IMG/VR virus record: IMGVR_UViG_3300017527_001322
Location: 1,843-65,842 of that record
Source of the DNA: a virus
Lineage: Duplodnaviria > Caudoviricetes
Strand: one strand, 5' to 3'
Length of the DNA stretch: 64,000 nucleotides
A program made the translations under genes and the position numbers. Under the pieces are notes generated by a model. It was not told the origin of the DNA. It ran no database searches and was given only the letters and a program-made list of their open reading frames with translations. How positions within the stretch are numbered: position 1 is the first letter of the stretch; each line of letters opens with the position of its first letter. Shown piece by piece: positions 1-64,000 of the stretch.

Positions 1-259
1 AACTGAAAGTCATACCACTGTGAGTGCTAACACACTATAACGAACAGGAAAGGGGGCTAACGTGGAGGAAAAAGAGGTTATAGAGACATTAGAAGATGCG
101 GAGTTCATGCTCAAGATTGCCCGCGAGTGTTTGGGAAGTGATGATTTTGTACGCGCTCAACTCAAAGGCTCAATACAAAGGATCGAAAGGGTATTAGAAA
201 CGTTAACAGCCGAAGGAAGGTAACATGCCACGATATACAATAGAAAAGGGGAGGGGAAC

Positions 260-457
260 GTGAATTACTTTTTCAAGTGTCATGTGTGTAAAGTAGAACA
301 TTCTGTTGATGGTACTTGGTCCCTATTGCCTAATGGCTGGCGCGTGGTTCACAGAGCGCAAATTGGCAGAATAGTTTGCGACCAGTGCGAAGCACCAAAA
401 GGATACCATGAACCAAAGATGAATTTCAGATTGCAGCGTGCAAGTCATAAGCGATAA
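260..457 (+). CDS. small Zn-finger protein
   Basis: CxxC...CxxC motif (CHVC, CDQC); GGGAGGGG RBS before a GTG start. Confidence 0.55.
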   Translation: MNYFFKCHVCKVEHSVDGTWSLLPNGWRVVHRAQIGRIVCDQCEAPKGYHEPKMNFRLQRASHKR

Positions 458-500
458 CACACTATAACTGTGACACCCGGTGTCACGCCTGTGTCACAGG

Positions 501-529
501 TTGACAATTGTTCCACCATGTGGTACAAT
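501..529 (+). promoter_or_regulatory. sigma70-type promoter with extended -10
   Basis: TTGACA-17 nt-TACAAT with TG upstream; GGAGGGAG RBS and ATG at 554 follow. Confidence 0.85.
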
Positions 530-553
530 CCAATTGAAAGGGAGGGAGTAAAC

Positions 554-871
554 ATGCCATTCATAATCAATATGACCGAGGCCGAGCAGAACGAACCAAT
601 CAAAACCAGGGACCTGAAGAAGGGTGACTGGGTCAAGCTGCGCAACGGCTGGTGTGCGCAGAAGGCGGACAACGTCCGCAACGTGGCCACGCCGATGTTC
701 ACGGTGTACGGTTTCTATACGGAGATTGGCTCCGTCTACGCCTGGGACATCGAGTTCAAGCTGGCCGACGACACCGACCCGGAGGGTATGATTTGGAATG
801 CCACCAACCACATCGAGCTCACGCCCAAGCAGAAGAAGATACAGGCTGAGAACGAGGCATTCTGGGGGTAG
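554..871 (+). CDS. hypothetical early protein
   Basis: strong RBS, phage-like codon usage, directly after the promoter. Confidence 0.75.
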   Translation: MPFIINMTEAEQNEPIKTRDLKKGDWVKLRNGWCAQKADNVRNVATPMFTVYGFYTEIGSVYAWDIEFKLADDTDPEGMIWNATNHIELTPKQKKIQAENEAFWG

Positions 872-873
872 AC

Positions 874-1071
874 ATGACTTTCACACTGGAAATCGACGGG
901 TTGGACAATGAGGCATTTGACCCCTACATGGGCTTTGAGATAGCAAGATTGCTACGCAGGGCCGCTGACCGGATAGAAGACCTGCGCTACACCGATGACG
1001 ACAACTGGGGCTTCGCCCTGATGGACGCCAACGGCAACAAGGTAGGGCGAGTCCTCATGGAGGTGGACTGA
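874..1071 (+). CDS. small acidic hypothetical protein
   Basis: tightly packed in the operon; D-x-NGNxVG C-terminal motif common in small phage proteins. Confidence 0.7.
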   Translation: MTFTLEIDGLDNEAFDPYMGFEIARLLRRAADRIEDLRYTDDDNWGFALMDANGNKVGRVLMEVD

Positions 1072-1072
1072 G

Positions 1073-1333
1073 ATGCAGAGGCCAGATTGGTTGACAAGCG
1101 CAAAGCTGGCCGAGGCGACAAGTAATTGGCAGTCCTGGTTCCCGGTCTACGGCGGCTTAAACAAGCACCTGTGGCCCAATGACTGGAGCACAATGTGTGA
1201 CAAGACCGGGCCAGGGGTTGGCAAGTCCTTTGACCAGCGCAAGAGCTACGGACGGACCGTGGAACTGCCGCCCTGCGAAATCTGCCTGGAGCGGGTGCGT
1301 ATAGCCAAGGAGTGGGCCGATGCTCAGGAATGA
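1073..1333 (+). CDS. hypothetical protein
   Basis: GGAGG RBS, operon packing, CxxC motif. Confidence 0.6.
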   Translation: MQRPDWLTSAKLAEATSNWQSWFPVYGGLNKHLWPNDWSTMCDKTGPGVGKSFDQRKSYGRTVELPPCEICLERVRIAKEWADAQE

Positions 1334-1580
1334 TGTCCAGCTAGAAGTGGACCGCATCACCGCCGAGTTACTGAGCGCTGACGCCAGGCCGGTTAGCGGG
1401 GAGCCCTGGGACAATCATACAATCGACGAGTTGCCCATGACCTGCTGCTTCTACTGCGGTGAGTGCCGCACGAAACTGCTTATGGTAACCAAGATTCGGT
1501 TCTGGGGACCTGCATACCAGTGCAGGTCCCACAGTCTCTGCCGAAAGAGGAAAAACCAGGGGCATGGCTGCCTCTGGTGA
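1320..1580 (+). CDS. Cys-rich hypothetical protein
   Basis: AAGGAG RBS, overlap with the upstream gene, several Cys. Confidence 0.55.
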   Translation: MLRNDVQLEVDRITAELLSADARPVSGEPWDNHTIDELPMTCCFYCGECRTKLLMVTKIRFWGPAYQCRSHSLCRKRKNQGHGCLW

Positions 1581-1593
1581 GAGGAGGAAAAAC

Positions 1594-1977
1594 ATGCCGC
1601 ACACAATTCAGAACCACAAGGAAGTCCAGGCCAAGAGCCGCAGGCACAAGGTCTGGTTCGTATGGGAGGACCCGGTCACCGGCCTCCGCCAGTACGGCGT
1701 GCGCTCCGGTGACAGCGACAGGGTCTACACAATCAGGGTCACCGAGGCCGAAGAGACCTTCACCTGCACCTGCGAGTGGGGTGGGTTCAAGACCTGGAGT
1801 GACCCCCGGACAGCCTGCTCCCACTCCCTGGCGGTTGACAACTTCCGCCAGAAAGAAGAGAAGGGCCGTGAGTCCAGCTCTGCCTGGGCCACGCTAGAGG
1901 ATGCGCTGCGCCAGCACCGACCGAAGCGCGAGGTTGGCGATAACACCTGGCTGACCAGCCGGGCAGAGGGGACATAG
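1594..1977 (+). CDS. SWIM zinc-finger protein
   Basis: CTC...CSH pattern (CxC-x(n)-CxH); GAGGAGG RBS. Confidence 0.75.
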   Translation: MPHTIQNHKEVQAKSRRHKVWFVWEDPVTGLRQYGVRSGDSDRVYTIRVTEAEETFTCTCEWGGFKTWSDPRTACSHSLAVDNFRQKEEKGRESSSAWATLEDALRQHRPKREVGDNTWLTSRAEGT

Positions 1978-1979
1978 CC

Positions 1980-2291
1980 ATGCCATACCTGCACTACAAG
2001 TCAATGAGTGAGCTCCGGGCCATGGCCCGGGGCCACTTCTTCCACCCGGACACCATGAAGCACTGGGGCAGCACAGTCTACACCCAGGTCCGAACAGGGA
2101 GTACGGGATGGTTCTTCATCACGAGTGAGGGCCGAGCCTATGCCTGGATGCCCAGACTATTCAAGGTCCGCAAGATGGACGAAGTGGGCAACGTGTCCAC
2201 CATCGGCGAGCCTCACGTCACATTCGAAGAGGCACTGGAGGCAGCCACCGAAGCTGCCAGAAAGGACAAGGAAGAGAATGAAGGGCCGTAA
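1980..2291 (+). CDS. conserved phage hypothetical protein
   Basis: HFFHPDTMKHWGS...FFITSE motif typical of a small phage family. Confidence 0.7.
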   Translation: MPYLHYKSMSELRAMARGHFFHPDTMKHWGSTVYTQVRTGSTGWFFITSEGRAYAWMPRLFKVRKMDEVGNVSTIGEPHVTFEEALEAATEAARKDKEENEGP

Positions 2292-2481
2292 GGTAATCCT
2301 GGTTGTCGTAATCCTGGTCATCATGTCGTTCTGCATCCTAGGTTGCTGGGGAGACGGTGATGTCAGGGGATGCTGGACCAACGAGTGTGTCAGGAACAGC
2401 ACGGGCGCAGCCACATCATGCCCGACACTGACACCGGTCTACAAGGAAAGCGTCATCGAGCCGGCAGTGCCGGGCAAGTGA
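2278..2481 (+). CDS. small secreted or lipoprotein
   Basis: basic N-terminus, hydrophobic stretch, ILGC lipobox-like motif. Confidence 0.5.
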   Translation: MKGRKVILVVVILVIMSFCILGCWGDGDVRGCWTNECVRNSTGAATSCPTLTPVYKESVIEPAVPGK

Positions 2482-2499
2482 AGGGGGAGTGAAGGGGGA

Positions 2500-3453
2500 G
2501 TGGTCATGGACCTGAAAGATGCAATCCAGAAGTACATTGGTTTCCTGGCGGCCATCCAGAAGTCCATGGCCACCATCAACAACTACGACAGTGCCTTCAG
2601 GCAATTCGTAGGTTTCACGGGCAATATGCCCGTTAGTGAGCTAGGTCCCCGGCACGCCAAGAGCTTCATGGTCGAGCTGGGGACTCGTGGTCTGGCACCA
2701 TCCACCGTCAAGGCCAGGATGGCTGCAATCACTGGGTTCTACGAGTACGTCGTTGATACCTGGGGACCCCTCATCGACGAAGAGGGACGCCATACCTACA
2801 TGACCAATGACCACATCCAGGCCATGAGACGCTGGCTCAAGAACAACAAGCCGAAACCCAAGAAGCGGGTACCCAGGGTGCCCAACGAGGCCCATGTCCA
2901 GACTGTCCGCCAGTACGCCCATCAGAGGGCAGCGGACAGGCCCGGTCCGTTCTCTTCCCGCAACGTGGCCATCCTTGAGATGCTGCTCTGCACCGGCTGC
3001 CGCCGCTCTGAGGTAGCGGCCCTGAAGTGGGACGACGTGGACCAGGTCAACCGGGTGGCCATTGTCAGGGGCAAGGGTGACAAAGAGCGGGTGGTGCCCC
3101 TCAGCAGGCAGGCCATGGACACCATGGAGCGCTACGCCAGGGAGTGGGCACCCAAGAACGATGGAGCTGTCTTCCAGCGTCACAACAGCCTGGGTAAGCG
3201 GCCTGCTGGGCAAATGAGCCCTGAGTCAGTCGGCAACATCCTGGACAGGCTCTGTCTGGGTGCCGGAGTGCCAGCCATCACGGCACACCAGTACCGGCAC
3301 CGAGCTGGCCAGATTATAGTCCAGGGAGCTGGGCTGGAGATGGCCAAAGAAATCATGGGCCACGAGAAAATCGAGACCACCATGGTCTACACTGATATGC
3401 AGTCCCTGGCGGTACAAGCGGCACACAGGCTGCAAGAGGAGGGTAAGCTGTAA
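2500..3453 (+). CDS. tyrosine recombinase/integrase (XerC/D-like)
   Basis: catalytic R (TGCRRSE), K (GKGDK), HxxR (HQYRH), H (MGH) and Y (TMVY); N-terminal SAM-like core-binding region. Confidence 0.93.
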   Translation: MVMDLKDAIQKYIGFLAAIQKSMATINNYDSAFRQFVGFTGNMPVSELGPRHAKSFMVELGTRGLAPSTVKARMAAITGFYEYVVDTWGPLIDEEGRHTYMTNDHIQAMRRWLKNNKPKPKKRVPRVPNEAHVQTVRQYAHQRAADRPGPFSSRNVAILEMLLCTGCRRSEVAALKWDDVDQVNRVAIVRGKGDKERVVPLSRQAMDTMERYAREWAPKNDGAVFQRHNSLGKRPAGQMSPESVGNILDRLCLGAGVPAITAHQYRHRAGQIIVQGAGLEMAKEIMGHEKIETTMVYTDMQSLAVQAAHRLQEEGKL

Positions 3454-3584
3454 TGGGGTGGAGAATCATCAAGAAGAAGCGTCGGACATCAACAAAGACC
3501 AAACTCAAACGAGCCGTTGGCTGGAAGCGCAGGGGTGGAGGCCGGCGCCGGAAGTTCACCAGCTTCGGCATGAAGGGAGGGTAG
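3453..3584 (+). CDS. 43-aa highly basic peptide (not in ORF track)
   Basis: TAATG coupling with the integrase stop; fills the gap to the next gene; K/R-rich. Confidence 0.45.
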   Translation: MGWRIIKKKRRTSTKTKLKRAVGWKRRGGGRRRKFTSFGMKGG

Positions 3585-3585
3585 T

Positions 3586-3996
3586 ATGGACCTACGAGAA
3601 CGAAATGAAGCACGACTGACCCGGCAGGAGCTCCTGCTGGACCTGTTGCACTGGGCAATATCCTACAACTTTTTCGTCTGCGATGACCAAGGAAGGAAGT
3701 CGATTCACCTCCTAGCCGTCGACGCCCAGGTGGCACTGCTGACAGAGGAACCCATGAGCAAGGAGTCAGAGGGCCAATTCAGAGACCTGATACGCTGCTC
3801 GGTGTTCCCACCAGTCATGGGCATCGAGGGTGCTGCCGCCTATCTAGGCCTGTCGGTGGGCAGTATCCGCTACCACATCCGGGTGGGCAACCTTCAGCCA
3901 TTCAGGACCGAGAGGTCACACGCCTGGCTGTTCACACTCGACGACCTGGACCGGTTCATCCGGGAGAAAGAGGGAGAAGAGGAGGAAGAAGCATGA
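3586..3996 (+). CDS. excisionase/MerR-like HTH DNA-binding protein
   Basis: C-terminal 'GAAAYLGLSVGSIRYHIRVGNL...WLFTLDDLDRF'. Confidence 0.8.
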   Translation: MDLRERNEARLTRQELLLDLLHWAISYNFFVCDDQGRKSIHLLAVDAQVALLTEEPMSKESEGQFRDLIRCSVFPPVMGIEGAAAYLGLSVGSIRYHIRVGNLQPFRTERSHAWLFTLDDLDRFIREKEGEEEEEA

Positions 3997-4382
3997 AACG
4001 AGGAGAAGCGCTGGTAGAGATGCTGGTCATGGTTGAGAACGGCGCCGGGGTCATCACCGGTGGCCGGGTCCATCCCGACATTCCCACCGGGCAAGAAATG
4101 TGCAACCGCACAAGCTGTGAGCACGCCGGCTACGGCATGTTCACGGGCATGGCTCCGACCAGCCACCGTGTCATCTTTGACGGTGGCACAGCCATGCGCA
4201 CTGCCGAGGCCGATGATGTAGGCGACCGCTTCAGTTGGTCACCACTCACTGCCGAGAGCAAGACACCGACCGAGATGATACGACCGACTCTGGAGTCAGT
4301 GGGCTTCGACTTCCAGAAGGTTGGCGATGCCCTCGTGGAAATGCTGGAGGAGTACGAAGGAAGGGAGGTGATAGAGGCATAG
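3993..4382 (+). CDS. hypothetical protein
   Basis: ATGA overlap with the upstream gene; RBS. Confidence 0.65.
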   Translation: MKRGEALVEMLVMVENGAGVITGGRVHPDIPTGQEMCNRTSCEHAGYGMFTGMAPTSHRVIFDGGTAMRTAEADDVGDRFSWSPLTAESKTPTEMIRPTLESVGFDFQKVGDALVEMLEEYEGREVIEA

Positions 4383-4405
4383 CCCTCACTCAGCTTGCAT
4401 AGCTA

Positions 4406-4439
4406 GGCCCCACCCTGGTCAGGGGTGGGGCCGTTTTTT
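4406..4439 (+). terminator. rho-independent terminator
   Basis: GGCCCCACCC/GGGTGGGGCC 10-bp stem followed by T6. Confidence 0.85.
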
Positions 4440-4480
4440 GCGTTAAAGACGGGGACGTACTAGTTCTGGCTGCTTGTACT

Positions 4481-4553
4481 TCATTCCTGTAGGATTTGAA
4501 CCCACTGCCATCAGTTTACGATACTGTTGCTCTGCCAATTGAGCTAAGGTTTG
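4481..4553 (-). tRNA. degenerate tRNA-Thr(CGT)
   Basis: 73 nt; D arm GCTC-AATTGGCA-GAGC, anticodon loop ATCGTAA, T arm GTGGG-TTCAAAT-CCTAC; two A-A mismatches in the acceptor stem; no encoded CCA. Confidence 0.7.
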
Positions 4554-4591
4554 TAAGCATCCACGGTTAGGGTACGCCCCCACCGTCAGTC

Positions 4592-4620
4592 ATTGTACCA
4601 CAGCCTTATGACAAAAGCAA
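4592..4620 (-). promoter_or_regulatory. promoter upstream of the tRNA-Thr
   Basis: TTGCTT-17 nt-TACAAT with extended TG. Confidence 0.6.
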
Positions 4621-4657
4621 ACCCCGGTCCTGTGGACGCAGGACCGGGGCCTTTTTT
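4611..4657. terminator. probable bidirectional terminator hairpin
   Basis: CCCCGGTCCTG/CAGGACCGGGG stem with T-rich tails on both strands. Confidence 0.75.
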
Positions 4658-4796
4658 GCGTTGGGCACCTGGGGGGCGCGGCCCAGGCACCCTGTCTCGA
4701 AGGAGGTGCAATAAAGAATAAGGAATGAGACCCGGTCAAGCCCGGGGACCCCAGCCCCTGGACTCGACCTCCCAAAACCACCAAATGGAGAAGGTA
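4615..4796 (-). ncRNA. candidate small RNA with anti-SD motifs
   Basis: bounded by the promoter at 4802-4831 and the hairpin at 4622-4649; no credible ORF; contains CCTTCTCC and CACCTCCTT. Confidence 0.5.
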
Positions 4797-4801
4797 GCTC
4801 C

Positions 4802-4831
4802 ATTCTACCACAAAAGCGGGGCAAATGTCAA
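4802..4831 (-). promoter_or_regulatory. sigma70-type promoter
   Basis: TTGACA-18 nt-TAGAAT with extended TG. Confidence 0.7.
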
Positions 4832-4834
4832 GTG

Positions 4835-5107
4835 CTAGAAGTCCACCTTGTTAGGGTCCTTGCCCTGCCCGTATGCATCCTCCCATTCAGGCATCCAGAA
4901 CACAATGCCACGGCTACTGCCGAGCCTTGCCATCCGGCTCTGCAGTTTCGGGTTAGCCTGCATTCGTTGCCTGGCTGTCTTCGGTGAGCATCCCCAGCGC
5001 TTGGCCATCTCTGCCGGGGTGACCATGTAGAGCTCAGGTGGAACCAGGACCTCGACGGCATCGTCAATTGCCTCCAGCATCTTGTCACGGTTAAACGACA
5101 TACTCAA
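4835..5107 (-). CDS. small HTH-like protein
   Basis: 'VTPAEMAKRWGCSPKTARQRM' HTH pattern. Confidence 0.6.
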   Translation of the reverse strand: MSMSFNRDKMLEAIDDAVEVLVPPELYMVTPAEMAKRWGCSPKTARQRMQANPKLQSRMARLGSSRGIVFWMPEWEDAYGQGKDPNKVDF

Positions 5108-5987
5108 CCTTCCTTCTCATATCCTCAATGTGAATGAATGGGTGAATCCCGAGGTTGCCATCCTCTATCTCGAAGGCATACATGCCCGTGTTCAGCTCCG
5201 GGTCACTCTTCGTCGCCTGCCGAGCGTGCCAGTTCACACCGCAGTATGAAGGTAGCCCAATGATGTGGCGCATGGTCCGGTCACCCAGCCAGTTGTCGCG
5301 CTTCACCTCGTGGATGTCCACATGGAAGTGACCACGGACGTACACCCTGGCCGGGACCTCACCTCTGGCCCTAGCCTTCATCATCCGGTCTTTCAAGTAG
5401 AGGAGCGCAGCGTTGCCTTCCGTCCACTTCCTGATGCCTTTCGAGGGGCCATGGTGGGCAATGTCAAAACCGACACCACCCAGGGTAGCGTCGGCGTGAT
5501 GTACAACCTGTACATCTAGGTCTGGATAGCTGTGTCGTATGAGCTGGGATACCTTCACCTCACTGGAGGTAGACATCCAGTCATGAGCCTCGGTGCCGGT
5601 GACCAGAATTAGCTTAGCCAGGTTGGGAACCTCCAGCCATGGTTGCAGATTCCAGAACGCGATGGCCCACTGGTCATCAGGGGCCAGGCTCTTGAAGTGG
5701 CCAGGATACTTGTTGCCGTGTGTCAGGTCGCCTGCGTGAGACAGCACAATCGGGTCGTCGCCGGCCAGGTCCTGGACATCAGACCTGTGGTCCATGTAGT
5801 AGGACCAGAGGTACCTGCTCATCTCGTTGCCCTCGACCTGCCAGGCCTCGGGCTCTGCTGTTTTGGGATTCTCTCTCCAGAGGACATGATGCGGGTTCAG
5901 GAGACCAACGACACTGCCGCCATGACTGTCTGATATGGCAGCATGCACCATACGGCTCCCTCCCCGCCTAGGGAAGGGGATTCTCAT
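5091..5987 (-). CDS. calcineurin-like metallophosphoesterase
   Basis: DxH (SDSH), GD, GTEAH, HH and GHFH metal-binding motifs. Confidence 0.75.
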   Translation of the reverse strand: MRIPFPRRGGSRMVHAAISDSHGGSVVGLLNPHHVLWRENPKTAEPEAWQVEGNEMSRYLWSYYMDHRSDVQDLAGDDPIVLSHAGDLTHGNKYPGHFKSLAPDDQWAIAFWNLQPWLEVPNLAKLILVTGTEAHDWMSTSSEVKVSQLIRHSYPDLDVQVVHHADATLGGVGFDIAHHGPSKGIRKWTEGNAALLYLKDRMMKARARGEVPARVYVRGHFHVDIHEVKRDNWLGDRTMRHIIGLPSYCGVNWHARQATKSDPELNTGMYAFEIEDGNLGIHPFIHIEDMRRKVEYVV

Positions 5988-5999
5988 TTTGTTCAGCTC

Positions 6000-6416
6000 C
6001 TACTCACCGTTGTGAGTCTGCATTGCCTTCAGCAGTTCAGCGTGGCGCTCCTGGCTGCGCCCCTCTGCCTTTTCATGCGATTTACGAAGTTGAGAAATGG
6101 CACCGACTGCCTCTGTCTGGGTAACACTCAAAGCCTGGAGAGCGTCGGTGAAGACGGTGAGCTCTGCAGCCATGCGCTCCTGGCCCTGCCTGCGCTCCCC
6201 TGCCAACTTCTCTACCATGGCAACCCAGGCATCAGTCCTCTTCGAGCCCTCTTCACGAGATTGGTCTACCATGACTTTCAACCACTCGTCTCGCTTCTCC
6301 TCTCTCTCAGAGAACCACTTCCAGAAAACACGTGCCGCAAACCCAACGCCTACCAAGACCAGGGCCAGGACAAACAGCTCGCCCCACTGGAGGCCGGGGA
6401 CATTAGTCAGGTCCAC
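6000..6416 (-). CDS. holin-like protein with one TM segment and a coiled coil
   Basis: N-terminal TM helix followed by a charged helical tail. Confidence 0.55.
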   Translation of the reverse strand: MDLTNVPGLQWGELFVLALVLVGVGFAARVFWKWFSEREEKRDEWLKVMVDQSREEGSKRTDAWVAMVEKLAGERRQGQERMAAELTVFTDALQALSVTQTEAVGAISQLRKSHEKAEGRSQERHAELLKAMQTHNGE

Positions 6417-6711
6417 TTACCTCTCCATTTCCCCGGAGGTACACTACATAAAGTGCGGTGCAAACTACTGCCACCACTCCGAACAGTATGGTAAGGGTTG
6501 CTGGCCGCCAGCGACCCACGTCCCCGGTAAAGAGCAGGTCTATGAGTAGGGCTCCGTTAACGCCAGAAATCGCAGCAACGCAAAGACAGAGGCCGCCGAA
6601 CAGCCTCGCCAGGGCGTGGGGGGTGCGGAAAAGATGAGTCGCGAACGACACCATCACGATGGCAACGTAGGCGTAAAGGGCTAGTCTCGTGACATTTAGG
6701 GGGTCTGGCAT
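6403..6711 (-). CDS. membrane protein with about 3 TM segments
   Basis: three hydrophobic segments; overlaps the neighbouring gene. Confidence 0.65.
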   Translation of the reverse strand: MPDPLNVTRLALYAYVAIVMVSFATHLFRTPHALARLFGGLCLCVAAISGVNGALLIDLLFTGDVGRWRPATLTILFGVVAVVCTALYVVYLRGNGEVSGPD

Positions 6712-6721
6712 ATCATGTCGC

Positions 6722-7054
6722 CTATGGCCTCAGCTCCAGCCTCTTCCGCTTCTTCCGCAGGTCGGTGACTCCATGCAGGCCCTGAGCTGCGATTATAGCG
6801 GTGGCCACCAGAGACCACAGCCGCTCTACCACCTGCTGCCAGGTAGTTGGCAGGGGCTCGTAGCCCATAAGCATGAAGGCACCCCAGGCCAGGATGGGCA
6901 CCAGGGCCGCCAGGCCCCAGGAGACCCAGCGCTTGTAGTCAGGCATCAGAGCCTTCAGGAACTCGACGTTATCCATCAGCCACCAGACAACGACACCTCC
7001 CCCGCCGGCCATAAGGAACAACAGAACATCACGGAACACTGTAGGGTCGCTCAT
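6722..7054 (-). CDS. putative holin (3 TM segments, basic C-terminal tail)
   Basis: three TM segments, RKKRKR tail, GAGGAGGAG RBS. Confidence 0.6.
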   Translation of the reverse strand: MSDPTVFRDVLLFLMAGGGGVVVWWLMDNVEFLKALMPDYKRWVSWGLAALVPILAWGAFMLMGYEPLPTTWQQVVERLWSLVATAIIAAQGLHGVTDLRKKRKRLELRP

Positions 7055-7082
7055 CCGCTCCTCCTCAAGAATAGTTGACAGT

Positions 7083-7158
7083 ATTATAGCACATATCTGG
7101 GCCGTAGTCAATGTGACCCCCGGTTTCCCTTGACATTCGTTTCAGGATATGGTACAAT
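7083..7158. promoter_or_regulatory. back-to-back divergent sigma70 promoters
   Basis: minus strand TTGACT-17-TATAAT (7111-7083); plus strand TTGACA-17-TACAAT (7130-7158); both have extended TG. Confidence 0.85.
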
Positions 7159-7164
7159 GATGGC

Positions 7165-7464
7165 ATGGACAACACCACACTGACAGACAGGGAAGAGGAA
7201 GTCTACATCGCACTGGCCACACTCGGGGCGCCCGAAAGCACCGGTGCCCTGGCCGAAACCATTGGATGCGGTAACGCTACGGTGTCTCGAGCAATCAACT
7301 CCCTCCTGGAGAAGGGCGCAATTTCTGCTGAGAGGGATGGCCGGGGCATCCTGGTCCACACAATCGAGACCGCTCACCCGGCGGACGTGATTGTGATGAC
7401 CAAGAACAGCCGGCTCAGAGAGTGGTATCTGAGTGGCGAGGATGAACTGGAGGAGGACGACTGA
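7165..7464 (+). CDS. winged-HTH transcriptional regulator, probably leaderless
   Basis: 'LAETIGCGNATVSRAINSLLEKGAI'; ATG lies 6 nt after the -10 box with no RBS. Confidence 0.8.
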   Translation: MDNTTLTDREEEVYIALATLGAPESTGALAETIGCGNATVSRAINSLLEKGAISAERDGRGILVHTIETAHPADVIVMTKNSRLREWYLSGEDELEEDD

Positions 7465-8165
7465 TGAAGGCGACACAGACAGCTCTCGACGGAATTGGTA
7501 CGACCAAGACAGTGAGTACGGCACGCTGCTCTAGTTGTGGCAGAACGCTCACCAACCCGGTGTCAATCGACGCTGGCATGGGGCCGGTGTGCAGGGGCAA
7601 GTCGGGCGCTGGGGTTGGGGTCGTTGCCGACGAAGATGGCATCGAGGATGAGTACCTATCTGGCTACCCGCCAAGCAGGGATGGCTACATCTGGAAGAGG
7701 GAAAGAGGCAAGGTGCTGACCAACGTCCCGCACCACGTGGTTAGCCACTCCCCCACCGGTTACGAGTTTGGGCATGGTGGCTCAGGCCCTGCCGACCTGG
7801 CGCTGAACATCCTCCAGGACTACATGCTGAACAACGACTACGTCGGCCCACGCACAGAATGCCGCAGCGGCTGGTGCTTTGCAGCAGCCTGGGCGCTGCA
7901 TCACTACTTCAAATTCGAGTTCATTGGACCAACCGGGGGTGACGAAGGCGGGGTGGGCCTGGAAGAGATTCACACCTTTCTTCTGAAGACACAGGCCATG
8001 GGTGTGGTAAGCCCAAGCTGCATGGCCATGGCCACAGGCCTGGCCGACCACGCCGACTTCGACCCCGACCGGGACGCAGCCCACTATGCCAAGTGGCTGG
8101 CCGCCCTCAGTGTAAACAGGGGTTTCCAGCAAACCGTCAAGAAATCTGGCATTCTCGACACATGA
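7464..8165 (+). CDS. Zn-finger (DUF6011-like) plus DUF6166-like protein
   Basis: CSSCGRTLTNPVSIDAGMGPVC and HSPTGYEFGHGGSGPADLAL motifs. Confidence 0.7.
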   Translation: MKATQTALDGIGTTKTVSTARCSSCGRTLTNPVSIDAGMGPVCRGKSGAGVGVVADEDGIEDEYLSGYPPSRDGYIWKRERGKVLTNVPHHVVSHSPTGYEFGHGGSGPADLALNILQDYMLNNDYVGPRTECRSGWCFAAAWALHHYFKFEFIGPTGGDEGGVGLEEIHTFLLKTQAMGVVSPSCMAMATGLADHADFDPDRDAAHYAKWLAALSVNRGFQQTVKKSGILDT

Positions 8166-9655
8166 CCAATACCGCAATAATCCCGCAGCAACCCGCAGCC
8201 CTGGAGGCAAGGGGCCGCACGATGTCCGACCTGGTCGCCGCCCTGCAGCATGACCCGCAGGTCACCAGGATTGACACCGTGCGTCTTGCAGAGGACTTCA
8301 TCATCGAGCTGGGCCTGGCCTCCGAGTCGGGCTCACTCCCAGAACGTGAGATTGCGGAGACCGTTGGGGACTACATATCCCGGGTGTCGAAGTCCGAAGA
8401 GACCGCAGTTGAGAGGGCCATGCTCCGAGGATTGTACTCGACGAGGAGCCTGAACAAGGCACTGAGCAAGGCGCTACAGCAGAGGTTGTACAAGTTGGCC
8501 CTATCCGGTGCATGGTCTGAATCGGACGGCTTCAACTACATCCGGGACCAGGTGATTGACGTGATAAGGGAAGAGCAGGGGATGGGCTACGACAACGCTG
8601 CGCGTTGGGCTGATGCCCTGCAGGTCATCATCTGGTTGTACACCGTGGGCAATCGGGACAGGTACGGACTCACTCAAACACCAGCCCTTGCAGAGGAGTT
8701 TATCCACCTGTACTTCACCCGCCTGGCCCGAATTGCCTCACGGGTTTGGAAGCTCATCATCAGGGCCACCCAGAACACCGAGCTGCCCCAGATTTCCTGG
8801 GCACAGCTCATCAGGATGGCCAAGAGCCCAGACTTCAATCCCCAGAACCCCGGTGATACGAGGCCGGCAGCCGAGCTGTACCGGGCCATCGCCAGGATAC
8901 ACGACGCCCTGGGCATGGTGCTCAATCCCAAGTACAGCACCGCCGACATCGAGGCTGGGGCAAGGGCTGCGCTGCCGCCCATCAACCCCATCGAGTGGCC
9001 AGAGGATATTGAGCTCGACCCAGCGCAGAAGGCGCTGCTAAAGCGTGCTGTGGGCGCCGGCAAAATCATCTTCCCTGAAGAGAAGCCAGCCCTGGAAGAC
9101 AGCTACGCTGTCCAGTACAAGTTGCTCCAATTGGGGGTATGCCCTGGCTGTGGCGGCCACCTGAAAGCCCAGATACCGGAGGGTGACTGGTACTGCATTC
9201 ACTGCCAGGATGTCATAGTGGCTCCGGCAACATGGGCCGACTACTGGGAGCGTAGGTACCAGACCACCATGGGCACAATGAGCAAATGGGAGGTCTCGAC
9301 CAGGCCACAGATGGAGGCCTGGAACCCAGAGATTGTAGAGGTGGACCACCGCTTCAAGGTCTACATCTTTAACACCGTAGAGAAGGCGTACAGAGAGGAG
9401 CCCGAGGTGGACGGCGAGATATGGCAAGACACATCCGGTGAGAAGTCATTGCACGACAAGCTAGTGGAGGGTATGGCCACATACGAGGAAAAGCACGGGC
9501 TGGCACCCCGGTACATCTACGTGAACAGGAATGAGTGGGACCAAGCCAAGAAATTGGACATCGAGAATGTGACCATCCAGCCCTCCAAGACGGTCAGCTA
9601 CAGATACCAATACCACCTTTACTACGAAGAACAGGAGGCAGGAAGTGGAGACTAA
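8162..9655 (+). CDS. large hypothetical protein with an internal Zn ribbon
   Basis: 497-aa ORF with ATGA overlap; CPGC...CIHC. Confidence 0.75.
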   Translation: MTNTAIIPQQPAALEARGRTMSDLVAALQHDPQVTRIDTVRLAEDFIIELGLASESGSLPEREIAETVGDYISRVSKSEETAVERAMLRGLYSTRSLNKALSKALQQRLYKLALSGAWSESDGFNYIRDQVIDVIREEQGMGYDNAARWADALQVIIWLYTVGNRDRYGLTQTPALAEEFIHLYFTRLARIASRVWKLIIRATQNTELPQISWAQLIRMAKSPDFNPQNPGDTRPAAELYRAIARIHDALGMVLNPKYSTADIEAGARAALPPINPIEWPEDIELDPAQKALLKRAVGAGKIIFPEEKPALEDSYAVQYKLLQLGVCPGCGGHLKAQIPEGDWYCIHCQDVIVAPATWADYWERRYQTTMGTMSKWEVSTRPQMEAWNPEIVEVDHRFKVYIFNTVEKAYREEPEVDGEIWQDTSGEKSLHDKLVEGMATYEEKHGLAPRYIYVNRNEWDQAKKLDIENVTIQPSKTVSYRYQYHLYYEEQEAGSGD

Positions 9656-9971
9656 GGGGAGGGAGTACAGAGTCGTCCTGAAGGACGGCACATCTGCACC
9701 AGTGCAGGTCGTGCGCTGGTGGCCAAAGAGGGCGGAGTGGCCAGATGGTTTCTGCCCCATTCCGTACCACCTGGTGGAAGGCGCAATCCGGCGCAAGCGG
9801 CGGAACATGACCGTGGCCATGGTCCAGATGCCCGAGGGGTTGGTGTTTGGCTACACCGAGTGCGGCACCCCAATTAACGGAGTGGTGTCCAGGCGCATGG
9901 GTAAGAACATCGCTCTTGGCCGGCTGCGAAAGCAGGTCAACGAAATGGGCTACGGGATGGTGAGGGCTTAA
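9645..9971 (+). CDS. hypothetical protein
   Basis: GGAGG RBS; 'SRRMGKNIALGR' resembles a common phage family. Confidence 0.65.
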   Translation: METKGREYRVVLKDGTSAPVQVVRWWPKRAEWPDGFCPIPYHLVEGAIRRKRRNMTVAMVQMPEGLVFGYTECGTPINGVVSRRMGKNIALGRLRKQVNEMGYGMVRA

Positions 9972-10405
9972 TGGCAAGCACCTGGGGCGGCACTAGCTGG
10001 ACGACTCCGGTAACCACCACCACTGGCGACACAATTTTCTACGAAAACGAGACAGTCTCCTGGCGCACCTGCCAGCTCTGTGGTGCAACATTTGACGTAA
10101 AAGTTGGGCACATGTGTATGAGTAGGCAATCATCCACGAAGTTCAAGCTGACGTGGATAAAAGACGAAGAGGAGGAAGGCACTATGAACGACAAACTGAG
10201 GAAGTTTTTCACGAAGCTAGTTGCACGCAAGAGGCTGACCGAGGAAGCCCTTGAAGAGGTGGAGGCCATCATGGCATACCCGGACTGGGAGAAGCGCTTC
10301 CTGCTGTACCTCCTGGTCACCGAGAAGGATGTTCTCCTGGAGACCCTGGGCTACGAGCGTTCAGACGAAGATCGCCCGAACGTCATTGTTGCTCAAGTTT
10401 CCTAA
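9971..10405 (+). CDS. hypothetical protein (second in-frame start at 10184)
   Basis: TAATG coupling; internal GAGGAGG RBS. Confidence 0.55.
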   Translation: MASTWGGTSWTTPVTTTTGDTIFYENETVSWRTCQLCGATFDVKVGHMCMSRQSSTKFKLTWIKDEEEEGTMNDKLRKFFTKLVARKRLTEEALEEVEAIMAYPDWEKRFLLYLLVTEKDVLLETLGYERSDEDRPNVIVAQVS

Positions 10406-10519
10406 CACAGGCACCGATGTGCTGGTGCCTGGCGGCTTCGGCTTTCACAGAAAAGGACCGTACTACCACTTTGTGCGCAGCGTTCTCAAGGACCTCGGAC
10501 ATGAAGTAAAGTAGAATAA

Positions 10520-10610
10520 CCCTGGGTAGGCATTGCCGATGTTGGTAGTATAATCAAGCCCGTTGAAGAAACGTGGCGAGAACGGTGGTTCGATTCCATC
10601 CCCAGGGCCA
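10520..10610 (+). ncRNA. atypical tRNA-like RNA ending in CCA
   Basis: CCCTGGG/CCCAGGG acceptor stem, GGTGG-TTCGATT-CCATC T arm, 3' CCA; non-canonical core. Confidence 0.6.
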
Positions 10611-10634
10611 AGCATCAAATGAAAGGGAGAAGAG

Positions 10635-10904
10635 ATGGGCGTAGGCAAGGGAGACCCGGTAGAGAGAAAGCTGGCTGGTGACAGGGAACTTGTTGAGGCG
10701 CTAGAGGCGGCAGGGGTCAATGAATGGTTGTTCTTCGAGGCCCAGGGTACCGAGTCCACAGGCACCAGGTCCAGATGCTATGGTGCAGGCAAGGTCATTG
10801 GCTACATGGTGGAGACAACCATCCGACATCACCGGGACGACCCTGACATCCCCGAGGGAACTTTCAGGATGTACTTCCGCAAAATAGGGAAGCGCACATC
10901 ATGA
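10635..10904 (+). CDS. hypothetical protein
   Basis: RBS and operon packing. Confidence 0.6.
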   Translation: MGVGKGDPVERKLAGDRELVEALEAAGVNEWLFFEAQGTESTGTRSRCYGAGKVIGYMVETTIRHHRDDPDIPEGTFRMYFRKIGKRTS

Positions 10905-11233
10905 CCAAAACACACGATGTCCTGATAGATTTCGACCCCCTTCGCATTGCCCTGCCTGGCGCCGGGCCGTTCGTGGGCACGGTCAAGATAGTCCTGCCCG
11001 AAGTCCACGCAAAGCTAGTGGACCTCAGCATGGGCATGCACCTATTGCAGGGGGCGCACATCGGGTCAGACGGTCGGCTGTGGTCCCTCGACATCAAGGA
11101 CATCCAGGAGCCCGGGATGGAAGCTGGCGACCTGCTGAAATTCATCGCCAGTGCCGAGGGGGAGCTCCGAGAGATGCACAGGCTCATCCAAGAAGAGATG
11201 GACAAGCGGTATCTCCTGGACGACCCCCCATAA
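10901..11233 (+). CDS. hypothetical protein
   Basis: ATGA overlap with the upstream gene. Confidence 0.6.
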   Translation: MTKTHDVLIDFDPLRIALPGAGPFVGTVKIVLPEVHAKLVDLSMGMHLLQGAHIGSDGRLWSLDIKDIQEPGMEAGDLLKFIASAEGELREMHRLIQEEMDKRYLLDDPP

Positions 11234-11236
11234 CGC

Positions 11237-11265
11237 TTGACATCCGGTGCCGCCTATGGTACAAT
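11237..11265 (+). promoter_or_regulatory. promoter of the replication operon
   Basis: TTGACA-17 nt-TACAAT with extended TG. Confidence 0.85.
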
Positions 11266-11452
11266 GAGGGTAATAGGATACTGGGACTTGTGGAGTGGCA
11301 CCCACAGCAAGTGTAGTCCCGCCCGAAGCAACAGTGTGATGAGTGCGTTTCAACGACTCCTCTCGGGGGTGCGGTCCTTTGTAATCTGAGGGCCACGCCA
11401 AAGGCCCAATCTGTTGTCGGGCAGGGCCGTGTCCCCGAGAGGAGTTGTTTTC

Positions 11453-12436
11453 ATGATTACTATCTTTGACGGCAGAAAGATTAGCCTGGACGGCACACAG
11501 GATGAAATCTACGCCACGGTTTCTGTGGCATTGCGCGACAGGCTGCACGAGTTCAATACAGGGAAAAACCTCAACCCCTTTGCCATCTTCATGAAGATAG
11601 CCCTTCACATGGACCGAGATGGCTGGGCCTTCCCGGGCAGGGAGAGTATGAAGAAAAGCACCGGCCTGTCGAGTGACGCAGCCATATCTTCAGCCCTGAA
11701 GCACCTGGGCAAGATGCGCGTCGACGGACACCGAGTCCTGGCCATCTACCGGACTAAGAACAGTGAGGGGCAGTGGTCACAAACTTTGTACAGGGTATTC
11801 CCCGACGCTTTTCAGGATGGCCTGGCCAGTATGCCTGCCAGGTTTAGGTCACTTCAATTGATTCCGTTTTATGGAGCCACCACAGACAACCCACCCCCAG
11901 ATAATCTAGGGGTGGATAATCCACCCGTGGAAGATGTGGGTAATAAGGAAATCCATGAAGAGGAAGGACCACCATCTGAAAGTTCTCTGCCTCCGGCACT
12001 TTTCCCGAACTTTCCAAGCGTCCGTGAGGCCGTAGATGCGGAGTCAAACAAGAACACAAAAGCGTCTATACTTATCGGTTTGTATATGCAACTCTTCCCA
12101 GAGAAGAAGGAGCCCACCGTACCCTACGTTCACACAATGGCCGGGCGCACCGGTGGGTACACGCTCCTCGCCAGGTATCTCTGGGATGTGAACAAGCTGC
12201 AAGTGGACGGGGATGATGTGATGGCCTACATCACCAACACTCACAAGGGAGGTGGCAATGGACGACCAAATCACCAAGGAAAAAGCGAAGCGGCTGAAGC
12301 AGCTAGACGAGCTCGTGCAGAAGATGAGCGTAAAAAGCTCGACACAGAGTTCCCAGACGGGCTCGTCGTCCCCAGCGTCAGCCCAGCCGAAGTGGCAGAA
12401 CTGGCAAGAGCACGGCGTGCAGGTGCTAGAGCCTGA
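11453..12436 (+). CDS. phage replication initiator with N-terminal wHTH
   Basis: 'GWAFPGRESMKKSTGLSSDAAISSALKHL' HTH; central repeat linker; lies upstream of a DnaC-like gene. Confidence 0.8.
   Translation: MITIFDGRKISLDGTQDEIYATVSVALRDRLHEFNTGKNLNPFAIFMKIALHMDRDGWAFPGRESMKKSTGLSSDAAISSALKHLGKMRVDGHRVLAIYRTKNSEGQWSQTLYRVFPDAFQDGLASMPARFRSLQLIPFYGATTDNPPPDNLGVDNPPVEDVGNKEIHEEEGPPSESSLPPALFPNFPSVREAVDAESNKNTKASILIGLYMQLFPEKKEPTVPYVHTMAGRTGGYTLLARYLWDVNKLQVDGDDVMAYITNTHKGGGNGRPNHQGKSEAAEAARRARAEDERKKLDTEFPDGLVVPSVSPAEVAELARARRAGARA
11885..11944 (+). repeat. 15-bp periodic iteron-like repeats (putative origin)
   Basis: GACAACCCACCCCCA / GATAATCTAGGGGTG / GATAATCCACCCGTG / GAAGATGTGGGTAAT inside the initiator gene. 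Confidence 0.55.
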
Positions 12437-13142
12437 GTGCTCTATCTGCCAGGACCGCCAGTATGTCCGGGAGGATTTACCGCCCGACCATCCCAGGTTC
12501 GGGAAGTTGACTCCCTGCTCCTGCCAGTTTGACGTGGTGTTCGAGCGGTTGAAGAAGCTAAGCCGGCTATCCGAGGAGATGCAGTACTGGTACCTGGACC
12601 AGTTCATCGACCGTGAGGGCAAGCTGGGCAAGGTGGTCACTGGTTTGAGTATGCTCCTGGAGGAACGTGCTGGTTGGGCTACGCTTACAGGACCTTTTGG
12701 CACAGGCAAGACCTACCTTCTCGCAGCCTTCGCAAATGAAGCCAGGCTGGACCAACGCAGGACGGTTTACACCACCACCGCTGACCTCCTGGCAGACCTC
12801 CGGGCCACCTTCGACCCGAAGTCCAAGGAATCTACAAGCGAGCTCTTCCAGCAGGTGCTGGATGCCGAGGTCCTCTGTATCGACGAGCTAGAGAAATTCA
12901 GGGCCACCGACTGGGCCATGGAACAGTTTTTCCGCCTGGTAGAACACAGGTACCGGCTGCAAGGTGAGGCCATCACCCTCTGGGCTACGAACAAGAGGCT
13001 CACCCGGGATGGCACCGAGGTCGTCATGGAGGTCGGCGACTGGGAGGGGTACCTGGAGTCACGGATGCGTGATGGGCGGTTTGAGATATACGACCAATTC
13101 TGGGGATTGTCGGACCTGAGGCCCAAGCTGAGAAAAGGATAA
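12258..13142 (+). CDS. DnaC/IstB-like AAA+ helicase loader
   Basis: CxxC...CxC Zn site, Walker A GPFGTGKT, Walker B LCIDEL, ATN sensor and SR motif. Confidence 0.9.
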   Translation: MDDQITKEKAKRLKQLDELVQKMSVKSSTQSSQTGSSSPASAQPKWQNWQEHGVQVLEPECSICQDRQYVREDLPPDHPRFGKLTPCSCQFDVVFERLKKLSRLSEEMQYWYLDQFIDREGKLGKVVTGLSMLLEERAGWATLTGPFGTGKTYLLAAFANEARLDQRRTVYTTTADLLADLRATFDPKSKESTSELFQQVLDAEVLCIDELEKFRATDWAMEQFFRLVEHRYRLQGEAITLWATNKRLTRDGTEVVMEVGDWEGYLESRMRDGRFEIYDQFWGLSDLRPKLRKG

Positions 13143-13169
13143 GATGCACAACACAGGAGCGGTAAAATC

Positions 13170-14279
13170 ATGGAAAGAGAGTTGGCACTCGGGGCAGGAA
13201 TACTTGTCCTGGTCCCCCGCATCACTCCCAAGCAATGGGAAAAAGCGACAATCCGCAGGGTCAGCCCGATGCGCAAGAGTATCTACTACACCACCGAGGT
13301 CGGCAGAAAGAGTCACACCAGGGTCAGTGCCTACCGAAGTACGTGGGTATGGCCAGGAGACCCTGACCCCTACACCCCAGCCGAGACTGAGCATGGCGGG
13401 GGTCCTCGCACAGACTACACGCTGGGCAGGTACAACTATCCGATTGACAAGCGAAATTCTCACGAGCTGGGCATCGGCATTACTGGCTGCGCCTTTCGTG
13501 GTAGTCTCATGTGTCATGTATGCTATCTTTCCTGGGACATACCGGTCGAATGTAGCTGGAACTGCTGGCAATGCGAGCACAAGGGTACCTGTCCCTGCAG
13601 TATGCCTGGCCAGGAACTTATCATCGGCTGGAAGATGGCAGAAGAAATCGCCGAGGGGGTGGTAGGATGGAAGGCCAGGGGTATTCTTATGGAAGCTGCC
13701 GACCAGGGAGTCCAGTGGGACAAAAAGGGTCCGTTCGGTTGCATGAAATGCCTGGACACCGGCCTGGTCAACGGAGAATGGTGCGAATGTATCCGCAGCA
13801 CACTAGTGAGAGGAGTGTTCACCATGTCGTCAGGAATTAACGGAGAAGTACACGAGGGATTGCTGGAGGAGTTCAACAGATGCCGAGCGGAGATGCTGAG
13901 AATCCGAGGAGAGGAGTTTCCAATATCAGAGACCCAGGTAACCTGGAAGGCGGACGGTGGGCACATTGGAACTTTGGTGGACCACTTCAACAGGCGCATT
14001 TTGCTGAACGTCCCCATACGCATTGTCGACCAGTGGGACGGAGACAAAGGAGCGCGAATGCACGCCTTGTCCGTGCTCTGTGGCAGGCCGTTAAAGAGCA
14101 CCAAGGAGATGTATTACTTTGAGCTCCATGGCTGGCATGCCTGGGCCGTGAACCATGACGAGGAAACAGACACCTGGTCTCTACACGAAGGGCCGCAAGA
14201 GGTCATGAAGGCACTCATCTGGGACCCGTCATTCAGAGCGCTGGCCGAGGCCCAGCCGGCCATGGAACCGGTGGCGTGA
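13170..14279 (+). CDS. Cys-rich hypothetical protein
   Basis: 369 aa; AGGAG RBS; several CxxC and CxC motifs. Confidence 0.7.
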   Translation: MERELALGAGILVLVPRITPKQWEKATIRRVSPMRKSIYYTTEVGRKSHTRVSAYRSTWVWPGDPDPYTPAETEHGGGPRTDYTLGRYNYPIDKRNSHELGIGITGCAFRGSLMCHVCYLSWDIPVECSWNCWQCEHKGTCPCSMPGQELIIGWKMAEEIAEGVVGWKARGILMEAADQGVQWDKKGPFGCMKCLDTGLVNGEWCECIRSTLVRGVFTMSSGINGEVHEGLLEEFNRCRAEMLRIRGEEFPISETQVTWKADGGHIGTLVDHFNRRILLNVPIRIVDQWDGDKGARMHALSVLCGRPLKSTKEMYYFELHGWHAWAVNHDEETDTWSLHEGPQEVMKALIWDPSFRALAEAQPAMEPVA

Positions 14280-14280
14280 T

Positions 14281-14550
14281 ATGTGGAAACTAAAGAAAGC
14301 GTCAGTGGTGCTCAGGCCTAGTGGTGGCTTCCGAACCATATCAGGAGAGTTTGAGGCCACAGAAACAACCAGTGACGGGAAAACGACCTCAATCAAAACC
14401 CATACAGCCTCCGTCCTAATCAGTGCAAACGAGAGTCATGAACGAGCATGGAATATACTGGAGAGACTGTTGCTAAAAACAGTCCTGGACCACACACCGA
14501 CGCCTGGCCATCAGGATGATGAGAAACACTACGAGAAGGAGGCAGAATGA
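14281..14550 (+). CDS. hypothetical protein
   Basis: operon packing. Confidence 0.6.
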   Translation: MWKLKKASVVLRPSGGFRTISGEFEATETTSDGKTTSIKTHTASVLISANESHERAWNILERLLLKTVLDHTPTPGHQDDEKHYEKEAE

Positions 14551-15221
14551 GAACAAAGTACTACCTGGAAGAAACAAGGGTTCCGAGTGAGCAGTTCGAC
14601 GCTGTGTTTGGTGACGGGTACGAGCCCAAGAAGGATGTCGGTGATGGCACAGACGACGATTTCTCAGACATCCTAAAAGCGCAGATTGATGAGATACACC
14701 AAAAGGACTCTCTGTCCATACGCTGCTGGCTGCAAATGCTTGACGGCTCGGTCCCGGACAGTGTGTACAAATACGAGTTCGTTGTCTACAATCACGGGGA
14801 TTACTGGAGATCAAAATTCAATATGGTGAGTGGCCGGGCCGAGGCAGAGATAATCATGGGGTATGACGGCTGGGACTACACCGGGCAAAGGGAGGGCACG
14901 GCAACTTGCTTTATTGGACGCACAGACGGCACGCTGCATTCGGAGCAAGTGCGGGGCGTAGGCTGGCTCTCGCATCCAGATTATGGTAGGTACTGCAGTG
15001 CCAACCTGGTCTTCGTCATAGAACCAGCCGTCGAGCCAGAACCGGAGCCTGAGCCAGAACCGGAGCCTGAGCCAGAACCGGAGCCTGAGCCGGACGACCT
15101 GAAACAGGTCCTCATGCTTGCTGCCTGGAACGCGACATGGCTGGCAACCTATCTGAACAAGGCAATTGAGATACTGGATGAGTCAGGAGGTGGTGTAAAT
15201 GAAGAAGGGCGACCTGGTTGA
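14547..15221 (+). CDS. unknown-domain protein with (PE)n linker; paralog of 49706-50593
   Basis: AAGGAGG RBS; motif-level alignment with 49706-50593. Confidence 0.75.
   Translation: MRTKYYLEETRVPSEQFDAVFGDGYEPKKDVGDGTDDDFSDILKAQIDEIHQKDSLSIRCWLQMLDGSVPDSVYKYEFVVYNHGDYWRSKFNMVSGRAEAEIIMGYDGWDYTGQREGTATCFIGRTDGTLHSEQVRGVGWLSHPDYGRYCSANLVFVIEPAVEPEPEPEPEPEPEPEPEPEPDDLKQVLMLAAWNATWLATYLNKAIEILDESGGGVNEEGRPG
15033..15092 (+). repeat. 18-bp tandem repeat x3.3 encoding an EP linker
   Basis: GAGCCAGAACCGGAGCCT repeated exactly three times. Confidence 0.95.
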
Positions 15222-15333
15222 ATGTGGGAGCTGCGAGGTACAGTGGGTCTACAACGGGCGAGATATGTGCCCAATCTGCTACCAGCGGGACGTGAGGCCG
15301 GCCAATGAAGCAAAGACAGAAGTCACAAGCTGA
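15199..15333 (+). CDS. 44-aa Zn-ribbon protein (not in ORF track)
   Basis: MKKGDLVECGSC...CPIC; AGGAGG RBS. Confidence 0.55.
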   Translation: MKKGDLVECGSCEVQWVYNGRDMCPICYQRDVRPANEAKTEVTS

Positions 15334-15808
15334 GCTAGACATCGAGAAGCGGCAACGCTTCGCGATTCGCAGAGCTCGCTTCAATGTCAAGTGGGAACTG
15401 GCCTACCGGGGCGCTCGCTGCCCGGGGTGCTGGAAGCCGGTGTATCCCAGCGACGGAGAGTTCCACCACGCCCTGTTCCGAGAGCGGGACGCCATCACCC
15501 ACGAGCAGAAACTGTTGCTGTATGATGTCAGGAATGGCCTGGTCGTGCATCACGCCTGCCACCTCGGGGAGAACAAGCCCGGGTTTCGCACTAACAGCGC
15601 CATCATCGTCATTCACCAGGCCGGTGGGCCAGAGAACATACGGCAATACTGCGCAGGCTTAGCCGAGCACTTTGAGGTGCTGACTATACCCAAGCTCTGG
15701 GTTGAACTACTGGACGACTGGTACAGCTTGGGCGGACCGTGCCCTACTTGCCTCGGGGACAGGGTCCGCGACGGAACATGCCTGAGCTGCCTGTGGAGGA
15801 TGGTGTGA
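15305..15808 (+). CDS. HNH-like / Zn-binding protein
   Basis: CPGC...HH...RN...HHACH pattern; C-terminal CxxC pair. Confidence 0.6.
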   Translation: MKQRQKSQAELDIEKRQRFAIRRARFNVKWELAYRGARCPGCWKPVYPSDGEFHHALFRERDAITHEQKLLLYDVRNGLVVHHACHLGENKPGFRTNSAIIVIHQAGGPENIRQYCAGLAEHFEVLTIPKLWVELLDDWYSLGGPCPTCLGDRVRDGTCLSCLWRMV

Positions 15809-16062
15809 GGGACTATGAGCGAGAGCGCGACTGGATGCTCGTGCGTGGCAGGTGGCACAAGCACAGAGAGCTGGAAAAATGGTGGGAGTGCCGGTGTGGG
15901 AGCAGCCTTGTGCTCAAGTTCCGGGACGGGTGGGTCACAGAATGCGCTGCCGACCTAAGCCATAGTCCAGACACACACTTCATCACCCAGACGGTGGCGC
16001 ACGAAGAGAAAGCCAAGATGATGGAGTACCAGGGATGGTACGACCAAGGGAAGGAGAACAGA

Positions 16063-17181
16063 ATGGCATTTGTAAAGGACAGGCACACAGAAGACGGCGC
16101 ACTCCGGGGTCAGCCCAGGGTCCGCCGAGCTGGGCGCATAGCGCTTGGCGAGAAGCGTCAGGGTGGCGGGGCAAGGTCGTTGCCCTACTTCAGGTTTGTT
16201 CCCTTTGAGGAGACTGATGCCGGGCTAGCAATGATGCAGCAGGTACAGACAGTCCTTGAAGAATACGGCATAGACTCAGAGCAGCCGAAGGCGCTGCCGG
16301 CCTACCTGCCAGCAAACGCCGTAGAGCTGTTTGCATCCAGTTCTTACAAGCTGGCCGGCAATGAGGGCCGTCCCCGGTGTGTTGGTGATGGCCAGAACAT
16401 CAACTTCAAGCTGGGACCCCAGAACAAGCTGGAGGTCTCCCACGATGAGGTCTCTGCCTTCACGGTGAACATCGACGGCACGGAGTTCAAGAAGGGTGAA
16501 CAGATACCATGCCCGGGCCGCGCCCAGGAGGGCAGGTGGTCACACTGTGAGAAATGTGGTCTCAAGCTGTCAATCGACCTGCAAATTGCCCACCTGCCGT
16601 ACATCTGGCAACTGACGACCGGCGACCAGGCATTCTACGACCAGTTCTTCACAGTGCTAGCCATGTGCCAGGACTACGTGCGCCAGGGAGATGCCCGGTT
16701 CTTGACCGAGATTCCATTGCTGCTGCGCAGGGAGCCAGGCATGAAGGCCAGACCGGAAGAGAGACAGGGAGAAACATACCTGAAGTGGCAGGAGATGCCC
16801 ACGCTATCAATCGAGGTCCATCCCATCTGGACGGCCACCGTCGCAGCAAGCCGTGTTGCTAGCCTTACTCCAGGCGGGGCACTGAAGGCTTTGCCCGAGG
16901 GAGAAACCGGGGACCAGGAACCCGAGGAGAAGATTGTCGGCACGGGTTCACCACTGGACAAATTAGACTGGGCCGAAGGTGTCAACAAAGACCCGGTGGA
17001 CAAAGAGTTCTGGCCAGAGTTCTACAAGCACGTGATAGCGCAGATGGGCTACCCGGACGAAAAGTCAATCAACCAGGTGCTGCAGGAGGAATTCAAGACA
17101 GGGAAGAATACCCAGAGCCAGCCGGCTGGGGTGTTGTGGTCAACACTGCAGAGACGTATCACCCCTCCGCCAGAGGGGTAG
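16063..17181 (+). CDS. Gp3-like (recombination directionality factor-like) protein
   Basis: 'RRAGRIALGEK...SLPYFRF', 'C-x-GDG' and CP...C motifs; AAGGAG RBS. Confidence 0.65.
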   Translation: MAFVKDRHTEDGALRGQPRVRRAGRIALGEKRQGGGARSLPYFRFVPFEETDAGLAMMQQVQTVLEEYGIDSEQPKALPAYLPANAVELFASSSYKLAGNEGRPRCVGDGQNINFKLGPQNKLEVSHDEVSAFTVNIDGTEFKKGEQIPCPGRAQEGRWSHCEKCGLKLSIDLQIAHLPYIWQLTTGDQAFYDQFFTVLAMCQDYVRQGDARFLTEIPLLLRREPGMKARPEERQGETYLKWQEMPTLSIEVHPIWTATVAASRVASLTPGGALKALPEGETGDQEPEEKIVGTGSPLDKLDWAEGVNKDPVDKEFWPEFYKHVIAQMGYPDEKSINQVLQEEFKTGKNTQSQPAGVLWSTLQRRITPPPEG

Positions 17182-17214
17182 ATTGCTTAGCCGTAAATAG
17201 TATATAGCAGGGGC

Positions 17215-17430
17215 CTATTCGGTCCCTGCTTTTTCTTCCTCGTCCTTCTTTTTGTTGCCCACGAGCCACAGGCCGTCAGGCCGCTGCTCTAGCCGGAAGT
17301 CATCGCTGAGGCCGCCGCTCGCGCCATATGTCGTCATCAACTCCTCGATGTCTGCTCCGAGCTCTTCACGTTCGTTGATGAGCGTCGCCAGTGCGAGCGC
17401 TCGACCCTTACTCAGCTTCAGTTCCAATAT
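17215..17430 (-). CDS. small protein after the tail fibre
   Basis: GGAGG RBS near the tail fibre end; start position approximate. Confidence 0.5.
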   Translation of the reverse strand: MLELKLSKGRALALATLINEREELGADIEELMTTYGASGGLSDDFRLEQRPDGLWLVGNKKKDEEEKAGTE

Positions 17431-20400
17431 TTTCCTCCAGCAGTCTCTTGTATCCCTCGACCTCAGACATGAGGGATTCCATTTCCTCGCGCATTGCCCG
17501 GCGCTCTTCGTATGCCTGCCAGATTGCGCCTGCATATAGACGCTGTAGCTGTGCGCCGTTGACTAGCCCACCCTCTGCCCGAGGGGCGCCGAGGATGCCG
17601 GCCTCAACCAGGTCTGCCTCATTATACCTCAAAAAGTCATCAAACTGCGAACGAATCATGGTGTCCGGGCTGGTGACCCTGGTGAACGTCCGAGCCAGGT
17701 GGGCGTCATCATACTCATCAAACGCTGACCCGGTGCCGTCGTAGTGATAGTCTCCATTGCCCTCAATGAGAAACGCAGTTGTGTCGTAGTTCCTGACAAC
17801 AAGGATATTCGCGTTTGAGGCGTGGTTGGTCCGGGTCGTCGTGCTTTTCAGCGCGGGTCCAAGTATGATATTGCCCAGGCTGGATGTGCTCTTGGCGGCT
17901 GTGTCTTCCGTCGTAGCGACCGAATTCACGACAAAGCTGTAGGTTGCCTCAGACGCAGACAGAACCTGAAGGCCGCCACCTGTGGCGCCTCCAATTGATT
18001 TCAAGAAAGCTCCATAGGTGTCCGTCTCCATAAATGCCGTTACGCCATGGCCTACGTCAGAAGACTTTAGTGCCAGGATGTGGTTGTCAGCACCGCCCTG
18101 GTTGATGCTGATTCCAGAAGTCATATCCCCGTTGGCGTTGTCGTTGATGTACATCTTGCCTGCACTGGTGAACGCGAAATCGGAGGCATCGACCAGAGTT
18201 GTGGAAGCATTAAATTTCAGTGCATCACCATCGCTGTCATCAATCCCAATGGTCCAGTCAGTGCCACCAGTATCAAAGGTGATGATTGGGTCATCTGCAT
18301 TGTAGATGTAGACTGTACCAGTGGCGGGGTCGGTGCCAGTTCCCCCAACGTAGATACCGCCACCAACCCTGACATCATTTGATGTCCACAAGTCACCATC
18401 GCTTGCGGTGGTGCTTGTACCACCAACATAAACTCCATCCTGCACGCCAAGATTACCGTTCGCACCACTAATGATGACCCCGACTGCTGTGCCAGCGGCA
18501 AGTGTAGTCAATCCATCATTTGTGCTTATGAAGAGAATTTTGGGAGAAGCAGACGCCGTATTGGAAATCTCCAAGCCCTCAACACTTGTTCCAATAGACC
18601 AATCCGGGGTTGCGGTGTCTCCAAAGAATAGGTATGGAGAGTCTATGTATAAGCCAGCCTCATTTATTATAACCTGGCCACTACCGCCCGACAGCTCGAA
18701 ACCTCCATCTGTATCGTATTTCAAGTAGTTGCTGCCACTATAGTCGCCAATCCCGATTCCGTAGTAGTCATTTGCGCCAATGCCATAGGCATTCCGCATG
18801 TTCCCTATGCGAGTAACCTCTGTCTGCCCGTTGTAGGTGGTCCCAACCTCTTGAATGCTGATGCGTGGAACCTCTTGGTCTGTCCCAGCATCATAGGACA
18901 TCATTTCAATCCAGCCATCACCATCATAGCCAAGCAGCCCAAAGGGAGCACCTTGCGCCCAGGTATTAGCCCCGCTTCCGTCCTCGTCTCTATCAAAGTT
19001 CCAGGTGGTGCCACTCACAAAAGATGTAAGCTGAATATACTCCACCTGGAGAGAGCTGCGAAGAATGATAAAATCATCTACAGCACCAATATCTTCATTA
19101 AAGCCCAGGTCAGCCTGAGTAGCCACATCGCTGATAGCAGCAGGTAATGAACTGGCATACTTGGGAATCATGTGCCAGCCACCCGTGAGGGTGATAGTAT
19201 TGAGGGCAAAGACTATAGTATCAAGCTCAGAGAGCCAGCCTTTGCGCCAGAGTAAAGTTGAGCTGCCTAAGTCATAGGTGTCCGTTGTAGTTGGATAAGC
19301 ATGCCCCGTAACATAGAGGTTATCCGAAGGAGCCAGAGTTAAATCATTTGCTGTGGTACTGATTGTCTGGGCATCCTGGAACTCCAAGTCTCCGTCGATA
19401 TCCACATTACCACTGACATCAAGAGCTACTGTGGGGGCGACAATGTTGATGCCAATCCTGTTGTTTGACAGGTCGCCATACAAGACGCCACCGATGTTCA
19501 TTTCGTAGGTGGCATCAACGGCAGAAGGCTCAAGGTCATAGCCGATGAGAATGCAATTGCTGGCCGTGGTAATATCAGCGCCAGTAGAGCCACCTATCAG
19601 AATATTGTAGGAGTACGAATTGGCTGAGGTTCCTTCTCCTGCCGCGAAGCCAATGCAAACGTTGTAGTCTCCATCTACATTGTACCTGCCTGCGAGACTG
19701 CCGAGGTTCATGTTGTAATTTCCAGTCTCGTTGTACTGCCCCGCGCCTCGGCCTCCAGCAAAGTTGTTCACGCCCATGGTCACACTTTCAAGGCTGGTAG
19801 CACCAACGGCCGTATTGTATGCCCCGGTAGTAATGGCCTCAAGGGCGCTGTAGCCGACACCCGTATTGTACAATCCTGTATCGCCAATCGCATGTGTCAA
19901 GTTCCCTAGCCCAACTACCCCCTGGCCTAGAAGTGTATTGGTTGCGCTTTCTGCCCATCGGTCAGTGACCAGGTCGCCATCAGCAGCCACGGCAAGAATC
20001 ATATCCCCGCCATCATCCTGCCACTCTGTAGCGTAGGCAGTTTGAGAGGCATATTGCTGGATGATGAGGGACTCAACTGCTGTCCCGCTAGATTGAATGT
20101 GAACCTGGCCACCAGGTGTGGCGTTATTCACCCCAACATAGGCGTCCATAATATTCACTTCATCTGGAGTCTGGTCATCGAAAACAATGCGGCCAGCGGC
20201 TGCGCCTAATCCAATCCACTCATCATCAGCCATGGTGATATTGCCACCAGAGAGGCTACCGACAGACAGTGCGCCGGCAACAGTCAGGTCCCCGTCGATA
20301 TCCACATTGCAATCGTAGGTGGCCTCACTATTCTTGATGTAGAGAGTGGTATCCGCTGAATCATCTGTGGCGTCAATAGTCATGTCGCCGGCGTATGTCC

Positions 20401-20530
20401 AGGTCGAGCCACCAAGTGTGCCGGCAGTAGCCGTGCCCACGCCACGACGGGTCAGGAGGACAGCGATTTTTTGTGCATCTTTCTCTATGTTCGCCCTACC
20501 CAATGGGTCATTTGTCATCACGGCCTCCAA
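17408..20530 (-). CDS. tail fibre / receptor-binding protein
   Basis: 1040 aa, G/T/D-rich; NTxxGxxA beta-roll repeats; C-terminal chaperone-like region with a coiled coil. Confidence 0.8.
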   Translation of the reverse strand: MEAVMTNDPLGRANIEKDAQKIAVLLTRRGVGTATAGTLGGSTWTYAGDMTIDATDDSADTTLYIKNSEATYDCNVDIDGDLTVAGALSVGSLSGGNITMADDEWIGLGAAAGRIVFDDQTPDEVNIMDAYVGVNNATPGGQVHIQSSGTAVESLIIQQYASQTAYATEWQDDGGDMILAVAADGDLVTDRWAESATNTLLGQGVVGLGNLTHAIGDTGLYNTGVGYSALEAITTGAYNTAVGATSLESVTMGVNNFAGGRGAGQYNETGNYNMNLGSLAGRYNVDGDYNVCIGFAAGEGTSANSYSYNILIGGSTGADITTASNCILIGYDLEPSAVDATYEMNIGGVLYGDLSNNRIGINIVAPTVALDVSGNVDIDGDLEFQDAQTISTTANDLTLAPSDNLYVTGHAYPTTTDTYDLGSSTLLWRKGWLSELDTIVFALNTITLTGGWHMIPKYASSLPAAISDVATQADLGFNEDIGAVDDFIILRSSLQVEYIQLTSFVSGTTWNFDRDEDGSGANTWAQGAPFGLLGYDGDGWIEMMSYDAGTDQEVPRISIQEVGTTYNGQTEVTRIGNMRNAYGIGANDYYGIGIGDYSGSNYLKYDTDGGFELSGGSGQVIINEAGLYIDSPYLFFGDTATPDWSIGTSVEGLEISNTASASPKILFISTNDGLTTLAAGTAVGVIISGANGNLGVQDGVYVGGTSTTASDGDLWTSNDVRVGGGIYVGGTGTDPATGTVYIYNADDPIITFDTGGTDWTIGIDDSDGDALKFNASTTLVDASDFAFTSAGKMYINDNANGDMTSGISINQGGADNHILALKSSDVGHGVTAFMETDTYGAFLKSIGGATGGGLQVLSASEATYSFVVNSVATTEDTAAKSTSSLGNIILGPALKSTTTRTNHASNANILVVRNYDTTAFLIEGNGDYHYDGTGSAFDEYDDAHLARTFTRVTSPDTMIRSQFDDFLRYNEADLVEAGILGAPRAEGGLVNGAQLQRLYAGAIWQAYEERRAMREEMESLMSEVEGYKRLLEENIGTEAE

Positions 20531-22200
20531 ATCATAGGCTCAAAGTCACGCTCGAACGGGTCTTCTATCTCAAACTCCAGGGCCTGGGCCTGCGCAGCCC
20601 AGATATCAGCCTCGCTCAGAGTAGAGGTCTTGGGCACAATTCGCCCATCCGAGTACACCACAACCTCGTCGACCCAGCTATCCCTAATGTCCAAAAAGGG
20701 CGAATCATACGGCGTGCTGGAAACCACATAGTCCATATCTCGGAAAATCGCTGGCTGGACCGCCCATGGATTCACCGGCTCAGTGTCAGCCAGCTTGGTG
20801 TAGATTTTCCCGCTCCGAATGTAGTACCATGGAGTAAATCCAACCTGGTCAAGGTTCAGGCGCCTATCAGTTGTCACGTAGGCCCGGTAGTTGTTTTGCG
20901 ATGCGTCACCCAGCACAACGTTATTCATGATTTCGTCCCAGGCCCTGGAATCCATCGACGGTTTCATGTTCACCTGGGTTGTGTTTAGCGCCAGCCTCCC
21001 TCGGCGAAGATACTGGCAGTCACCGGCGCCTTCGTCAGTCCCGCCATGAAGAGGAGCAAGGCCGGCAGTGGTACCTACCATGTCTTCAATCCATTCGTAA
21101 AGATTGCCAGTGCTGTTGTCCCCATGCTTGACGTACATCCAGTTGGCTGTGTGGACATAGCCAAGGACGGTCACTCGCAACTCAGACCTTGTCGATTGGC
21201 CAATAGCCATCGCCCGAGGCCAAGAATCCTTGGTGAGCTTGAGTTGCGACTGGGCATAGTTATCAGCAGCCACCTTTGGCAAGTTATCAGATGTGAGACG
21301 GAGCTCCTTCTTGCCATATTTCGCAATGGAATTCTTTATGTTTCCACTGTCATCAATGAGGTCTGTGTGTTCATCAGTCTCGAACACAGAGGGGCCCCAC
21401 TCCAACACCTCCGCATCGTCAAAGTATGCAGCCTGGCCTGACTGTGGGCCGCCATAGCAATAGAGAAGAATCTCCCCGCCTGATGGCCCAAACACCGGAG
21501 CGTATGTCACCTGCCCCCAGGTCGTGCCAGAGGTGACGCTAGAGGGCTTGATAATCCAGTCGGAGTCATTTGGGTCCCTAATCCCAAACCTGGCCGGGCC
21601 AGCCTCACCACCCGCCCCGCCCCGGCACCATATGGAGACCTGATAAACTCCACCACCGGACACATTGATGTTCTGTCGCAAGAAATTGCTCTGGTCATGC
21701 CCGTCATCTAGGCTGCCGGAACCAGTCACTTTCGCTGACCAGGTCCCGGGGTCTGTGTGGTCTGTCACCTCCTCTGTGGCAGAAACCGTACCTTCCGAAT
21801 ACCAACCAGACAGGTTCCCCTCTTCAAAGTCATGATTGCTGACCATATTGTCCCCACCATACGCCATTTCAGTATAAGTGGTTGACACAGAATTGAACAT
21901 GTCGTCGAGGGAAACCCGCCGCCTGACACCGTAATGGTTCAGGTCCATCTCAAAGACCATCCCCTCCCAGGTGGTCATGCCGCCAGCACGCTCCACTACA
22001 TGAGAGCCGAGCCAAGTATAGAAATAGTCCAACTTCTCCTCGTCAGTGCCCTCAACAGTGAAGGTCCCCTTCCAGAATCCACCGTTCGCTCTTGTGGAGC
22101 GCTTCCAGTCCCTGGCTTTGGTGGTCAGGCTTGTAAAAGTCCTTGTCCCACCAGTCAGGCCCAGGATGTTTGGGAAGAGCATCAGGTCGTAATTGTACAT
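20518..22200 (-). CDS. baseplate hub (Tal-like) protein with a CBM insertion
   Basis: position after Dit; 'NMVSNHDFEEG...W...YFDD' CBM4/9-like domain. Confidence 0.7.
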   Translation of the reverse strand: MYNYDLMLFPNILGLTGGTRTFTSLTTKARDWKRSTRANGGFWKGTFTVEGTDEEKLDYFYTWLGSHVVERAGGMTTWEGMVFEMDLNHYGVRRRVSLDDMFNSVSTTYTEMAYGGDNMVSNHDFEEGNLSGWYSEGTVSATEEVTDHTDPGTWSAKVTGSGSLDDGHDQSNFLRQNINVSGGGVYQVSIWCRGGAGGEAGPARFGIRDPNDSDWIIKPSSVTSGTTWGQVTYAPVFGPSGGEILLYCYGGPQSGQAAYFDDAEVLEWGPSVFETDEHTDLIDDSGNIKNSIAKYGKKELRLTSDNLPKVAADNYAQSQLKLTKDSWPRAMAIGQSTRSELRVTVLGYVHTANWMYVKHGDNSTGNLYEWIEDMVGTTAGLAPLHGGTDEGAGDCQYLRRGRLALNTTQVNMKPSMDSRAWDEIMNNVVLGDASQNNYRAYVTTDRRLNLDQVGFTPWYYIRSGKIYTKLADTEPVNPWAVQPAIFRDMDYVVSSTPYDSPFLDIRDSWVDEVVVYSDGRIVPKTSTLSEADIWAAQAQALEFEIEDPFERDFEPMIWRP

Positions 22201-22206
22201 AGTCTC

Positions 22207-23583
22207 CTACCTGTAAGAAGTCCAGCGAGATTGGTATGTGGCCGCCAGGGTGACCGTCTCCCCTGCGACGTGAGAGCTCGCACCTTGGCCAGCGAACACA
22301 AAGACCCCGCCTTCAACAGGTAGCCGCCAATTCCTCGCAGCTATACTTGGACCCTCGTAGACATTGGCAGGAGATGGCTGGGTGCCGGCTGAAATAAGCG
22401 TCCCTCCCTCAAGGGTCTGAACATTGGCTATGTTGCCACTACCGATTACCGCATCGGTGAGATACAGCATCCGCTCGCTTGGTATCATCACCAACTCTTC
22501 TATGTAGAGGGTCCCAGAGCCAGTTATCAACTCAGCATAAAAGCTCAGCTGGAAAAGCCTGCACCAGGATGCAGTATAACCGGCACTGTAATGTGACCAG
22601 CCAGGAATCTGTATCTCGCCCACGGGCACGTACTTATAACTGCTGTTGTCAACAAAGACCTCATTGTGAGGTATCTCATCATTGTAGCCGCTGTACACCT
22701 TTATGCCTGCAGTGCCGCCGCCGCTGATGTAGCTCCTGGCCAAAACGAGATAGCGCCCTGTTTGGTGGTCAAAGTCTGTGTGAGCACATACGTCGTCGAC
22801 GGTCACGTAAAAACGCTTAATCAAACTGGCGTCATTGGCAAAATCTATCTCCGCAGCACCACCAGAAAATGTGGTATCATCAGTGTCTTCCACGGTCCCA
22901 TCATCGACATCCCAGACAGGCTCGAAGTTCGTGTGCCCATCGTATATCGGCCTGACCCCAAGCCAGGCCTCTGTCAGCGAGCCGGCAACGGTAAGGTCGG
23001 TAATTGTCGTGGTGGATATTCTGGCCGGAGCATTCCCGCCGACTGCAGTATAGGTTTGTGTGCCTCCCCCAGTACTGGTGGAACCAGTGAAAAGGCTGGC
23101 CGGAGACGCAGTAGGCTCCCAGAGCGGATGCCGAGACAGACTGAGCACTATCTTGGACACCTTGTTTCCATCACTGCCACCAGAGAGCATAGAATTAACA
23201 CCCGGCATCGTTGGCATATAGAAGGAGCCCTCGTAAAGAAGGGTTCTCTTGGCCGTCTCTCCGTCAACATTCCACTCAAGCCACCAAGACTCGTTGAATG
23301 GCTCCGAATGGTTTTTCCTGATACCTTCGAGGGCATCGGCTATTGCATCCAGGCCAGAGCGAATATTGGCTGGGGTGTCAATGGCAACCAGTGTCATCGT
23401 TTCCACTACAATTTGGTAATTCTTGAAGTTCTGTACTGGGTTCATCGGGTCTTTGTAGCTATACTGGTTGTTCATCGCCGGAGTTCTTGTACGCCAAGAG
23501 CCCGGCTCAAGAATAAATGTCCCAGCCAGAAGGTCAACTGTGGTGCCCTGACTCTCAGTGGCAAGTCTCAGTACGTCGGCCAT
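22207..23583 (-). CDS. distal tail (Dit-like) protein
   Basis: directly after the tape measure gene; 'P-x-W' and 'GGNAPA' motifs. Confidence 0.65.
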   Translation of the reverse strand: MADVLRLATESQGTTVDLLAGTFILEPGSWRTRTPAMNNQYSYKDPMNPVQNFKNYQIVVETMTLVAIDTPANIRSGLDAIADALEGIRKNHSEPFNESWWLEWNVDGETAKRTLLYEGSFYMPTMPGVNSMLSGGSDGNKVSKIVLSLSRHPLWEPTASPASLFTGSTSTGGGTQTYTAVGGNAPARISTTTITDLTVAGSLTEAWLGVRPIYDGHTNFEPVWDVDDGTVEDTDDTTFSGGAAEIDFANDASLIKRFYVTVDDVCAHTDFDHQTGRYLVLARSYISGGGTAGIKVYSGYNDEIPHNEVFVDNSSYKYVPVGEIQIPGWSHYSAGYTASWCRLFQLSFYAELITGSGTLYIEELVMIPSERMLYLTDAVIGSGNIANVQTLEGGTLISAGTQPSPANVYEGPSIAARNWRLPVEGGVFVFAGQGASSHVAGETVTLAATYQSRWTSYR

Positions 23584-23584
23584 G

Positions 23585-26500
23585 CTAACCTCCCATAAAG
23601 GTGTTCAGGCGCTCTTCTCTTTGCTGCTCGACAATCGCCAGGGCCAGACCGGCAGCGCCGGCACTGTTGACATTCCAGTTGTGATACTCGGTATGTTGCA
23701 CCTGCTGGCCTGGGTATTGACCTGCGCCTGGCAGGCCAGACATCTGCAGCGATGGCGTCAGGCTGCCCAGAGACCTATTCATAGACGCAGATAGAGCGCC
23801 AAACGAGTTCTCCCAGCCCATCTTCAGGCCGGCAACCCAGTTTGCAGACTCTTCGGCCATGAGCTTTGAGGGCGAGTCGGACTTGAAGAAGTCCCTTATC
23901 CCCTGGATGATGCTGGGCAACTGGCCGACAACCCACTTGACAAAATTGTCCCACTCATCCTCGATTCCTTGCTTGATGCCCTTGACAAAGTCCCCACCAA
24001 GGTCGACGAGCTTCTGTATCTCCCCCTCGACAGCAGAGGCAATGTCCCCAGGCATAGCCTTGAAAGCATCGATGATGTCATCTATCATGTCCGGGATGAT
24101 GCTTTCGCCGATTAGCTCTTTGTAGAGACCCTCAAACAGCGCAATCGCATCAGCGACAAAGTCAATTATCGGCTGGATAGCCTCATCTATCGTGATGGAC
24201 TCTTCGAGGTCACCCCAGAACAAGTCCCATAAGGCCTTGACTTCTTCAATTAGGGGTGAGCTCTCCCACCAGCCCTTGACTCCCTCCAGGAAAGAGTTCA
24301 TTGCAGATTCACCAGCAGGACCCAGGTCTATGCCGGACTCGCCAGTGAACTGCTCATTTATTTTCTGGACAATCCCACTTGCAAATCCGGCAAACCACTC
24401 GCCAAGAGACTCCAGGGCCTCGTCTATTGTTATCCATTCGCCTATGCCGCCCCAGAAGAGTCGCCATGTAATCTTAACCTCTTCAAGAACCTTGTCCCAA
24501 TCTATATTTATTGGCTCCAACTCAAGCGCAGCAATCTCAGATTGAAGAAGCGCCTCGGCTCCACTTATGAAATTCTTGATATGCGGTATAGCACTTTGCT
24601 CATCACTCGCTGTATCCACCAGGCTCTTCCAGAATTCATCACTCCAGCCTTCTGGGAACACCTCATCCCAATTTATATCCGGGAGAGCCGTCAAGAAACC
24701 CTGCATACTTTGCCTTAGAGCCTCTTGCTGCTCCTCACCAGTTCCAAATCGGTCCTCCTCCCAGACACCACCGAGCTCTTCGAGCAACCATTTGTCTATT
24801 TTTGCGCCGAGATTGAGATGTTCCAGGTCCGGGTCGGCAAACACGGCAGCGAACCTCTCCCAGTCACCAGCAGCAGCTTCCATCATAGCGGCCAGCTTGG
24901 AAAGGTCTGCCTTGGCCAGGTCTGCCAGCGTTATTACGAGGTCGCCCAGAATGTCGCCGAAGGTTCCCAGGACTGAATTGCCCTCTGGAAGGTTGTCTAG
25001 GACATAATCAAATAGCACCTTGAGCGAATCTCCCATTCGCCCCAGAGAGTCGCCAATGGATGACAGTGAATCTGTTAAGTCGTCCTTGTTGTCAGTGAAC
25101 CAGGCAACAATTTTCTCCCATGCCCCACCGATGACAACATCGTAGGCATTCTCTATGGCAGCCATGGCAGTATCGACGGCTGTCGCAAAGGCCCCCAACC
25201 CGTTCACGATATCGGTGGCAATCGCCTCCAGGTCTACGTCTGTCCCAAATAGGGCATTGATTGTTTCGGTGCCCCAGCCCAGGAGCTCCTTGGCGAGAGT
25301 CTCCAACTTGGGCTTTATCAGGGTCCAGATACCATCAAGCGCTTCACCGATTTTTGTCTTGATGGTGGGCCACAGTTCCTTGAATTCCTCGATTGCCCCT
25401 GCAACACCCTCATCCTGGAAGGCGGTGATGATGTCCCCGAAGAGGGCGGATATGGTATTGAGAACACCGGCGACACCGCTCTCTTCAAAGTCATTGACAA
25501 TGTCCTCGAAGAAGCCGGTGATTTTAGAGATGGCATCCTTGATGTCGTCTTCCCAAATCACAGCGATGGCGCCGATGGCGGCACCGAGGCCAATCAGAAG
25601 CGCGATTGGCGATGCCAGGGCACTGGCAAGCGTGAGAAGTATGCCAATAATGGCTCCGCCGGCAAGGACGGCACCGACCCCCTTGAGCATCCCGGAGAAT
25701 ATGTCCCAGTTCTCATTTGCCCACTCCAGCGCATCTGTGAGCTTGGGCAAGATGTCATTGGCCAGGTCCGTCAAGAACTCTGCAATCCCACCACCCTCTG
25801 ACTCGGCGTCCAGGCCAAATAGGTTCTTGAAGAATTTGTATAGCTCTACTACAAATCCGGTTACGGCCTCACGGTCTAGGCCCATGGCCAGCAGCAGCTC
25901 CCTAAACCCGGCAGCTATGTTCAGGAAGAAGTCCTTGACATCGAGCTGCACGAGCTCGCCGAGGGCAACCATGAATGGCCCAAGAACCTTGGTCAGCTTC
26001 TCGCCGATTTCCGCAATCTTGCCTGACTCCAGCGCATTCCTCAGTTTGTCAAAGGCAACGACCAGTATCTTGGACAGCTTGTCCAGGGTGGGGCCAAGAA
26101 GGTCTGCGCCGAGAAAGAAGAACAGGTCCTTCAGGTTATTGCGCATTCCGGTGAATGTCTGCGTCATGCGCTCCGCAGCGCCACCGAAGTATTTCTGGGT
26201 GTAGTCCTGGAACGCCTGGGCCAGGTCCTTGTAGTCTAGCTTGCCGGCCTTCATCTGGTCCCGAACCTGCTGGATGCTCATACCCAGCGTGTCTTCGAAG
26301 ACAGCCGCCAGGTCAACACCAACCAGCTTGAGCTGCCGGAGGTTGATGTTGGTCAAGTCGCCGGCAATCACAGCCTGGGCAAGGTTATACTGCATCCTGT
26401 CCAACTGCTCGTTGTTCAGGCCAAGGGCGGCAGCCATGTCGGTGACTGATTCGGTCATCCCAACAGCCTCACTGCTGGTGGCGCCGAGCGCCATGGCGAA

Positions 26501-27163
26501 ACGGAATGTATCAGCTATCTGATTGAACTGGTACGGAGACAGCAGGGATAGGTCGCGCAACTGGTTCAGGAGCTCCAGCGCAGGGCCCTTGGCCTGCTCC
26601 AGCGCAACATTCAGGTCCATCTGATTTACCCTGACCTTCTCAGAGGTGGTTGCCCAGGAGCCCTCCTTGTCCTGTAGCTCCCCGATGCGTGCGCCGAGCT
26701 CGCCAAGGTTGTATTCCATCTCAGCCAAGTCTGCAGTGTGCCGCTTCACATCCAGGCGGTCCAGACCACCATCTGCCTGGGAAAGCTCAATAATTCTTTG
26801 CCTTGTCTCTTGAATTCTGGCGGCGAGCTGGTCGTAGTCCAGCATCTTTTTCTGGAGCTCTTTGCGCTCGCCCTTGGAGAGCTGGACCATTACCCTGGAG
26901 GTGACTAGTGCCTCATCTCCCCTGGCCATCTCCCTGGCCAGCAAGGTTTCGAGGGCGATGGTAAGCTCCTGGAGCTGGGAGGCAGCGTCAATGCTCTCAA
27001 AGGCAATCTTGCCTATGCCTACAGCAACAAGACCGAGGCCGGCAGCGAGGGCTGCGAGAGAAATCCTGCCTAGAGTTTTCAGGCTTTTCCCTAGATTGTT
27101 TATCGTCTTGACGCCAGATTTGTCCTGGCCCTCAACGACAATTCTCAGAACATATTCAGCCAT
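23585..27163 (-). CDS. tape measure protein
   Basis: 1192 aa, helical; 'SPYQFNQI...QTFTGMRNNLKD' tape-measure motif; hydrophobic segments; periodic Trp. Confidence 0.92.
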   Translation of the reverse strand: MAEYVLRIVVEGQDKSGVKTINNLGKSLKTLGRISLAALAAGLGLVAVGIGKIAFESIDAASQLQELTIALETLLAREMARGDEALVTSRVMVQLSKGERKELQKKMLDYDQLAARIQETRQRIIELSQADGGLDRLDVKRHTADLAEMEYNLGELGARIGELQDKEGSWATTSEKVRVNQMDLNVALEQAKGPALELLNQLRDLSLLSPYQFNQIADTFRFAMALGATSSEAVGMTESVTDMAAALGLNNEQLDRMQYNLAQAVIAGDLTNINLRQLKLVGVDLAAVFEDTLGMSIQQVRDQMKAGKLDYKDLAQAFQDYTQKYFGGAAERMTQTFTGMRNNLKDLFFFLGADLLGPTLDKLSKILVVAFDKLRNALESGKIAEIGEKLTKVLGPFMVALGELVQLDVKDFFLNIAAGFRELLLAMGLDREAVTGFVVELYKFFKNLFGLDAESEGGGIAEFLTDLANDILPKLTDALEWANENWDIFSGMLKGVGAVLAGGAIIGILLTLASALASPIALLIGLGAAIGAIAVIWEDDIKDAISKITGFFEDIVNDFEESGVAGVLNTISALFGDIITAFQDEGVAGAIEEFKELWPTIKTKIGEALDGIWTLIKPKLETLAKELLGWGTETINALFGTDVDLEAIATDIVNGLGAFATAVDTAMAAIENAYDVVIGGAWEKIVAWFTDNKDDLTDSLSSIGDSLGRMGDSLKVLFDYVLDNLPEGNSVLGTFGDILGDLVITLADLAKADLSKLAAMMEAAAGDWERFAAVFADPDLEHLNLGAKIDKWLLEELGGVWEEDRFGTGEEQQEALRQSMQGFLTALPDINWDEVFPEGWSDEFWKSLVDTASDEQSAIPHIKNFISGAEALLQSEIAALELEPINIDWDKVLEEVKITWRLFWGGIGEWITIDEALESLGEWFAGFASGIVQKINEQFTGESGIDLGPAGESAMNSFLEGVKGWWESSPLIEEVKALWDLFWGDLEESITIDEAIQPIIDFVADAIALFEGLYKELIGESIIPDMIDDIIDAFKAMPGDIASAVEGEIQKLVDLGGDFVKGIKQGIEDEWDNFVKWVVGQLPSIIQGIRDFFKSDSPSKLMAEESANWVAGLKMGWENSFGALSASMNRSLGSLTPSLQMSGLPGAGQYPGQQVQHTEYHNWNVNSAGAAGLALAIVEQQREERLNTFMGG

Positions 27164-27172
27164 GACTGGCTC

Positions 27173-28060
27173 CTATGAAAACGCCATCGCCACCCAGATT
27201 GCGCTGGGTAGCATAATCCTTGTCTCACGTGCCCTGACCATGGTCCAAGCAGCCAGGACCCAGACCAACGCGAGCCATGATGTCTGCGCCAGAGGTGTGC
27301 CCCAGGTGGAAAGCGCCACGATAACGATGGCCACTGTCCACAGCAACGACATCATCATGCCTGTGTCTCGTCTTTTCATCATCTGCTTCAGGTCACTGGC
27401 GTTGTAGACACCGGACGCAAGAATAGACACAATTCCAATCCAATAAAGCAAGAGTGGCGGCCTGTTTGCCTGGCCGCGCCATGCCCTAAGACGTATGACG
27501 CGACCTCCCCAGCGCTCATAGTATAGACCCGCTTTCCCCTGCCTTATATGCACAAGCCCCCAGACGACGACACCTGCCACTGTAGCCATAACGAGGGTTG
27601 GGCCGCCTACGAACAGAGCAATTACTGGAGCCAGCAGCACGGTTTCCTTGCTGAATGCCCACAGAGTTGCCCCAACCAAAGCCATGACCGGCTCACCGCT
27701 GAGAATCATAGCCACAGCGGCCACCTCTACATAGCAGTCCCAGTAGTCGAACTCAAAGGTGGCCGCCATGGCAATGGCGAAAACCAACAGGCCTGCACTG
27801 CTCACCAGTGGCTCTACAGCCAGAATGGCAAGCAGTATAAGCAAGGCTTTGATGGCAAGATACACCTGCAGCCGCACACGCCTCGGGATGGCCCACAGTA
27901 ACCATGGAACAAGCACCCTGTAGCGCATCGGTGCGCTGGATGTGCGGGTCAGAACCCCCTGTATAGCACCGTAGCCATTGAAGGTTGTCCCGATGTTGCC
28001 CTGGCTGGCCCTGAATTCCAGAAGAGCCAGGACTGAGACCAGGAGGATTATACTCATCAT
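27173..28060 (-). CDS. polytopic membrane protein (GT-C-like?)
   Basis: about 8 TM segments; 'PMRYRVLVPWL', 'KET' and 'ETR' motifs. Confidence 0.7.
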   Translation of the reverse strand: MMSIILLVSVLALLEFRASQGNIGTTFNGYGAIQGVLTRTSSAPMRYRVLVPWLLWAIPRRVRLQVYLAIKALLILLAILAVEPLVSSAGLLVFAIAMAATFEFDYWDCYVEVAAVAMILSGEPVMALVGATLWAFSKETVLLAPVIALFVGGPTLVMATVAGVVVWGLVHIRQGKAGLYYERWGGRVIRLRAWRGQANRPPLLLYWIGIVSILASGVYNASDLKQMMKRRDTGMMMSLLWTVAIVIVALSTWGTPLAQTSWLALVWVLAAWTMVRARETRIMLPSAIWVAMAFS

Positions 28061-28287
28061 CTCCCCCTGGCCCCAGCTCTCTGGCGCTCTAGTATCTCGC
28101 GCTTTTCACGCACGAAACCCTCCGCGCTTAGGAACTGCAGATGTTTAAGGACTGTGCTGAAGGGGACCTCCCGGAACTGCACCGGTGTGCAGTGGTATAC
28201 ATCCCGGCAGAACACGAATTCTATGTACTCGGTGGGCGGGGCACCGTGTCCCCAAAGGTACTCGATTACCCGCCCTCTGAGTTTCCC
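28057..28287 (-). CDS. tail assembly chaperone -1 frameshift extension (gpT-like)
   Basis: slippery G GGA AAC at 28287-28281; the -1 frame stays open to TGA at 28059-28057 and includes 'YHCTP'. Confidence 0.8.
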   Translation of the reverse strand, partial: GKLRGRVIEYLWGHGAPPTEYIEFVFCRDVYHCTPVQFREVPFSTVLKHLQFLSAEGFVREKREILERQRAGARGR

Positions 28288-28520
28288 TCATCGTCCTCAA
28301 AGTTGACCGCTCCAGTGATAGCGGCGATGATGTCTTTTAGCTTGGTGATTGGCAACTCGCGAAAGTTGTCAACACCCTCGATGGTGGCCACCCTGTCGAT
28401 GAGTCCGTAGAACGTACCGATGCCGCCAGGCTCAGACATACTCGCTGTCTGCTCCAGCGTCTCAAGGTCGCCAATGGTCATTTTGTCCAGGTCAACGTGA
28501 ACGACGATTTCTTCAGGCAT
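28266..28520 (-). CDS. tail assembly chaperone (gpG-like)
   Basis: follows the major tail gene; ends in GN at the slippery site. Confidence 0.8.
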   Translation of the reverse strand: MPEEIVVHVDLDKMTIGDLETLEQTASMSEPGGIGTFYGLIDRVATIEGVDNFRELPITKLKDIIAAITGAVNFEDDEGNSEGG

Positions 28521-28541
28521 TCATCCTCCGTTATTGGTCGA

Positions 28542-29003
28542 CTAGCTGATGGCTGTCTTGGTGACTGACTGCGTGCGGACAGTAAAACTGAACACAGTCG
28601 GGTCACCGGAGCCAGGGTCGGTCGAAGGCGGCAGGCAAGCCAACACCACACATACTCCCGTGGTGAACAGCCAGTCACCAGCCGTGCCCGTGTCAGGGGA
28701 GTACCGAACGTACAGGTCCCCTCCGCCAGCAGCCGTTTGCTGGGTCCAGATGGTGTCGAAGGGTGAGTTTGCATCCTCAGTGTAGAGGCCGACACATTCG
28801 AGCTCGTAGGGTTCCATCTTCCCTACGGTCGGAATGCCGGTTTCCCCGTCGTGAGTATACACCTCACCAGTCATGCGAGCACCACCGGATACATTTACCT
28901 GGAAGCCGTAACCAGAGATGTCGTCCCAATCGCTGTCGTTGGTCGAGATTTCGATTTTTCCAACAGCCATGGATACAGCTTCGGATGCGCTAACTTGCGC
29001 CAT
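28542..29003 (-). CDS. major tail tube protein
   Basis: position, size and acidic beta-rich composition; AGGAGG RBS. Confidence 0.8.
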   Translation of the reverse strand: MAQVSASEAVSMAVGKIEISTNDSDWDDISGYGFQVNVSGGARMTGEVYTHDGETGIPTVGKMEPYELECVGLYTEDANSPFDTIWTQQTAAGGGDLYVRYSPDTGTAGDWLFTTGVCVVLACLPPSTDPGSGDPTVFSFTVRTQSVTKTAIS

Positions 29004-29016
29004 GGTATCCTCCTAT

Positions 29017-29736
29017 TTATCGTACAGTAGGTGCTTTGTTTTTCCAGTCAGTTATCCTGTCCCATGCCAGAAAGTCCAATGCGCTGATGCCGAGCCTGCC
29101 GACCTGGTGGGCCGCCATCACAGAGAGGTCCACGTATGCCGGGAACCCCGCCTCGCCTAGCTTTCTGAAAAAGTACAGGTCCTCACCCCGGCCCCTACCC
29201 GCTTTCGGGTTGACTTTGAACCAGGGTGGCTCCATTGACTCTAGTACTACACGGTTGATTAGTAGGCAGTGACCACCGGTAGCTGCCACTGGGAACAGTG
29301 CGTCGTCTGGCCGACTCCGCAACACTGCAGCTCCGTTCGTGTGTAGCTCCTTGTGATTGATGACCCACTCCCGGGTCTCATCCAGGGCCATTACGGCTTC
29401 CTGGGTGTCTGCCCACCGGTTATATACAACCGGAGTCGTTGGCTTACTGGCCGTAAAACACAACGCTCCGACTACCGGCTCATCCCATTCCATCAAGCGC
29501 AGAAGAGTCTGCGGATGGAAAACTGCGTCCGAGTCCACGAAGAAGAGCCAATCGAAGCCCTCCTCCAGGAACTGATTGACCAGGTAATTCCTGGCCAAAT
29601 CGACGGCCAGGCCGTGTGCCCGTCGAACCCAGTACTTACTCTTGGGGGCGACAAGCCCCAACAGGCTATCAAGATAGCCCCATTCAGGCGGACCTGCCGC
29701 CGGCGTGGCGAGCATAACGCTCCCAGGTTCCATCAT
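29017..29736 (-). CDS. GT-A fold glycosyltransferase (family 2-like)
   Basis: ARN, FFVDSD (DxD), GGHCLLI, GEDLYF and terminal H motifs. Confidence 0.85.
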   Translation of the reverse strand: MMEPGSVMLATPAAGPPEWGYLDSLLGLVAPKSKYWVRRAHGLAVDLARNYLVNQFLEEGFDWLFFVDSDAVFHPQTLLRLMEWDEPVVGALCFTASKPTTPVVYNRWADTQEAVMALDETREWVINHKELHTNGAAVLRSRPDDALFPVAATGGHCLLINRVVLESMEPPWFKVNPKAGRGRGEDLYFFRKLGEAGFPAYVDLSVMAAHQVGRLGISALDFLAWDRITDWKNKAPTVR

Positions 29737-30170
29737 CCTAGCACCTCCACGACCAACGGTATCAACTCCCTGATGTATGGAACCCCGCCAATCTTGACGT
29801 CAAAGACGGTCGAGACATCCTGGTAGCGGAGGTTGCGCCAGTTGGCAGTGTTGGCGTTGGCCTCCACCACCCCGGCTACCTCGGCCTCAATGTCATCGAG
29901 CCGGTCTTCAGCATCCTCTTCAGTGTAGGCGCCGTCAGCCGTCAGCGAGACAAAGACATCCACCCAGATGTGCATTTCTGTGCCATGGCCAACCAGCGTG
30001 GCCTGCGGCCTGTTGGACCCACCGCTGTAAATCAGGACAACGGGGCTCTCACCCTCGAATTCCTGATTCTGGAAGTCGTAGATAGACTGCACCAGCCTTG
30101 GGTCGCCATCGACCAGCGCTGTGGTAAGGAGCGTCCTCAATTGGCCCCTCGTATCTTTCCTGCTTATCAT
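29733..30170 (-). CDS. tail terminator protein
   Basis: position and size in the neck cluster. Confidence 0.65.
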   Translation of the reverse strand: MISRKDTRGQLRTLLTTALVDGDPRLVQSIYDFQNQEFEGESPVVLIYSGGSNRPQATLVGHGTEMHIWVDVFVSLTADGAYTEEDAEDRLDDIEAEVAGVVEANANTANWRNLRYQDVSTVFDVKIGGVPYIRELIPLVVEVLG

Positions 30171-30583
30171 CCTCTAGGCAGGCTCCTGGCCAGGATGGTC
30201 CCGGCACGTTTGATTATCCGTGGACCAGCCTCATAGTACGTTCTCTCGTAGAATGCGTGGCTCCCACCCCTCTGGTGCTCTACCGGCCCATACTTTCGTG
30301 GCGGGATGCCATGCTTCGGATTCCTTGTGTATGGGTTGATGTCGACAATACCCCGAGCTTTGTTGTGCGATTCCCGATATGACATCTGGTGCGACCGGCG
30401 CAAAGCACTGGTGTCCACATGGGTGATTCTGACCACGTACCTGTGGACGGCAGTCGTGGCCCACCGCACAGCCCGGCCCAGAGCATTACTAGGCTTGAGA
30501 GCGTGAATCATCTTGACGTTGGCCGTCTGCAGGGCCTGAATCCCATGGATGTCGACGGCTATCTTCGGTCCAAAAAGTGGCAT
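30167..30583 (-). CDS. HK97 gp10-like neck protein
   Basis: 'THVDTSALRRS' and 'YGPVEH' motifs; basic. Confidence 0.75.
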   Translation of the reverse strand: MPLFGPKIAVDIHGIQALQTANVKMIHALKPSNALGRAVRWATTAVHRYVVRITHVDTSALRRSHQMSYRESHNKARGIVDINPYTRNPKHGIPPRKYGPVEHQRGGSHAFYERTYYEAGPRIIKRAGTILARSLPRG

Positions 30584-30924
30584 TACTTGTGTTCCTCCAG
30601 AACCAGCAGCATAGAGTCGGCAGCGTCCGCTCGCCAGTAGAGGTCCTCTACTGCCCGGATAGCGTACTCTGAGCTGCCCACTACCAGAATGTCACCCTCT
30701 TTGATGTCAAGACCGTTCCGCACCATACACTGCAACAGCTCGCTCGCTGCAGCAAGCCCCGGGATGGTCTCTCGTAGCTCTGCGTCCACCGGGTCAAGTG
30801 GCGTGCAGGTCAAACTAGACAGATTAGTTGTCGGACTGCCAACACGGCCACCGGAGGCAGCCGGCCTGCGCTTCGTACTGGCCGAGACAGAGGCCATTCT
30901 TTTGAAGCTAGCACTGGTGCCCAT
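30583..30924 (-). CDS. head closure protein
   Basis: 'DIKEGDIL...EYAIRAV' motif. Confidence 0.7.
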   Translation of the reverse strand: MGTSASFKRMASVSASTKRRPAASGGRVGSPTTNLSSLTCTPLDPVDAELRETIPGLAAASELLQCMVRNGLDIKEGDILVVGSSEYAIRAVEDLYWRADAADSMLLVLEEHK

Positions 30925-31313
30925 TATTCGTCCGTCCTGATGTCATCGCTGTAGCCGTCAACCGGTGTCGGAAAGACGGTTCCGGCGCCACCCGTAATGC
31001 CAGTCGCGCCAACCTTCCTCCGCCAGTCCCTGCCTAGGTACTGATATCTCTCAGCCGCCTGACTGTACATTTCCCGACGTGGCCCCACCTGTGTGTCGAC
31101 GTACTGGGCCCACTCTCCGGCCAGGGCCTCGTAGCAAGCGGCCACTGCCGATTGCCAGGACCCCTCGGTGGTGACAAGGCCCAGGAGCTCCTCGTCAGAG
31201 AAGTTGCTGTGGTCATCGTCCGGGCGAGGACCACTTCCGCTGACAACGTCACGAACGTAAAACCTGACCCTTTCCAGGTCGGTGTCCAGCTCTTCTTGAT
31301 ATGTGAATGTCAT
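30924..31313 (-). CDS. head-tail adaptor
   Basis: 'VRFYVRD...FSDEEL' motif. Confidence 0.75.
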   Translation of the reverse strand: MTFTYQEELDTDLERVRFYVRDVVSGSGPRPDDDHSNFSDEELLGLVTTEGSWQSAVAACYEALAGEWAQYVDTQVGPRREMYSQAAERYQYLGRDWRRKVGATGITGGAGTVFPTPVDGYSDDIRTDE

Positions 31314-31320
31314 GGCCCTC

Positions 31321-31656
31321 CTATGTCACAGCCGGCAGGTTGTGAATGAAGAACTGAACCTGGTCCTTCAGCTTCAGCCCAGAACCGGCGTCTGAGTTGT
31401 AGTCAGCTTCGAGAGTCAGGATTCTGACTGAAGAGCCAGCCACAACCAGGTCGTCGCCCGTCAGAACAAAGTCCTCAGACGTGGAGGGAGAAGACACCAC
31501 CACGTCCTCACGGCTGTTCACAATGTTCCCGTCACCGTCAGTTAGTGTCCAGGTCAAGCTGTTTGGCGACACATAGTCATCGTCTTCATCGGTGAATGTA
31601 GCAGTAACGATGAAGGTCGACTCCTCGACTGCCCGGGTTGTCAGGTCTGTCGGCAT
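31321..31656 (-). CDS. small Ig-like virion protein
   Basis: beta-rich and acidic; within the structural operon. Confidence 0.55.
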   Translation of the reverse strand: MPTDLTTRAVEESTFIVTATFTDEDDDYVSPNSLTWTLTDGDGNIVNSREDVVVSSPSTSEDFVLTGDDLVVAGSSVRILTLEADYNSDAGSGLKLKDQVQFFIHNLPAVT

Positions 31657-31679
31657 AACTCCCCCTAGTTATTGTCAAC

Positions 31680-32495
31680 TCAGTCCAGAGTGCAATCGAG
31701 GTCGCCAATTGGAAAACTGACGGTATCTCCGTTACCAACGGCCTGGTCCGCCATCGTGTTGTCGTAGAGTAGTAAGTTGCCGGCGCTGGCAGCATCACAG
31801 ATGACTACACCGACCACTGTGCCCCACGAGGCCGTAGCAGTCGTAAAGCTAATGGCATGAGTGTTGTCCACCAGACCGGAAGCGGCCAGGTCCCAGGTGG
31901 GGCTGGCTCCGCCGTTGACGTTGACCTGTACCCGGGCGTAGGACCCGCCAGACACCTCGGTAATGGTACTGCCCGTGTCATCATCGGCGCTCACTGCCGT
32001 GACCAGGCCAACGTAGGTATCCGGCGCCGTGTAGGCGGCATTGCGGAATGCGTGGTCCAGCAACTCGTCGGCCAGGTGGTCAGAAATCTCCCCGGCGCTG
32101 AACGTCACGTCAATCTCCGAAGAGGCCACAGACGGGGTGTTGCCATTGACGATGGCCTTGGACTCAGAGAACTCACCATGAGCCAGCATGTTGCCTGCCC
32201 CATGGGTACCCGAGTCCAGAATGGCCCAGTGGGTGACCGTGCCCCAGGACCCGCTGGCCTGGTCGAACGTCACCACGCCATCCTGGTCTACAACCCGGCT
32301 TGATGCCGCTGCAAAGGCGATGGCCTTGCGAGCATAGGCGTTGGCGTCGGCGCACTCATTCATGCTCGCACCAGTCCCGGCGTCGGTGGGGTCTGCCGTC
32401 GCGAGCGCCAGGTAGATGGTCGCAGCCGGCGTGTAGGTTGCGTTGCATATATGGTCTAGCAACTCTAGCTCAAGGAAATCTGATAGAGAACCCAT
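31680..32495 (-). CDS. virion protein with a tandem-duplicated gp80-like domain
   Basis: two copies of 'SDxLxxELLDH...Y.AL.TA...YAR...F..A..SWGTV...DxxxxGN.L'. Confidence 0.75.
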   Translation of the reverse strand: MGSLSDFLELELLDHICNATYTPAATIYLALATADPTDAGTGASMNECADANAYARKAIAFAAASSRVVDQDGVVTFDQASGSWGTVTHWAILDSGTHGAGNMLAHGEFSESKAIVNGNTPSVASSEIDVTFSAGEISDHLADELLDHAFRNAAYTAPDTYVGLVTAVSADDDTGSTITEVSGGSYARVQVNVNGGASPTWDLAASGLVDNTHAISFTTATASWGTVVGVVICDAASAGNLLLYDNTMADQAVGNGDTVSFPIGDLDCTLD

Positions 32496-32498
32496 TTC

Positions 32499-35294
32499 TT
32501 ATCCTCCAATCGTGAAGGCCACACTAGGGGCCTTGCTGGTGAACGTTGTGGCTGGGGCCTTGGATGACCAGGCCACGTCTATCAGCCCTGCAATGAGGGC
32601 CGTAACAAGCTCCGCATTGGTCGGAGTTGTGCTCTGTGCGGCCAAAATCGCTGCCAACTCCCTACTCACTGCCAGAGTTGCTGCCGGGGTAGCCGCTTCC
32701 CCTGCCAGAATGGCTGACAGCTGCCGCGCCACAGCCATGTCAATGCTGGGCGTGGTCGTGGTCCCAGCCACAATGGCACTGAGTGCTATAATGAGGTCAA
32801 GGACTGCTGATGGCGTGACCGTGGTCCCTGCTAGGACTGCGGCCATTTCTCGTGCTACCGCCATGCTGGCACTGGGCGTCACCGTCTGGCCCAGAATGGT
32901 GGCCAGAAGCTCAATCTGCCCGGCGATACTGAGCGTGACGCTTGGGGTCGCTGTCACCCCTGCTAAAACTGCTGTAAGCTCTCTAAGTACCGCAAGAGCA
33001 GTGCTAGGCGTGGTCGTGGTCCCCGCGCACTCAGCCGCGATGGTCCTTGCTGCTACCAGGGCCGCTGAGGGAGTTGTCACCGTCCCTGCCAGCACCGCGC
33101 TCACTTCTCGGGCTATTGCCGCCGACACGGAAGGTGTGACTGTCACACCCGCGCACACCGCTGCGAACTCGACAATGCCGGTAATACTGAGTACCACATC
33201 GTCTGGGGTCAGTGCCTCCCCCGCCATGACAGCGGCCATGGTCCGGGCAACGGCTATGGCTGCACTTGGCGTGACTGTGGTCCCTGCCAGAATAGCAGCC
33301 ATGCCCCTGGCAACAGCCAGAGCTGCGCTTGGCGTTGTTGTCACACCACCCAAAGCAGCCACCATCTCCACAGCCATGACCAACTCGGCGCTAGGCGTAG
33401 TGGTGGCACCGGCTAGTACTGCGTCCATCTCCCGGTCTACTGCCACGCTGGCACTGGGGGTAGCTGCCACACCACCAAGTGAGGCATCCATCTCCCTCGC
33501 CACATTTACGGCTGCACTGGGCGTTGTGGCCTGTCCAGCAAGAGCGGCCAACATCTCAATTGCGGTGGCCAAGCTGACGCTGGGTGTGCTAGTTGCACCC
33601 GCTAGAATCGCCTGCAACTCACGACTTACAGAAAGAGTAGAAGAGGGGGTGAGTGTTGTCCCTGCGACAATGGCGTCAATCTCACGACCTACAGCCACCG
33701 CTGCGCTAGGGGTTGTCGCAACCCCAGCCAGAATCGCGGCCAACTCGTAGGCAGCGCCACCCGCCGCTGCCAAGCCAGCCCAATGTGGTATTGCCCTTGG
33801 CTTAATCTTCTGCGGCCCCAGTCCCCAGCTTGGCGTATTGTAGGCGGTCATGTCGTACTGGCCTACGATGTCCCGGTCGCCGTATTCCTTTGTCAAAGGC
33901 CAGTAGGCGACAAGGTTCTGCCTACGAATGTCTAGTGGGATTGCGCCGTGAGCGAGTGCCCATACTTCGGCGTCAGATAGGGCAGAATTGTAAATAGCGG
34001 CGTGGGCGATACGACCGGACGTGTACGTCACTGGTTTAGACGAACCAGTGCGACCAATAGCCGTTGCATCAATGCCAGCGGGTACTTGGCTCGTGGTGTT
34101 GGTTCCCTTTCCTCCGCCATCAATGAAAGCAGCGCGGCTGGTTGCATTGGTGTAGACTGCGCAGGCATGGTGCCAGGTGCTGACTGAATAGCCAGTGGCA
34201 GAAAAGGCATAAACACCAGGACCAGCGTGACGTGCCGCTGCAAAAACTTTGTCTAGTGCGGCTCCAATCCAAAGAGTAAACTCGTCCTGGAAACCAGCCG
34301 TATCCCCAAGCCATAGCAGGGTCTGATTCACTGCTGCTGAGTCGCTATTGAACCAACAGGCCATAGTCAGCGGCGTAGTCGTCGCCACAGCGGACGCATT
34401 TTGCAGATATTCACTCGACCCGTCATCAAACTCACGGACGAGTTTATTCTGCAACGAATCAGTATGGCTTATGACGTTTAGGCCCAAGCTGTCTTTGTAG
34501 CGGCGAACCCTAAACGCCTTGGCTTCTTCTTCTGCCTCGGCCCAACCAGCCCAGGTGCGCTGTACTGGCTTGTATAGGTCCCACGGCTTGCTATAGAGAT
34601 TGTAGACCTCGGCGTCGCTCAGGGCACGGTTGTAGATGCGGGCGTCGGAAATGCGGCCTGACATATAATCGGTGAGTAGGGCAGGGTGCGTACCTATGCG
34701 AGTAGTATCCAACCCGGCAGGCGCACGTGCTACTGCTGATGTTCCTTTCGATCCTCCGTCAATGAATACAGCACGATCATCGGCTGCGGCAGCCACGGCT
34801 GCTATATGGTGCCATGTATTTGCGCTATAGCCCGTCGTAGTGCTAGTGATCGTTCCACCACCACCATCCGTCACCTGAAAACGAACAGGATCGCCAGGTG
34901 CAGTGCCATGCAGATATAAACGACTATACTGAAAGCCACCCCCGATCCCCACACCCAATACAGTCTGATTTACTCCAGCATTATCACTGTTGACCAAAGC
35001 CGCATACGTGTACGGCGCTGCTGATACAACAGCGTTACCGTTTTCTAGGTATTCGCTTGACCCGTCATCAAACTCAAGCGAGAAGCCCCGCTCACCATCG
35101 GTCACCCACTCGGGCGTCCCGCTTTCGGTGAATCGCATCCCCCGTACCCGGTCGATGTGGCTCTGCCCCGTTTGGCGATTGACGCCCATAGGCAACCACA
35201 TCACAAGCCCCTTCGCTTGTGGGCTGTCCTGATTCAGTTCAAAGTCCTGGTTGGGAGGGTAGCTATGCGGCCACCCTCCCCGGTAGATTGGCAT
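32499..35294 (-). CDS. virion fibre with two LamG/ConA-like domains and an Ala/Thr-rich repeat stalk
   Basis: two 'WHH...FIDG...GRI...IYNxALSDAEV' domains; about 18 repeats of 'AxLAGxTxTPSAxLxV'. Confidence 0.85.
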   Translation of the reverse strand: MPIYRGGWPHSYPPNQDFELNQDSPQAKGLVMWLPMGVNRQTGQSHIDRVRGMRFTESGTPEWVTDGERGFSLEFDDGSSEYLENGNAVVSAAPYTYAALVNSDNAGVNQTVLGVGIGGGFQYSRLYLHGTAPGDPVRFQVTDGGGGTITSTTTGYSANTWHHIAAVAAAADDRAVFIDGGSKGTSAVARAPAGLDTTRIGTHPALLTDYMSGRISDARIYNRALSDAEVYNLYSKPWDLYKPVQRTWAGWAEAEEEAKAFRVRRYKDSLGLNVISHTDSLQNKLVREFDDGSSEYLQNASAVATTTPLTMACWFNSDSAAVNQTLLWLGDTAGFQDEFTLWIGAALDKVFAAARHAGPGVYAFSATGYSVSTWHHACAVYTNATSRAAFIDGGGKGTNTTSQVPAGIDATAIGRTGSSKPVTYTSGRIAHAAIYNSALSDAEVWALAHGAIPLDIRRQNLVAYWPLTKEYGDRDIVGQYDMTAYNTPSWGLGPQKIKPRAIPHWAGLAAAGGAAYELAAILAGVATTPSAAVAVGREIDAIVAGTTLTPSSTLSVSRELQAILAGATSTPSVSLATAIEMLAALAGQATTPSAAVNVAREMDASLGGVAATPSASVAVDREMDAVLAGATTTPSAELVMAVEMVAALGGVTTTPSAALAVARGMAAILAGTTVTPSAAIAVARTMAAVMAGEALTPDDVVLSITGIVEFAAVCAGVTVTPSVSAAIAREVSAVLAGTVTTPSAALVAARTIAAECAGTTTTPSTALAVLRELTAVLAGVTATPSVTLSIAGQIELLATILGQTVTPSASMAVAREMAAVLAGTTVTPSAVLDLIIALSAIVAGTTTTPSIDMAVARQLSAILAGEAATPAATLAVSRELAAILAAQSTTPTNAELVTALIAGLIDVAWSSKAPATTFTSKAPSVAFTIGG

Positions 35295-35306
35295 GGTCTA
35301 CCCCTG

Positions 35307-35822
35307 TTACTGTACCTCGTCCGGCACTGGCGACAGCATGAACCCGTTCTCGTCCACGTCGTTGGTCAGGGCGTCTGCGGTTGAATTCCACATCACAACA
35401 TTGAACGCCCTGGCGGTGATGTACACCGTGCCGCTGGCCACCATTTCAACGTCTGCAACGGCTTCGTCCACGACGATGCTACCCAGGTAGTGCAGGTTTT
35501 TGAGTTTGTCCTCTGCGGATACCGCTGCCGATGTCGTGCCATCGTCGTTGTCGGGATGAGCTGTGGCAGAGTCCGAACTGCCAGCAGTTTTGAGGTAGAA
35601 ATCTACCGTCTCGCCCAACACTGGCGTAGTCGCAAACTGGACAAAGGCACGCCATTCGTAGATTTGCGAGACCGCACCCTCCCCAAGGTCACATTGCGCT
35701 GATTGTCGCCCCGCGCCTGACGCGATGTTGTGCATCTCGAAGGCGTAGTCCTCTGCCTGTGCTGCCGCAGCAGGCACGAACCACAGAGTTGTTTCCCGAT
35801 TGCGATATATCAAATTAGCCAT
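35307..35822 (-). CDS. putative virion protein
   Basis: structural operon context. Confidence 0.65.
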   Translation of the reverse strand: MANLIYRNRETTLWFVPAAAAQAEDYAFEMHNIASGAGRQSAQCDLGEGAVSQIYEWRAFVQFATTPVLGETVDFYLKTAGSSDSATAHPDNDDGTTSAAVSAEDKLKNLHYLGSIVVDEAVADVEMVASGTVYITARAFNVVMWNSTADALTNDVDENGFMLSPVPDEVQ

Positions 35823-35832
35823 CGACTACCCC

Positions 35833-36318
35833 CTAGAGGTTGGCTGCGTGCGCCACCTCGCTGATACTTACTACCTTACCCTCACCCCACAGCACTTCGG
35901 CCCGACTTCCCTGACGCTGTAGCGTGCTCTGGATGTTGGCCCGAGACGTGCCGCGAAAGCCAGGACGTGCACCCTCAGTGGGAAACACATCCAACAGACC
36001 AGCGAATACCTCGGGGTCGTTAGCGTCCACGATATTATCTCGAAGTAACATCGACAGCCACCAACGTTCTGTGTCGCTGAACACACCGTCTGGAGGCGTG
36101 TCGCCCGAAGTCTGAACACATTCAGATGTCTCAATGCCATAGATGATTTCGTTGCGTGCAATCAGCTTCCGGGTGATGACCTCACCGCCTGCTGGGTCAT
36201 TGATCAGCCCCACGATTACCGCATCCTCTTTCCACTCCCCGCCGACTTCCTTGTACCCCAGGTCTTCCGGGTCTGCCTCAATCTCGTCGTGCAATGCCTG
36301 CAAACTGAACTCTGCCAT
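35833..36318 (-). CDS. putative virion-associated protein
   Basis: 'EIEADP..LGY' and 'SRAEVLWG' motifs typical of proteins upstream of LamG fibres. Confidence 0.65.
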   Translation of the reverse strand: MAEFSLQALHDEIEADPEDLGYKEVGGEWKEDAVIVGLINDPAGGEVITRKLIARNEIIYGIETSECVQTSGDTPPDGVFSDTERWWLSMLLRDNIVDANDPEVFAGLLDVFPTEGARPGFRGTSRANIQSTLQRQGSRAEVLWGEGKVVSISEVAHAANL

Positions 36319-36328
36319 CTTGCCTCCT

Positions 36329-36700
36329 CTACTGTCTAATCCACACAGTCACATCGCAGTAATCTGCGTCGTTGGCCTGGGCGATAGTTGCCTCAAGCCG
36401 GCCATGAACTACAAACGGGACGAAGGCATCAGTGCCGTCAGTGCCATCATTGGCCTCGGCAAGATGCCGGGGGTAAAGTTTGATATCCGTCGCCGCATCC
36501 ACCAAGCTGACAATAAGGTCAGATGCCGGGTCTGACTCATCGGACAGGGTAAAGTCGGTCGTGCCTGCCGGCGGAGAGCCAAGATAGGCGACATGGACTG
36601 CCAAAACCTCACCCCTGACGACTCCGCTGTATCCAGTTGCGGTGGCCACTCCAGCACCGCCAGCGGCAGCCCCCGTTGTGATTTCTACTCTATTTATCAT
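36329..36700 (-). CDS. small jelly-roll-like virion protein
   Basis: structural operon context; GGAGG RBS. Confidence 0.65.
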   Translation of the reverse strand: MINRVEITTGAAAGGAGVATATGYSGVVRGEVLAVHVAYLGSPPAGTTDFTLSDESDPASDLIVSLVDAATDIKLYPRHLAEANDGTDGTDAFVPFVVHGRLEATIAQANDADYCDVTVWIRQ

Positions 36701-36809
36701 TGCCCCTCCACAAAACTAGAGCAGGGGTCGCAGAAGCGCGAAGCGTCTCTACACCCCTGCCCCACCATTGCCTGCAACCAAGGGTGGAGCTAACCCCACC
36801 CTTGGTATA

Positions 36810-37046
36810 TTACTCCTCCGTGATTTGGAGGGTTGGCAAGGCTGCGCTTTTCGCAGCCTTGATGGCTGCCTGCAAGGCAGCGATAGAAGCAAGGCCAACA
36901 TCTGTGTCAGAGCGAGCCAGCTCCTGAAACCGCTCACCGGCAATTTCAAGCATAGCCTGGTATTGCCAGGCATCCTTCAATTGCTGCTTGGTCGGGATGT
37001 CCAGCTCTGCCACGTAGCCAGAAGCAACGGCCTTGATGCTAGCCAT
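36810..37046 (-). CDS. small helical protein
   Basis: TAATG coupling with the upstream gene. Confidence 0.6.
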   Translation of the reverse strand: MASIKAVASGYVAELDIPTKQQLKDAWQYQAMLEIAGERFQELARSDTDVGLASIAALQAAIKAAKSAALPTLQITEE

Positions 37047-38008
37047 TAGGCTGCCGTGCTAGCCTGGTACAGGCCGGCGTATCCACCGGCAGTGGCCGTG
37101 CCACCGCTAACGAACAACACCCCCCGGTCATCCGGGTCCCAGTCAGTAAAGCCGTAACCCCAGCAGTCCTTTAGGAAGATGGGGCCACGGGGCGGACTCA
37201 TCCCAGCAGGAATGACGAAGGCGGCGTCCATGGCGGTCGCGCTTGGATTGATGAACTGGCAGTTGTCAAAGATGGTGTAGCGGTCGATGCCAGTTGCGTC
37301 TACAACCTCGACAAACATGGCGCCGGAATTGCCGGCGTACATCGTGAAGTTGCAACCCTTGAAGATGTTGCGCTTGGCCTCGGTGTCTAGCAACAGACCG
37401 GCCATCCCAGTCGCCGCAGCGACAGTGTCAACACCTACGGTGCAGTTGACGAACGTGTTCTCCTCAGCGCCAGCCAAGGAAAGGGACGCCCCACCATTGA
37501 CAGCCTGGGTGGCGTGCCCACCACCAGCGAAGTGGATGTTCTCGAAGTAGTTGCGGCCACCGGTGACCTGCCAGTTGATGAGGCTGGTCGCATCGTCGAC
37601 ACCCTGGAAGGTGTAGATGTTCTTGAAGATGCAACCAGACGCCGTGACGTTAATCAACGGCGAAGCGCCGGTCAGGGTTGAGAGCTGGAACAGCCTCGCC
37701 CTCTGAGCGACCATCGTTGGTGCGGCAATGCCGATGAGGTGGGTATAGCCCTTGTCCCACGTCAGGGCTGCCGTCATGTTGATGCCAGACGAGCCGGCCA
37801 TGTAGAACACAGTGTCGTGCTGGTTAGCCACGCACTTGTCCTCGGCAGCGATGACGGTGGCGAGGGCATGGTCTGGAGTGAGTCCGGTATTGCCGTCGGA
37901 ACCGTTCGCCGAGTCGACGAAGTAGTACTTCGCGCTCGCGCTGAATGGAACACCAGCCATGACCGGAAGGCCGCCAAGGTGATAGAGCATGTCAGAAACA
38001 GTAGTCAT
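37046..38008 (-). CDS. right-handed beta-helix (pectin-lyase-like) head appendage
   Basis: 'YFVDSANGSDGNTG...ALAT' followed by repeated FxNC beta-helix motifs. Confidence 0.75.
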   Translation of the reverse strand: MTTVSDMLYHLGGLPVMAGVPFSASAKYYFVDSANGSDGNTGLTPDHALATVIAAEDKCVANQHDTVFYMAGSSGINMTAALTWDKGYTHLIGIAAPTMVAQRARLFQLSTLTGASPLINVTASGCIFKNIYTFQGVDDATSLINWQVTGGRNYFENIHFAGGGHATQAVNGGASLSLAGAEENTFVNCTVGVDTVAAATGMAGLLLDTEAKRNIFKGCNFTMYAGNSGAMFVEVVDATGIDRYTIFDNCQFINPSATAMDAAFVIPAGMSPPRGPIFLKDCWGYGFTDWDPDDRGVLFVSGGTATAGGYAGLYQASTAA

Positions 38009-38069
38009 TTCACTCTCCTAAATCCTTGCTAGGCGAGGCCGGGAACGAAGCCCGGCCCCACCTTTTGGC

Positions 38070-38137
38070 GGAGCCCCCGCCATGATTGGACCTAAGCAGT
38101 ATTCACATTGTTTAGGTGCAATCATGGCGGGGGCTCC
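38070..38137. repeat. long inverted repeat after the capsid gene
   Basis: 19-bp perfect arms GGAGCCCCCGCCATGATTG plus an inner ACCTAA/TTAGGT stem. Confidence 0.9.
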
Positions 38138-38160
38138 TTTCAGCCAAATTGCAAAGGTAT

Positions 38161-39078
38161 TTACGTTACGGCATGACCGTACACAAATCTCCAATCGCTC
38201 CAGCCATAGCTGTACCTCATATATCCGCGATACTTCGCACGGAGGTTGAAGTTCGAAGCGGGGTCCATAGAGAACTCGACAGGGACACGGTCTAGCCACA
38301 GCAGGTGAAGCCTGGCCAGAGCGGTGTCAATCATGAACCAGTCGTTCGCGTCAGTCAAGTAGTCCCACACCAGGTACTGCAGGCCCTGACGGCCAGGGAG
38401 GCTGTCATGATAGTCGGCAGTGTCGGGCTTTTGAGGCTGGCCACTCTGCATCGTATTCACGATGGCGTTGGCCGTCTCCTCCAGCTCGGGCGGAATGAGA
38501 ATCAGGTTGGGATTGACAGCAATCAACTTCCCCCTGTCGTCCTTGGTCTCGCGCATGAGCCTGCGGGTCGAGACCACAGCGTCGTAAGACAGCGCGGTCG
38601 TGCCTTTGTTGTCGTGCGCAGTGGTGTTGCTAGGACTTCTGGGGTGGTCATCGGCGCAAAGCGCCTTGGAGTCCCCGCCGAGGTAGCTGCCGGAGAATGC
38701 GTTGTTAAACACAGACGCAGCGTGCTCCTCACGGGTCCTTGCAGCGCCCATGCCCAACTGCTTGGGCCGGGGCGTGATTAGATTATACTGGTCATCGTCG
38801 ACGAGCGAGCGCTCTACGACGAAGCCACGGGCGTACTGGACGTGCGTCAGAGTAGTCTTATGGCCCTCTTCAGGGTCATCGTACTCAATCGCGCCTTTGT
38901 ACTCCTCCCAGTTTCCGAGGCCACCAACACCCAGGTAGTGCTCCGATGCTTTAGACGAAGTTTCGACGTTGAAGAGCATCGGAATCCTGGAGGCGTCAGC
39001 CAGCTCCGAGAACGCTACAAAGAAGAGTTGGCGCAGGCCGGGCTCAAGCAAGTTGGCCCATTGTTCACTGATAGCCAT
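38161..39078 (-). CDS. major capsid protein (Mu gpT-like)
   Basis: 'VDDDQY', 'GGDSKALCADDHP', 'LIPPELE', 'YLTDANDWF' and 'GWSDWR' motifs. Confidence 0.9.
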   Translation of the reverse strand: MAISEQWANLLEPGLRQLFFVAFSELADASRIPMLFNVETSSKASEHYLGVGGLGNWEEYKGAIEYDDPEEGHKTTLTHVQYARGFVVERSLVDDDQYNLITPRPKQLGMGAARTREEHAASVFNNAFSGSYLGGDSKALCADDHPRSPSNTTAHDNKGTTALSYDAVVSTRRLMRETKDDRGKLIAVNPNLILIPPELEETANAIVNTMQSGQPQKPDTADYHDSLPGRQGLQYLVWDYLTDANDWFMIDTALARLHLLWLDRVPVEFSMDPASNFNLRAKYRGYMRYSYGWSDWRFVYGHAVT

Positions 39079-39091
39079 GATTTATCTCCTC

Positions 39092-39550
39092 TTATGCGTT
39101 CCCAAAGGTCGTGTCAGAAAACACGACATAGGCCCAGACATTTCCCTCATCGTCGAGGAGGGAAGCGTCGAACAGGATTGCAGCACCGTTCGTGCCATCG
39201 TCGGCATCGAGCGTATTGGCGTCTACCGTATCGCACTTTTTGGTATATCCTACAACCAAAGCAGTCGTGGCAGCATCCATCGAACAGCGCCAAACCTGAT
39301 TCCTGGTGATGATAGCAACCTTGCCCTTGGTCGTGCCGGCAGTGATGTCAGCAGCAGCAATCGCCTCCATCATGACACCGGTCACCTCGGTCGTGGTACC
39401 GGTTACCTGGTCCACGTACCCGTCAGACTGCATGAGCACAAGGTCACCGACCTTATGAGCTGCAGCCGCACCAAGGGTGAAGTCTTGGATTAGGGGAGTA
39501 GCATTGGAACCGTCTAGCATGTAGGCAAATTCGAAGCCACGTGAACTCAC
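39092..39550 (-). CDS. capsid decoration/cement protein
   Basis: between scaffold and capsid genes; AAAGGAG RBS before a GTG start. Confidence 0.7.
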   Translation of the reverse strand: MSSRGFEFAYMLDGSNATPLIQDFTLGAAAAHKVGDLVLMQSDGYVDQVTGTTTEVTGVMMEAIAAADITAGTTKGKVAIITRNQVWRCSMDAATTALVVGYTKKCDTVDANTLDADDGTNGAAILFDASLLDDEGNVWAYVVFSDTTFGNA

Positions 39551-39563
39551 GGTATCTACTCCT

Positions 39564-40241
39564 TTACTTGAATTTACTGTAGTCTTCCGGCGACATGCCC
39601 ATCTTCTTTGCGATTTCAAGCTCGTCGTCACTCAGCTTGACTGGCTTGTCTCCTGGCCTGTCCCCCCCGCCTGCGCCAGCATCTAGTGTTGGCGCCTGCG
39701 GCTTGCCCACTAGGGGTAGCCTACCGGATTCCACGAGCGCCTTGACCGCAGTATCGACTCCTTCAACCTCCCCATTGTCACCGGTGGTGACGCTGGAGCG
39801 GTCGGCCAGATTGAAGGCGTCGTCCGGGTATTTAGCACCCTGGCGTCCGGCTTCGGCTAGGAACGCAGCCCTGATAAGCGTCTCCTGAGCTTGTGCGAGA
39901 GCTTCATCTCGCTCAGCCTGGGCTTTCATCGCCGTCTGTTGTGCTTCCAGAACCTGAGCTTCAACCCGCTCCTGCTCCGACATCTGCGACTGCTTGAACT
40001 CCTTGAGCTCCTTCAGCGCTGCCTGCAGGCCCTCCGGGTCGTCGAAACCAAGCCCCGTGATGAACTGGTTGACGAAGCGCTTTCCACGCTTGGACACCTG
40101 CTCATTCAGAATGGCCTGGTGCTCTTCTTCAGTAAGCACTCGCCCCGCTGCCTGTTGACCGCCGGCAGGAGCGTCATCTTGGGGCGCTTCTGGGGTCTCC
40201 TGACCCCCCTCTGTGCCCTGTTCATTGGGCTCTTCTGGCAT
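39564..40241 (-). CDS. capsid scaffolding protein
   Basis: acidic N-terminus, coiled coil, 'QMSEQER', C-terminal 'AKKMGMSPEDY'. Confidence 0.85.
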   Translation of the reverse strand: MPEEPNEQGTEGGQETPEAPQDDAPAGGQQAAGRVLTEEEHQAILNEQVSKRGKRFVNQFITGLGFDDPEGLQAALKELKEFKQSQMSEQERVEAQVLEAQQTAMKAQAERDEALAQAQETLIRAAFLAEAGRQGAKYPDDAFNLADRSSVTTGDNGEVEGVDTAVKALVESGRLPLVGKPQAPTLDAGAGGGDRPGDKPVKLSDDELEIAKKMGMSPEDYSKFK

Positions 40242-40282
40242 TTCTACCTCCCGAGATTTGACCGTGCTCGTCACGTGTAATG

Positions 40283-40317
40283 AAAAAGGGGCCACCCGCA
40301 CAAATGCGGATGACCCC
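40283..40317 (-). terminator. terminator upstream of the scaffold gene
   Basis: GGGGTCATCCGCA/TGCGGGTGGCCCC stem followed by T5. Confidence 0.75.
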
Positions 40318-40368
40318 GTGTTTCCTGTGGTCCTGAGGTCCTGTCCTGGGTATGATGGCCCAGTGCAG

Positions 40369-40557
40369 TTATTTAGCTTTTTCCGGCTGAGTGCCGAAGA
40401 GTATACTCCATTCCCACTCGTCGGCTTTCCTCTTGTTTAGGATTATAACATAAACCGAGTCTGATTGCAAGTTCTCCACTCTTCTGGCTAACTTCAAGGC
40501 CGGGCTAGACAGAAACTCATCCTTACCCACCCGGTGTGACGATGTGCGCTCCGCCAT
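40369..40557 (-). CDS. small basic protein, possible regulator of the head genes
   Basis: 62 aa; immediately upstream of the CAGGA repeats and the terminator. Confidence 0.55.
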   Translation of the reverse strand: MAERTSSHRVGKDEFLSSPALKLARRVENLQSDSVYVIILNKRKADEWEWSILFGTQPEKAK

Positions 40558-40744
40558 AGTCCGCCTTTTCAGATAGAATTTGGATGTTCTCCTCGTCAGT
40601 GCCACAGAAGCTACACCCCTTGGTGTCAGCCCCTGTCGGCGACTTGACCTGCCACTGGTGGCCGCAAACACTGCAAACAGCATACTCGCCTGTCACATAT
40701 GGTGCGCTGTCCGATGGACCGTGCACGTCAGTTGGAAATGTCAT
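40523..40744 (-). CDS. Zn-ribbon protein
   Basis: CSVC...CSFC; GAGGTG RBS. Confidence 0.65.
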   Translation of the reverse strand: MTFPTDVHGPSDSAPYVTGEYAVCSVCGHQWQVKSPTGADTKGCSFCGTDEENIQILSEKADYGGAHIVTPGG

Positions 40745-40918
40745 CTTTCACCTCTTCTCGCAGAACTGGAACTATCCAGCCGATAGAGAGCGCAACGGCA
40801 AAGGCCCAGAGCGCAACCACTGCCCACACGAGCCACCCGCTCAGCCCCATCAAAAGCCACGCTATGACGAAAAGACCAGCAAACACACTAATGCCAATGG
40901 TTATGAGTATCATTGCAT
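40728..40918 (-). CDS. small 2-TM membrane protein
   Basis: C-terminal part of ORF 40728-41198 (MILITIG...); start position approximate. Confidence 0.45.
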
Positions 40919-40936
40919 TCGCGTACTTCTCTTTGC

Positions 40937-41479
40937 CTATGGCCATGCTGGCGACATATCCCACCAGATATGCACCAACAACGCCGCTGAGAAGGAGAGC
41001 GAGATACAGAACAGGTAGGTGGAGGAAGCGACTGCCGCAGGTGTGAATCTCCCAGAGGACAGGCGCTCTACCAAGGGTAAGACGACACTGGACAGCATGG
41101 TCCAGGTCAAGAAGAAAACCAGCGCCGATGCCACAAGCCCCAATAAGGACTGCATCAACAAGTCGAAAGGGGCGTTTAGATAGTACCTCGTGCTCCATAC
41201 CGCTTCTCCTATTTGCTCTTGCAGCTCAGGCAGTACAGCCTGAATCTGTAGTGGGAAATCAGGCGGAAGAACCTGCTCTGTGTTTGCCAGCACCTCTCCA
41301 AGCCACTCAGAGGTGGGGGTTGGGGTAGAAACACCAACCACAGCGGTCGCCGTTTCGGATGGCTCCATCTGCTGGCCATACAACGGTGCATGCCCAGTGA
41401 CATCATGAAAGAACCACCAGATATCCTCTGGGACGAGTGGAAGCTGTACCGGCGCAGGCGTAGGTGTTGGCCCTGTCAT
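40937..41479 (-). CDS. membrane protein with a Pro/Thr-rich N-terminus
   Basis: ATGA overlap, AGGAGG RBS, PTPTP repeats, two TM segments. Confidence 0.6.
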   Translation of the reverse strand: MTGPTPTPAPVQLPLVPEDIWWFFHDVTGHAPLYGQQMEPSETATAVVGVSTPTPTSEWLGEVLANTEQVLPPDFPLQIQAVLPELQEQIGEAVWSTRYYLNAPFDLLMQSLLGLVASALVFFLTWTMLSSVVLPLVERLSSGRFTPAAVASSTYLFCISLSFSAALLVHIWWDMSPAWP

Positions 41480-42321
41480 GCCTTCCTCCTTGCCAGCTCG
41501 GCCCGGGCATCCTCCAGCATGACGGCTGTGAGGTCCAGGTCAAACTCCTTGATATACAGAGCCAGGGCTGTCCGGCACCATGTGTGAAATGGCGGGGCAT
41601 CCATCCTGTCTGCATACCGGGGCGTACCCCTCAAAACAAACCTGTCGTCGATTTCCTGAATCTGGCCATGCACTCGCAAGCAGCAGTTGGTGGTCTTATT
41701 ATCAATGTGTGCAATAGCCTGTTTCTTTATTTCCAAATCAGGTGGCAGGCGATAGTTGCCATCGCCATCCTTGCGACCGAAGAGCCAAAGAAGGAAGGCA
41801 ATAATGGACGCCATGGCCAGCCACTTCGTTCCGTCCCTATTTATCGGAGCCGGCTGCAGGGCGCCTAACCGATACTCATCGCCGTAGATAAGAGCCGGGT
41901 CCGCATCGGCAGCCATGAGCGCCTGGACACCATTGAGCTGGCCATCCACCGTGGCTACCCAGCCTGTAGAAGCGTCGAATGGCACCTCGCCAATGCCGGC
42001 TGGGCCGAGGTCCACACCGGCCACGGTATAGTACCCTGCCTGCCTTATGGCCGACTCCTGGCCAATCTTGGCCGCCTCGACGGTGGACTCGGCAATAATC
42101 ATGTGAAGCTCTGTCCGCAGAACAGTCATGGCCTCCCACCTGGCCACCTCGTCGCCGTCCCGGTACGAGGCCATTATAGCCTTCCTGGCCCTTCTGTAGG
42201 AGCTCAACACTCCTCCACGTGGGTGTTGGGAGTTACCAAGGTAACGGTCGAACATAACGCCCATCTGCCGATTGGTACGCTGGGCGTCTGCTATCGCCCT
42301 TCTCAGTGGGTTAGGGGGCAT
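41476..42321 (-). CDS. minor head / Mu gpF-like morphogenesis protein
   Basis: 'IDNKTTNCCLRVHGQ...PPFHTWCRT'. Confidence 0.85.
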   Translation of the reverse strand: MPPNPLRRAIADAQRTNRQMGVMFDRYLGNSQHPRGGVLSSYRRARKAIMASYRDGDEVARWEAMTVLRTELHMIIAESTVEAAKIGQESAIRQAGYYTVAGVDLGPAGIGEVPFDASTGWVATVDGQLNGVQALMAADADPALIYGDEYRLGALQPAPINRDGTKWLAMASIIAFLLWLFGRKDGDGNYRLPPDLEIKKQAIAHIDNKTTNCCLRVHGQIQEIDDRFVLRGTPRYADRMDAPPFHTWCRTALALYIKEFDLDLTAVMLEDARAELARRKA

Positions 42322-42916
42322 ACGCTCTCATCCAGACCTCTCCCGGAAGGCCGGGGACCTCACCCTTGTTTTCCACCCACAGCCCCAGGTCCTCAAGCAT
42401 CTGCTTGTACTGCCAGTACGAACGCCTCATAGTCGGGAATCCCTGCCAGTTGTTAACGTTCACATTGTACGGCTTGCCACACAGTGCATTGGCGAACAGT
42501 TGTCCCCCCTCCGCAAGGGGCATAACCATGCCGTGAATCACGCCCTCAAGCTCGTCATTCGGCACGTAATGTAGCACGGAGAAGGCCCACACAAAATCGA
42601 ACTCTGGGGCGAGTATGTTGGAGGCGACACTCTCTTCATACAGCCCAGGGTTCTTTACCTCCAGGCCGGCCTCCAGAACGACCTTCTCTGCGACCTCGAT
42701 AACCTCACCACGAACATCAATGCCTGTGTAATTGCCTGTATCCAGGTAGTCTATTACCCACTCACCTAGCGCCAGGGAGCCACAGCCCACATCGAGAAAC
42801 TTGTGGTGTGGCTTGAGCCCGACATTTATGGCCTCAGAAAATTGCCACTCCCGAATGACATCCCACTTAGCTACTGGATGAGACAGTTTCTTCTCTTCGT
42901 CCGTCAGAGCCATCAT
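42311..42916 (-). CDS. class I SAM-dependent methyltransferase
   Basis: LDVGCG motif I, 'FDFVWAFSVLHY' and 'L.EGG'. Confidence 0.88.
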   Translation of the reverse strand: MMALTDEEKKLSHPVAKWDVIREWQFSEAINVGLKPHHKFLDVGCGSLALGEWVIDYLDTGNYTGIDVRGEVIEVAEKVVLEAGLEVKNPGLYEESVASNILAPEFDFVWAFSVLHYVPNDELEGVIHGMVMPLAEGGQLFANALCGKPYNVNVNNWQGFPTMRRSYWQYKQMLEDLGLWVENKGEVPGLPGEVWMRAYAP

Positions 42917-44327
42917 TATCCTCCCGTGCAGGAGCGCCCATAGTGCCAAGCTCCAGGGCCATCTTCTGCATCTCCATCATGTTTTGGTACTCTGGAGAAT
43001 CTTTCATCTTCTCAATCTGCTGAGGCGTGTACCCCATTTCCTCCCAGAGTGTTGGTGTGGGGATTCCCAAGGCCTCCCTCTTGATTGCCGCCGTTTCCGC
43101 AGCAGCTTTTTCATTCCTTGTCTCTGGGTCAGCCCACACAGTTGAGATGGTGACATCCGTGTCCAGTTCCCCCGTCTCACCCGTCTCCGTTTCGCCAAAG
43201 ATATTCCAAAGCCTCCGTGCAACAGCCATCACATCTTCCCAGGCATTCCCAATGGTAACCTGCCGGTTCTCAACCTTACCAATTAGACCACTTTCTTCCT
43301 GCTTCAGTGTGCCCTCTGCAGCCCGGTACGAACTGACCTGGAACCGCGAGAGTGGGGTCCTGGACACACGGGCAATCTCAATGACAAAGCTGTCCATGAA
43401 TTCCTTGAGATTGGAGAGGTCTTCACCAGGAAAGTAACCAATAGCCACAGCGTCCTCCCCCTCGGGTGGATGGTTCGAGTGAATCCAGACCCCGGGCGCA
43501 ACCTCGACACCACTAGGGTCATCCCCAAGCATGTAGTAAATGCGGAATGCTGTGGTGTCGGCTGCGGCAATGAGGTCGATGACAGCCTTGTTCAAGGCGT
43601 CCTGCAAGGGGGTGATGTCCTTCAGCTCCGACTTGCCCCAGTTGTAGCCAGTGTCCTTGTTCCTGAAGTGAATGACCGGAATGCCAATAGGGGTGCCGTC
43701 CATGTCTCGCCAATCAGCCAACCAGGGCTGACCATCTTCAATGTAGGGGAGCCATCCCCCCTGGCCTCTGTAATAGCGCTCCATCCGGTCTGGGTAGTAC
43801 AAGTTCAGGCGCCTTTGGCCCCAGTCATTCTCCCAGCGCTTGGAGGCAAAGCGAACAACACTGCGCTGGCCACGTGAGTAGTGACACTTCACGCCCTCCT
43901 CACCATCGAAGGCCAGCTCGTAATCGAATCTGGGGATGCCCTTGACTGGGTCCCAGGAGATGATGACATATGCGTCACCGTCCCTGCAGGCCGCAGTGTG
44001 GACAACGCCCTGCTGGTGGTCCATCCTATTTTCGGCCCACCAATCCCAGAACACCTTGGGCTGCTCAAGCTCGTCGTCGGCTGCGAACCCGGTGACCTGC
44101 ATCTTCTCGGCAACAGCATCCACGACGATAGGGCAGTAGTTTGACCTGAAAACGTCTGCCCCAGGTCCCAAATTCAGGTACTGGCGTTGACGTTTTGTAA
44201 TCTGTGTCTGGTGCTCGCCGTCATAATACTCTCGGAACTTCTCGTAGCCGTCCTCCCTGGAGCCAGTATCATTGTCGATGATTCCCAAGGCCCAGGGGGT
44301 GCCCATAACCACTGCTTCCTCAGACAT
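42867..44327 (-). CDS. portal protein (SPP1 gp6-like)
   Basis: 'YYDGEH', 'NYCPIVVD', 'GIPVIHFRN' and 'GKSEL...LQDALN'. Confidence 0.92.
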   Translation of the reverse strand: MSEEAVVMGTPWALGIIDNDTGSREDGYEKFREYYDGEHQTQITKRQRQYLNLGPGADVFRSNYCPIVVDAVAEKMQVTGFAADDELEQPKVFWDWWAENRMDHQQGVVHTAACRDGDAYVIISWDPVKGIPRFDYELAFDGEEGVKCHYSRGQRSVVRFASKRWENDWGQRRLNLYYPDRMERYYRGQGGWLPYIEDGQPWLADWRDMDGTPIGIPVIHFRNKDTGYNWGKSELKDITPLQDALNKAVIDLIAAADTTAFRIYYMLGDDPSGVEVAPGVWIHSNHPPEGEDAVAIGYFPGEDLSNLKEFMDSFVIEIARVSRTPLSRFQVSSYRAAEGTLKQEESGLIGKVENRQVTIGNAWEDVMAVARRLWNIFGETETGETGELDTDVTISTVWADPETRNEKAAAETAAIKREALGIPTPTLWEEMGYTPQQIEKMKDSPEYQNMMEMQKMALELGTMGAPAREDNDGSDGRREETVSSSS

Positions 44328-45600
44328 ACGGAACCGCCTTTGCTGTGCCGTAGTTCCGGTGTGAAAGCAACAGCTTCCACACGGCCCAAACTACGGCATC
44401 GAGTCTATTGGGAGAGGGCATTCTGCCACCTGGTATCCAGTTGCACATTTCATCCTCCAGCAACGGGAACGCACCAACATGATGCACCCTCCCCCTCTCA
44501 TAGAGACTACTGACTGGTCCGGCCCTAATCTTCTTTCCCCTACTTGCACGCACTTCACCTATCGGAATGAAGTTACCACCAGCCACCGTTCTCATTGTGT
44601 TGGCGACCATGTCGCCACCAAAGTTGGTCTCAGCCACCAGCATGTCCGCCTCGTGGGTGTCATAGGCATCCACCGAGGCTCCACCCCACGCTTGGGGCAG
44701 GCCGGCCATGCTCAGGTCATCGAGAACAAAGGCGTGAGTTTCACCGTCAACCGTGGCTGAGCCGGCTACCACGATGCCACACTCACCGGTCTCAGCGCCG
44801 GGCGGGTCGACCCCCACAACAATGGTATCCATCGGAGGAGCCTCAAATACACGGCTCTGCTCAAGCATGGCCCTTCTCCACAGCGCCCCGGGATGCTCGT
44901 CGACCTCTTCGGCCAGAATCTCCATGCGGTAGGCGATGTTCGACATGTCGTCAACGATGTCGTCGAGAGCCTCTTGATTGAGAAATGGGTTGTCCAGGCT
45001 AGAGAAGGAGAAGGCCTCCCATCGGGGCACCTCGCCGGCCTCGATGGCTTCCTGGTACCTAATCTCCGCCTTCTTGAATAGCTTCCTGGCATGGTCACCC
45101 CTGGCTCCCTGGCGGGTCGTGTAGATGAAGTAAGCATCGCCGCCATTGTCGAGGAGCATGGGCGCCCCGACCTCCTCCCAGGCAGACGGATTCATGTTTT
45201 GGTACTCGTCGAGGATAAGGCGGTCGGCCCAACCACCACGCAATGTCTCTGCATCGTATGCTGACTTTGCCTTTATTCTTGCCGACTGCCTCGGCCCAGG
45301 CCTGTCGATGAAGCGCTTTGTTTCGTTTTTAATGAGAACGCCACCCTCAATGGCGTCCCAGAGGGCGTCCTTGACCTCTGACCAGAATGTTTCTACCTGG
45401 AAGTCAGTGGGCGCGGCATACAGCACCCGGTAGCCCTCCAGAAATGACATAACGGCTATGAGAGCCATCAGTAAGGTTTTGCCGCCACGCCTCCCGGCTC
45501 GAACTACCTTCCGTTTCGCAGGAGATACAATGATTTCCTGCTGTTTCTTGTGCGGCCTCCTAAGGCGAACTTCTATCTCGATATTTGGGTCTAAGCTCAT
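44320..45600 (-). CDS. terL: terminase large subunit
   Basis: Walker A AGRRGGKT, Walker B LILDE, nuclease motifs VGVDP and PNRLDA. Confidence 0.95.
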   Translation of the reverse strand: MSLDPNIEIEVRLRRPHKKQQEIIVSPAKRKVVRAGRRGGKTLLMALIAVMSFLEGYRVLYAAPTDFQVETFWSEVKDALWDAIEGGVLIKNETKRFIDRPGPRQSARIKAKSAYDAETLRGGWADRLILDEYQNMNPSAWEEVGAPMLLDNGGDAYFIYTTRQGARGDHARKLFKKAEIRYQEAIEAGEVPRWEAFSFSSLDNPFLNQEALDDIVDDMSNIAYRMEILAEEVDEHPGALWRRAMLEQSRVFEAPPMDTIVVGVDPPGAETGECGIVVAGSATVDGETHAFVLDDLSMAGLPQAWGGASVDAYDTHEADMLVAETNFGGDMVANTMRTVAGGNFIPIGEVRASRGKKIRAGPVSSLYERGRVHHVGAFPLLEDEMCNWIPGGRMPSPNRLDAVVWAVWKLLLSHRNYGTAKAVPYV

Positions 45601-45958
45601 AGCGTGCCAGACTGCGAGCTATCGGCCAGCTCTTGGCAATAACCCGCAAACCAGTTTTTTCTCCGACCGCCCTTACAATCTTTTCTGCCAGCTCCCTGGC
45701 ATCGGGCGCCATGACAAGGGCGCGAACGGACAGTTGCCCGTCGCGCTCGCTGTCTCGATACGTGCCTCCGGCTGGATAGGGCTTGGAACCAATCGCGAGC
45801 TCCAAGCGTGGGGGAAAATCCTCGACTGACACCTCCCAGACCAGGTCTCCCAACTCCGCCATGCGAGCAACTCGCTGGCAGGCGACCGGGAGCGCCCTGG
45901 CCACTTCCCGCCCGGCTGCTTCCCAATCTACGCTCTTTCCTCGCCCATGTGCCGACAC
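45560..45958 (-). CDS. hypothetical protein
   Basis: fills the gap between 45928-46128 and terL. Confidence 0.5.
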   Translation of the reverse strand: MSAHGRGKSVDWEAAGREVARALPVACQRVARMAELGDLVWEVSVEDFPPRLELAIGSKPYPAGGTYRDSERDGQLSVRALVMAPDARELAEKIVRAVGEKTGLRVIAKSWPIARSLARYELRPKYRDRSSP

Positions 45959-46128
45959 AACTCCACCATAGCCTCACCAGGCGTGTCTGCCACGAAGTGG
46001 GGGATTGGCTCTATTACTCCCTGCTCCCCAGGCCCTTTCTTGACCTCCTCATAGCAAACGAACCTATCATCGGCCTGCCGAATTACCACAAATGTATGTC
46101 TGGAAACGTCATCTCCCAGAGTGACCAT
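45928..46128 (-). CDS. hypothetical protein, probably leaderless
   Basis: ATG 6 nt after TATAAT of a TTGCCT-17-TATAAT promoter. Confidence 0.6.
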   Translation of the reverse strand: MVTLGDDVSRHTFVVIRQADDRFVCYEEVKKGPGEQGVIEPIPHFVADTPGEAMVELCRHMGEERA

Positions 46129-46144
46129 GTGACCATTATATCAT

Positions 46145-46178
46145 AAAACGAAAGGGCAGGCAACATGCCTGCCCTTTC
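46145..46178 (-). terminator. terminator hairpin overlapping a -35 box
   Basis: GAAAGGGCAGGCA/TGCCTGCCCTTTC stem followed by GTTTT. Confidence 0.75.
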
Positions 46179-46215
46179 ACAGGGAAGAGAGATTGAGACC
46201 GACGAGGTAGTCTCA
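46145..46215 (-). ncRNA. candidate ~70-nt small RNA
   Basis: TTGACT-17-TATAAT promoter (46249-46221), a hairpin with an ACCTC loop, a pyrimidine tract and a terminator. Confidence 0.55.
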
Positions 46216-46241
46216 ACCAGATTATAGCCCAAAAGCCAGCA

Positions 46242-46589
46242 CTAGTCAAGCTCGATTGTTTTTTGGTTGATAGCGACTTCTGGCTGGCCTGGGGCTGTGT
46301 CAGCATAGGTGATGTTAAACTGAACCAACTGATTACCCCTGCGCTCTGCGTTAACCACCGACTCCGGGGTGCCGATTGCCCACTTGGACAGCCACTCACG
46401 GGACCAACGGTCCCCCTTCTTGGCATCCATTATGGCTGCTTCGATTATCTCATCCCAGTGGTCCTCCGTTGCAAGGATATCCTGCAGCCGGGCAACGAAC
46501 CGATTCTTTTTGGCGAGAGGCTTCTCTACGGCCTTGACGATACTAGCACCTTTAGGATTGCCACTCTTGCCCTTGTCCCACTTTGCCAT
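46242..46589 (-). CDS. terS: terminase small subunit (DUF5681-like)
   Basis: 'WDKGKSGNPKG' N-terminal motif; 'AKKGD...WL...G.P'; upstream of terL. Confidence 0.8.
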   Translation of the reverse strand: MAKWDKGKSGNPKGASIVKAVEKPLAKKNRFVARLQDILATEDHWDEIIEAAIMDAKKGDRWSREWLSKWAIGTPESVVNAERRGNQLVQFNITYADTAPGQPEVAINQKTIELD

Positions 46590-46914
46590 TCTGTCTCCTA
46601 TAAGAGAACGAGCACCAGGGTTGCCAACCCGTGCTCGTCACTCGACTGCCACTCAACACGCACGCCTACATGCCATTTTTTGTAGGCATTTCCTATGATT
46701 TTAGATTTTAGCACTCTCTCCAAAGTGTGCTGTGGTCAGGGGACCTTGGCCTGCAAGAGCAAAATCCCCAAGATTACGTTTCTGTGGCATGACCCTCCCT
46801 TCCCGGTACTAGTCAATCGAAACGGATACCCAGCGCTACCAGTCCGTCCGTTTTGCCGTAAAACAGCACTGGGCACTCGGTCAGCAACCGTGCCGGCTGC
46901 CTAACTTAAGAACA

Positions 46915-46943
46915 GTATATCACAAAAGGCAGTGGTCGTCAAT
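46915..46943 (-). promoter_or_regulatory. promoter upstream of the packaging genes
   Basis: TTGACG-17 nt-TATACT with extended TG. Confidence 0.7.
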
Positions 46944-47163
46944 CTCGATTCGGAGGCACCAGGACCGGACACCAGTCCGGTGTGATGATTCCATGAGTTG
47001 GCCGCCCCTTACCCTTCGTTTGCCTTGGCGCATCTGGGTTGTAGCACCGATGCGACCTAGTGCGGAAGTGATAGCACTTCCAGCACGAATTCACGCTTGG
47101 CATCCACGCCGCTGGCCCAGGCCCTATCTGCTTTTCATCCGTCGACATAATCAATGTCCTCAT
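46939..47163 (-). CDS. small Cys-rich protein
   Basis: CWKC...C...PDWCP. Confidence 0.55.
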   Translation of the reverse strand: MRTLIMSTDEKQIGPGPAAWMPSVNSCWKCYHFRTRSHRCYNPDAPRQTKGKGRPTHGIITPDWCPVLVPPNRD

Positions 47164-47866
47164 CTGGTATATGTTCTAGGAGTGGGACCATCTCACTGTT
47201 CTCTACCCACGCACCAAAGGCACGCTTGCCACGTTCCGTAAGTATGAACCCGGCAGCGAGGCTGTCCTCTGATTTCTGGACAATCATCTTGGCCTGCAGC
47301 AGCTTAGGCCGGATAACGACGGTCCACTGCCGGCCACCACCCTCGGCAGGGCCGAAGAATGGGTCCCAGATGCGACTCCCGAGGCCTTCTTTCATCACCA
47401 GTGCCCTGTAACAGAACGCTTTCCAGCGTTCTTCCGAAGAGCAGAGGTCATGCAGTGTGTACTGGGACTTGCCATCGGTCACCTGGGCGGTTATCAGACC
47501 ACCCGTGCCCCTGGGCGCCCCATGGCCCAGGGCACCTGCCGACTTGATGGTCTCATTGACATCCAGGATACGGAGCCCCTTCCATGCCTCTCTGGTCATC
47601 CAGAGAGCGTTGCCGACAGCCGTGAGCGCACCAAAGGCAACGGCTGCCCAGAAAATTACCTTAGGCTCAACATCCCAATCAAGCACAACGGTCGTCAGGA
47701 TAAAGATGGCCAACGCGCTGGCAGCGGAGACGGCACCCACGAATGCAACCCAGCCAATGAACAGGCCGAGGTCTCCCCTCGTGCCTGGGCGGGTCGCCTT
47801 CTTCTCATAGGTGACCGGAACCACCGAATTCCTGAAGTCGTGCAGCCCTCTCTTCATAGGTCCCAC
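47135..47866 (-). CDS. 2-TM membrane protein with a wHTH-like C-terminus
   Basis: two TM segments; 'FILTERGK'. Confidence 0.65.
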   Translation of the reverse strand: MGPMKRGLHDFRNSVVPVTYEKKATRPGTRGDLGLFIGWVAFVGAVSAASALAIFILTTVVLDWDVEPKVIFWAAVAFGALTAVGNALWMTREAWKGLRILDVNETIKSAGALGHGAPRGTGGLITAQVTDGKSQYTLHDLCSSEERWKAFCYRALVMKEGLGSRIWDPFFGPAEGGGRQWTVVIRPKLLQAKMIVQKSEDSLAAGFILTERGKRAFGAWVENSEMVPLLEHIPDEDIDYVDG

Positions 47867-48022
47867 AACCTTGCCAGATGGAGCAGGATGCCGATGGCAA
47901 GGGAGGTTAGAGGCAGCAGAGAAACGATTATCATGTGTGCGATGTCAAGAGGGTCAAACGGCTCGCGCATGACCTCCAAGAATTCCTCTAGCTGCCCCTG
48001 CTGAAGCATTCGCTCCAGCTCC

Positions 48023-48448
48023 CTACCCTCGATTTTTCTCATTCCACGCCTCGGAGAATTCCATGGCTCTCGCCCTGCCAAACTTCCGCCCAATCTCGAT
48101 TAAGACATCGTCAAACATATCATCCCTGGCATTCTTTTTTGCCTGCTCAACAAGCCGGCCAGAGATACCAACCTGGGCTACGCCGTCTTCGCTCATGTGG
48201 ATTTTTAGGTCGGCCTCATCGACGACGCTCGTCGGCTTCCCAAAAACCTCCAGGTACTCTGCCCAAAGCTGACGAATCTGCTCTGGGTAGAGCGTGGCCA
48301 GAGGATAATCTAGCCAGGTGTCGGTCCCGTCAAACAGGATAAAGCCTGTCTCACCATCCGTGCCGTCAAACGTCCTTATCTGCAGTTCCCTGCTCTTGCT
48401 CATCCTCTTCCTCCATCTCGGGCTCCTCGCCCTGAATTTCCCTGCCAC
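48023..48448 (-). CDS. hypothetical protein
   Basis: operon packing; probable start at MSKSR. Confidence 0.55.
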   Translation of the reverse strand: MAGKFRARSPRWRKRMSKSRELQIRTFDGTDGETGFILFDGTDTWLDYPLATLYPEQIRQLWAEYLEVFGKPTSVVDEADLKIHMSEDGVAQVGISGRLVEQAKKNARDDMFDDVLIEIGRKFGRARAMEFSEAWNEKNRG

Positions 48449-48716
48449 ACCATGGGCAGAGATTCATCATGAGGCGCAACTGGCTAGACCTACTGACAGC
48501 CCCGCCCTTTGTCTTGTTGGCCAGCAGTATATCCATGCCGATGACAGCAAGCCCCCCGGTAGACATCTTCCACTGGATAGAGTCGGATATTGGGAAGGTA
48601 TATGACCTAGCCTTCATCATCCCAATACAACAGTATTCCCTGTCATCCTCACCCACAACCGGCTCGCCGGCCTTGCTGCCAACACGGATAACTTCAAGCC
48701 TCACCACTTTCGCCAT
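48366..48716 (-). CDS. hypothetical protein with CC...CPWCG motif
   Basis: purine-rich RBS; Cys motif common in phage proteins. Confidence 0.6.
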   Translation of the reverse strand: MAKVVRLEVIRVGSKAGEPVVGEDDREYCCIGMMKARSYTFPISDSIQWKMSTGGLAVIGMDILLANKTKGGAVSRSSQLRLMMNLCPWCGREIQGEEPEMEEEDEQEQGTADKDV

Positions 48717-48734
48717 CTCTTCCCTCTCTCTGTT

Positions 48735-49004
48735 TTATTCTACAGCCTCGGAGAAGGCCTCGCTACCACTGGACACTCTAATCACACCGTCCAGTAGCTG
48801 GACATGCACCCTGCCACCACTCATCCTATCAAAGATTAGGTTGAGTGCAGTGACCACAGCTTCCATCCCCCGACGCCGTTCCTTAGATGCTCTCGGTGGC
48901 ACTTGGCCATCACGGTAAATCTGCTGGTAACATGTACCGCACAGACCCCTCGCCTTGTGTGCTTTCTCCTTATGGCACCCAGAGCATTCAACGATTCTAG
49001 CCAT
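48735..49004 (-). CDS. Zn-finger protein
   Basis: CSGC...HKARGLCGTCY; AAGGAG RBS. Confidence 0.7.
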   Translation of the reverse strand: MARIVECSGCHKEKAHKARGLCGTCYQQIYRDGQVPPRASKERRRGMEAVVTALNLIFDRMSGGRVHVQLLDGVIRVSSGSEAFSEAVE

Positions 49005-49034
49005 CGTACTCCTTCTTGTATAGTATACCTGTAG

Positions 49035-49063
49035 AGTATACCACAGATTGTGGCACCTGTCAA
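49035..49063 (-). promoter_or_regulatory. sigma70-type promoter (TGGTATACT class)
   Basis: TTGACA-17-TATACT. Confidence 0.85.
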
Positions 49064-49719
49064 GTGATACCCTGGCGCCACTCATACATGAAGCTGTCGA
49101 AGTTCAGCCGGTCACCCCAGAACACATTCAGGTCAACTGGGCCATGGTGGAACGGTGTCTGGCTCACCGCCATCTGCCACAATTCATAGGGTCTTTTCAT
49201 TTTTCTCCAAGGATATGGAACCCAGGGGTGCCACCGGGCGTTGTGGTGAGCAACCCAGAGGTAGTAGTCTATCGCCCAGTCAGCGTCTGTGCCGATGAGC
49301 CGGTGCCAGAGCGTCCGGCTGGTGTATATCATCGGCTTGACATCCCATCTGCCCCTGAACGCTTCGAGGTGCCCTCTCACCTTATCCTCAGTGAGACCGG
49401 CCTTTTCCACATCACATACCGGTGGCAGGTCCATCTCGCCGAACCGTTCTTGGGCCATCATGATGGCATTGTAGAAAACCTGGGCCTGCCGGCCAACACC
49501 GGGCTGGAGAGCATGGTAGCCGCCCCATGGCATCCCGACCATGCAGGCCTCTTCGACAAAGAACATGGCATCCCGGTCCAGCTTATCCCCCGTGGTGAGC
49601 CTGATGTAGGCCAGGTCCATCCCCTTGTTCTTGGCCCTGGCCAGGCGGAGCGGCTTGCTGCTGCCGCCCTGGGCCTGCGATATGTCGATTCCCCATATTT
49701 CGTGTTTAAGGTGTGACAT
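49060..49719 (-). CDS. GH25 muramidase (endolysin)
   Basis: GIDIS, GGYH, PVCDVE (DxE), IYT, LWVAH, LWQ and VDLNVF motifs. Confidence 0.9.
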   Translation of the reverse strand: MSHLKHEIWGIDISQAQGGSSKPLRLARAKNKGMDLAYIRLTTGDKLDRDAMFFVEEACMVGMPWGGYHALQPGVGRQAQVFYNAIMMAQERFGEMDLPPVCDVEKAGLTEDKVRGHLEAFRGRWDVKPMIYTSRTLWHRLIGTDADWAIDYYLWVAHHNARWHPWVPYPWRKMKRPYELWQMAVSQTPFHHGPVDLNVFWGDRLNFDSFMYEWRQGIT

Positions 49720-50593
49720 TGTCCAACTCCTCCTGTGCTTCCATCAACTTCAAGTCAGCACTGGCCATGTCCACTCTGGCGCCGGTAATGAGCGCATCCA
49801 CCTTTTCCAGGTCTGGCTCATCACCATTCTCTGCCTCGAACACAGCACCAACAGTGCAGTCGTAGGCAGGCATGGTAAACTCCACCGGGTTCTCGCTGGT
49901 CTCGATTTCTCCACGCCAGGTGAGGAACCTCCAGTTCTGGTAGGTGACTGCATTCAGCCAAACCTTCTCCTCGGGCCTGTAGGTTTCCTTTTCTGGGGTT
50001 TTGGTGACCGCTCCGCGCTCTGGGTCGGCCCATATCTGGAGCCTGTATTCATCAAGTGGCGGTTCGTCGGGAACCAACACGTACATAACTGCGCACGAGC
50101 AGTGGTCTCCGTACTCGCTGGGCCACCAGCCAACATTCGCAATCCTCCTGGCCGGCATGATAAAGTCCTTGCTCTCAACGTAGAGAATTGGATGGCCAGG
50201 ATAAGGGTCAAACCGGTCTGGTTTCAGGCTCCAGTCTTTGGCGGAACCCATGGCGAACTTGGCAGCCGCCATGAGGCTGCCATCTGGCGTGATGTGCGGC
50301 GTGAAGTCGACGACCCACTTATTACCCCAGGCTTCCACTACCAGGTGGTAGCTGGAACGATTTGATGGCATGTCGCCGCTGCTGTCCTCAAGCCTAACCC
50401 AGAGCTCATGGCTGTCTATCTGCATTATAGCGGCGACCTGGGCTGTTAACGGAGAGCCGCTGACAGGGTCGCCAGGCAGGAATGCCTGCCCCATTTCCTC
50501 TCTAAAAACCTCTTCAGTTACCGGTACCGGCTGTCCGTTTTCGAAACCCAGGTGGTACACGGGCTCTGAGTTCTGCTTTTGATATTCCTGCAT
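49706..50593 (-). CDS. unknown domain plus InlB B-repeat-like domain plus C-terminal helix
   Basis: 'G.V...P....Y...V.L.A....WRFLTW.G......NP..FTM.....V.AVF'. Confidence 0.75.
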   Translation of the reverse strand: MQEYQKQNSEPVYHLGFENGQPVPVTEEVFREEMGQAFLPGDPVSGSPLTAQVAAIMQIDSHELWVRLEDSSGDMPSNRSSYHLVVEAWGNKWVVDFTPHITPDGSLMAAAKFAMGSAKDWSLKPDRFDPYPGHPILYVESKDFIMPARRIANVGWWPSEYGDHCSCAVMYVLVPDEPPLDEYRLQIWADPERGAVTKTPEKETYRPEEKVWLNAVTYQNWRFLTWRGEIETSENPVEFTMPAYDCTVGAVFEAENGDEPDLEKVDALITGARVDMASADLKLMEAQEELDNVTP

Positions 50594-50873
50594 ATTCTAT
50601 CTCTCCTAATGCATATTTCGTCTCTAGTGTCTTTAACTCGATTATCTCGTGCGTGGTTCTTGACCCCCTACTAGAGCGAACGAAGACCTTTCCATAGTCC
50701 TCATCGACGGCCAGAATATTGTAAACAGTGATATTCGAACCTGGGGGGTCGCCGGGCTTAGCCCAGCGCACAAGACGAATGCGACGGCCAGGAGAGAACA
50801 TCACCTCCGGGCCATGTATCGGCGTCCTAATCCCTCTAGGACGCCCAGGACCTTTACCTTCGGCTCTTCCCAT
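50514..50873 (-). CDS. basic hypothetical protein
   Basis: AAGGAG RBS; operon packing. Confidence 0.5.
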   Translation of the reverse strand: MGRAEGKGPGRPRGIRTPIHGPEVMFSPGRRIRLVRWAKPGDPPGSNITVYNILAVDEDYGKVFVRSSRGSRTTHEIIELKTLETKYALGEIEYAGISKAELRARVPPGFRKRTAGTGN

Positions 50874-51495
50874 TTAGAGCTCTCCTTGCTGTGCTGGTGC
50901 TGACCGACGCCTTTAGGGCCAGCTCTTCCACAGTAATCCCAGGCTCCATGACGAGCACTGTCTGTGCTCGCTGCAACTTTGTCATTCCGCTTTCAAATTG
51001 GGGGGCTTCCTCCTCCTCTTTTTGTTCCTGGGCAGTCGGCTGGTACTGGCCAATCACCTCGGCCAGGGCAAAGGTTATCAGGGAGATGAGCCCGGTGGCC
51101 AGCAAGCCAACAACTGCCTGGATAGGGTCGATGTCCGACACATTGGCTACGGTGAGCTGTTCACCGTACCTGATATAGTGTCCCTCGACGACGTTTGCGA
51201 CGAAGGATACACCCACAAGGGTGGCGAGCACAGCATAGAAGAAGACCGTGTCAAGGGTCTTCTCTCTGCGCTCCCCAATCTGGAGACTCATGACCACGAC
51301 GGTGACCTCTACAGCCAGGGCCGCCCCGTAGCCAACCCATGGCTCCATTGAGTACCGGGCGAGGAGTGCTCCCGTGTGAAACAGGTTGTAGTTGAGAAGA
51401 AGAATCAGTGCAAAGAAGCCGCCCAGGACCTTAACATAGAATCTGGGCTGGCTTGTAATAGCCAATCTCCACCGTTGCAACATACCCATTGCCAA
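50854..51495 (-). CDS. 4-TM membrane protein with a C-terminal HTH (DUF2637/SpdA-like)
   Basis: four TM segments; 'ITVEELALKASVSTSTARR'. Confidence 0.7.
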   Translation of the reverse strand: MAMGMLQRWRLAITSQPRFYVKVLGGFFALILLLNYNLFHTGALLARYSMEPWVGYGAALAVEVTVVVMSLQIGERREKTLDTVFFYAVLATLVGVSFVANVVEGHYIRYGEQLTVANVSDIDPIQAVVGLLATGLISLITFALAEVIGQYQPTAQEQKEEEEAPQFESGMTKLQRAQTVLVMEPGITVEELALKASVSTSTARRALNGKSRR

Positions 51496-51811
51496 TCTCT
51501 CTCTCCTGCTGCGCCCAATCTACCCAGCAATCATTCGGGAAAACTATACCCTGTGCAGAATCTTCGATGGCCTTCATCGAGTTGGTCAAGTCCCTTCTAT
51601 GCAGGTTCTTCCTGACAACAAACTTGACCTTAATCCAGATTGGCCGACGCTCCAACATTTCCCAGCCGTTCTCCAGCATTTGAATCTTGTACTGCCAGGC
51701 CACCGCTTCTTGGGAATCCAGGTATCGCTGGGCATCCCCTCTGACCCACTTGCCCCTCTGCGTCATCCTTGTGTACGGAACGACATCACCCTCGATGATA
51801 AAACGGTACAT
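51431..51811 (-). CDS. rusA: RusA-family Holliday junction resolvase
   Basis: 'RRDLTNSMKAIEDSAQGIVFPNDCWV' (DxxNxxKxxxD...ND). Confidence 0.88.
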   Translation of the reverse strand: MYRFIIEGDVVPYTRMTQRGKWVRGDAQRYLDSQEAVAWQYKIQMLENGWEMLERRPIWIKVKFVVRKNLHRRDLTNSMKAIEDSAQGIVFPNDCWVDWAQQEREIGNGYVATVEIGYYKPAQILC

Positions 51812-52074
51812 CAGTCCTCGTGCGTCGGATTCCTGACGCCTATGTCGTAGTAGTTGAAGAGATACTGGGCTCGACGGGAAGTACCCTCTTGGACAACGAT
51901 GAAAAGTCCTCCGTCGAAGTGCCCACAGCCATGTACCACGACATCGTTCTCGGTAAGGATGTCGCACAGCTCGTCGTGGTCGAACCCCGAGTCGACCACA
52001 TAGAACGTGTAGGTTGGGCCATACACGATTTCCAGATGTTCGATTTTGTCATGGTCAATCCAGTTGTGCATCAC
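51811..52074 (-). CDS. hypothetical protein
   Basis: operon packing. Confidence 0.55.
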   Translation of the reverse strand: MMHNWIDHDKIEHLEIVYGPTYTFYVVDSGFDHDELCDILTENDVVVHGCGHFDGGLFIVVQEGTSRRAQYLFNYYDIGVRNPTHED

Positions 52075-53017
52075 ATTCTGGCATGGTAGACCACCAATCG
52101 CCCATGGCGGTACGTTTCCACGTCAGACTTCCGTCCCTTTCTTGCCACTGAAAGTTTAGTGGCACCCAGGATTCTCCTGGCCTGCCTGGAATCCAATGGC
52201 CATAGTACTTGAAGCCAGAGGTCCAGTAGGCGTAACGCTCGATGCTGTCATTCTGCTCCATCCAGCAGAGGAACCTTGTGTTCTCCTCAATCAATCGGTC
52301 GTACGAGCGGGTCATCCCCGGTATGGCACCCAACTCAGTTACCCACGATTCTGTCAGCCCGTAGAGCGCCATCTCATTGGCTAGAGTATCGACGAGATAC
52401 GAGCAGGGCACGAAATCTCCATAGCAGTGGAAGCAGTTCCTGAAAAGCGCCGGGTCCGGTCCCTTCCCGGTGAGCTGTGTGTAAATCGTCCAAAATGTTT
52501 GAAGGTATTGCACTGCGTCAGTCGTACCAGCAGGACATGGAGCCACAATCACCTGGTCATCGCCGAGGTATTCCCTGAGTCGAATGACAAGCCGTACTTG
52601 CTCCTCAATCGAGGGACACTCAAAGACAGCGGCGTTGCACTCGTTGAGCGCCATTACAAAGTCGCCGGTCACCAGGAGCTCTTCTTCTATCACCCGGTCG
52701 ATAAGGTATGGCCTGTCAAAGTATCGGACAAACTCAACATCCTCATATCCGTGGTCATACCAGCCGTAGTACCACGAGGAATGCCGCAAAGCAACCTCAG
52801 GGCTTACCTGGCCAATACTTAAACCCTTCTTGGGGCTACGGCGCTCTAGGCCGGCCTCTTTGCCCACAAGCGGCAGATAGATTGGCGACAGGAATTCTGT
52901 GCGAACGAACCCCGAGGTGGGTAGTGGGCTAACGCTAGAAGGCGCCTCGCCGGGCAGGCTGCAGGCGCCTGCAAGCAGAATAATGATAAGCGCTAATGCC
53001 ACATTGGTCTTTTCCAT
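52055..53017 (-). CDS. lipoprotein glycoside hydrolase (clan GH-A, GH128-like)
   Basis: LAGAC lipobox; KKGL, SWYYGW, NE, HCY, WVTE and ERYAYW motifs. Confidence 0.75.
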   Translation of the reverse strand: MEKTNVALALIIILLAGACSLPGEAPSSVSPLPTSGFVRTEFLSPIYLPLVGKEAGLERRSPKKGLSIGQVSPEVALRHSSWYYGWYDHGYEDVEFVRYFDRPYLIDRVIEEELLVTGDFVMALNECNAAVFECPSIEEQVRLVIRLREYLGDDQVIVAPCPAGTTDAVQYLQTFWTIYTQLTGKGPDPALFRNCFHCYGDFVPCSYLVDTLANEMALYGLTESWVTELGAIPGMTRSYDRLIEENTRFLCWMEQNDSIERYAYWTSGFKYYGHWIPGRPGESWVPLNFQWQERDGSLTWKRTAMGDWWSTMPECDAQLD

Positions 53018-53160
53018 GTATCGTCCTCTTCAGTGGACTTGTCGGCCTCTTTTAAGCCAAGAAAGATTACGGCCAGGCCGACGAGAGCGTACAACATTGG
53101 GCTCAGGCAGCACAATCCCCCAAGCACCCCCAACAGAAATTCATGCATTAGCCACCTCCC

Positions 53161-53430
53161 TCACAGTGTCGGCCCTTGCTGCTCGAACATCTGAGACATG
53201 CACCACATGACAAAGGAGATGAACACAATAAACACAGCACCGCCAACGATAATACCGATGGAGTCTGTGCTGACGTGGCTCTCTTCCACATACTGCACCT
53301 GGTCGATGTCGTTGCCAATAGCAACCTGCGAGCCGCACCCGGACAGCACGAAGAGAATTATTCCGCACACCACTGCTACCCACAGAAGCATAAAGATACC
53401 TGCAAATGTCCGACGCTCTTCAGAATGCAT
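53161..53430 (-). CDS. small lipoprotein or membrane protein
   Basis: LSGC lipobox and a second TM segment. Confidence 0.55.
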   Translation of the reverse strand: MHSEERRTFAGIFMLLWVAVVCGIILFVLSGCGSQVAIGNDIDQVQYVEESHVSTDSIGIIVGGAVFIVFISFVMWCMSQMFEQQGPTL

Positions 53431-53797
53431 CTCTTTCTCCCATCAGCACCTCATCCTGCAATATGTGCCGGACGGCCATGCTCACCAGGCCGATGCCGGC
53501 GGCTGCCGCATTAGCCTCGTTATCAAAGTAACTTGGCACCCTGTTCGTAATACCATCCACATCGACCATGAAGCCCTTGCCAGGAACGTAGACGATAGCC
53601 GCCGGCAGCTTCAGTTCCCTGGAAAGACCAAAAAACTGGCGCACGTAGTCATTCGGGTGCTCATAGCGCACCCTGCGGAGAGCCACCCTGGCCCGGCATC
53701 CAAGGCAGTCACACTCAGTCTGTGAAGCGCTGGACACCTGGTTCAGAACGCTGTTGATATTGATTGCGATTGTCTCCTGGTCAACTATGAACGCCAC
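53420..53797 (-). CDS. hypothetical protein
   Basis: operon packing. Confidence 0.55.
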   Translation of the reverse strand: MAFIVDQETIAININSVLNQVSSASQTECDCLGCRARVALRRVRYEHPNDYVRQFFGLSRELKLPAAIVYVPGKGFMVDVDGITNRVPSYFDNEANAAAAGIGLVSMAVRHILQDEVLMGERDAF

Positions 53798-53997
53798 GAC
53801 TCGTTCCTTTCCCTTGAGGCAAAAATCATCTCCCTAAGGGCTCCCAATAGCCCAATCTGGGCTGCCACCTCTGCACGCCTCAGGGCCAGTGCTGTGGATG
53901 CCTCTTGCGCATCCCGGTCAAATGCCATCCTGTAGTACTTTTCCGCCTCCTCCGACCAGTTTATGAGTTTGTGCGGAGCATCCCATGGTAGCGCCAT
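53785..53997 (-). CDS. hypothetical protein
   Basis: AGGAGGT RBS after the promoter. Confidence 0.65.
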   Translation of the reverse strand: MALPWDAPHKLINWSEEAEKYYRMAFDRDAQEASTALALRRAEVAAQIGLLGALREMIFASRERNESWRS

Positions 53998-54025
53998 TCT
54001 GTACCTCCTGTATCGTTACATGTAG

Positions 54026-54054
54026 AGTATACCATAAAAGAGCAATGCGGTCAA
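54026..54054 (-). promoter_or_regulatory. sigma70-type promoter (TGGTATACT class)
   Basis: TTGACC-17-TATACT. Confidence 0.8.
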
Positions 54055-54356
54055 GGTATCTTCTCAAGCCACCTGGCCACTTCGCTCTGTGGCTTCGATT
54101 GGTAGTGCGCCAGGCACCAGGTGTAGCAGCCTGCTGTATACACCTCGCCATCATCGCGCCAGAAGGCCACAACGACGGTCTCGTCGATGTTGGGCGACTC
54201 CTCCAGAACCCCGGTTACAAACCCAAACTCGGTTTCTGGGTGACTGATGTCCTGTGGGTTGTGTGGCGCGAAGTAGGCGACCTGGTCGCCACGTTTAAAA
54301 GCCCCTGACCTTCCCTGCTCGGCACCTGCTGCCGGCTGAACTCTTTCATAGACCAT
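54051..54356 (-). CDS. hypothetical protein
   Basis: 'FKRGDQVAY.P.....HPE.E.GFVT' motif; GGAGG RBS. Confidence 0.65.
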   Translation of the reverse strand: MVYERVQPAAGAEQGRSGAFKRGDQVAYFAPHNPQDISHPETEFGFVTGVLEESPNIDETVVVAFWRDDGEVYTAGCYTWCLAHYQSKPQSEVARWLEKIP

Positions 54357-54357
54357 T

Positions 54358-55755
54358 TTATCCTCCAAGCTCCTTGGTAGCAGCGTCAAGCCTGGCCACG
54401 CCCGAGGCCAGGTCAACCCTAGAGCTGGCGACAAGGGCTTGCAGCTTTTCGAGGTCCCCCTGGGCATTCTTTAATTCCTCTAGGGCAGCTATGATTGGCT
54501 TCTCGTACTCGTATGGCGGCATGTGCCAGGAGCTAACCCAGGCGTCCCACTCCCAGCCAACACTGCCGGCAGTACACATGGCACCGTCAGCCAGAATCCA
54601 GGGGCAGTAGGCAAAGTATGGGTGTGGCTGGCTGAGTACTTCCACAGTCCTCTTGGCAACCATGTCTGGAGAGGTGTATGGCATCCGGTAGTCGATTCCG
54701 GCACCAGAGCCAGGCCGGTCCTTTGGACACCACCCACCCTCGCCAAGCATCATCGGAACCACGTAGCCAAAGACATCAATGGAATAGGCGATAGTACGCT
54801 CGTGGCCACGGTGGCACACATCGTCGGCCACTGCGTTGGTCCAGTTCACCGGGTCGGCCAGTTGGCGTCGAAGAGTATTGATTCGCCCCAAACTTAGAGC
54901 CAGTGTAAGTTCTTCGTCGGTCACCGGCCAGCCATTCTCGTCGTACACGAGGTTGCCGTTGCCATCCCTGAGCTGGACCCAAATCTCCATCCAGTCCTTA
55001 TGCATCCAGTACGGTCCCAGGGCTTCACGGTACTCCTGGGGAGTAAGCGGCGTGCCCTCTCTGGTCGCCGAGTCATATGGGTAGTCCTTGTGACGCCCCT
55101 TGGCATAGTTGTGGGCGACGTAGAAGCCCAGGCCTTCGTCGAATATCCAGCGCTCCTGAGCGCCGGCAAACCAGGCGAAGGGGTTGATTGACCAGGAGGG
55201 GCCATCCGGTAGGCCAAAGAGCCCACCGTTGTTGACGATTTGCTTGGCCGCCTCCCGGAGGTTCTTGCCAATGATGGCCAAGGCTTCTTCCTTGGGCGGT
55301 CTCTTCTGGTTGGGCCATTCCCTGGGGTCAAGTGGCTCGTTGCCGGCCTTAATCATTGGCCTGAGGCCATACTTGGCATAGATTGGCACCATCTGCTTCA
55401 GCGTGTCTACCCCCTGGTAGCCTGGGCCAAACTGCATGGACTCACGGACCATCGGGATAACGCCAGCCTGAAGCAAGCGCTCGATTGGCGACAAGCCATC
55501 AATGGGCTTGACGGCAGAATCACCCACGTTGATGAGTTCGGCAAAGCTGATGCCTGTGCGCTCGAAGAGGTCTGCCCAGTACGGAAACTTCTCGTTGGTA
55601 GCCCAGCCGCCATGATAGCCAAACGGCACCAAGTGGGCACCCACCGGTGTCACCGGGCGCCCACTGACTGCAGATGGCAGGTCGAGTTGCATGTACTCAA
55701 ACGTATGGAGCAGCGCCGGGTCCCACCAAGCTGACAATTCCTGAAGTGTTCTCAA
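54358..55755 (-). CDS. putative clan GH-A glycoside hydrolase with a C-terminal helix
   Basis: GNEP (acid/base), AHNY, GEGGW (nucleophile) and CPWI motifs. Confidence 0.7.
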   Translation of the reverse strand: MRTLQELSAWWDPALLHTFEYMQLDLPSAVSGRPVTPVGAHLVPFGYHGGWATNEKFPYWADLFERTGISFAELINVGDSAVKPIDGLSPIERLLQAGVIPMVRESMQFGPGYQGVDTLKQMVPIYAKYGLRPMIKAGNEPLDPREWPNQKRPPKEEALAIIGKNLREAAKQIVNNGGLFGLPDGPSWSINPFAWFAGAQERWIFDEGLGFYVAHNYAKGRHKDYPYDSATREGTPLTPQEYREALGPYWMHKDWMEIWVQLRDGNGNLVYDENGWPVTDEELTLALSLGRINTLRRQLADPVNWTNAVADDVCHRGHERTIAYSIDVFGYVVPMMLGEGGWCPKDRPGSGAGIDYRMPYTSPDMVAKRTVEVLSQPHPYFAYCPWILADGAMCTAGSVGWEWDAWVSSWHMPPYEYEKPIIAALEELKNAQGDLEKLQALVASSRVDLASGVARLDAATKELGG

Positions 55756-56048
55756 TGCCTAACCTCCTCGCCGGCGCACTCCCTAACGTCTTCAGGGAGA
55801 AAGTAGAATGGCCACGTGACCTCATTCCGCCGGAGCCCACTCGGGCACAGCTTGACCTCCATGGCTCTAGCGGCGTCCATGACCCGCTGCGGGAAGGCTG
55901 TACCCGTCAGCATGAGGAACCAGGCAACCAGGTCCTGAAAGCGAACGGTCTCATCCAGAATCTTCTGGACTTCAGGATGCTGGCACTGGCTCCGGTTGAC
56001 ACCAATTATGCCCCCACGATGAATACAGTTTGCACAATCTGGCTTCAT
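55752..56048 (-). CDS. Cys-rich hypothetical protein
   Basis: CANC.H...C.HP...WPFYF.P...EC.G phage motif. Confidence 0.65.
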   Translation of the reverse strand: MKPDCANCIHRGGIIGVNRSQCQHPEVQKILDETVRFQDLVAWFLMLTGTAFPQRVMDAARAMEVKLCPSGLRRNEVTWPFYFLPEDVRECAGEEVRH

Positions 56049-56051
56049 GAC

Positions 56052-56387
56052 TCACCACATGTAGGCGCAGATGAATATCTTGGCCTCTTGGTCAAACACC
56101 CTTTTGAAGATGACCTTCGCCAGGGCAATCTCTATCCCCGGGTCGGAAATCTCCTTGTACGAGTAAGACCCAGAGTCTGCAATCTCGAAGCCGAAGATAC
56201 CACGGTCCCAGTTCTCGGCGCGAAGATGGCGAAGTGACAGGCCAGTGCCCTTGATTTGCGGATGGTTCCAGTAGCCGTCTGCCTCAGCCAGCTCGCTGAG
56301 GGAATCGAGCTCAAGCTCGACCCCCTCCCAATTGAAATCCTCTTCGCGGACTCCGACCATTATCTTGCCGTTAATGTCGACACCCAT
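56052..56387 (-). CDS. hypothetical protein
   Basis: AAGGAG RBS. Confidence 0.65.
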   Translation of the reverse strand: MGVDINGKIMVGVREEDFNWEGVELELDSLSELAEADGYWNHPQIKGTGLSLRHLRAENWDRGIFGFEIADSGSYSYKEISDPGIEIALAKVIFKRVFDQEAKIFICAYMW

Positions 56388-56413
56388 CAGTTTGCACTCT
56401 CCTTTGGTTTTGG

Positions 56414-56995
56414 TTATCGCCCTGTTTTACTGCCCAGGGCTGGCAGCCCTTCCTGCTGCTTGATACGCATCTGGCCCTCGCTGAACCAGCGTCGAAGACC
56501 GTGGGAGAAACTCTGAATCCGGTTCTCCTCCATCTGCTCTCTGGTCGCCCAGCCGACCACCCTGCCCTGCTTGTTCTCCATGTCGATGAACATCAGAATC
56601 AGGATGTCGGCAACGATGTGTTTGCGCCACTGGCCCTTTTCGCGCCTCGGGTCATCCGGTTCAAGGTACTCCATCAGGTAGATACCGCCGTACTCGTCTT
56701 CATAGGTCGTCGCCTTTATGTCGTAGCCGACTTCTCCAATCCTGAAGTCTACCCCACCGTCGCCCTCCGGTCGCATCGCCTTGTCCATCGGCACCCCAGT
56801 GAGCTCTTCAAAGACCTGCTCCCCCAGAAACCCAACGAAGTTGGTATCGTGCCGCGAGTAGCGCCTGGTGGACTTGTAGTTCCGCTTGACCTCAGTCCAG
56901 AGGCGGCCCCTCTCGCTATGCTCGTCCAAGAAGGGAGCAAGGTCAACCCAGTGCCCGTCACCCACCGTACCCCTCCGAATACAGCGTATCAGCAT
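56414..56995 (-). CDS. PD-(D/E)xK nuclease-like protein
   Basis: 'GFLGE...DGGVDF...YDIKAT...VVGW'. Confidence 0.65.
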   Translation of the reverse strand: MLIRCIRRGTVGDGHWVDLAPFLDEHSERGRLWTEVKRNYKSTRRYSRHDTNFVGFLGEQVFEELTGVPMDKAMRPEGDGGVDFRIGEVGYDIKATTYEDEYGGIYLMEYLEPDDPRREKGQWRKHIVADILILMFIDMENKQGRVVGWATREQMEENRIQSFSHGLRRWFSEGQMRIKQQEGLPALGSKTGR

Positions 56996-57854
56996 TGATG
57001 CTCATGAGCAGTTCCTGGACCCTCTTCACATTGGGCGACTTTGGCAAAACCGTGCCCATGTTGTACAGCGTCTGCCTCTCGGCCTCGGCCCACCCAAGTA
57101 AGTAGTCGTACTTGAATTCACCATGGAGCGTCTTGAGCACATATTCTTTCGTGCTGGCGTCAAGCACGGGGTTGAAGGAACCGGTTGCCAGCAAGGTGCG
57201 TCCTTGCAGAATCATCCTGACCAGGTTGGCGGCATGTTTGGTGTCATAGCCGTAGGCTGCTTCCAGCTTGGCACGAGCTGGGTTGCGCTCCTTCTTCCAG
57301 GTCTGGTAGTTTTTCCAGGTTCTGACAGCAGAGTTGTACCCGTTCTTGGCGTCGATGTGTGGAAACTCCAGCTTCTGGCCACCCTTTTCACCGGCGACAA
57401 CCTTGCCACCATACTCCCCCGGCACTGGCCGGTGAGTAGGCGGATTCTGGAGCCAGGCGTAGTGACGTTGGAGCCGCTTGAGCTGCGATGTGGCGTAGCC
57501 TGGAAACGTCCGGCGCACCCGCTGGCTCAGGAAGTCATGCCTGGCATGGTAGATGTCATGCCAGGCGCCAGATTCGACCTGCCAGGTTTCAGGTGGCGCG
57601 AACAAGAGCTCCAGAATGTTCGGGTTGGAGCCAAGGGCCAGCTTGGTGAACTTGTTGATGGCGTAGATGACGGTGTCTGACTCCTTCTCCTGGTACTGCT
57701 CGAAGTTGTCGAGACCCAGAAGAACCGTGGGCGGCATCAAAGTCACGCCCCTGGTGTCATAGTCGGAATCCTCCCGCTCGGTGCCGTAGAGCCGGCTGCC
57801 GGCGTAGATTCGGTGGATTGTGTTTTCGAGAGCCCATTCCTTGTAGTCCATCAC
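56958..57854 (-). CDS. Pol-beta-family nucleotidyltransferase (YcgL/RlaP-like)
   Basis: GSRLYG...SDYDTRG, NPNILELL and GYDTKHAANLVR motifs. Confidence 0.9.
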   Translation of the reverse strand: MMDYKEWALENTIHRIYAGSRLYGTEREDSDYDTRGVTLMPPTVLLGLDNFEQYQEKESDTVIYAINKFTKLALGSNPNILELLFAPPETWQVESGAWHDIYHARHDFLSQRVRRTFPGYATSQLKRLQRHYAWLQNPPTHRPVPGEYGGKVVAGEKGGQKLEFPHIDAKNGYNSAVRTWKNYQTWKKERNPARAKLEAAYGYDTKHAANLVRMILQGRTLLATGSFNPVLDASTKEYVLKTLHGEFKYDYLLGWAEAERQTLYNMGTVLPKSPNVKRVQELLMSINADTLYSEGYGG

Positions 57855-58046
57855 GCCCCCTCGTGGTCAATGAATCTGGTCGTGGTCCAGCAGGCATCTC
57901 CTACGTACCAACTGAATTCCTCTTCCCACTTGGCATGCACCAGCCAGCGAGTCTCCCTGAGGGTGAATTCACCAACGTGCACTAAGATAGACCTTGGCAG
58001 CCAGAGAAAACCAGAACGGATTCTTTTGTCGCCGTTCTTCCAGACC

Positions 58047-58319
58047 CTATTTGTCGTCTTCAACAATCACCCTCCTCAGGTTTGAAGCAGTGAACACAAC
58101 GGTACCAAAGCCACAATGGTCATCCGGTGCCACATGAATCCAAGGGCGGCCATGTGGGTTGTAGACCTCCACCACGGTGCCTGTGTTGCCATCGGAAAAC
58201 CGGAACTCCGCATGCAAGACATCGCCCTCGTGATAGCCTGTGTAGCCACCGGTACGTGGCTCGCCAGAGCCCCTGTTGATGACCTGCACCCGCTCGCCAA
58301 CTTTTGCGTTACGAATCAT
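58047..58319 (-). CDS. SH3-like hypothetical protein
   Basis: 'KVGERVQV...GTVVEV'. Confidence 0.55.
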   Translation of the reverse strand: MIRNAKVGERVQVINRGSGEPRTGGYTGYHEGDVLHAEFRFSDGNTGTVVEVYNPHGRPWIHVAPDDHCGFGTVVFTASNLRRVIVEDDK

Positions 58320-58594
58320 ACCACCAACCTCACCCCAAAGACATGGAACACCATGCCGTGTGGGGCCTGAACGGTACCCAGGAAGCGATGGTAGTCAAAA
58401 TCGCCATCTTCGCCGGTCCAGTAGACGTTGACCCGGTGTTTGGCTTTGCGCCCCAGAGGGTCAACGATGGCCCAGAGAACCAGGCCCTCGCCCTCCTGCC
58501 AGCCGGTAGAAAGTGGCCTGTTCTTGATGGGCATCTCGATGATGTTCTCACCGTGGCTAAGCCTGTACTTCCAGATGGTACCTTCTATCTTCAT
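58316..58594 (-). CDS. conserved small phage protein
   Basis: 'TIWKY.L...LWA.VD...TG...FLGTVQ...VFHVF'. Confidence 0.7.
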   Translation of the reverse strand: MKIEGTIWKYRLSHGENIIEMPIKNRPLSTGWQEGEGLVLWAIVDPLGRKAKHRVNVYWTGEDGDFDYHRFLGTVQAPHGMVFHVFGVRLVV

Positions 58595-58760
58595 TCGTCC
58601 TCCAGCATTCCGCCGATAAGGGTAACAGAGAAGCCAACCAGAAGGCCGGCCAAGAGCAAGAAGCCCAGACCAGCAACAATGCCCTCAGGTGCCAATTCGC
58701 CGATGGCGTAGCCGGCCAGGATGGCAAGTGCCAGGACGATGGTCGTGATTGCCACGTCTC

Positions 58761-59075
58761 TCACTTTGCCCCCGCTTCCTGATTGGCCGTGACTTCATCA
58801 AAGGCACGTTTGGCGGCTTCGTCCTGGCGCTCGGCGGCTTCGTCCAGGGCGTCATACAGCTTGATGCGCAACTTCAGGGAGAGACGTTTGCGCTGGCCGG
58901 CGTGATAGGTGGCCTGGTCGTTGTCGGTAGTTACTTGCTCCTGCGCCCTCTCCGCATCCATGCCAGACAGGGCGTACATGGTCAACTTGCCGATAGCCTG
59001 GTAGGTAGGCTCTCGCTCCCAGGAATCGAGAGCTTCGAGAATGATGTCGATTTCGCTTGCCGTGAAGTTACTCAT
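58761..59075 (-). CDS. hypothetical protein
   Basis: operon packing. Confidence 0.6.
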   Translation of the reverse strand: MSNFTASEIDIILEALDSWEREPTYQAIGKLTMYALSGMDAERAQEQVTTDNDQATYHAGQRKRLSLKLRIKLYDALDEAAERQDEAAKRAFDEVTANQEAGAK

Positions 59076-59424
59076 TCTTCACCCCGTTCCACAGGGCCAT
59101 CAGGTTGGCCTGGCTGACATGGGACCAACCCTCGCCCTTGCGTATCTCCACCCACAGCTCCATTGCGGCGAGGAGCTTGTCTGGATTGTCATAATCCCAG
59201 CCCTCTTCCAGGTCATTGTCCGGGTCTTGGGCGGCCTGCTCCATAATCATGCCACTGATGACTTTCTTGTAGAAGGGCACGATGATTCGCATGTCCTTCT
59301 CGTAGCCAGCACGACCGAAGCCTGCTGCGGTAGTAGATCCCCAGAAATCACACCTGGGAAAGGGCACAGCGCCCAGCAGGTCATTCAGGCGAAATAGGCG
59401 CAAACGGTCATTCTTGTTCAGCAT
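59068..59424 (-). CDS. hypothetical protein
   Basis: operon packing. Confidence 0.6.
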   Translation of the reverse strand: MLNKNDRLRLFRLNDLLGAVPFPRCDFWGSTTAAGFGRAGYEKDMRIIVPFYKKVISGMIMEQAAQDPDNDLEEGWDYDNPDKLLAAMELWVEIRKGEGWSHVSQANLMALWNGVKNE

Positions 59425-59762
59425 TCCCCACCCCCAAAGATTTCCATGGCCTCCTCGATGATGGCAACCCTGGACTTGACGAATTCGAACGCCTTGATGA
59501 CCGTCCCGGCAACAGCCTCCATCGGCGTGTCGTAGACCTCACGGTCAAGCCAGTAGCCCGGGGCTGAATTGGGGTGCTCTGGATTGCCGCTGAGCATGGC
59601 ATGATACTTTCCGCCAATGCTGGGCATAACCGTCAAGAGGCCGTTCCTGGCCTTGTAGTGCCAGCCGAGGTTCTCCCAGACCTCCCCGGTCCAGCCTTCA
59701 CCGGAGAGGTCCTCCAACATCTCAGCCAGGGCTTCTTCTGCCTCGTATCTGCTTTTCATCAA
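59418..59762 (-). CDS. hypothetical protein
   Basis: 'VWENLGWHY' phage motif. Confidence 0.65.
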   Translation of the reverse strand: MMKSRYEAEEALAEMLEDLSGEGWTGEVWENLGWHYKARNGLLTVMPSIGGKYHAMLSGNPEHPNSAPGYWLDREVYDTPMEAVAGTVIKAFEFVKSRVAIIEEAMEIFGGGEC

Positions 59763-61864
59763 ATCTTCACGTCGACTTGGCGCAGGTCCCAGTTCACGGT
59801 GTAGTTCTCGCCGTCGTAGGGAACCGTGGTTGTGGTTTCTGCCCGTGATTTGCCCGGGAACCAGGCTTTGGTCATGGCCATGACGAACTTTTGCTGCTGA
59901 ACCGCATCGTCAAGAGCCTTCTTGATACCTTCCAGCCTGTCAATCTCGGTCTTCAGCCAGTTGACCTGCTCTTTGAGCGGAGCGTTTTCCACATTGTGGT
60001 CGAAGTCAATCAGGCCCTCGTAAACAAGCCCTTCACGGGTGGTGAGCTTCTTCCCGGCCTCTATTTTCTTGCGAACATGGTTCAGGCTGGGCAGCGAGGC
60101 CATGCCGGCAATCTTGACCTGGAACTCGCGCATCGGCAGCACGTCAGTGGCCTCTTCTTGCTCAGTCGGCGGTGAGAAGGTGCCATTCCAGCTTATGCCG
60201 TTGGCCTTCAGCACTGCTTCCTGGTCTGGTGTGAGCGGTGTCTTCCTGAGAGCATCATCCGGGTCGATTTCCTTGAGAATGGTGCGCAGGCCCTTTAGCT
60301 TGCCTGCCAGGAACTGGCTCTTGACAGCCATCTCACCAAGGACAACATCGCTCATCAGGTCGCCCCGCTTGCCCCTGGAAAGCACCGGCACCCGGTCGAG
60401 ATGGAGAGTGAAGTAGGGGCGTTCGGCGATGCTGAGCACACCCATCTTGTCCAGCACGGCCCAGGTGACAGGGCCGCAGGTGACAGGCAGCGAGTCCATG
60501 TTGGGGTAGCCATTTGCTACAAGGGTATAATTGCGGAAGGTGGTGGTTGGCCACCATGGACTGAAGCCGACACCCTCGTAGGTCTTGCCATCCTCGGTGG
60601 CAACCTGCAGAGGAACCTGGCCATTAAAGCTGGCTCGGACACTGAGGTTCATGCGGTCCTGGTTCCACACCAGGTCTGTGAACGGCACACCGGGATTCCG
60701 CTCTTCCCTCACGAACTCCGGGTAACCCTCCTTGACCTTCGACTTGCGGCCAATGCGGCGGTACTCAAAGTCATCGTGGAATGGGTAGAACCTGGCTTCT
60801 GGGTCGGCGGCCAGGATGTCCAGAACGTCCAGCAGGTCTGGCGCGTTGGGGTCCGGGGCGCAGCCTATTCGGCGACCCTTCATAAACCGGTTCTCGGGCC
60901 TGAAGGCTGCCATAATTGCGGCCTCCGCACGGCCAAACTCGTCGAGCGTGATAGCGCTGCCCAGCATGTCGGCAATGGCCACATCTCCGATATCGGAGAT
61001 GATGTCCAGGGCGTCATCGGTCTTCCCGGTCTGCATGGCCACGAGGGCCGAGGCGTACATGGGCAGAACCTGGTCAGGTAGCTCATCAACCTCCACTGGG
61101 TCCGGCGAGGAGTAGTAGACATCGGCGCCGGTCGGGACGCTGGCCTTGCCATCGTCCACACTGTGGATGTTGACCCCAGAGTCTGTAAAGGTGAAGACCA
61201 CCTCAGCGTCGGACGGGATGGTGATGACGGTACGCTTCGTCCCACGGCTGACCGTCACCTTGCCAACCTCGTGGCCAAAGTCGGTGATGCGGTTGGCGTG
61301 CTGCATGATGCCGCCGAGCGTCTTGGCCATCATGGTGCAGAGGTCTCGGTTGTAGTAGTTGCCGTAGCCGACCACCAAAGCAGAGACGATGTCATCCTTG
61401 ACCCCATTGAGGGCCTTGAATATCATCTCCCGCTCCGTGCGCTGGTTCCTGACAACCGGGTGACCATCGGTAAGCAGTGAGAAGGTGATGCCATCTGCGC
61501 GGCCCTTCGTGTGCTCGATGACCGTAGCCATGTCTGTCAGAATCTCCGAGAAGCAGGTCGTGTTGCGACCGTAGGCATAGCGCCTGATAATTTCGGCCAC
61601 ATACTGGCGGTCACTGTCAGTGTCGAGCCTCACGCCCTTGACATACCAGTTCCAGTCACCCTCTCCAGAAAAGTCCCCGATGGACACAAAGTCACCATCA
61701 GGGATGTCTTTGAGTGCGTTGATAACATCCTCAGCGCACTGCTTGGCCACCCAGGACATCGAGCCCGAACGGTCAAGCACAATTATGTGATGCAAGACGC
61801 CGGCAACCACCCCGGCCACCGCAGCCCTCACCACTCCCAAGAAATTCTTCCCAATCGTCAGCAT
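59759..61864 (-). CDS. vWA (MIDAS) domain protein
   Basis: DRSGSM (DxSxS), T and LTDG motifs; long unknown C-terminal region. Confidence 0.88.
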   Translation of the reverse strand: MLTIGKNFLGVVRAAVAGVVAGVLHHIIVLDRSGSMSWVAKQCAEDVINALKDIPDGDFVSIGDFSGEGDWNWYVKGVRLDTDSDRQYVAEIIRRYAYGRNTTCFSEILTDMATVIEHTKGRADGITFSLLTDGHPVVRNQRTEREMIFKALNGVKDDIVSALVVGYGNYYNRDLCTMMAKTLGGIMQHANRITDFGHEVGKVTVSRGTKRTVITIPSDAEVVFTFTDSGVNIHSVDDGKASVPTGADVYYSSPDPVEVDELPDQVLPMYASALVAMQTGKTDDALDIISDIGDVAIADMLGSAITLDEFGRAEAAIMAAFRPENRFMKGRRIGCAPDPNAPDLLDVLDILAADPEARFYPFHDDFEYRRIGRKSKVKEGYPEFVREERNPGVPFTDLVWNQDRMNLSVRASFNGQVPLQVATEDGKTYEGVGFSPWWPTTTFRNYTLVANGYPNMDSLPVTCGPVTWAVLDKMGVLSIAERPYFTLHLDRVPVLSRGKRGDLMSDVVLGEMAVKSQFLAGKLKGLRTILKEIDPDDALRKTPLTPDQEAVLKANGISWNGTFSPPTEQEEATDVLPMREFQVKIAGMASLPSLNHVRKKIEAGKKLTTREGLVYEGLIDFDHNVENAPLKEQVNWLKTEIDRLEGIKKALDDAVQQQKFVMAMTKAWFPGKSRAETTTTVPYDGENYTVNWDLRQVDVKI

Positions 61865-61887
61865 CTCTACCTCCCTTTTAGGTTCTC

Positions 61888-62094
61888 TTAACAGCTTCCA
61901 TATCGAAAAGAAATAAAGCTCTCGTCACTCTCGAAAAAGCCCAACTTGTCTAGTGCAGCCCAGTCTTCGTCCGAGACCTCGGACGAGTCAACGTCTCATA
62001 TATAGAGCGTGTCACGCTCACAATGGAACGGGCGTGCCCAGTCGCCCTTCACGTACTTGCGGAAAATCTCCATCGCCTTCAGAAACTCGTCCAT
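61888..62094 (-). CDS. 68-codon ORF with an in-frame TGA at codon 33 (candidate selenoprotein or pseudogene)
   Basis: ATG directly follows the upstream TAG; reading through the TGA fills the gap to the vWA RBS; SECIS-like hairpin downstream of the TGA. Confidence 0.6.
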
Positions 62095-62310
62095 CTATAC
62101 CCCCCCCTTCAATGATTTGTACCATCTCTGGTACTGTCTTAGAAACTCACCTATCCCCGCATCCACGTCCATGTAGGGCTCTGGCGGGTCTCCAACCGGG
62201 ATAAATCCCAGCTCCGGCTGCTCTGGCCGTTCGTGCCACTTTATGACATAGACACCGACATGCGATACTGGCTCCTCGCTTGGGATTTCCACCGCTTCGA
62301 ACAATCTCAC
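62095..62310 (-). CDS. hypothetical protein
   Basis: GTGA overlap with the upstream gene. Confidence 0.6.
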   Translation of the reverse strand: MRLFEAVEIPSEEPVSHVGVYVIKWHERPEQPELGFIPVGDPPEPYMDVDAGIGEFLRQYQRWYKSLKGGV

Positions 62311-62582
62311 TCGCCCCTCCCCTGTGCGGCTTCTATGGTGTCTTGTATTTGCTCCGCTTCTGGTCTTTTCCAGTTGACAATTTGCCCAGTGTCTAGGTCA
62401 ATGCGCAAGATGAGATAGTCGCCATATTCACCAGGAATCCACGGTGGGACATAGCCATCGTATTCAGCAAGTTTTTCTCCGTGCTGATCAAAGATGGTAT
62501 AGAATCCTGCGTCACGGACCTTGGCATGGATTTCGACTTCTTTGGCTTCAACCTCAATGGTTTTCTTCATTCCTATCTTCAC
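62307..62582 (-). CDS. conserved small phage protein
   Basis: 'GYVP..IPGEYGDYLIL.ID..TGQI.NW'. Confidence 0.75.
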   Translation of the reverse strand: MKIGMKKTIEVEAKEVEIHAKVRDAGFYTIFDQHGEKLAEYDGYVPPWIPGEYGDYLILRIDLDTGQIVNWKRPEAEQIQDTIEAAQGRGE

Positions 62583-62661
62583 AGCTTCTCTCCCTTCATA
62601 CTGTGTCTGCTAACGCGCAATGTCAGCCACTGTCCCTGCGTCTGTCATCAACGAATGACAC

Positions 62662-63237
62662 TCATAGTTCCCACTGTTGAGCCATTGCCTTAGCAATGCC
62701 GGGGAACGTTTTGTCACGCTTCCTAGTTCGATTAGAATACCACTTCGGAAACCTTTTGCCGCCATGTATTACGAACTCACCTTGATCTACAATCTCAGTA
62801 GCGAGAAGCGGCGGCAAACCTTTGAGCCAGAGGCAGGTCTGCTTCGAGTATGAGTCACCGAATTGCCAGGGGTGAATGATTTGGTCTGGTTTCCGATAGA
62901 CCGTGCTCATTATGCCCACTGGATTCTCAACGACAATCTTGGGAATTGGCGCGTTGATGAACTCCATGAAAAAGTCTATCCCTGCCTGTTGTCGCCCGTC
63001 CTTCTGCTTTTCTGCCCACCACCTTGCCCCGCTCCTGGCCAAGTGTGTGCAGGGAGGAAACGCGATCAGCAAATCCCATCCATCATCTAGAATGGTCAAA
63101 ACATTCCCCTGAAAGTGAGGGCCAGGCTTTTCTGTAGGTAACAGGTCACAGGACATTGCATCGTGTCCCAGTTCCAGAAATTCATCCCTGACTATTCCGC
63201 TGTACTCACAAGCAATCAAAACGCGACTTGTTACCAT
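62662..63237 (-). CDS. short C5 DNA cytosine methyltransferase-like protein
   Basis: VLIACEYSG, FPPC catalytic motif, ENP and 'GIAKAMAQQW'. Confidence 0.8.
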   Translation of the reverse strand: MVTSRVLIACEYSGIVRDEFLELGHDAMSCDLLPTEKPGPHFQGNVLTILDDGWDLLIAFPPCTHLARSGARWWAEKQKDGRQQAGIDFFMEFINAPIPKIVVENPVGIMSTVYRKPDQIIHPWQFGDSYSKQTCLWLKGLPPLLATEIVDQGEFVIHGGKRFPKWYSNRTRKRDKTFPGIAKAMAQQWEL

Positions 63238-63282
63238 TGCTCTATATTGTCTTTTTCCTCCTTCAGTATAGGGTACATGTAT

Positions 63283-63310
63283 AGTATACCATGCAATCTG
63301 GAAATGTCAA
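63283..63310 (-). promoter_or_regulatory. sigma70-type promoter (TGGTATACT class)
   Basis: TTGACA-16-TATACT; AAGGAGG RBS downstream. Confidence 0.8.
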
Positions 63311-63329
63311 GCGTCCTGGCGGGTGCGAT

Positions 63330-63719
63330 TTACTCAGGTGGGGCAGTCCACCACATGCCGATAGTCACCCGGCACGTGTCGTCGAGGCTCACATGCTTGG
63401 CCACCGGCAGAGGTTTAATCTCTGTGATTTCACCATGGTGTATGATGGCCACACGGTCAACCACGCCCCAGTCTTTTTCAGCCATCGGGAATGTGGCTGG
63501 GTCCTCAGAGTGGCCGGTCCATGGAGCGATGGCCTTGATGACACCGTCTATGCCAATCAGGGCTACCTCCAGGCCTTCGACAGGACCGCCTGTAGCGGGT
63601 GATTCGCCGGTGCTCTCTGGGGCGACCTGGTCACCCCTCTTTGGTGCTGCAGCAACTGCAAGAGGTACAACTGCTGCTGACAGTTTCAGGAAATTTCGTC
63701 TGGATAACTCATTCGTCAT
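63330..63719 (-). CDS. Tat-signal protein with a gp80-like C-terminal domain
   Basis: SRRNFLK twin-arginine motif with a hydrophobic region; GGAGGTG RBS. Confidence 0.7.
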   Translation of the reverse strand: MTNELSRRNFLKLSAAVVPLAVAAAPKRGDQVAPESTGESPATGGPVEGLEVALIGIDGVIKAIAPWTGHSEDPATFPMAEKDWGVVDRVAIIHHGEITEIKPLPVAKHVSLDDTCRVTIGMWWTAPPE

Positions 63720-64000
63720 TTTCACCTCCCAGGGGGTCCTGGCCACAATCTCTCCCCCCCCCTCGCCGACCAGGCCGATTTCCAGGTTCTCGACTTGTGG
63801 GATTGGCCCTGCCCCGTTGCTACGTTGGATTAGTGTGGAAATGCCACCGAAACTACCGACCCCTGTCTTGTGCGTTGTCATCCCTTCCTCCCAGTAGTTT
63901 CTTCCTCGTACATCTCTGTGGCCAGTTGAGCAACCCGCCTGCCGGCCTCAGCTACGCCCAGCAATTGCTCCGTGCGGCCCATGTCTATAATCTCTTGCAG

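What the first reader, a model, noticed from the sequence alone, without database searches (positions are those of the whole stretch)
61888..62094. Candidate phage-encoded selenoprotein: in-frame UGA followed by a SECIS-like hairpin
Seen: a minus-strand ORF missing from the track starts right after the upstream stop and reads MDEFLKAMEIFRKYVKGDWARPFHCERDTLYI*DVDSSEVSDEDWAALDKLGFFESDESFISFRYGSC. It has one TGA (61998-61996), and the downstream half continues in frame to a TAA just before the vWA RBS. Nine nt after the TGA is a perfect hairpin, TCGTCCGA-GGTC-TCGGACGA (61986-61967), whose tip AGGUCU begins at +17. Established: the SelB-binding tip of the E. coli fdhF SECIS is AGGUCU at about +18, and bacterial SECIS elements lie just 3' of the UGA with a G in the apical loop. 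Inference: the phage uses the host SelAB/tRNA-Sec machinery to make a small Cys25/Sec33/Cys68 redox or metal-binding protein. From memory, related small phage proteins have HCEHD and terminal GS motifs and no stop here, but I have not verified this. The bulged U of the fdhF element is absent.
Basis: partly seen in the sequence, partly recalled or inferred. Interest (0 to 1): 0.85.

Follow-up and report, generated by a model that had tools for sequence, protein, structure and literature searches.

The report
Phage selenoprotein gene with SECIS hairpin
A small phage gene runs through an internal UGA "stop" that eight other related phage genes keep at the very spot where most relatives have cysteine, always followed by a co-varying RNA hairpin of the bacterial selenocysteine-insertion type, so it most likely encodes a selenium-containing protein made by a virus of bacteria.

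Summary
The ORF runs 62094..61888 on the minus strand, with TGA at 61998-61996 and the hairpin at 61986-61967.

On this sequence alone the hairpin is not beyond chance. The comparative evidence carries the case.
- The two halves are one gene in a large, unnamed family of about 68-aa phage proteins (H-C-E-H-D ... G-S-C/A; 289 clusters).
- Cys is the commonest residue at column 33.
- Nine distinct genes carry TGA at exactly this column: the window, one IMG/VR contig and seven metagenome contigs. Their loci have 27-56% GC and the proteins are 45-82% identical.
- All nine keep a 7-8 bp hairpin with an NGUN tetraloop. Its G lies 19 nt after the UGA. Three of seven pairs show changes on both sides.
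- The half after the TGA is under purifying selection.
- TGA is an ordinary stop elsewhere in these DNAs.

The loop, A-GGUC-U, is the same as in E. coli fdhF and lies one nt closer to the UGA. A Chloroflexia fdhA has a similar 7-bp stem with a GGUCU loop.

The host is unknown. Portal and capsid relatives point weakly to Chloroflexota, which commonly carry selA, selB and selC.

Best reading: a phage selenoprotein that depends on host SelB (about 0.7). Its function is unknown. I found no phage selenoprotein in print. Earlier AI notes of this scan report the same phenomenon in other gene families on other DNA.

The parts
61888..62094 (-). Whole gene: ATG (62094-62092) to TAA (61890-61888), 68 codons. 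Codon 33 is TGA, read as selenocysteine under the proposed reading.
   Evidence: Full-length homology to single intact ORFs in phages.
61996..61998 (-). In-frame TGA (codon 33), the proposed Sec codon.
   Evidence: The same column holds TGA in 8 other distinct relatives and Cys in 24 of 51 non-TGA loci.
61967..61986 (-). SECIS-like hairpin: 8-bp stem (61986-61979 with 61974-61967) and GGUC tetraloop (61978-61975). It encodes S-S-E-V-S-D-E.
   Evidence: The helix is conserved with covariation in all 9 TGA genes. The loop is identical to that of E. coli fdhF, one nt closer to the UGA.
62100..62107 (-). G-rich Shine-Dalgarno-like run ahead of the ATG. The upstream ORF's TAG (62097-62095) abuts the ATG, an arrangement that fits translational coupling.
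   Evidence: sequence read directly. That it functions as an RBS is an inference.
62020..62034 (-). Codons 21-25 (R-P-F-H-C) at the start of the family's signature P-[FT]-H-C-E-[HR]-D, ending with the near-invariant Cys25. Codons 26-28 (E-R-D) follow at 62019-62011.
   Evidence: Cys25 in 116 of 118 representative proteins, His27 in 107 of 118, Asp28 in 107 of 118. In the model these residues lie on strand 23-26 and the turn after it.
59759..61864 (-). Downstream neighbour, a 701-aa vWA-domain protein whose RBS follows the TAA. It is context only and not shown to be functionally linked.

Best explanation
The minus-strand ORF 62094..61888 is one gene for a 68-residue phage protein. Its codon 33 (UGA) is decoded as selenocysteine by the host's SelB with Sec-tRNA(Sec). 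SelB would be recruited by a minimal bacterial-type SECIS inside the coding sequence. This is a 7-8 bp hairpin that starts 10-11 nt after the UGA and presents an NGUN tetraloop (GGUC in the window), with its G 19 nt after the codon. The hairpin is built from the codons of the peptide S-[DE]-V-S-[DE].

The protein belongs to a large family of small alpha/beta phage proteins that has no name. The family has a near-invariant Cys25 in an H-C-E-H-D strand. In a subset of the family the frequent Cys33 has been exchanged for Sec.

Shown here:
- one gene, not two;
- TGA conserved at a Cys column in nine diverged genes;
- a conserved hairpin that covaries;
- purifying selection on the half after the TGA;
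- TGA otherwise used as a stop.

Inferred:
- SelB-dependent Sec insertion;
- dependence on a Sec-competent host (possibly Chloroflexota for this phage);
- a thiol/selenol redox or metal-handling role that involves Cys25, Sec33 and the C-terminal Cys68.
For: 1. One gene. tblastn matches in 19 phage records cover at least 99% of the query across the TGA. In 5 of 5 records read the homologue is a single open frame. 55 IMG/VR loci and 289 protein clusters at E <= 0.001 belong to the family.

2. Cys/Sec column. Cys is the commonest residue there: 24 of 51 non-TGA loci, all as TGC or TGT, and 34 of 118 representatives. The closest intact relative, P0003, has Cys.

3. Recurrence. 8 of the 119 are family members (7 new genes and 1 duplicate of L042). 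The other 111 were chance matches. With the window and L042 this makes 9 distinct TGA genes. The proteins are 45-82% identical and the loci have 27-56% GC.

4. Hairpin. All 9 have it in register, with loops GGUC, UGUA (two genes), UGUG, AGUU (four genes) and CGUU.
- RNAalifold predicts the 7-bp helix, and 3 of 7 pairs show changes on both sides.
- The pair formed by the two Ser wobble bases is U-A in 5 genes, A-U in 2, C-G in 1 and G-C in 1, with none broken.
- The covariation score is 0.399 against 0.113 for shuffles (0 of 500 as high) and at most 0.13 for slid controls.
- A strict hairpin of at least 6 contiguous pairs is present in 7 of 9 TGA genes against 1 of 51 non-TGA genes (Fisher p = 7e-7).
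- The motif S[DE]VS[DE] is present in 9 of 9 against 0 of 51.

5. It fits the general bacterial SECIS as described in a passage of PMC4605307: a 6-8 bp stem whose loop has a conserved G about 20 nt downstream of the UGA. The window's A-GGUC-U equals E. coli fdhF, one nt closer to the UGA. A Chloroflexia fdhA Sec codon is followed by a bulge-free 7-bp stem with a GGUCU loop at nt 22-26.

6. The half after the TGA is translated. Between TGA genes, pN is 0.07-0.35 while pS is 0.59-1.12 in the downstream half. The family motifs there are kept.

7. The code is not changed. 21 of 49 long window frames end in TGA. The L079 and L156 genes themselves end in TGA.

8. All 9 TGA genes end in Cys, against 24 of 51 non-TGA genes (p = 0.003).

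9. A Sec-competent host is plausible. The only portal relatives found (32-37% identity, 4 loci) are in Chloroflexota MAGs, and one of these MAGs also has a capsid relative at 39%. All 3 of those genomes have selB, selA and tRNA-Sec over the cut-offs.
Against: - No direct evidence of selenium. No reads or RNA could be consulted.
- The host is not identified. The Chloroflexota lead rests on 32-39% identity. selA is so common in that phylum (76 of 101 sampled genomes) that 3 of 3 adds little.
- No Sec machinery and no tRNA-Sec were found in the phage record or in the TGA loci. The record is only 61% complete.
- No TGA member was found in 185,579 species genomes, so no named host could be checked.
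- The hairpin is small. It has no bulged U and its energy is only about -5 to -14 kcal/mol. L101 and L156 each have one mismatch.
- Four of the seven pairs and the loop's G and U are fixed by the amino-acid sequence (Ser, Asp/Glu and Val codons), so their invariance is not independent evidence.
- No Rfam SECIS family matched, even at E <= 10.
- The nine genes are related. One origin of the TGA is not excluded, so the Fisher tests overstate independence.
- Column 33 is not essential in the family: Met, Val, Asn, Ala and others occur there.
- Cys33 and a terminal Cys are not correlated in non-Sec members (p = 0.42).
- From the strand register of the model, Sec33 is not an obvious bonding partner of Cys25. 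This is my inference; no coordinates were available.
Confidence: 0.7

Rival explanations
1. Programmed UGA read-through without SelB. The conserved hairpin slows or remodels the ribosome so that a near-cognate tRNA (Trp, Cys or Arg) reads UGA. The cell then makes a mix of a 32-residue peptide and the full 68-residue protein with an ordinary residue at position 33.
For: The same facts that show recoding fit this reading too: the conserved TGA, the conserved hairpin about 10 nt downstream and the selection on the downstream half. The hairpin is short and lacks the E. coli bulged U. No Sec machinery or host is in hand.
Against: - The recoded column is a Cys column, and all nine genes keep a C-terminal Cys. 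A chalcogen residue explains this; simple read-through does not.
- Trp is rare at that column (2 of 118).
- Stem length, loop G and U, and distance match the SelB-binding description and real SECIS elements.
- From my own knowledge, not tested here: I know of no bacterial case where a simple downstream hairpin drives efficient read-through.
Confidence: 0.17
2. Regulated termination. The UGA mainly terminates, so the functional product is the 32-residue N-terminal peptide. The hairpin serves another purpose, such as mRNA stability or coupling to the downstream gene.
For: Gene callers produce exactly this 32-aa product (P0005). Sec decoding is inefficient in general: an abstract seen in the listing (PMC4513850) gives 30-40% in E. 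coli.
Against: - The downstream half keeps the family's motifs, and its non-synonymous change is far below its synonymous change.
- The 32-aa piece would lack half of a compact fold predicted at pLDDT 94.3.
- There is no start codon with an RBS for a separate C-terminal half (sequence read).
- Termination there would leave about 130 untranslated nt in a tightly packed operon.
Confidence: 0.07
3. Pseudogene or assembly error. A TGY-to-TGA nonsense change has broken the gene.
For: TGC and TGT are one change from TGA, and Cys is common at the column. The exact 32-aa fragment is on record on only 2 contigs, and these may be one assembly.
Against: - Nine distinct genes from separate records share the TGA at one column and have no other in-frame stop.
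- None of the 51 non-TGA loci examined has a stop anywhere in the gene.
- The hairpin and the S[DE]VS[DE] motif occur only with the TGA.
- The downstream half is under purifying selection.
Confidence: 0.03
4. Alternative genetic code. The phage or its host reads every TGA as Trp or Gly (tables 4 or 25, or a stop-codon-recoded phage).
For: Recoded phages exist (from my own knowledge).
Against: - 21 of 49 long open frames in the window end in TGA, and the neighbouring genes are intact under table 11.
- The L079 and L156 genes read through the internal TGA yet end at a TGA.
- In L042 the neighbouring ORFs are intact under table 11 and one ends in TGA.
- No suppressor tRNA was found. The tRNA-like element at 10520-10610 shows no UCA loop.
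Confidence: 0.01

Closest known systems
Bacterial selenoprotein genes with an in-ORF SECIS read by SelB (prototype E. coli fdhF, Sec140)
   Same: - An in-frame UGA at a position where homologues have Cys.
- A hairpin immediately 3' of the UGA inside the coding sequence, with a 6-8 bp stem and a loop G about 20 nt downstream (passage of PMC4605307).
- The window's loop with its closing pair, A-GGUC-U, is identical to fdhF.
- A Chloroflexia fdhA has a bulge-free 7-bp stem with a GGUCU loop.
   Different: - The gene is carried by phages, not by a cellular genome.
- The protein family is new: it matches nothing in Pfam, NCBIfam, PHROGs or PADLOC.
- The hairpin is minimal: 7-8 bp, a tetraloop, no bulged U and no lower stem conserved across members.
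- The loop sits one nt closer to the UGA than in fdhF.
- The loop varies among members (NGUN).
- SelB binding and Se insertion are untested.
Poxvirus glutathione peroxidases (molluscum contagiosum, fowlpox): the virus-encoded selenoproteins named in the 2021 recoding review PMC8310308 (passages read)
   Same: A virus carries a selenoprotein gene and relies on the host's Sec machinery. In fowlpox the SECIS lies inside the coding region.
   Different: Those are eukaryotic viruses with captured cellular GPx genes and eukaryotic (SBP2-type) SECIS elements. Here the carrier is a virus of bacteria, the SECIS is of the bacterial type, and the protein family appears to be confined to phages.
Cys-form members of the same family, e.g. 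the uncharacterised proteins of Rhizobium phages RHph_Y65 (QIG72691.1) and RHph_I1_18 (QIG70840.1)
   Same: Same length and motifs (34-45% identity across the 19 phage records; alignment). The BFVD model of the RHph_Y65 protein superposes at TM 0.93.
   Different: They have Cys, Ser or Asn at column 33. They have no TGA, no S[DE]VS[DE] motif and no hairpin.
Stop-codon-recoded phages and code 4/25 organisms
   Same: TGA inside genes is translated.
   Different: In those, every TGA is sense. Here a single TGA per gene, in a specific RNA context, is read through, and other TGAs terminate.
Predicted phage tRNA-SeC genes (Basilisk-like Bacillus phages; PMC6145125, passage read)
   Same: A published hint that phages touch the Sec system.
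   Different: That paper reports a tRNAscan-SE call of a tRNA, not a selenoprotein gene. No tRNA-Sec was found in this window or in the TGA loci.

Membership tests
Bacterial SelB/SECIS-dependent selenoprotein gene | An in-frame UGA inside a conserved ORF, with the part after the UGA conserved as protein | tested here: met
   In the downstream half pN is 0.07-0.35 against pS 0.59-1.12.
Bacterial SelB/SECIS-dependent selenoprotein gene | Cys-containing homologues aligned at the UGA | tested here: met
   Cys in 24 of 51 non-TGA loci and 34 of 118 representatives. The closest intact relative, P0003, has Cys.
Bacterial SelB/SECIS-dependent selenoprotein gene | A hairpin just 3' of the UGA, with a 6-8 bp stem and a loop G about 20 nt downstream (PMC4605307 passage). 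The bSECISearch limits I know only from memory. | tested here: met
   All 9 TGA genes have a 7-8 position helix, and the G of the NGUN loop lies 19 nt after the codon. bSECISearch itself was not run.
Bacterial SelB/SECIS-dependent selenoprotein gene | The structure is conserved with compensatory changes | tested here: met
   3 of 7 pairs show changes on both sides. The covariation score is 0.399 against 0.113 for shuffles (0 of 500 as high), and slid controls reach at most 0.13. Caveat: there are only 9 sequences and they are related.
Bacterial SelB/SECIS-dependent selenoprotein gene | The host encodes selA, selB, selC and selD | tested here: inconclusive
   The host is unknown. Portal and capsid relatives (32-39% identity) lie only in Chloroflexota MAGs. 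Those 3 genomes have selB, selA and tRNA-Sec over the cut-offs. selD was not searched. There is no Sec machinery in the phage record.
Bacterial SelB/SECIS-dependent selenoprotein gene | Selenium is incorporated at the UGA (75Se labelling or mass spectrometry) and this depends on selB | not testable with these tools
   This needs an experiment.
E. coli-type fdhF/fdnG SECIS | A bulged U in the upper stem together with the loop G and U (numbering U17, G23, U24 counted on the sequence; that these are the SelB determinants is from memory) | tested here: not met
   The loop GU is present (at nt 22-23 rather than 23-24). The bulged U is absent from all nine genes. The Chloroflexia fdhA hairpin also lacks a bulge, so this feature is not universal.
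Rfam SECIS families | A match to a curated SECIS covariance model | tested here: not met
   cmscan of 61700-62300 at E <= 10 gave only two chance lncRNA rows. The gathering-threshold scan of the window and 8 TGA loci found only a tRNA.
Known protein families (Pfam, NCBIfam, PHROGs, PADLOC, PDB) | A significant profile or fold match | tested here: not met
   - Pfam: no hit for the window protein; for the 119-member alignment the best E-value was 0.012 and no family matched more than 6 members.
- PHROGs: none.
- NCBIfam and PADLOC: none for 10 homologues.
- PDB by sequence: E = 4.3.
- PDB by fold: best Foldseek E = 0.48 and best VIA Z = 4.5. The fold result is inconclusive rather than negative.
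- BFVD: only uncharacterised phage proteins.
Genome-wide TGA reassignment (tables 4/25, recoded phages) | TGA is not used as a terminator, and in-frame TGAs occur in many genes | tested here: not met
   21 of 49 long window frames end in TGA. The L079 and L156 genes end in TGA. Neighbouring genes are intact under table 11.

The most novel reading that the evidence does not exclude
This is a family of selenoproteins encoded by viruses of bacteria. Phages that infect very different hosts (27-56% GC) have turned a Cys of a small phage-specific protein into Sec. They did so by writing a portable, minimal SECIS (a 7-bp stem with an NGUN tetraloop) into the codons S-[DE]-V-S-[DE]. This makes an early phage function depend on the host's selenium status and on SelB. 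It also implies that phage genomes hold selenoproteins that gene callers split or drop.
Probability: 0.68. Interest if true: 0.85.

Novelty: new variant of a known kind. Interest (0 to 1): 0.8.

Why it matters
Selenoprotein catalogues are built from cellular genomes. The passages I read of BSepDB 2026 (111 bacterial families) contain no occurrence of 'phage', 'virus' or 'viral'. The 2021 review of viral recoding names only two poxvirus GPx genes.

A phage family with a conserved Sec codon and its own SECIS would show four things:
1. Phages exploit the host's Sec machinery.
2. Bacterial SECIS function can be reduced to a 7-bp hairpin with an NGUN loop, which is useful for engineering Sec insertion.
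3. Routine phage annotation misses such genes. Here the product is called as a 32-aa fragment. In two GenBank phage genomes even the Cys form is unannotated, in favour of antisense ORFs.
4. The presence of such a gene predicts a Sec-competent host, a new kind of clue to the host of an uncultured phage.

The claim can be tested directly with a UGA reporter with and without selB, and with 75Se labelling.

Tried and rejected
- DNA similarity of 61500-62600 to 50,697 phage records: no match.
- Single-protein searches: the word-based search found nothing. The single-protein locus search in viral contigs found nothing. The family only appeared with tblastn, with full HMMER and with an alignment.
- The TGA pattern in viral contigs gave L042's contig plus one chance match in another frame, L062.
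- The stricter TGA-plus-hairpin pattern found no match in genome contigs and only L042's contig in viral contigs. So no prophage copy in a named host is available.
- Rfam: no SECIS and no tRNA-Sec.
- selB in the phage record: none. The record is 61% complete.
- P0003 found no family member in the three Chloroflexota genomes.
- Sequencing runs: none was listed and no RNA holder was listed.
- Structure. The AF2 model is confident, but there is no convincing PDB relative. The weak PTS EIIB similarity (TM 0.52, Z 4.0) was considered and dropped, because the secondary-structure order and motifs as I recall them for EIIB do not match; I did not check this with a tool. I had no coordinates, so I could not measure distances among Cys25, Sec33 and Cys68.
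- Neighbourhood. There is no universally conserved neighbour. RNA ligase occurs in 7 loci, RlaP in 4 and a helicase in 5. This is too weak to assign a function.
- Phylogeny. With 70 columns the tree is unresolved. The TGA label needs 5 changes, but one origin is not excluded. I therefore make no claim of repeated gains.
- The window's tRNA-like element (10520-10610) was checked as a possible UGA suppressor or tRNA-Sec. It has no UCA loop and is called by neither ARAGORN nor Rfam.
- Literature. Seven searches and passages of eight papers produced no phage-encoded selenoprotein. Supplementary tables, such as BSepDB Table S2, are closed and could hold relevant families. Papers outside the library were not searched.
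- bSECISearch could not be run. Its limits are recalled from memory, not checked.
Full report
WHAT IS THERE. The window is bases 1843-65842 of a 65.8-kb linear IMG/VR virus record judged 61% complete. It has 56% GC. It carries a tyrosine integrase, an SPP1-type portal and a capsid protein, so it is a tailed and probably temperate phage.

On the minus strand an ORF starts at ATG 62094-62092, directly after the TAG of the upstream ORF. It meets one TGA at 61998-61996. It continues in the same frame to TAA at 61890-61888, 23 nt before the ATG of a 701-aa vWA-domain gene.

Nine nt after the TGA lies a perfect 8-bp hairpin with a GGUC loop (61986-61967). Every coordinate in the finding is correct.

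IS THE SINGLE-SEQUENCE OBSERVATION MORE THAN CHANCE? No.
- The region's fold energy is ordinary against shuffles (z -1.04, z -0.77).
- I applied a loose SECIS-like rule: at least 6 contiguous pairs, a loop of 3-8 nt, and a G among the first two loop bases lying 17-25 nt from the U of UGA. By this rule, 15 of 233 TGAs in the window with open frames on both sides qualify.
The case therefore rests on comparison with relatives.

ONE GENE, A LARGE UNNAMED FAMILY.
- tblastn of the read-through protein found 19 phage records (Rhizobium phages, Agrobacterium phages and two uncultured phages). Each match covers at least 99% of the query, across the TGA position.
- In 5 of 5 records that I read, the homologue is a single open frame with H-C-E-[HP]-D and a C-terminal G-S-C or G-S-A.
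- An alignment-driven scan found 55 IMG/VR loci.
- Full HMMER against 1.84 billion representatives found 289 clusters at E <= 0.001. One of them is a 32-aa protein identical to the window's N-terminal piece, which is how gene callers see this gene.
- The family matches nothing in Pfam, PHROGs, NCBIfam or PADLOC.
- An AlphaFold2 model built from 119 sequences is confident (pLDDT 94.3). Its secondary-structure order is helix, strand, strand, helix, strand, strand.
- The model has no convincing relative among solved structures: best Foldseek E = 0.48 and best VIA Z = 4.5. BFVD returns only uncharacterised phage proteins.
- Cys25 is nearly invariant (116 of 118). His27 and Asp28 are each present in 107 of 118.

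THE TGA SITS ON A CYS COLUMN AND RECURS.
- At column 33, Cys is the commonest residue: 24 of 51 non-TGA loci, always as TGC or TGT, and 34 of 118 representatives. The closest intact relative (P0003, 62% identity, also H-C-E-R-D) has Cys there.
- One of the 55 IMG/VR loci, L042 (32% GC), has a TGA at exactly this column.
- I then scanned the metagenome collection with a pattern that asks only for P-x-H-C-E-[HR]-D, four codons and TGA. 111 of them are chance matches in unrelated frames. 8 are family members: 7 new genes and one copy of L042.
- The same pattern in IMG/VR gave only L042's contig and one chance match.
- In all there are nine distinct TGA genes. The proteins are 45-82% identical, median 59%. 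The loci have 27-56% GC. None has any other in-frame stop.

THE HAIRPIN IS CONSERVED, COVARIES AND IS SPECIFIC TO THE TGA GENES.
- All nine genes have, in exact register, a helix of 7 positions (8 in the window) that starts 10-11 nt after the UGA. Its 4-nt loop is NGUN: GGUC, UGUA in two genes, UGUG, AGUU in four genes, and CGUU.
- RNAalifold predicts this helix without being given it.
- Four pairs are fixed by the codons of S-[DE]-V-S-[DE]. The informative pairs are the others.
  - The pair formed by the wobble bases of the two Ser codons is U-A in 5 genes, A-U in 2, C-G in 1 and G-C in 1, with none broken.
  - The outermost consensus pair is C-G in 6 genes, A-U in 1, U-A in 1 and U-G in 1. 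Two of these changes need amino-acid replacements on both sides (Tyr...Ser in L105, Val...Lys in L094).
  - The remaining variable pair is kept in 7 of 9 genes.
- The covariation score is 0.399 against a shuffled mean of 0.113 (0 of 500 shuffles as high). Controls with the partner slid by 1-3 columns reach at most 0.13.
- Among 60 family loci with DNA in hand, a strict hairpin (at least 6 contiguous pairs, G in the loop at the right distance) is present in 7 of 9 TGA genes and 1 of 51 others (p = 7e-7). The other two TGA genes, L101 and L156, have one internal mismatch each. The motif S[DE]VS[DE] is present in 9 of 9 against 0 of 51.
- These tests treat related sequences as independent and so overstate the significance. 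The tree (70 columns, poorly resolved) needs 5 changes of the TGA label, but one origin is not excluded.

THE DOWNSTREAM HALF IS TRANSLATED, AND TGA IS OTHERWISE A STOP.
- Between TGA genes, the codons after the TGA show pN 0.07-0.35 against pS 0.59-1.12. This is like the codons before the TGA, or more constrained. They keep the family's L-G-F and [FY]-[RK]-[FY]-G-S-C motifs.
- In the window, 21 of 49 long frames end in TGA.
- The L079 and L156 genes read through the internal TGA and then end at a TGA.
- L042's neighbours are intact under table 11, and one of them ends in TGA.
- No suppressor tRNA or tRNA-Sec is present in the window or in the TGA loci.
These results remove the pseudogene, two-gene and alternative-code readings.

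DOES IT LOOK LIKE A BACTERIAL SECIS?
- A passage of Itoh et al. 2015 (PMC4605307) states that the SECIS hairpin in general has a 6-8 bp stem and a loop with a conserved G about 20 nt downstream of the UGA. Here the stem is 7-8 bp and the loop G lies 19 nt after the codon.
- On E. coli K-12 sequence fetched by tool, the fdhF loop GGUC with its closing A and U occupies nt 21-26 counting from the U of UGA. In the window the same six letters occupy nt 20-25. The E. coli bulged U is absent.
- A formate dehydrogenase gene of a Chloroflexia MAG, with the canonical ...C-A-R-L-U-H-S... site, has a bulge-free 7-bp stem with a GGUCU loop at nt 22-26. A plain hairpin of this size is therefore a real SECIS form.
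- No Rfam SECIS model matched. bSECISearch could not be run.
- Caveat: the loop's G and U are the first two bases of a Val codon that the whole family conserves. Their invariance is therefore not independent evidence.

HOST.
- No TGA member occurs in one genome for each of 185,579 species. The phage record holds no selB, and no tRNA-Sec was found in the window.
- The portal protein's only relatives in that collection (4 loci, 32-37% identity) are in Chloroflexota MAGs. One of these MAGs also has a capsid relative at 39% identity.
- All three of those genomes have selB, selA and tRNA-Sec over the curated cut-offs.
- selA is over the cut-off in 76 of 101 sampled Chloroflexota genomes (one of these genomes, G041, is unpublished).
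- So if the host is a Chloroflexota bacterium, Sec competence is likely. The host assignment itself is only a lead.

FUNCTION. This is unknown.
- The gene lies among small early-type genes. Recurrent but not universal neighbours are an RNA ligase (7 loci, intein-bearing in L094), an RlaP nucleotidyltransferase (4 loci, including window 56958-57854) and a helicase (5 loci).
- All nine Sec forms end in Cys, against 24 of 51 others (p = 0.003). In non-Sec members Cys33 and a terminal Cys are not correlated (p = 0.42).
- My working inference is a thiol/selenol redox or metal-handling centre around Cys25 (H-C-E-H-D), Sec33 and Cys68. Confidence in this is low.

VERDICT.
- The best explanation is a phage selenoprotein gene that depends on host SelB (about 0.7).
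- The main rival is hairpin-assisted read-through that does not use SelB (about 0.17).
- Seven literature searches and passages of eight papers gave no phage-encoded selenoprotein. The 2021 recoding review names only poxvirus GPx genes. A 2018 paper reports a predicted phage tRNA-SeC.
- Earlier AI notes of this same scan describe phage selenoprotein candidates in other gene families on other DNA. None concerns this family. I did not test those notes.

Noticed in passing
window 10520-10610 (+): A tRNA-like element with a 7-bp acceptor stem, a T arm with a TTCGATT loop and a 3' CCA. Neither ARAGORN nor Rfam calls it. The MFE fold shows no 7-nt anticodon loop and no UCA, so I saw no sign that it is a tRNA-Sec or a UGA suppressor. 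Its nature is open.
   Followed up: partly
L094:542-2617 (+): The RNA ligase gene (PHA02142 OB-fold plus RNA_ligase) directly downstream of a TGA-form family gene is interrupted by an intein with a LAGLIDADG endonuclease. The intein-free version (381 aa) follows the TGA gene in L042.
   Followed up: partly
window 56958-57854 (-); L012, L048, L055; L010, L011, L017, L021, L042, L063, L094: Family genes recur near RNA-repair-type genes: an RlaP nucleotidyltransferase in 4 loci (including the window) and an RNA ligase in 7 loci. This may hint at the family's role.
   Followed up: partly
L001 (Agrobacterium phage OLIVR5, MT234342.1, record 107414-107632) and L002 (Rhizobium phage LG08, PP429226.1, record 4907-5125): The intact Cys/Asn-form family gene is not annotated in these GenBank records. 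An antisense ORF (gp186c; CDS0010) and an overlapping plus-strand ORF are annotated instead. This is probably a misannotation.
   Followed up: partly
window 2500-3453 (+) and 4481-4553 (-): A tyrosine integrase lies next to the window's only called tRNA (Thr, anticodon CGT). The phage is probably temperate, yet no related prophage carrying the TGA gene was found in genome contigs.
   Followed up: no
L188 (Chloroflexia MAG, fdhA; TGA at 3165-3163, minus strand): A cellular formate dehydrogenase Sec codon is followed by a bulge-free 7-bp hairpin with a GGUCU loop at nt 22-26. This is a simple SECIS form very like the phage hairpin.
   Followed up: yes
L079:976-1179 (+), L156:2873-3085 (-): In these two genes the internal TGA is read through while the gene's own terminator is also TGA, so the recoding depends on context within a single mRNA.
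   Followed up: yes
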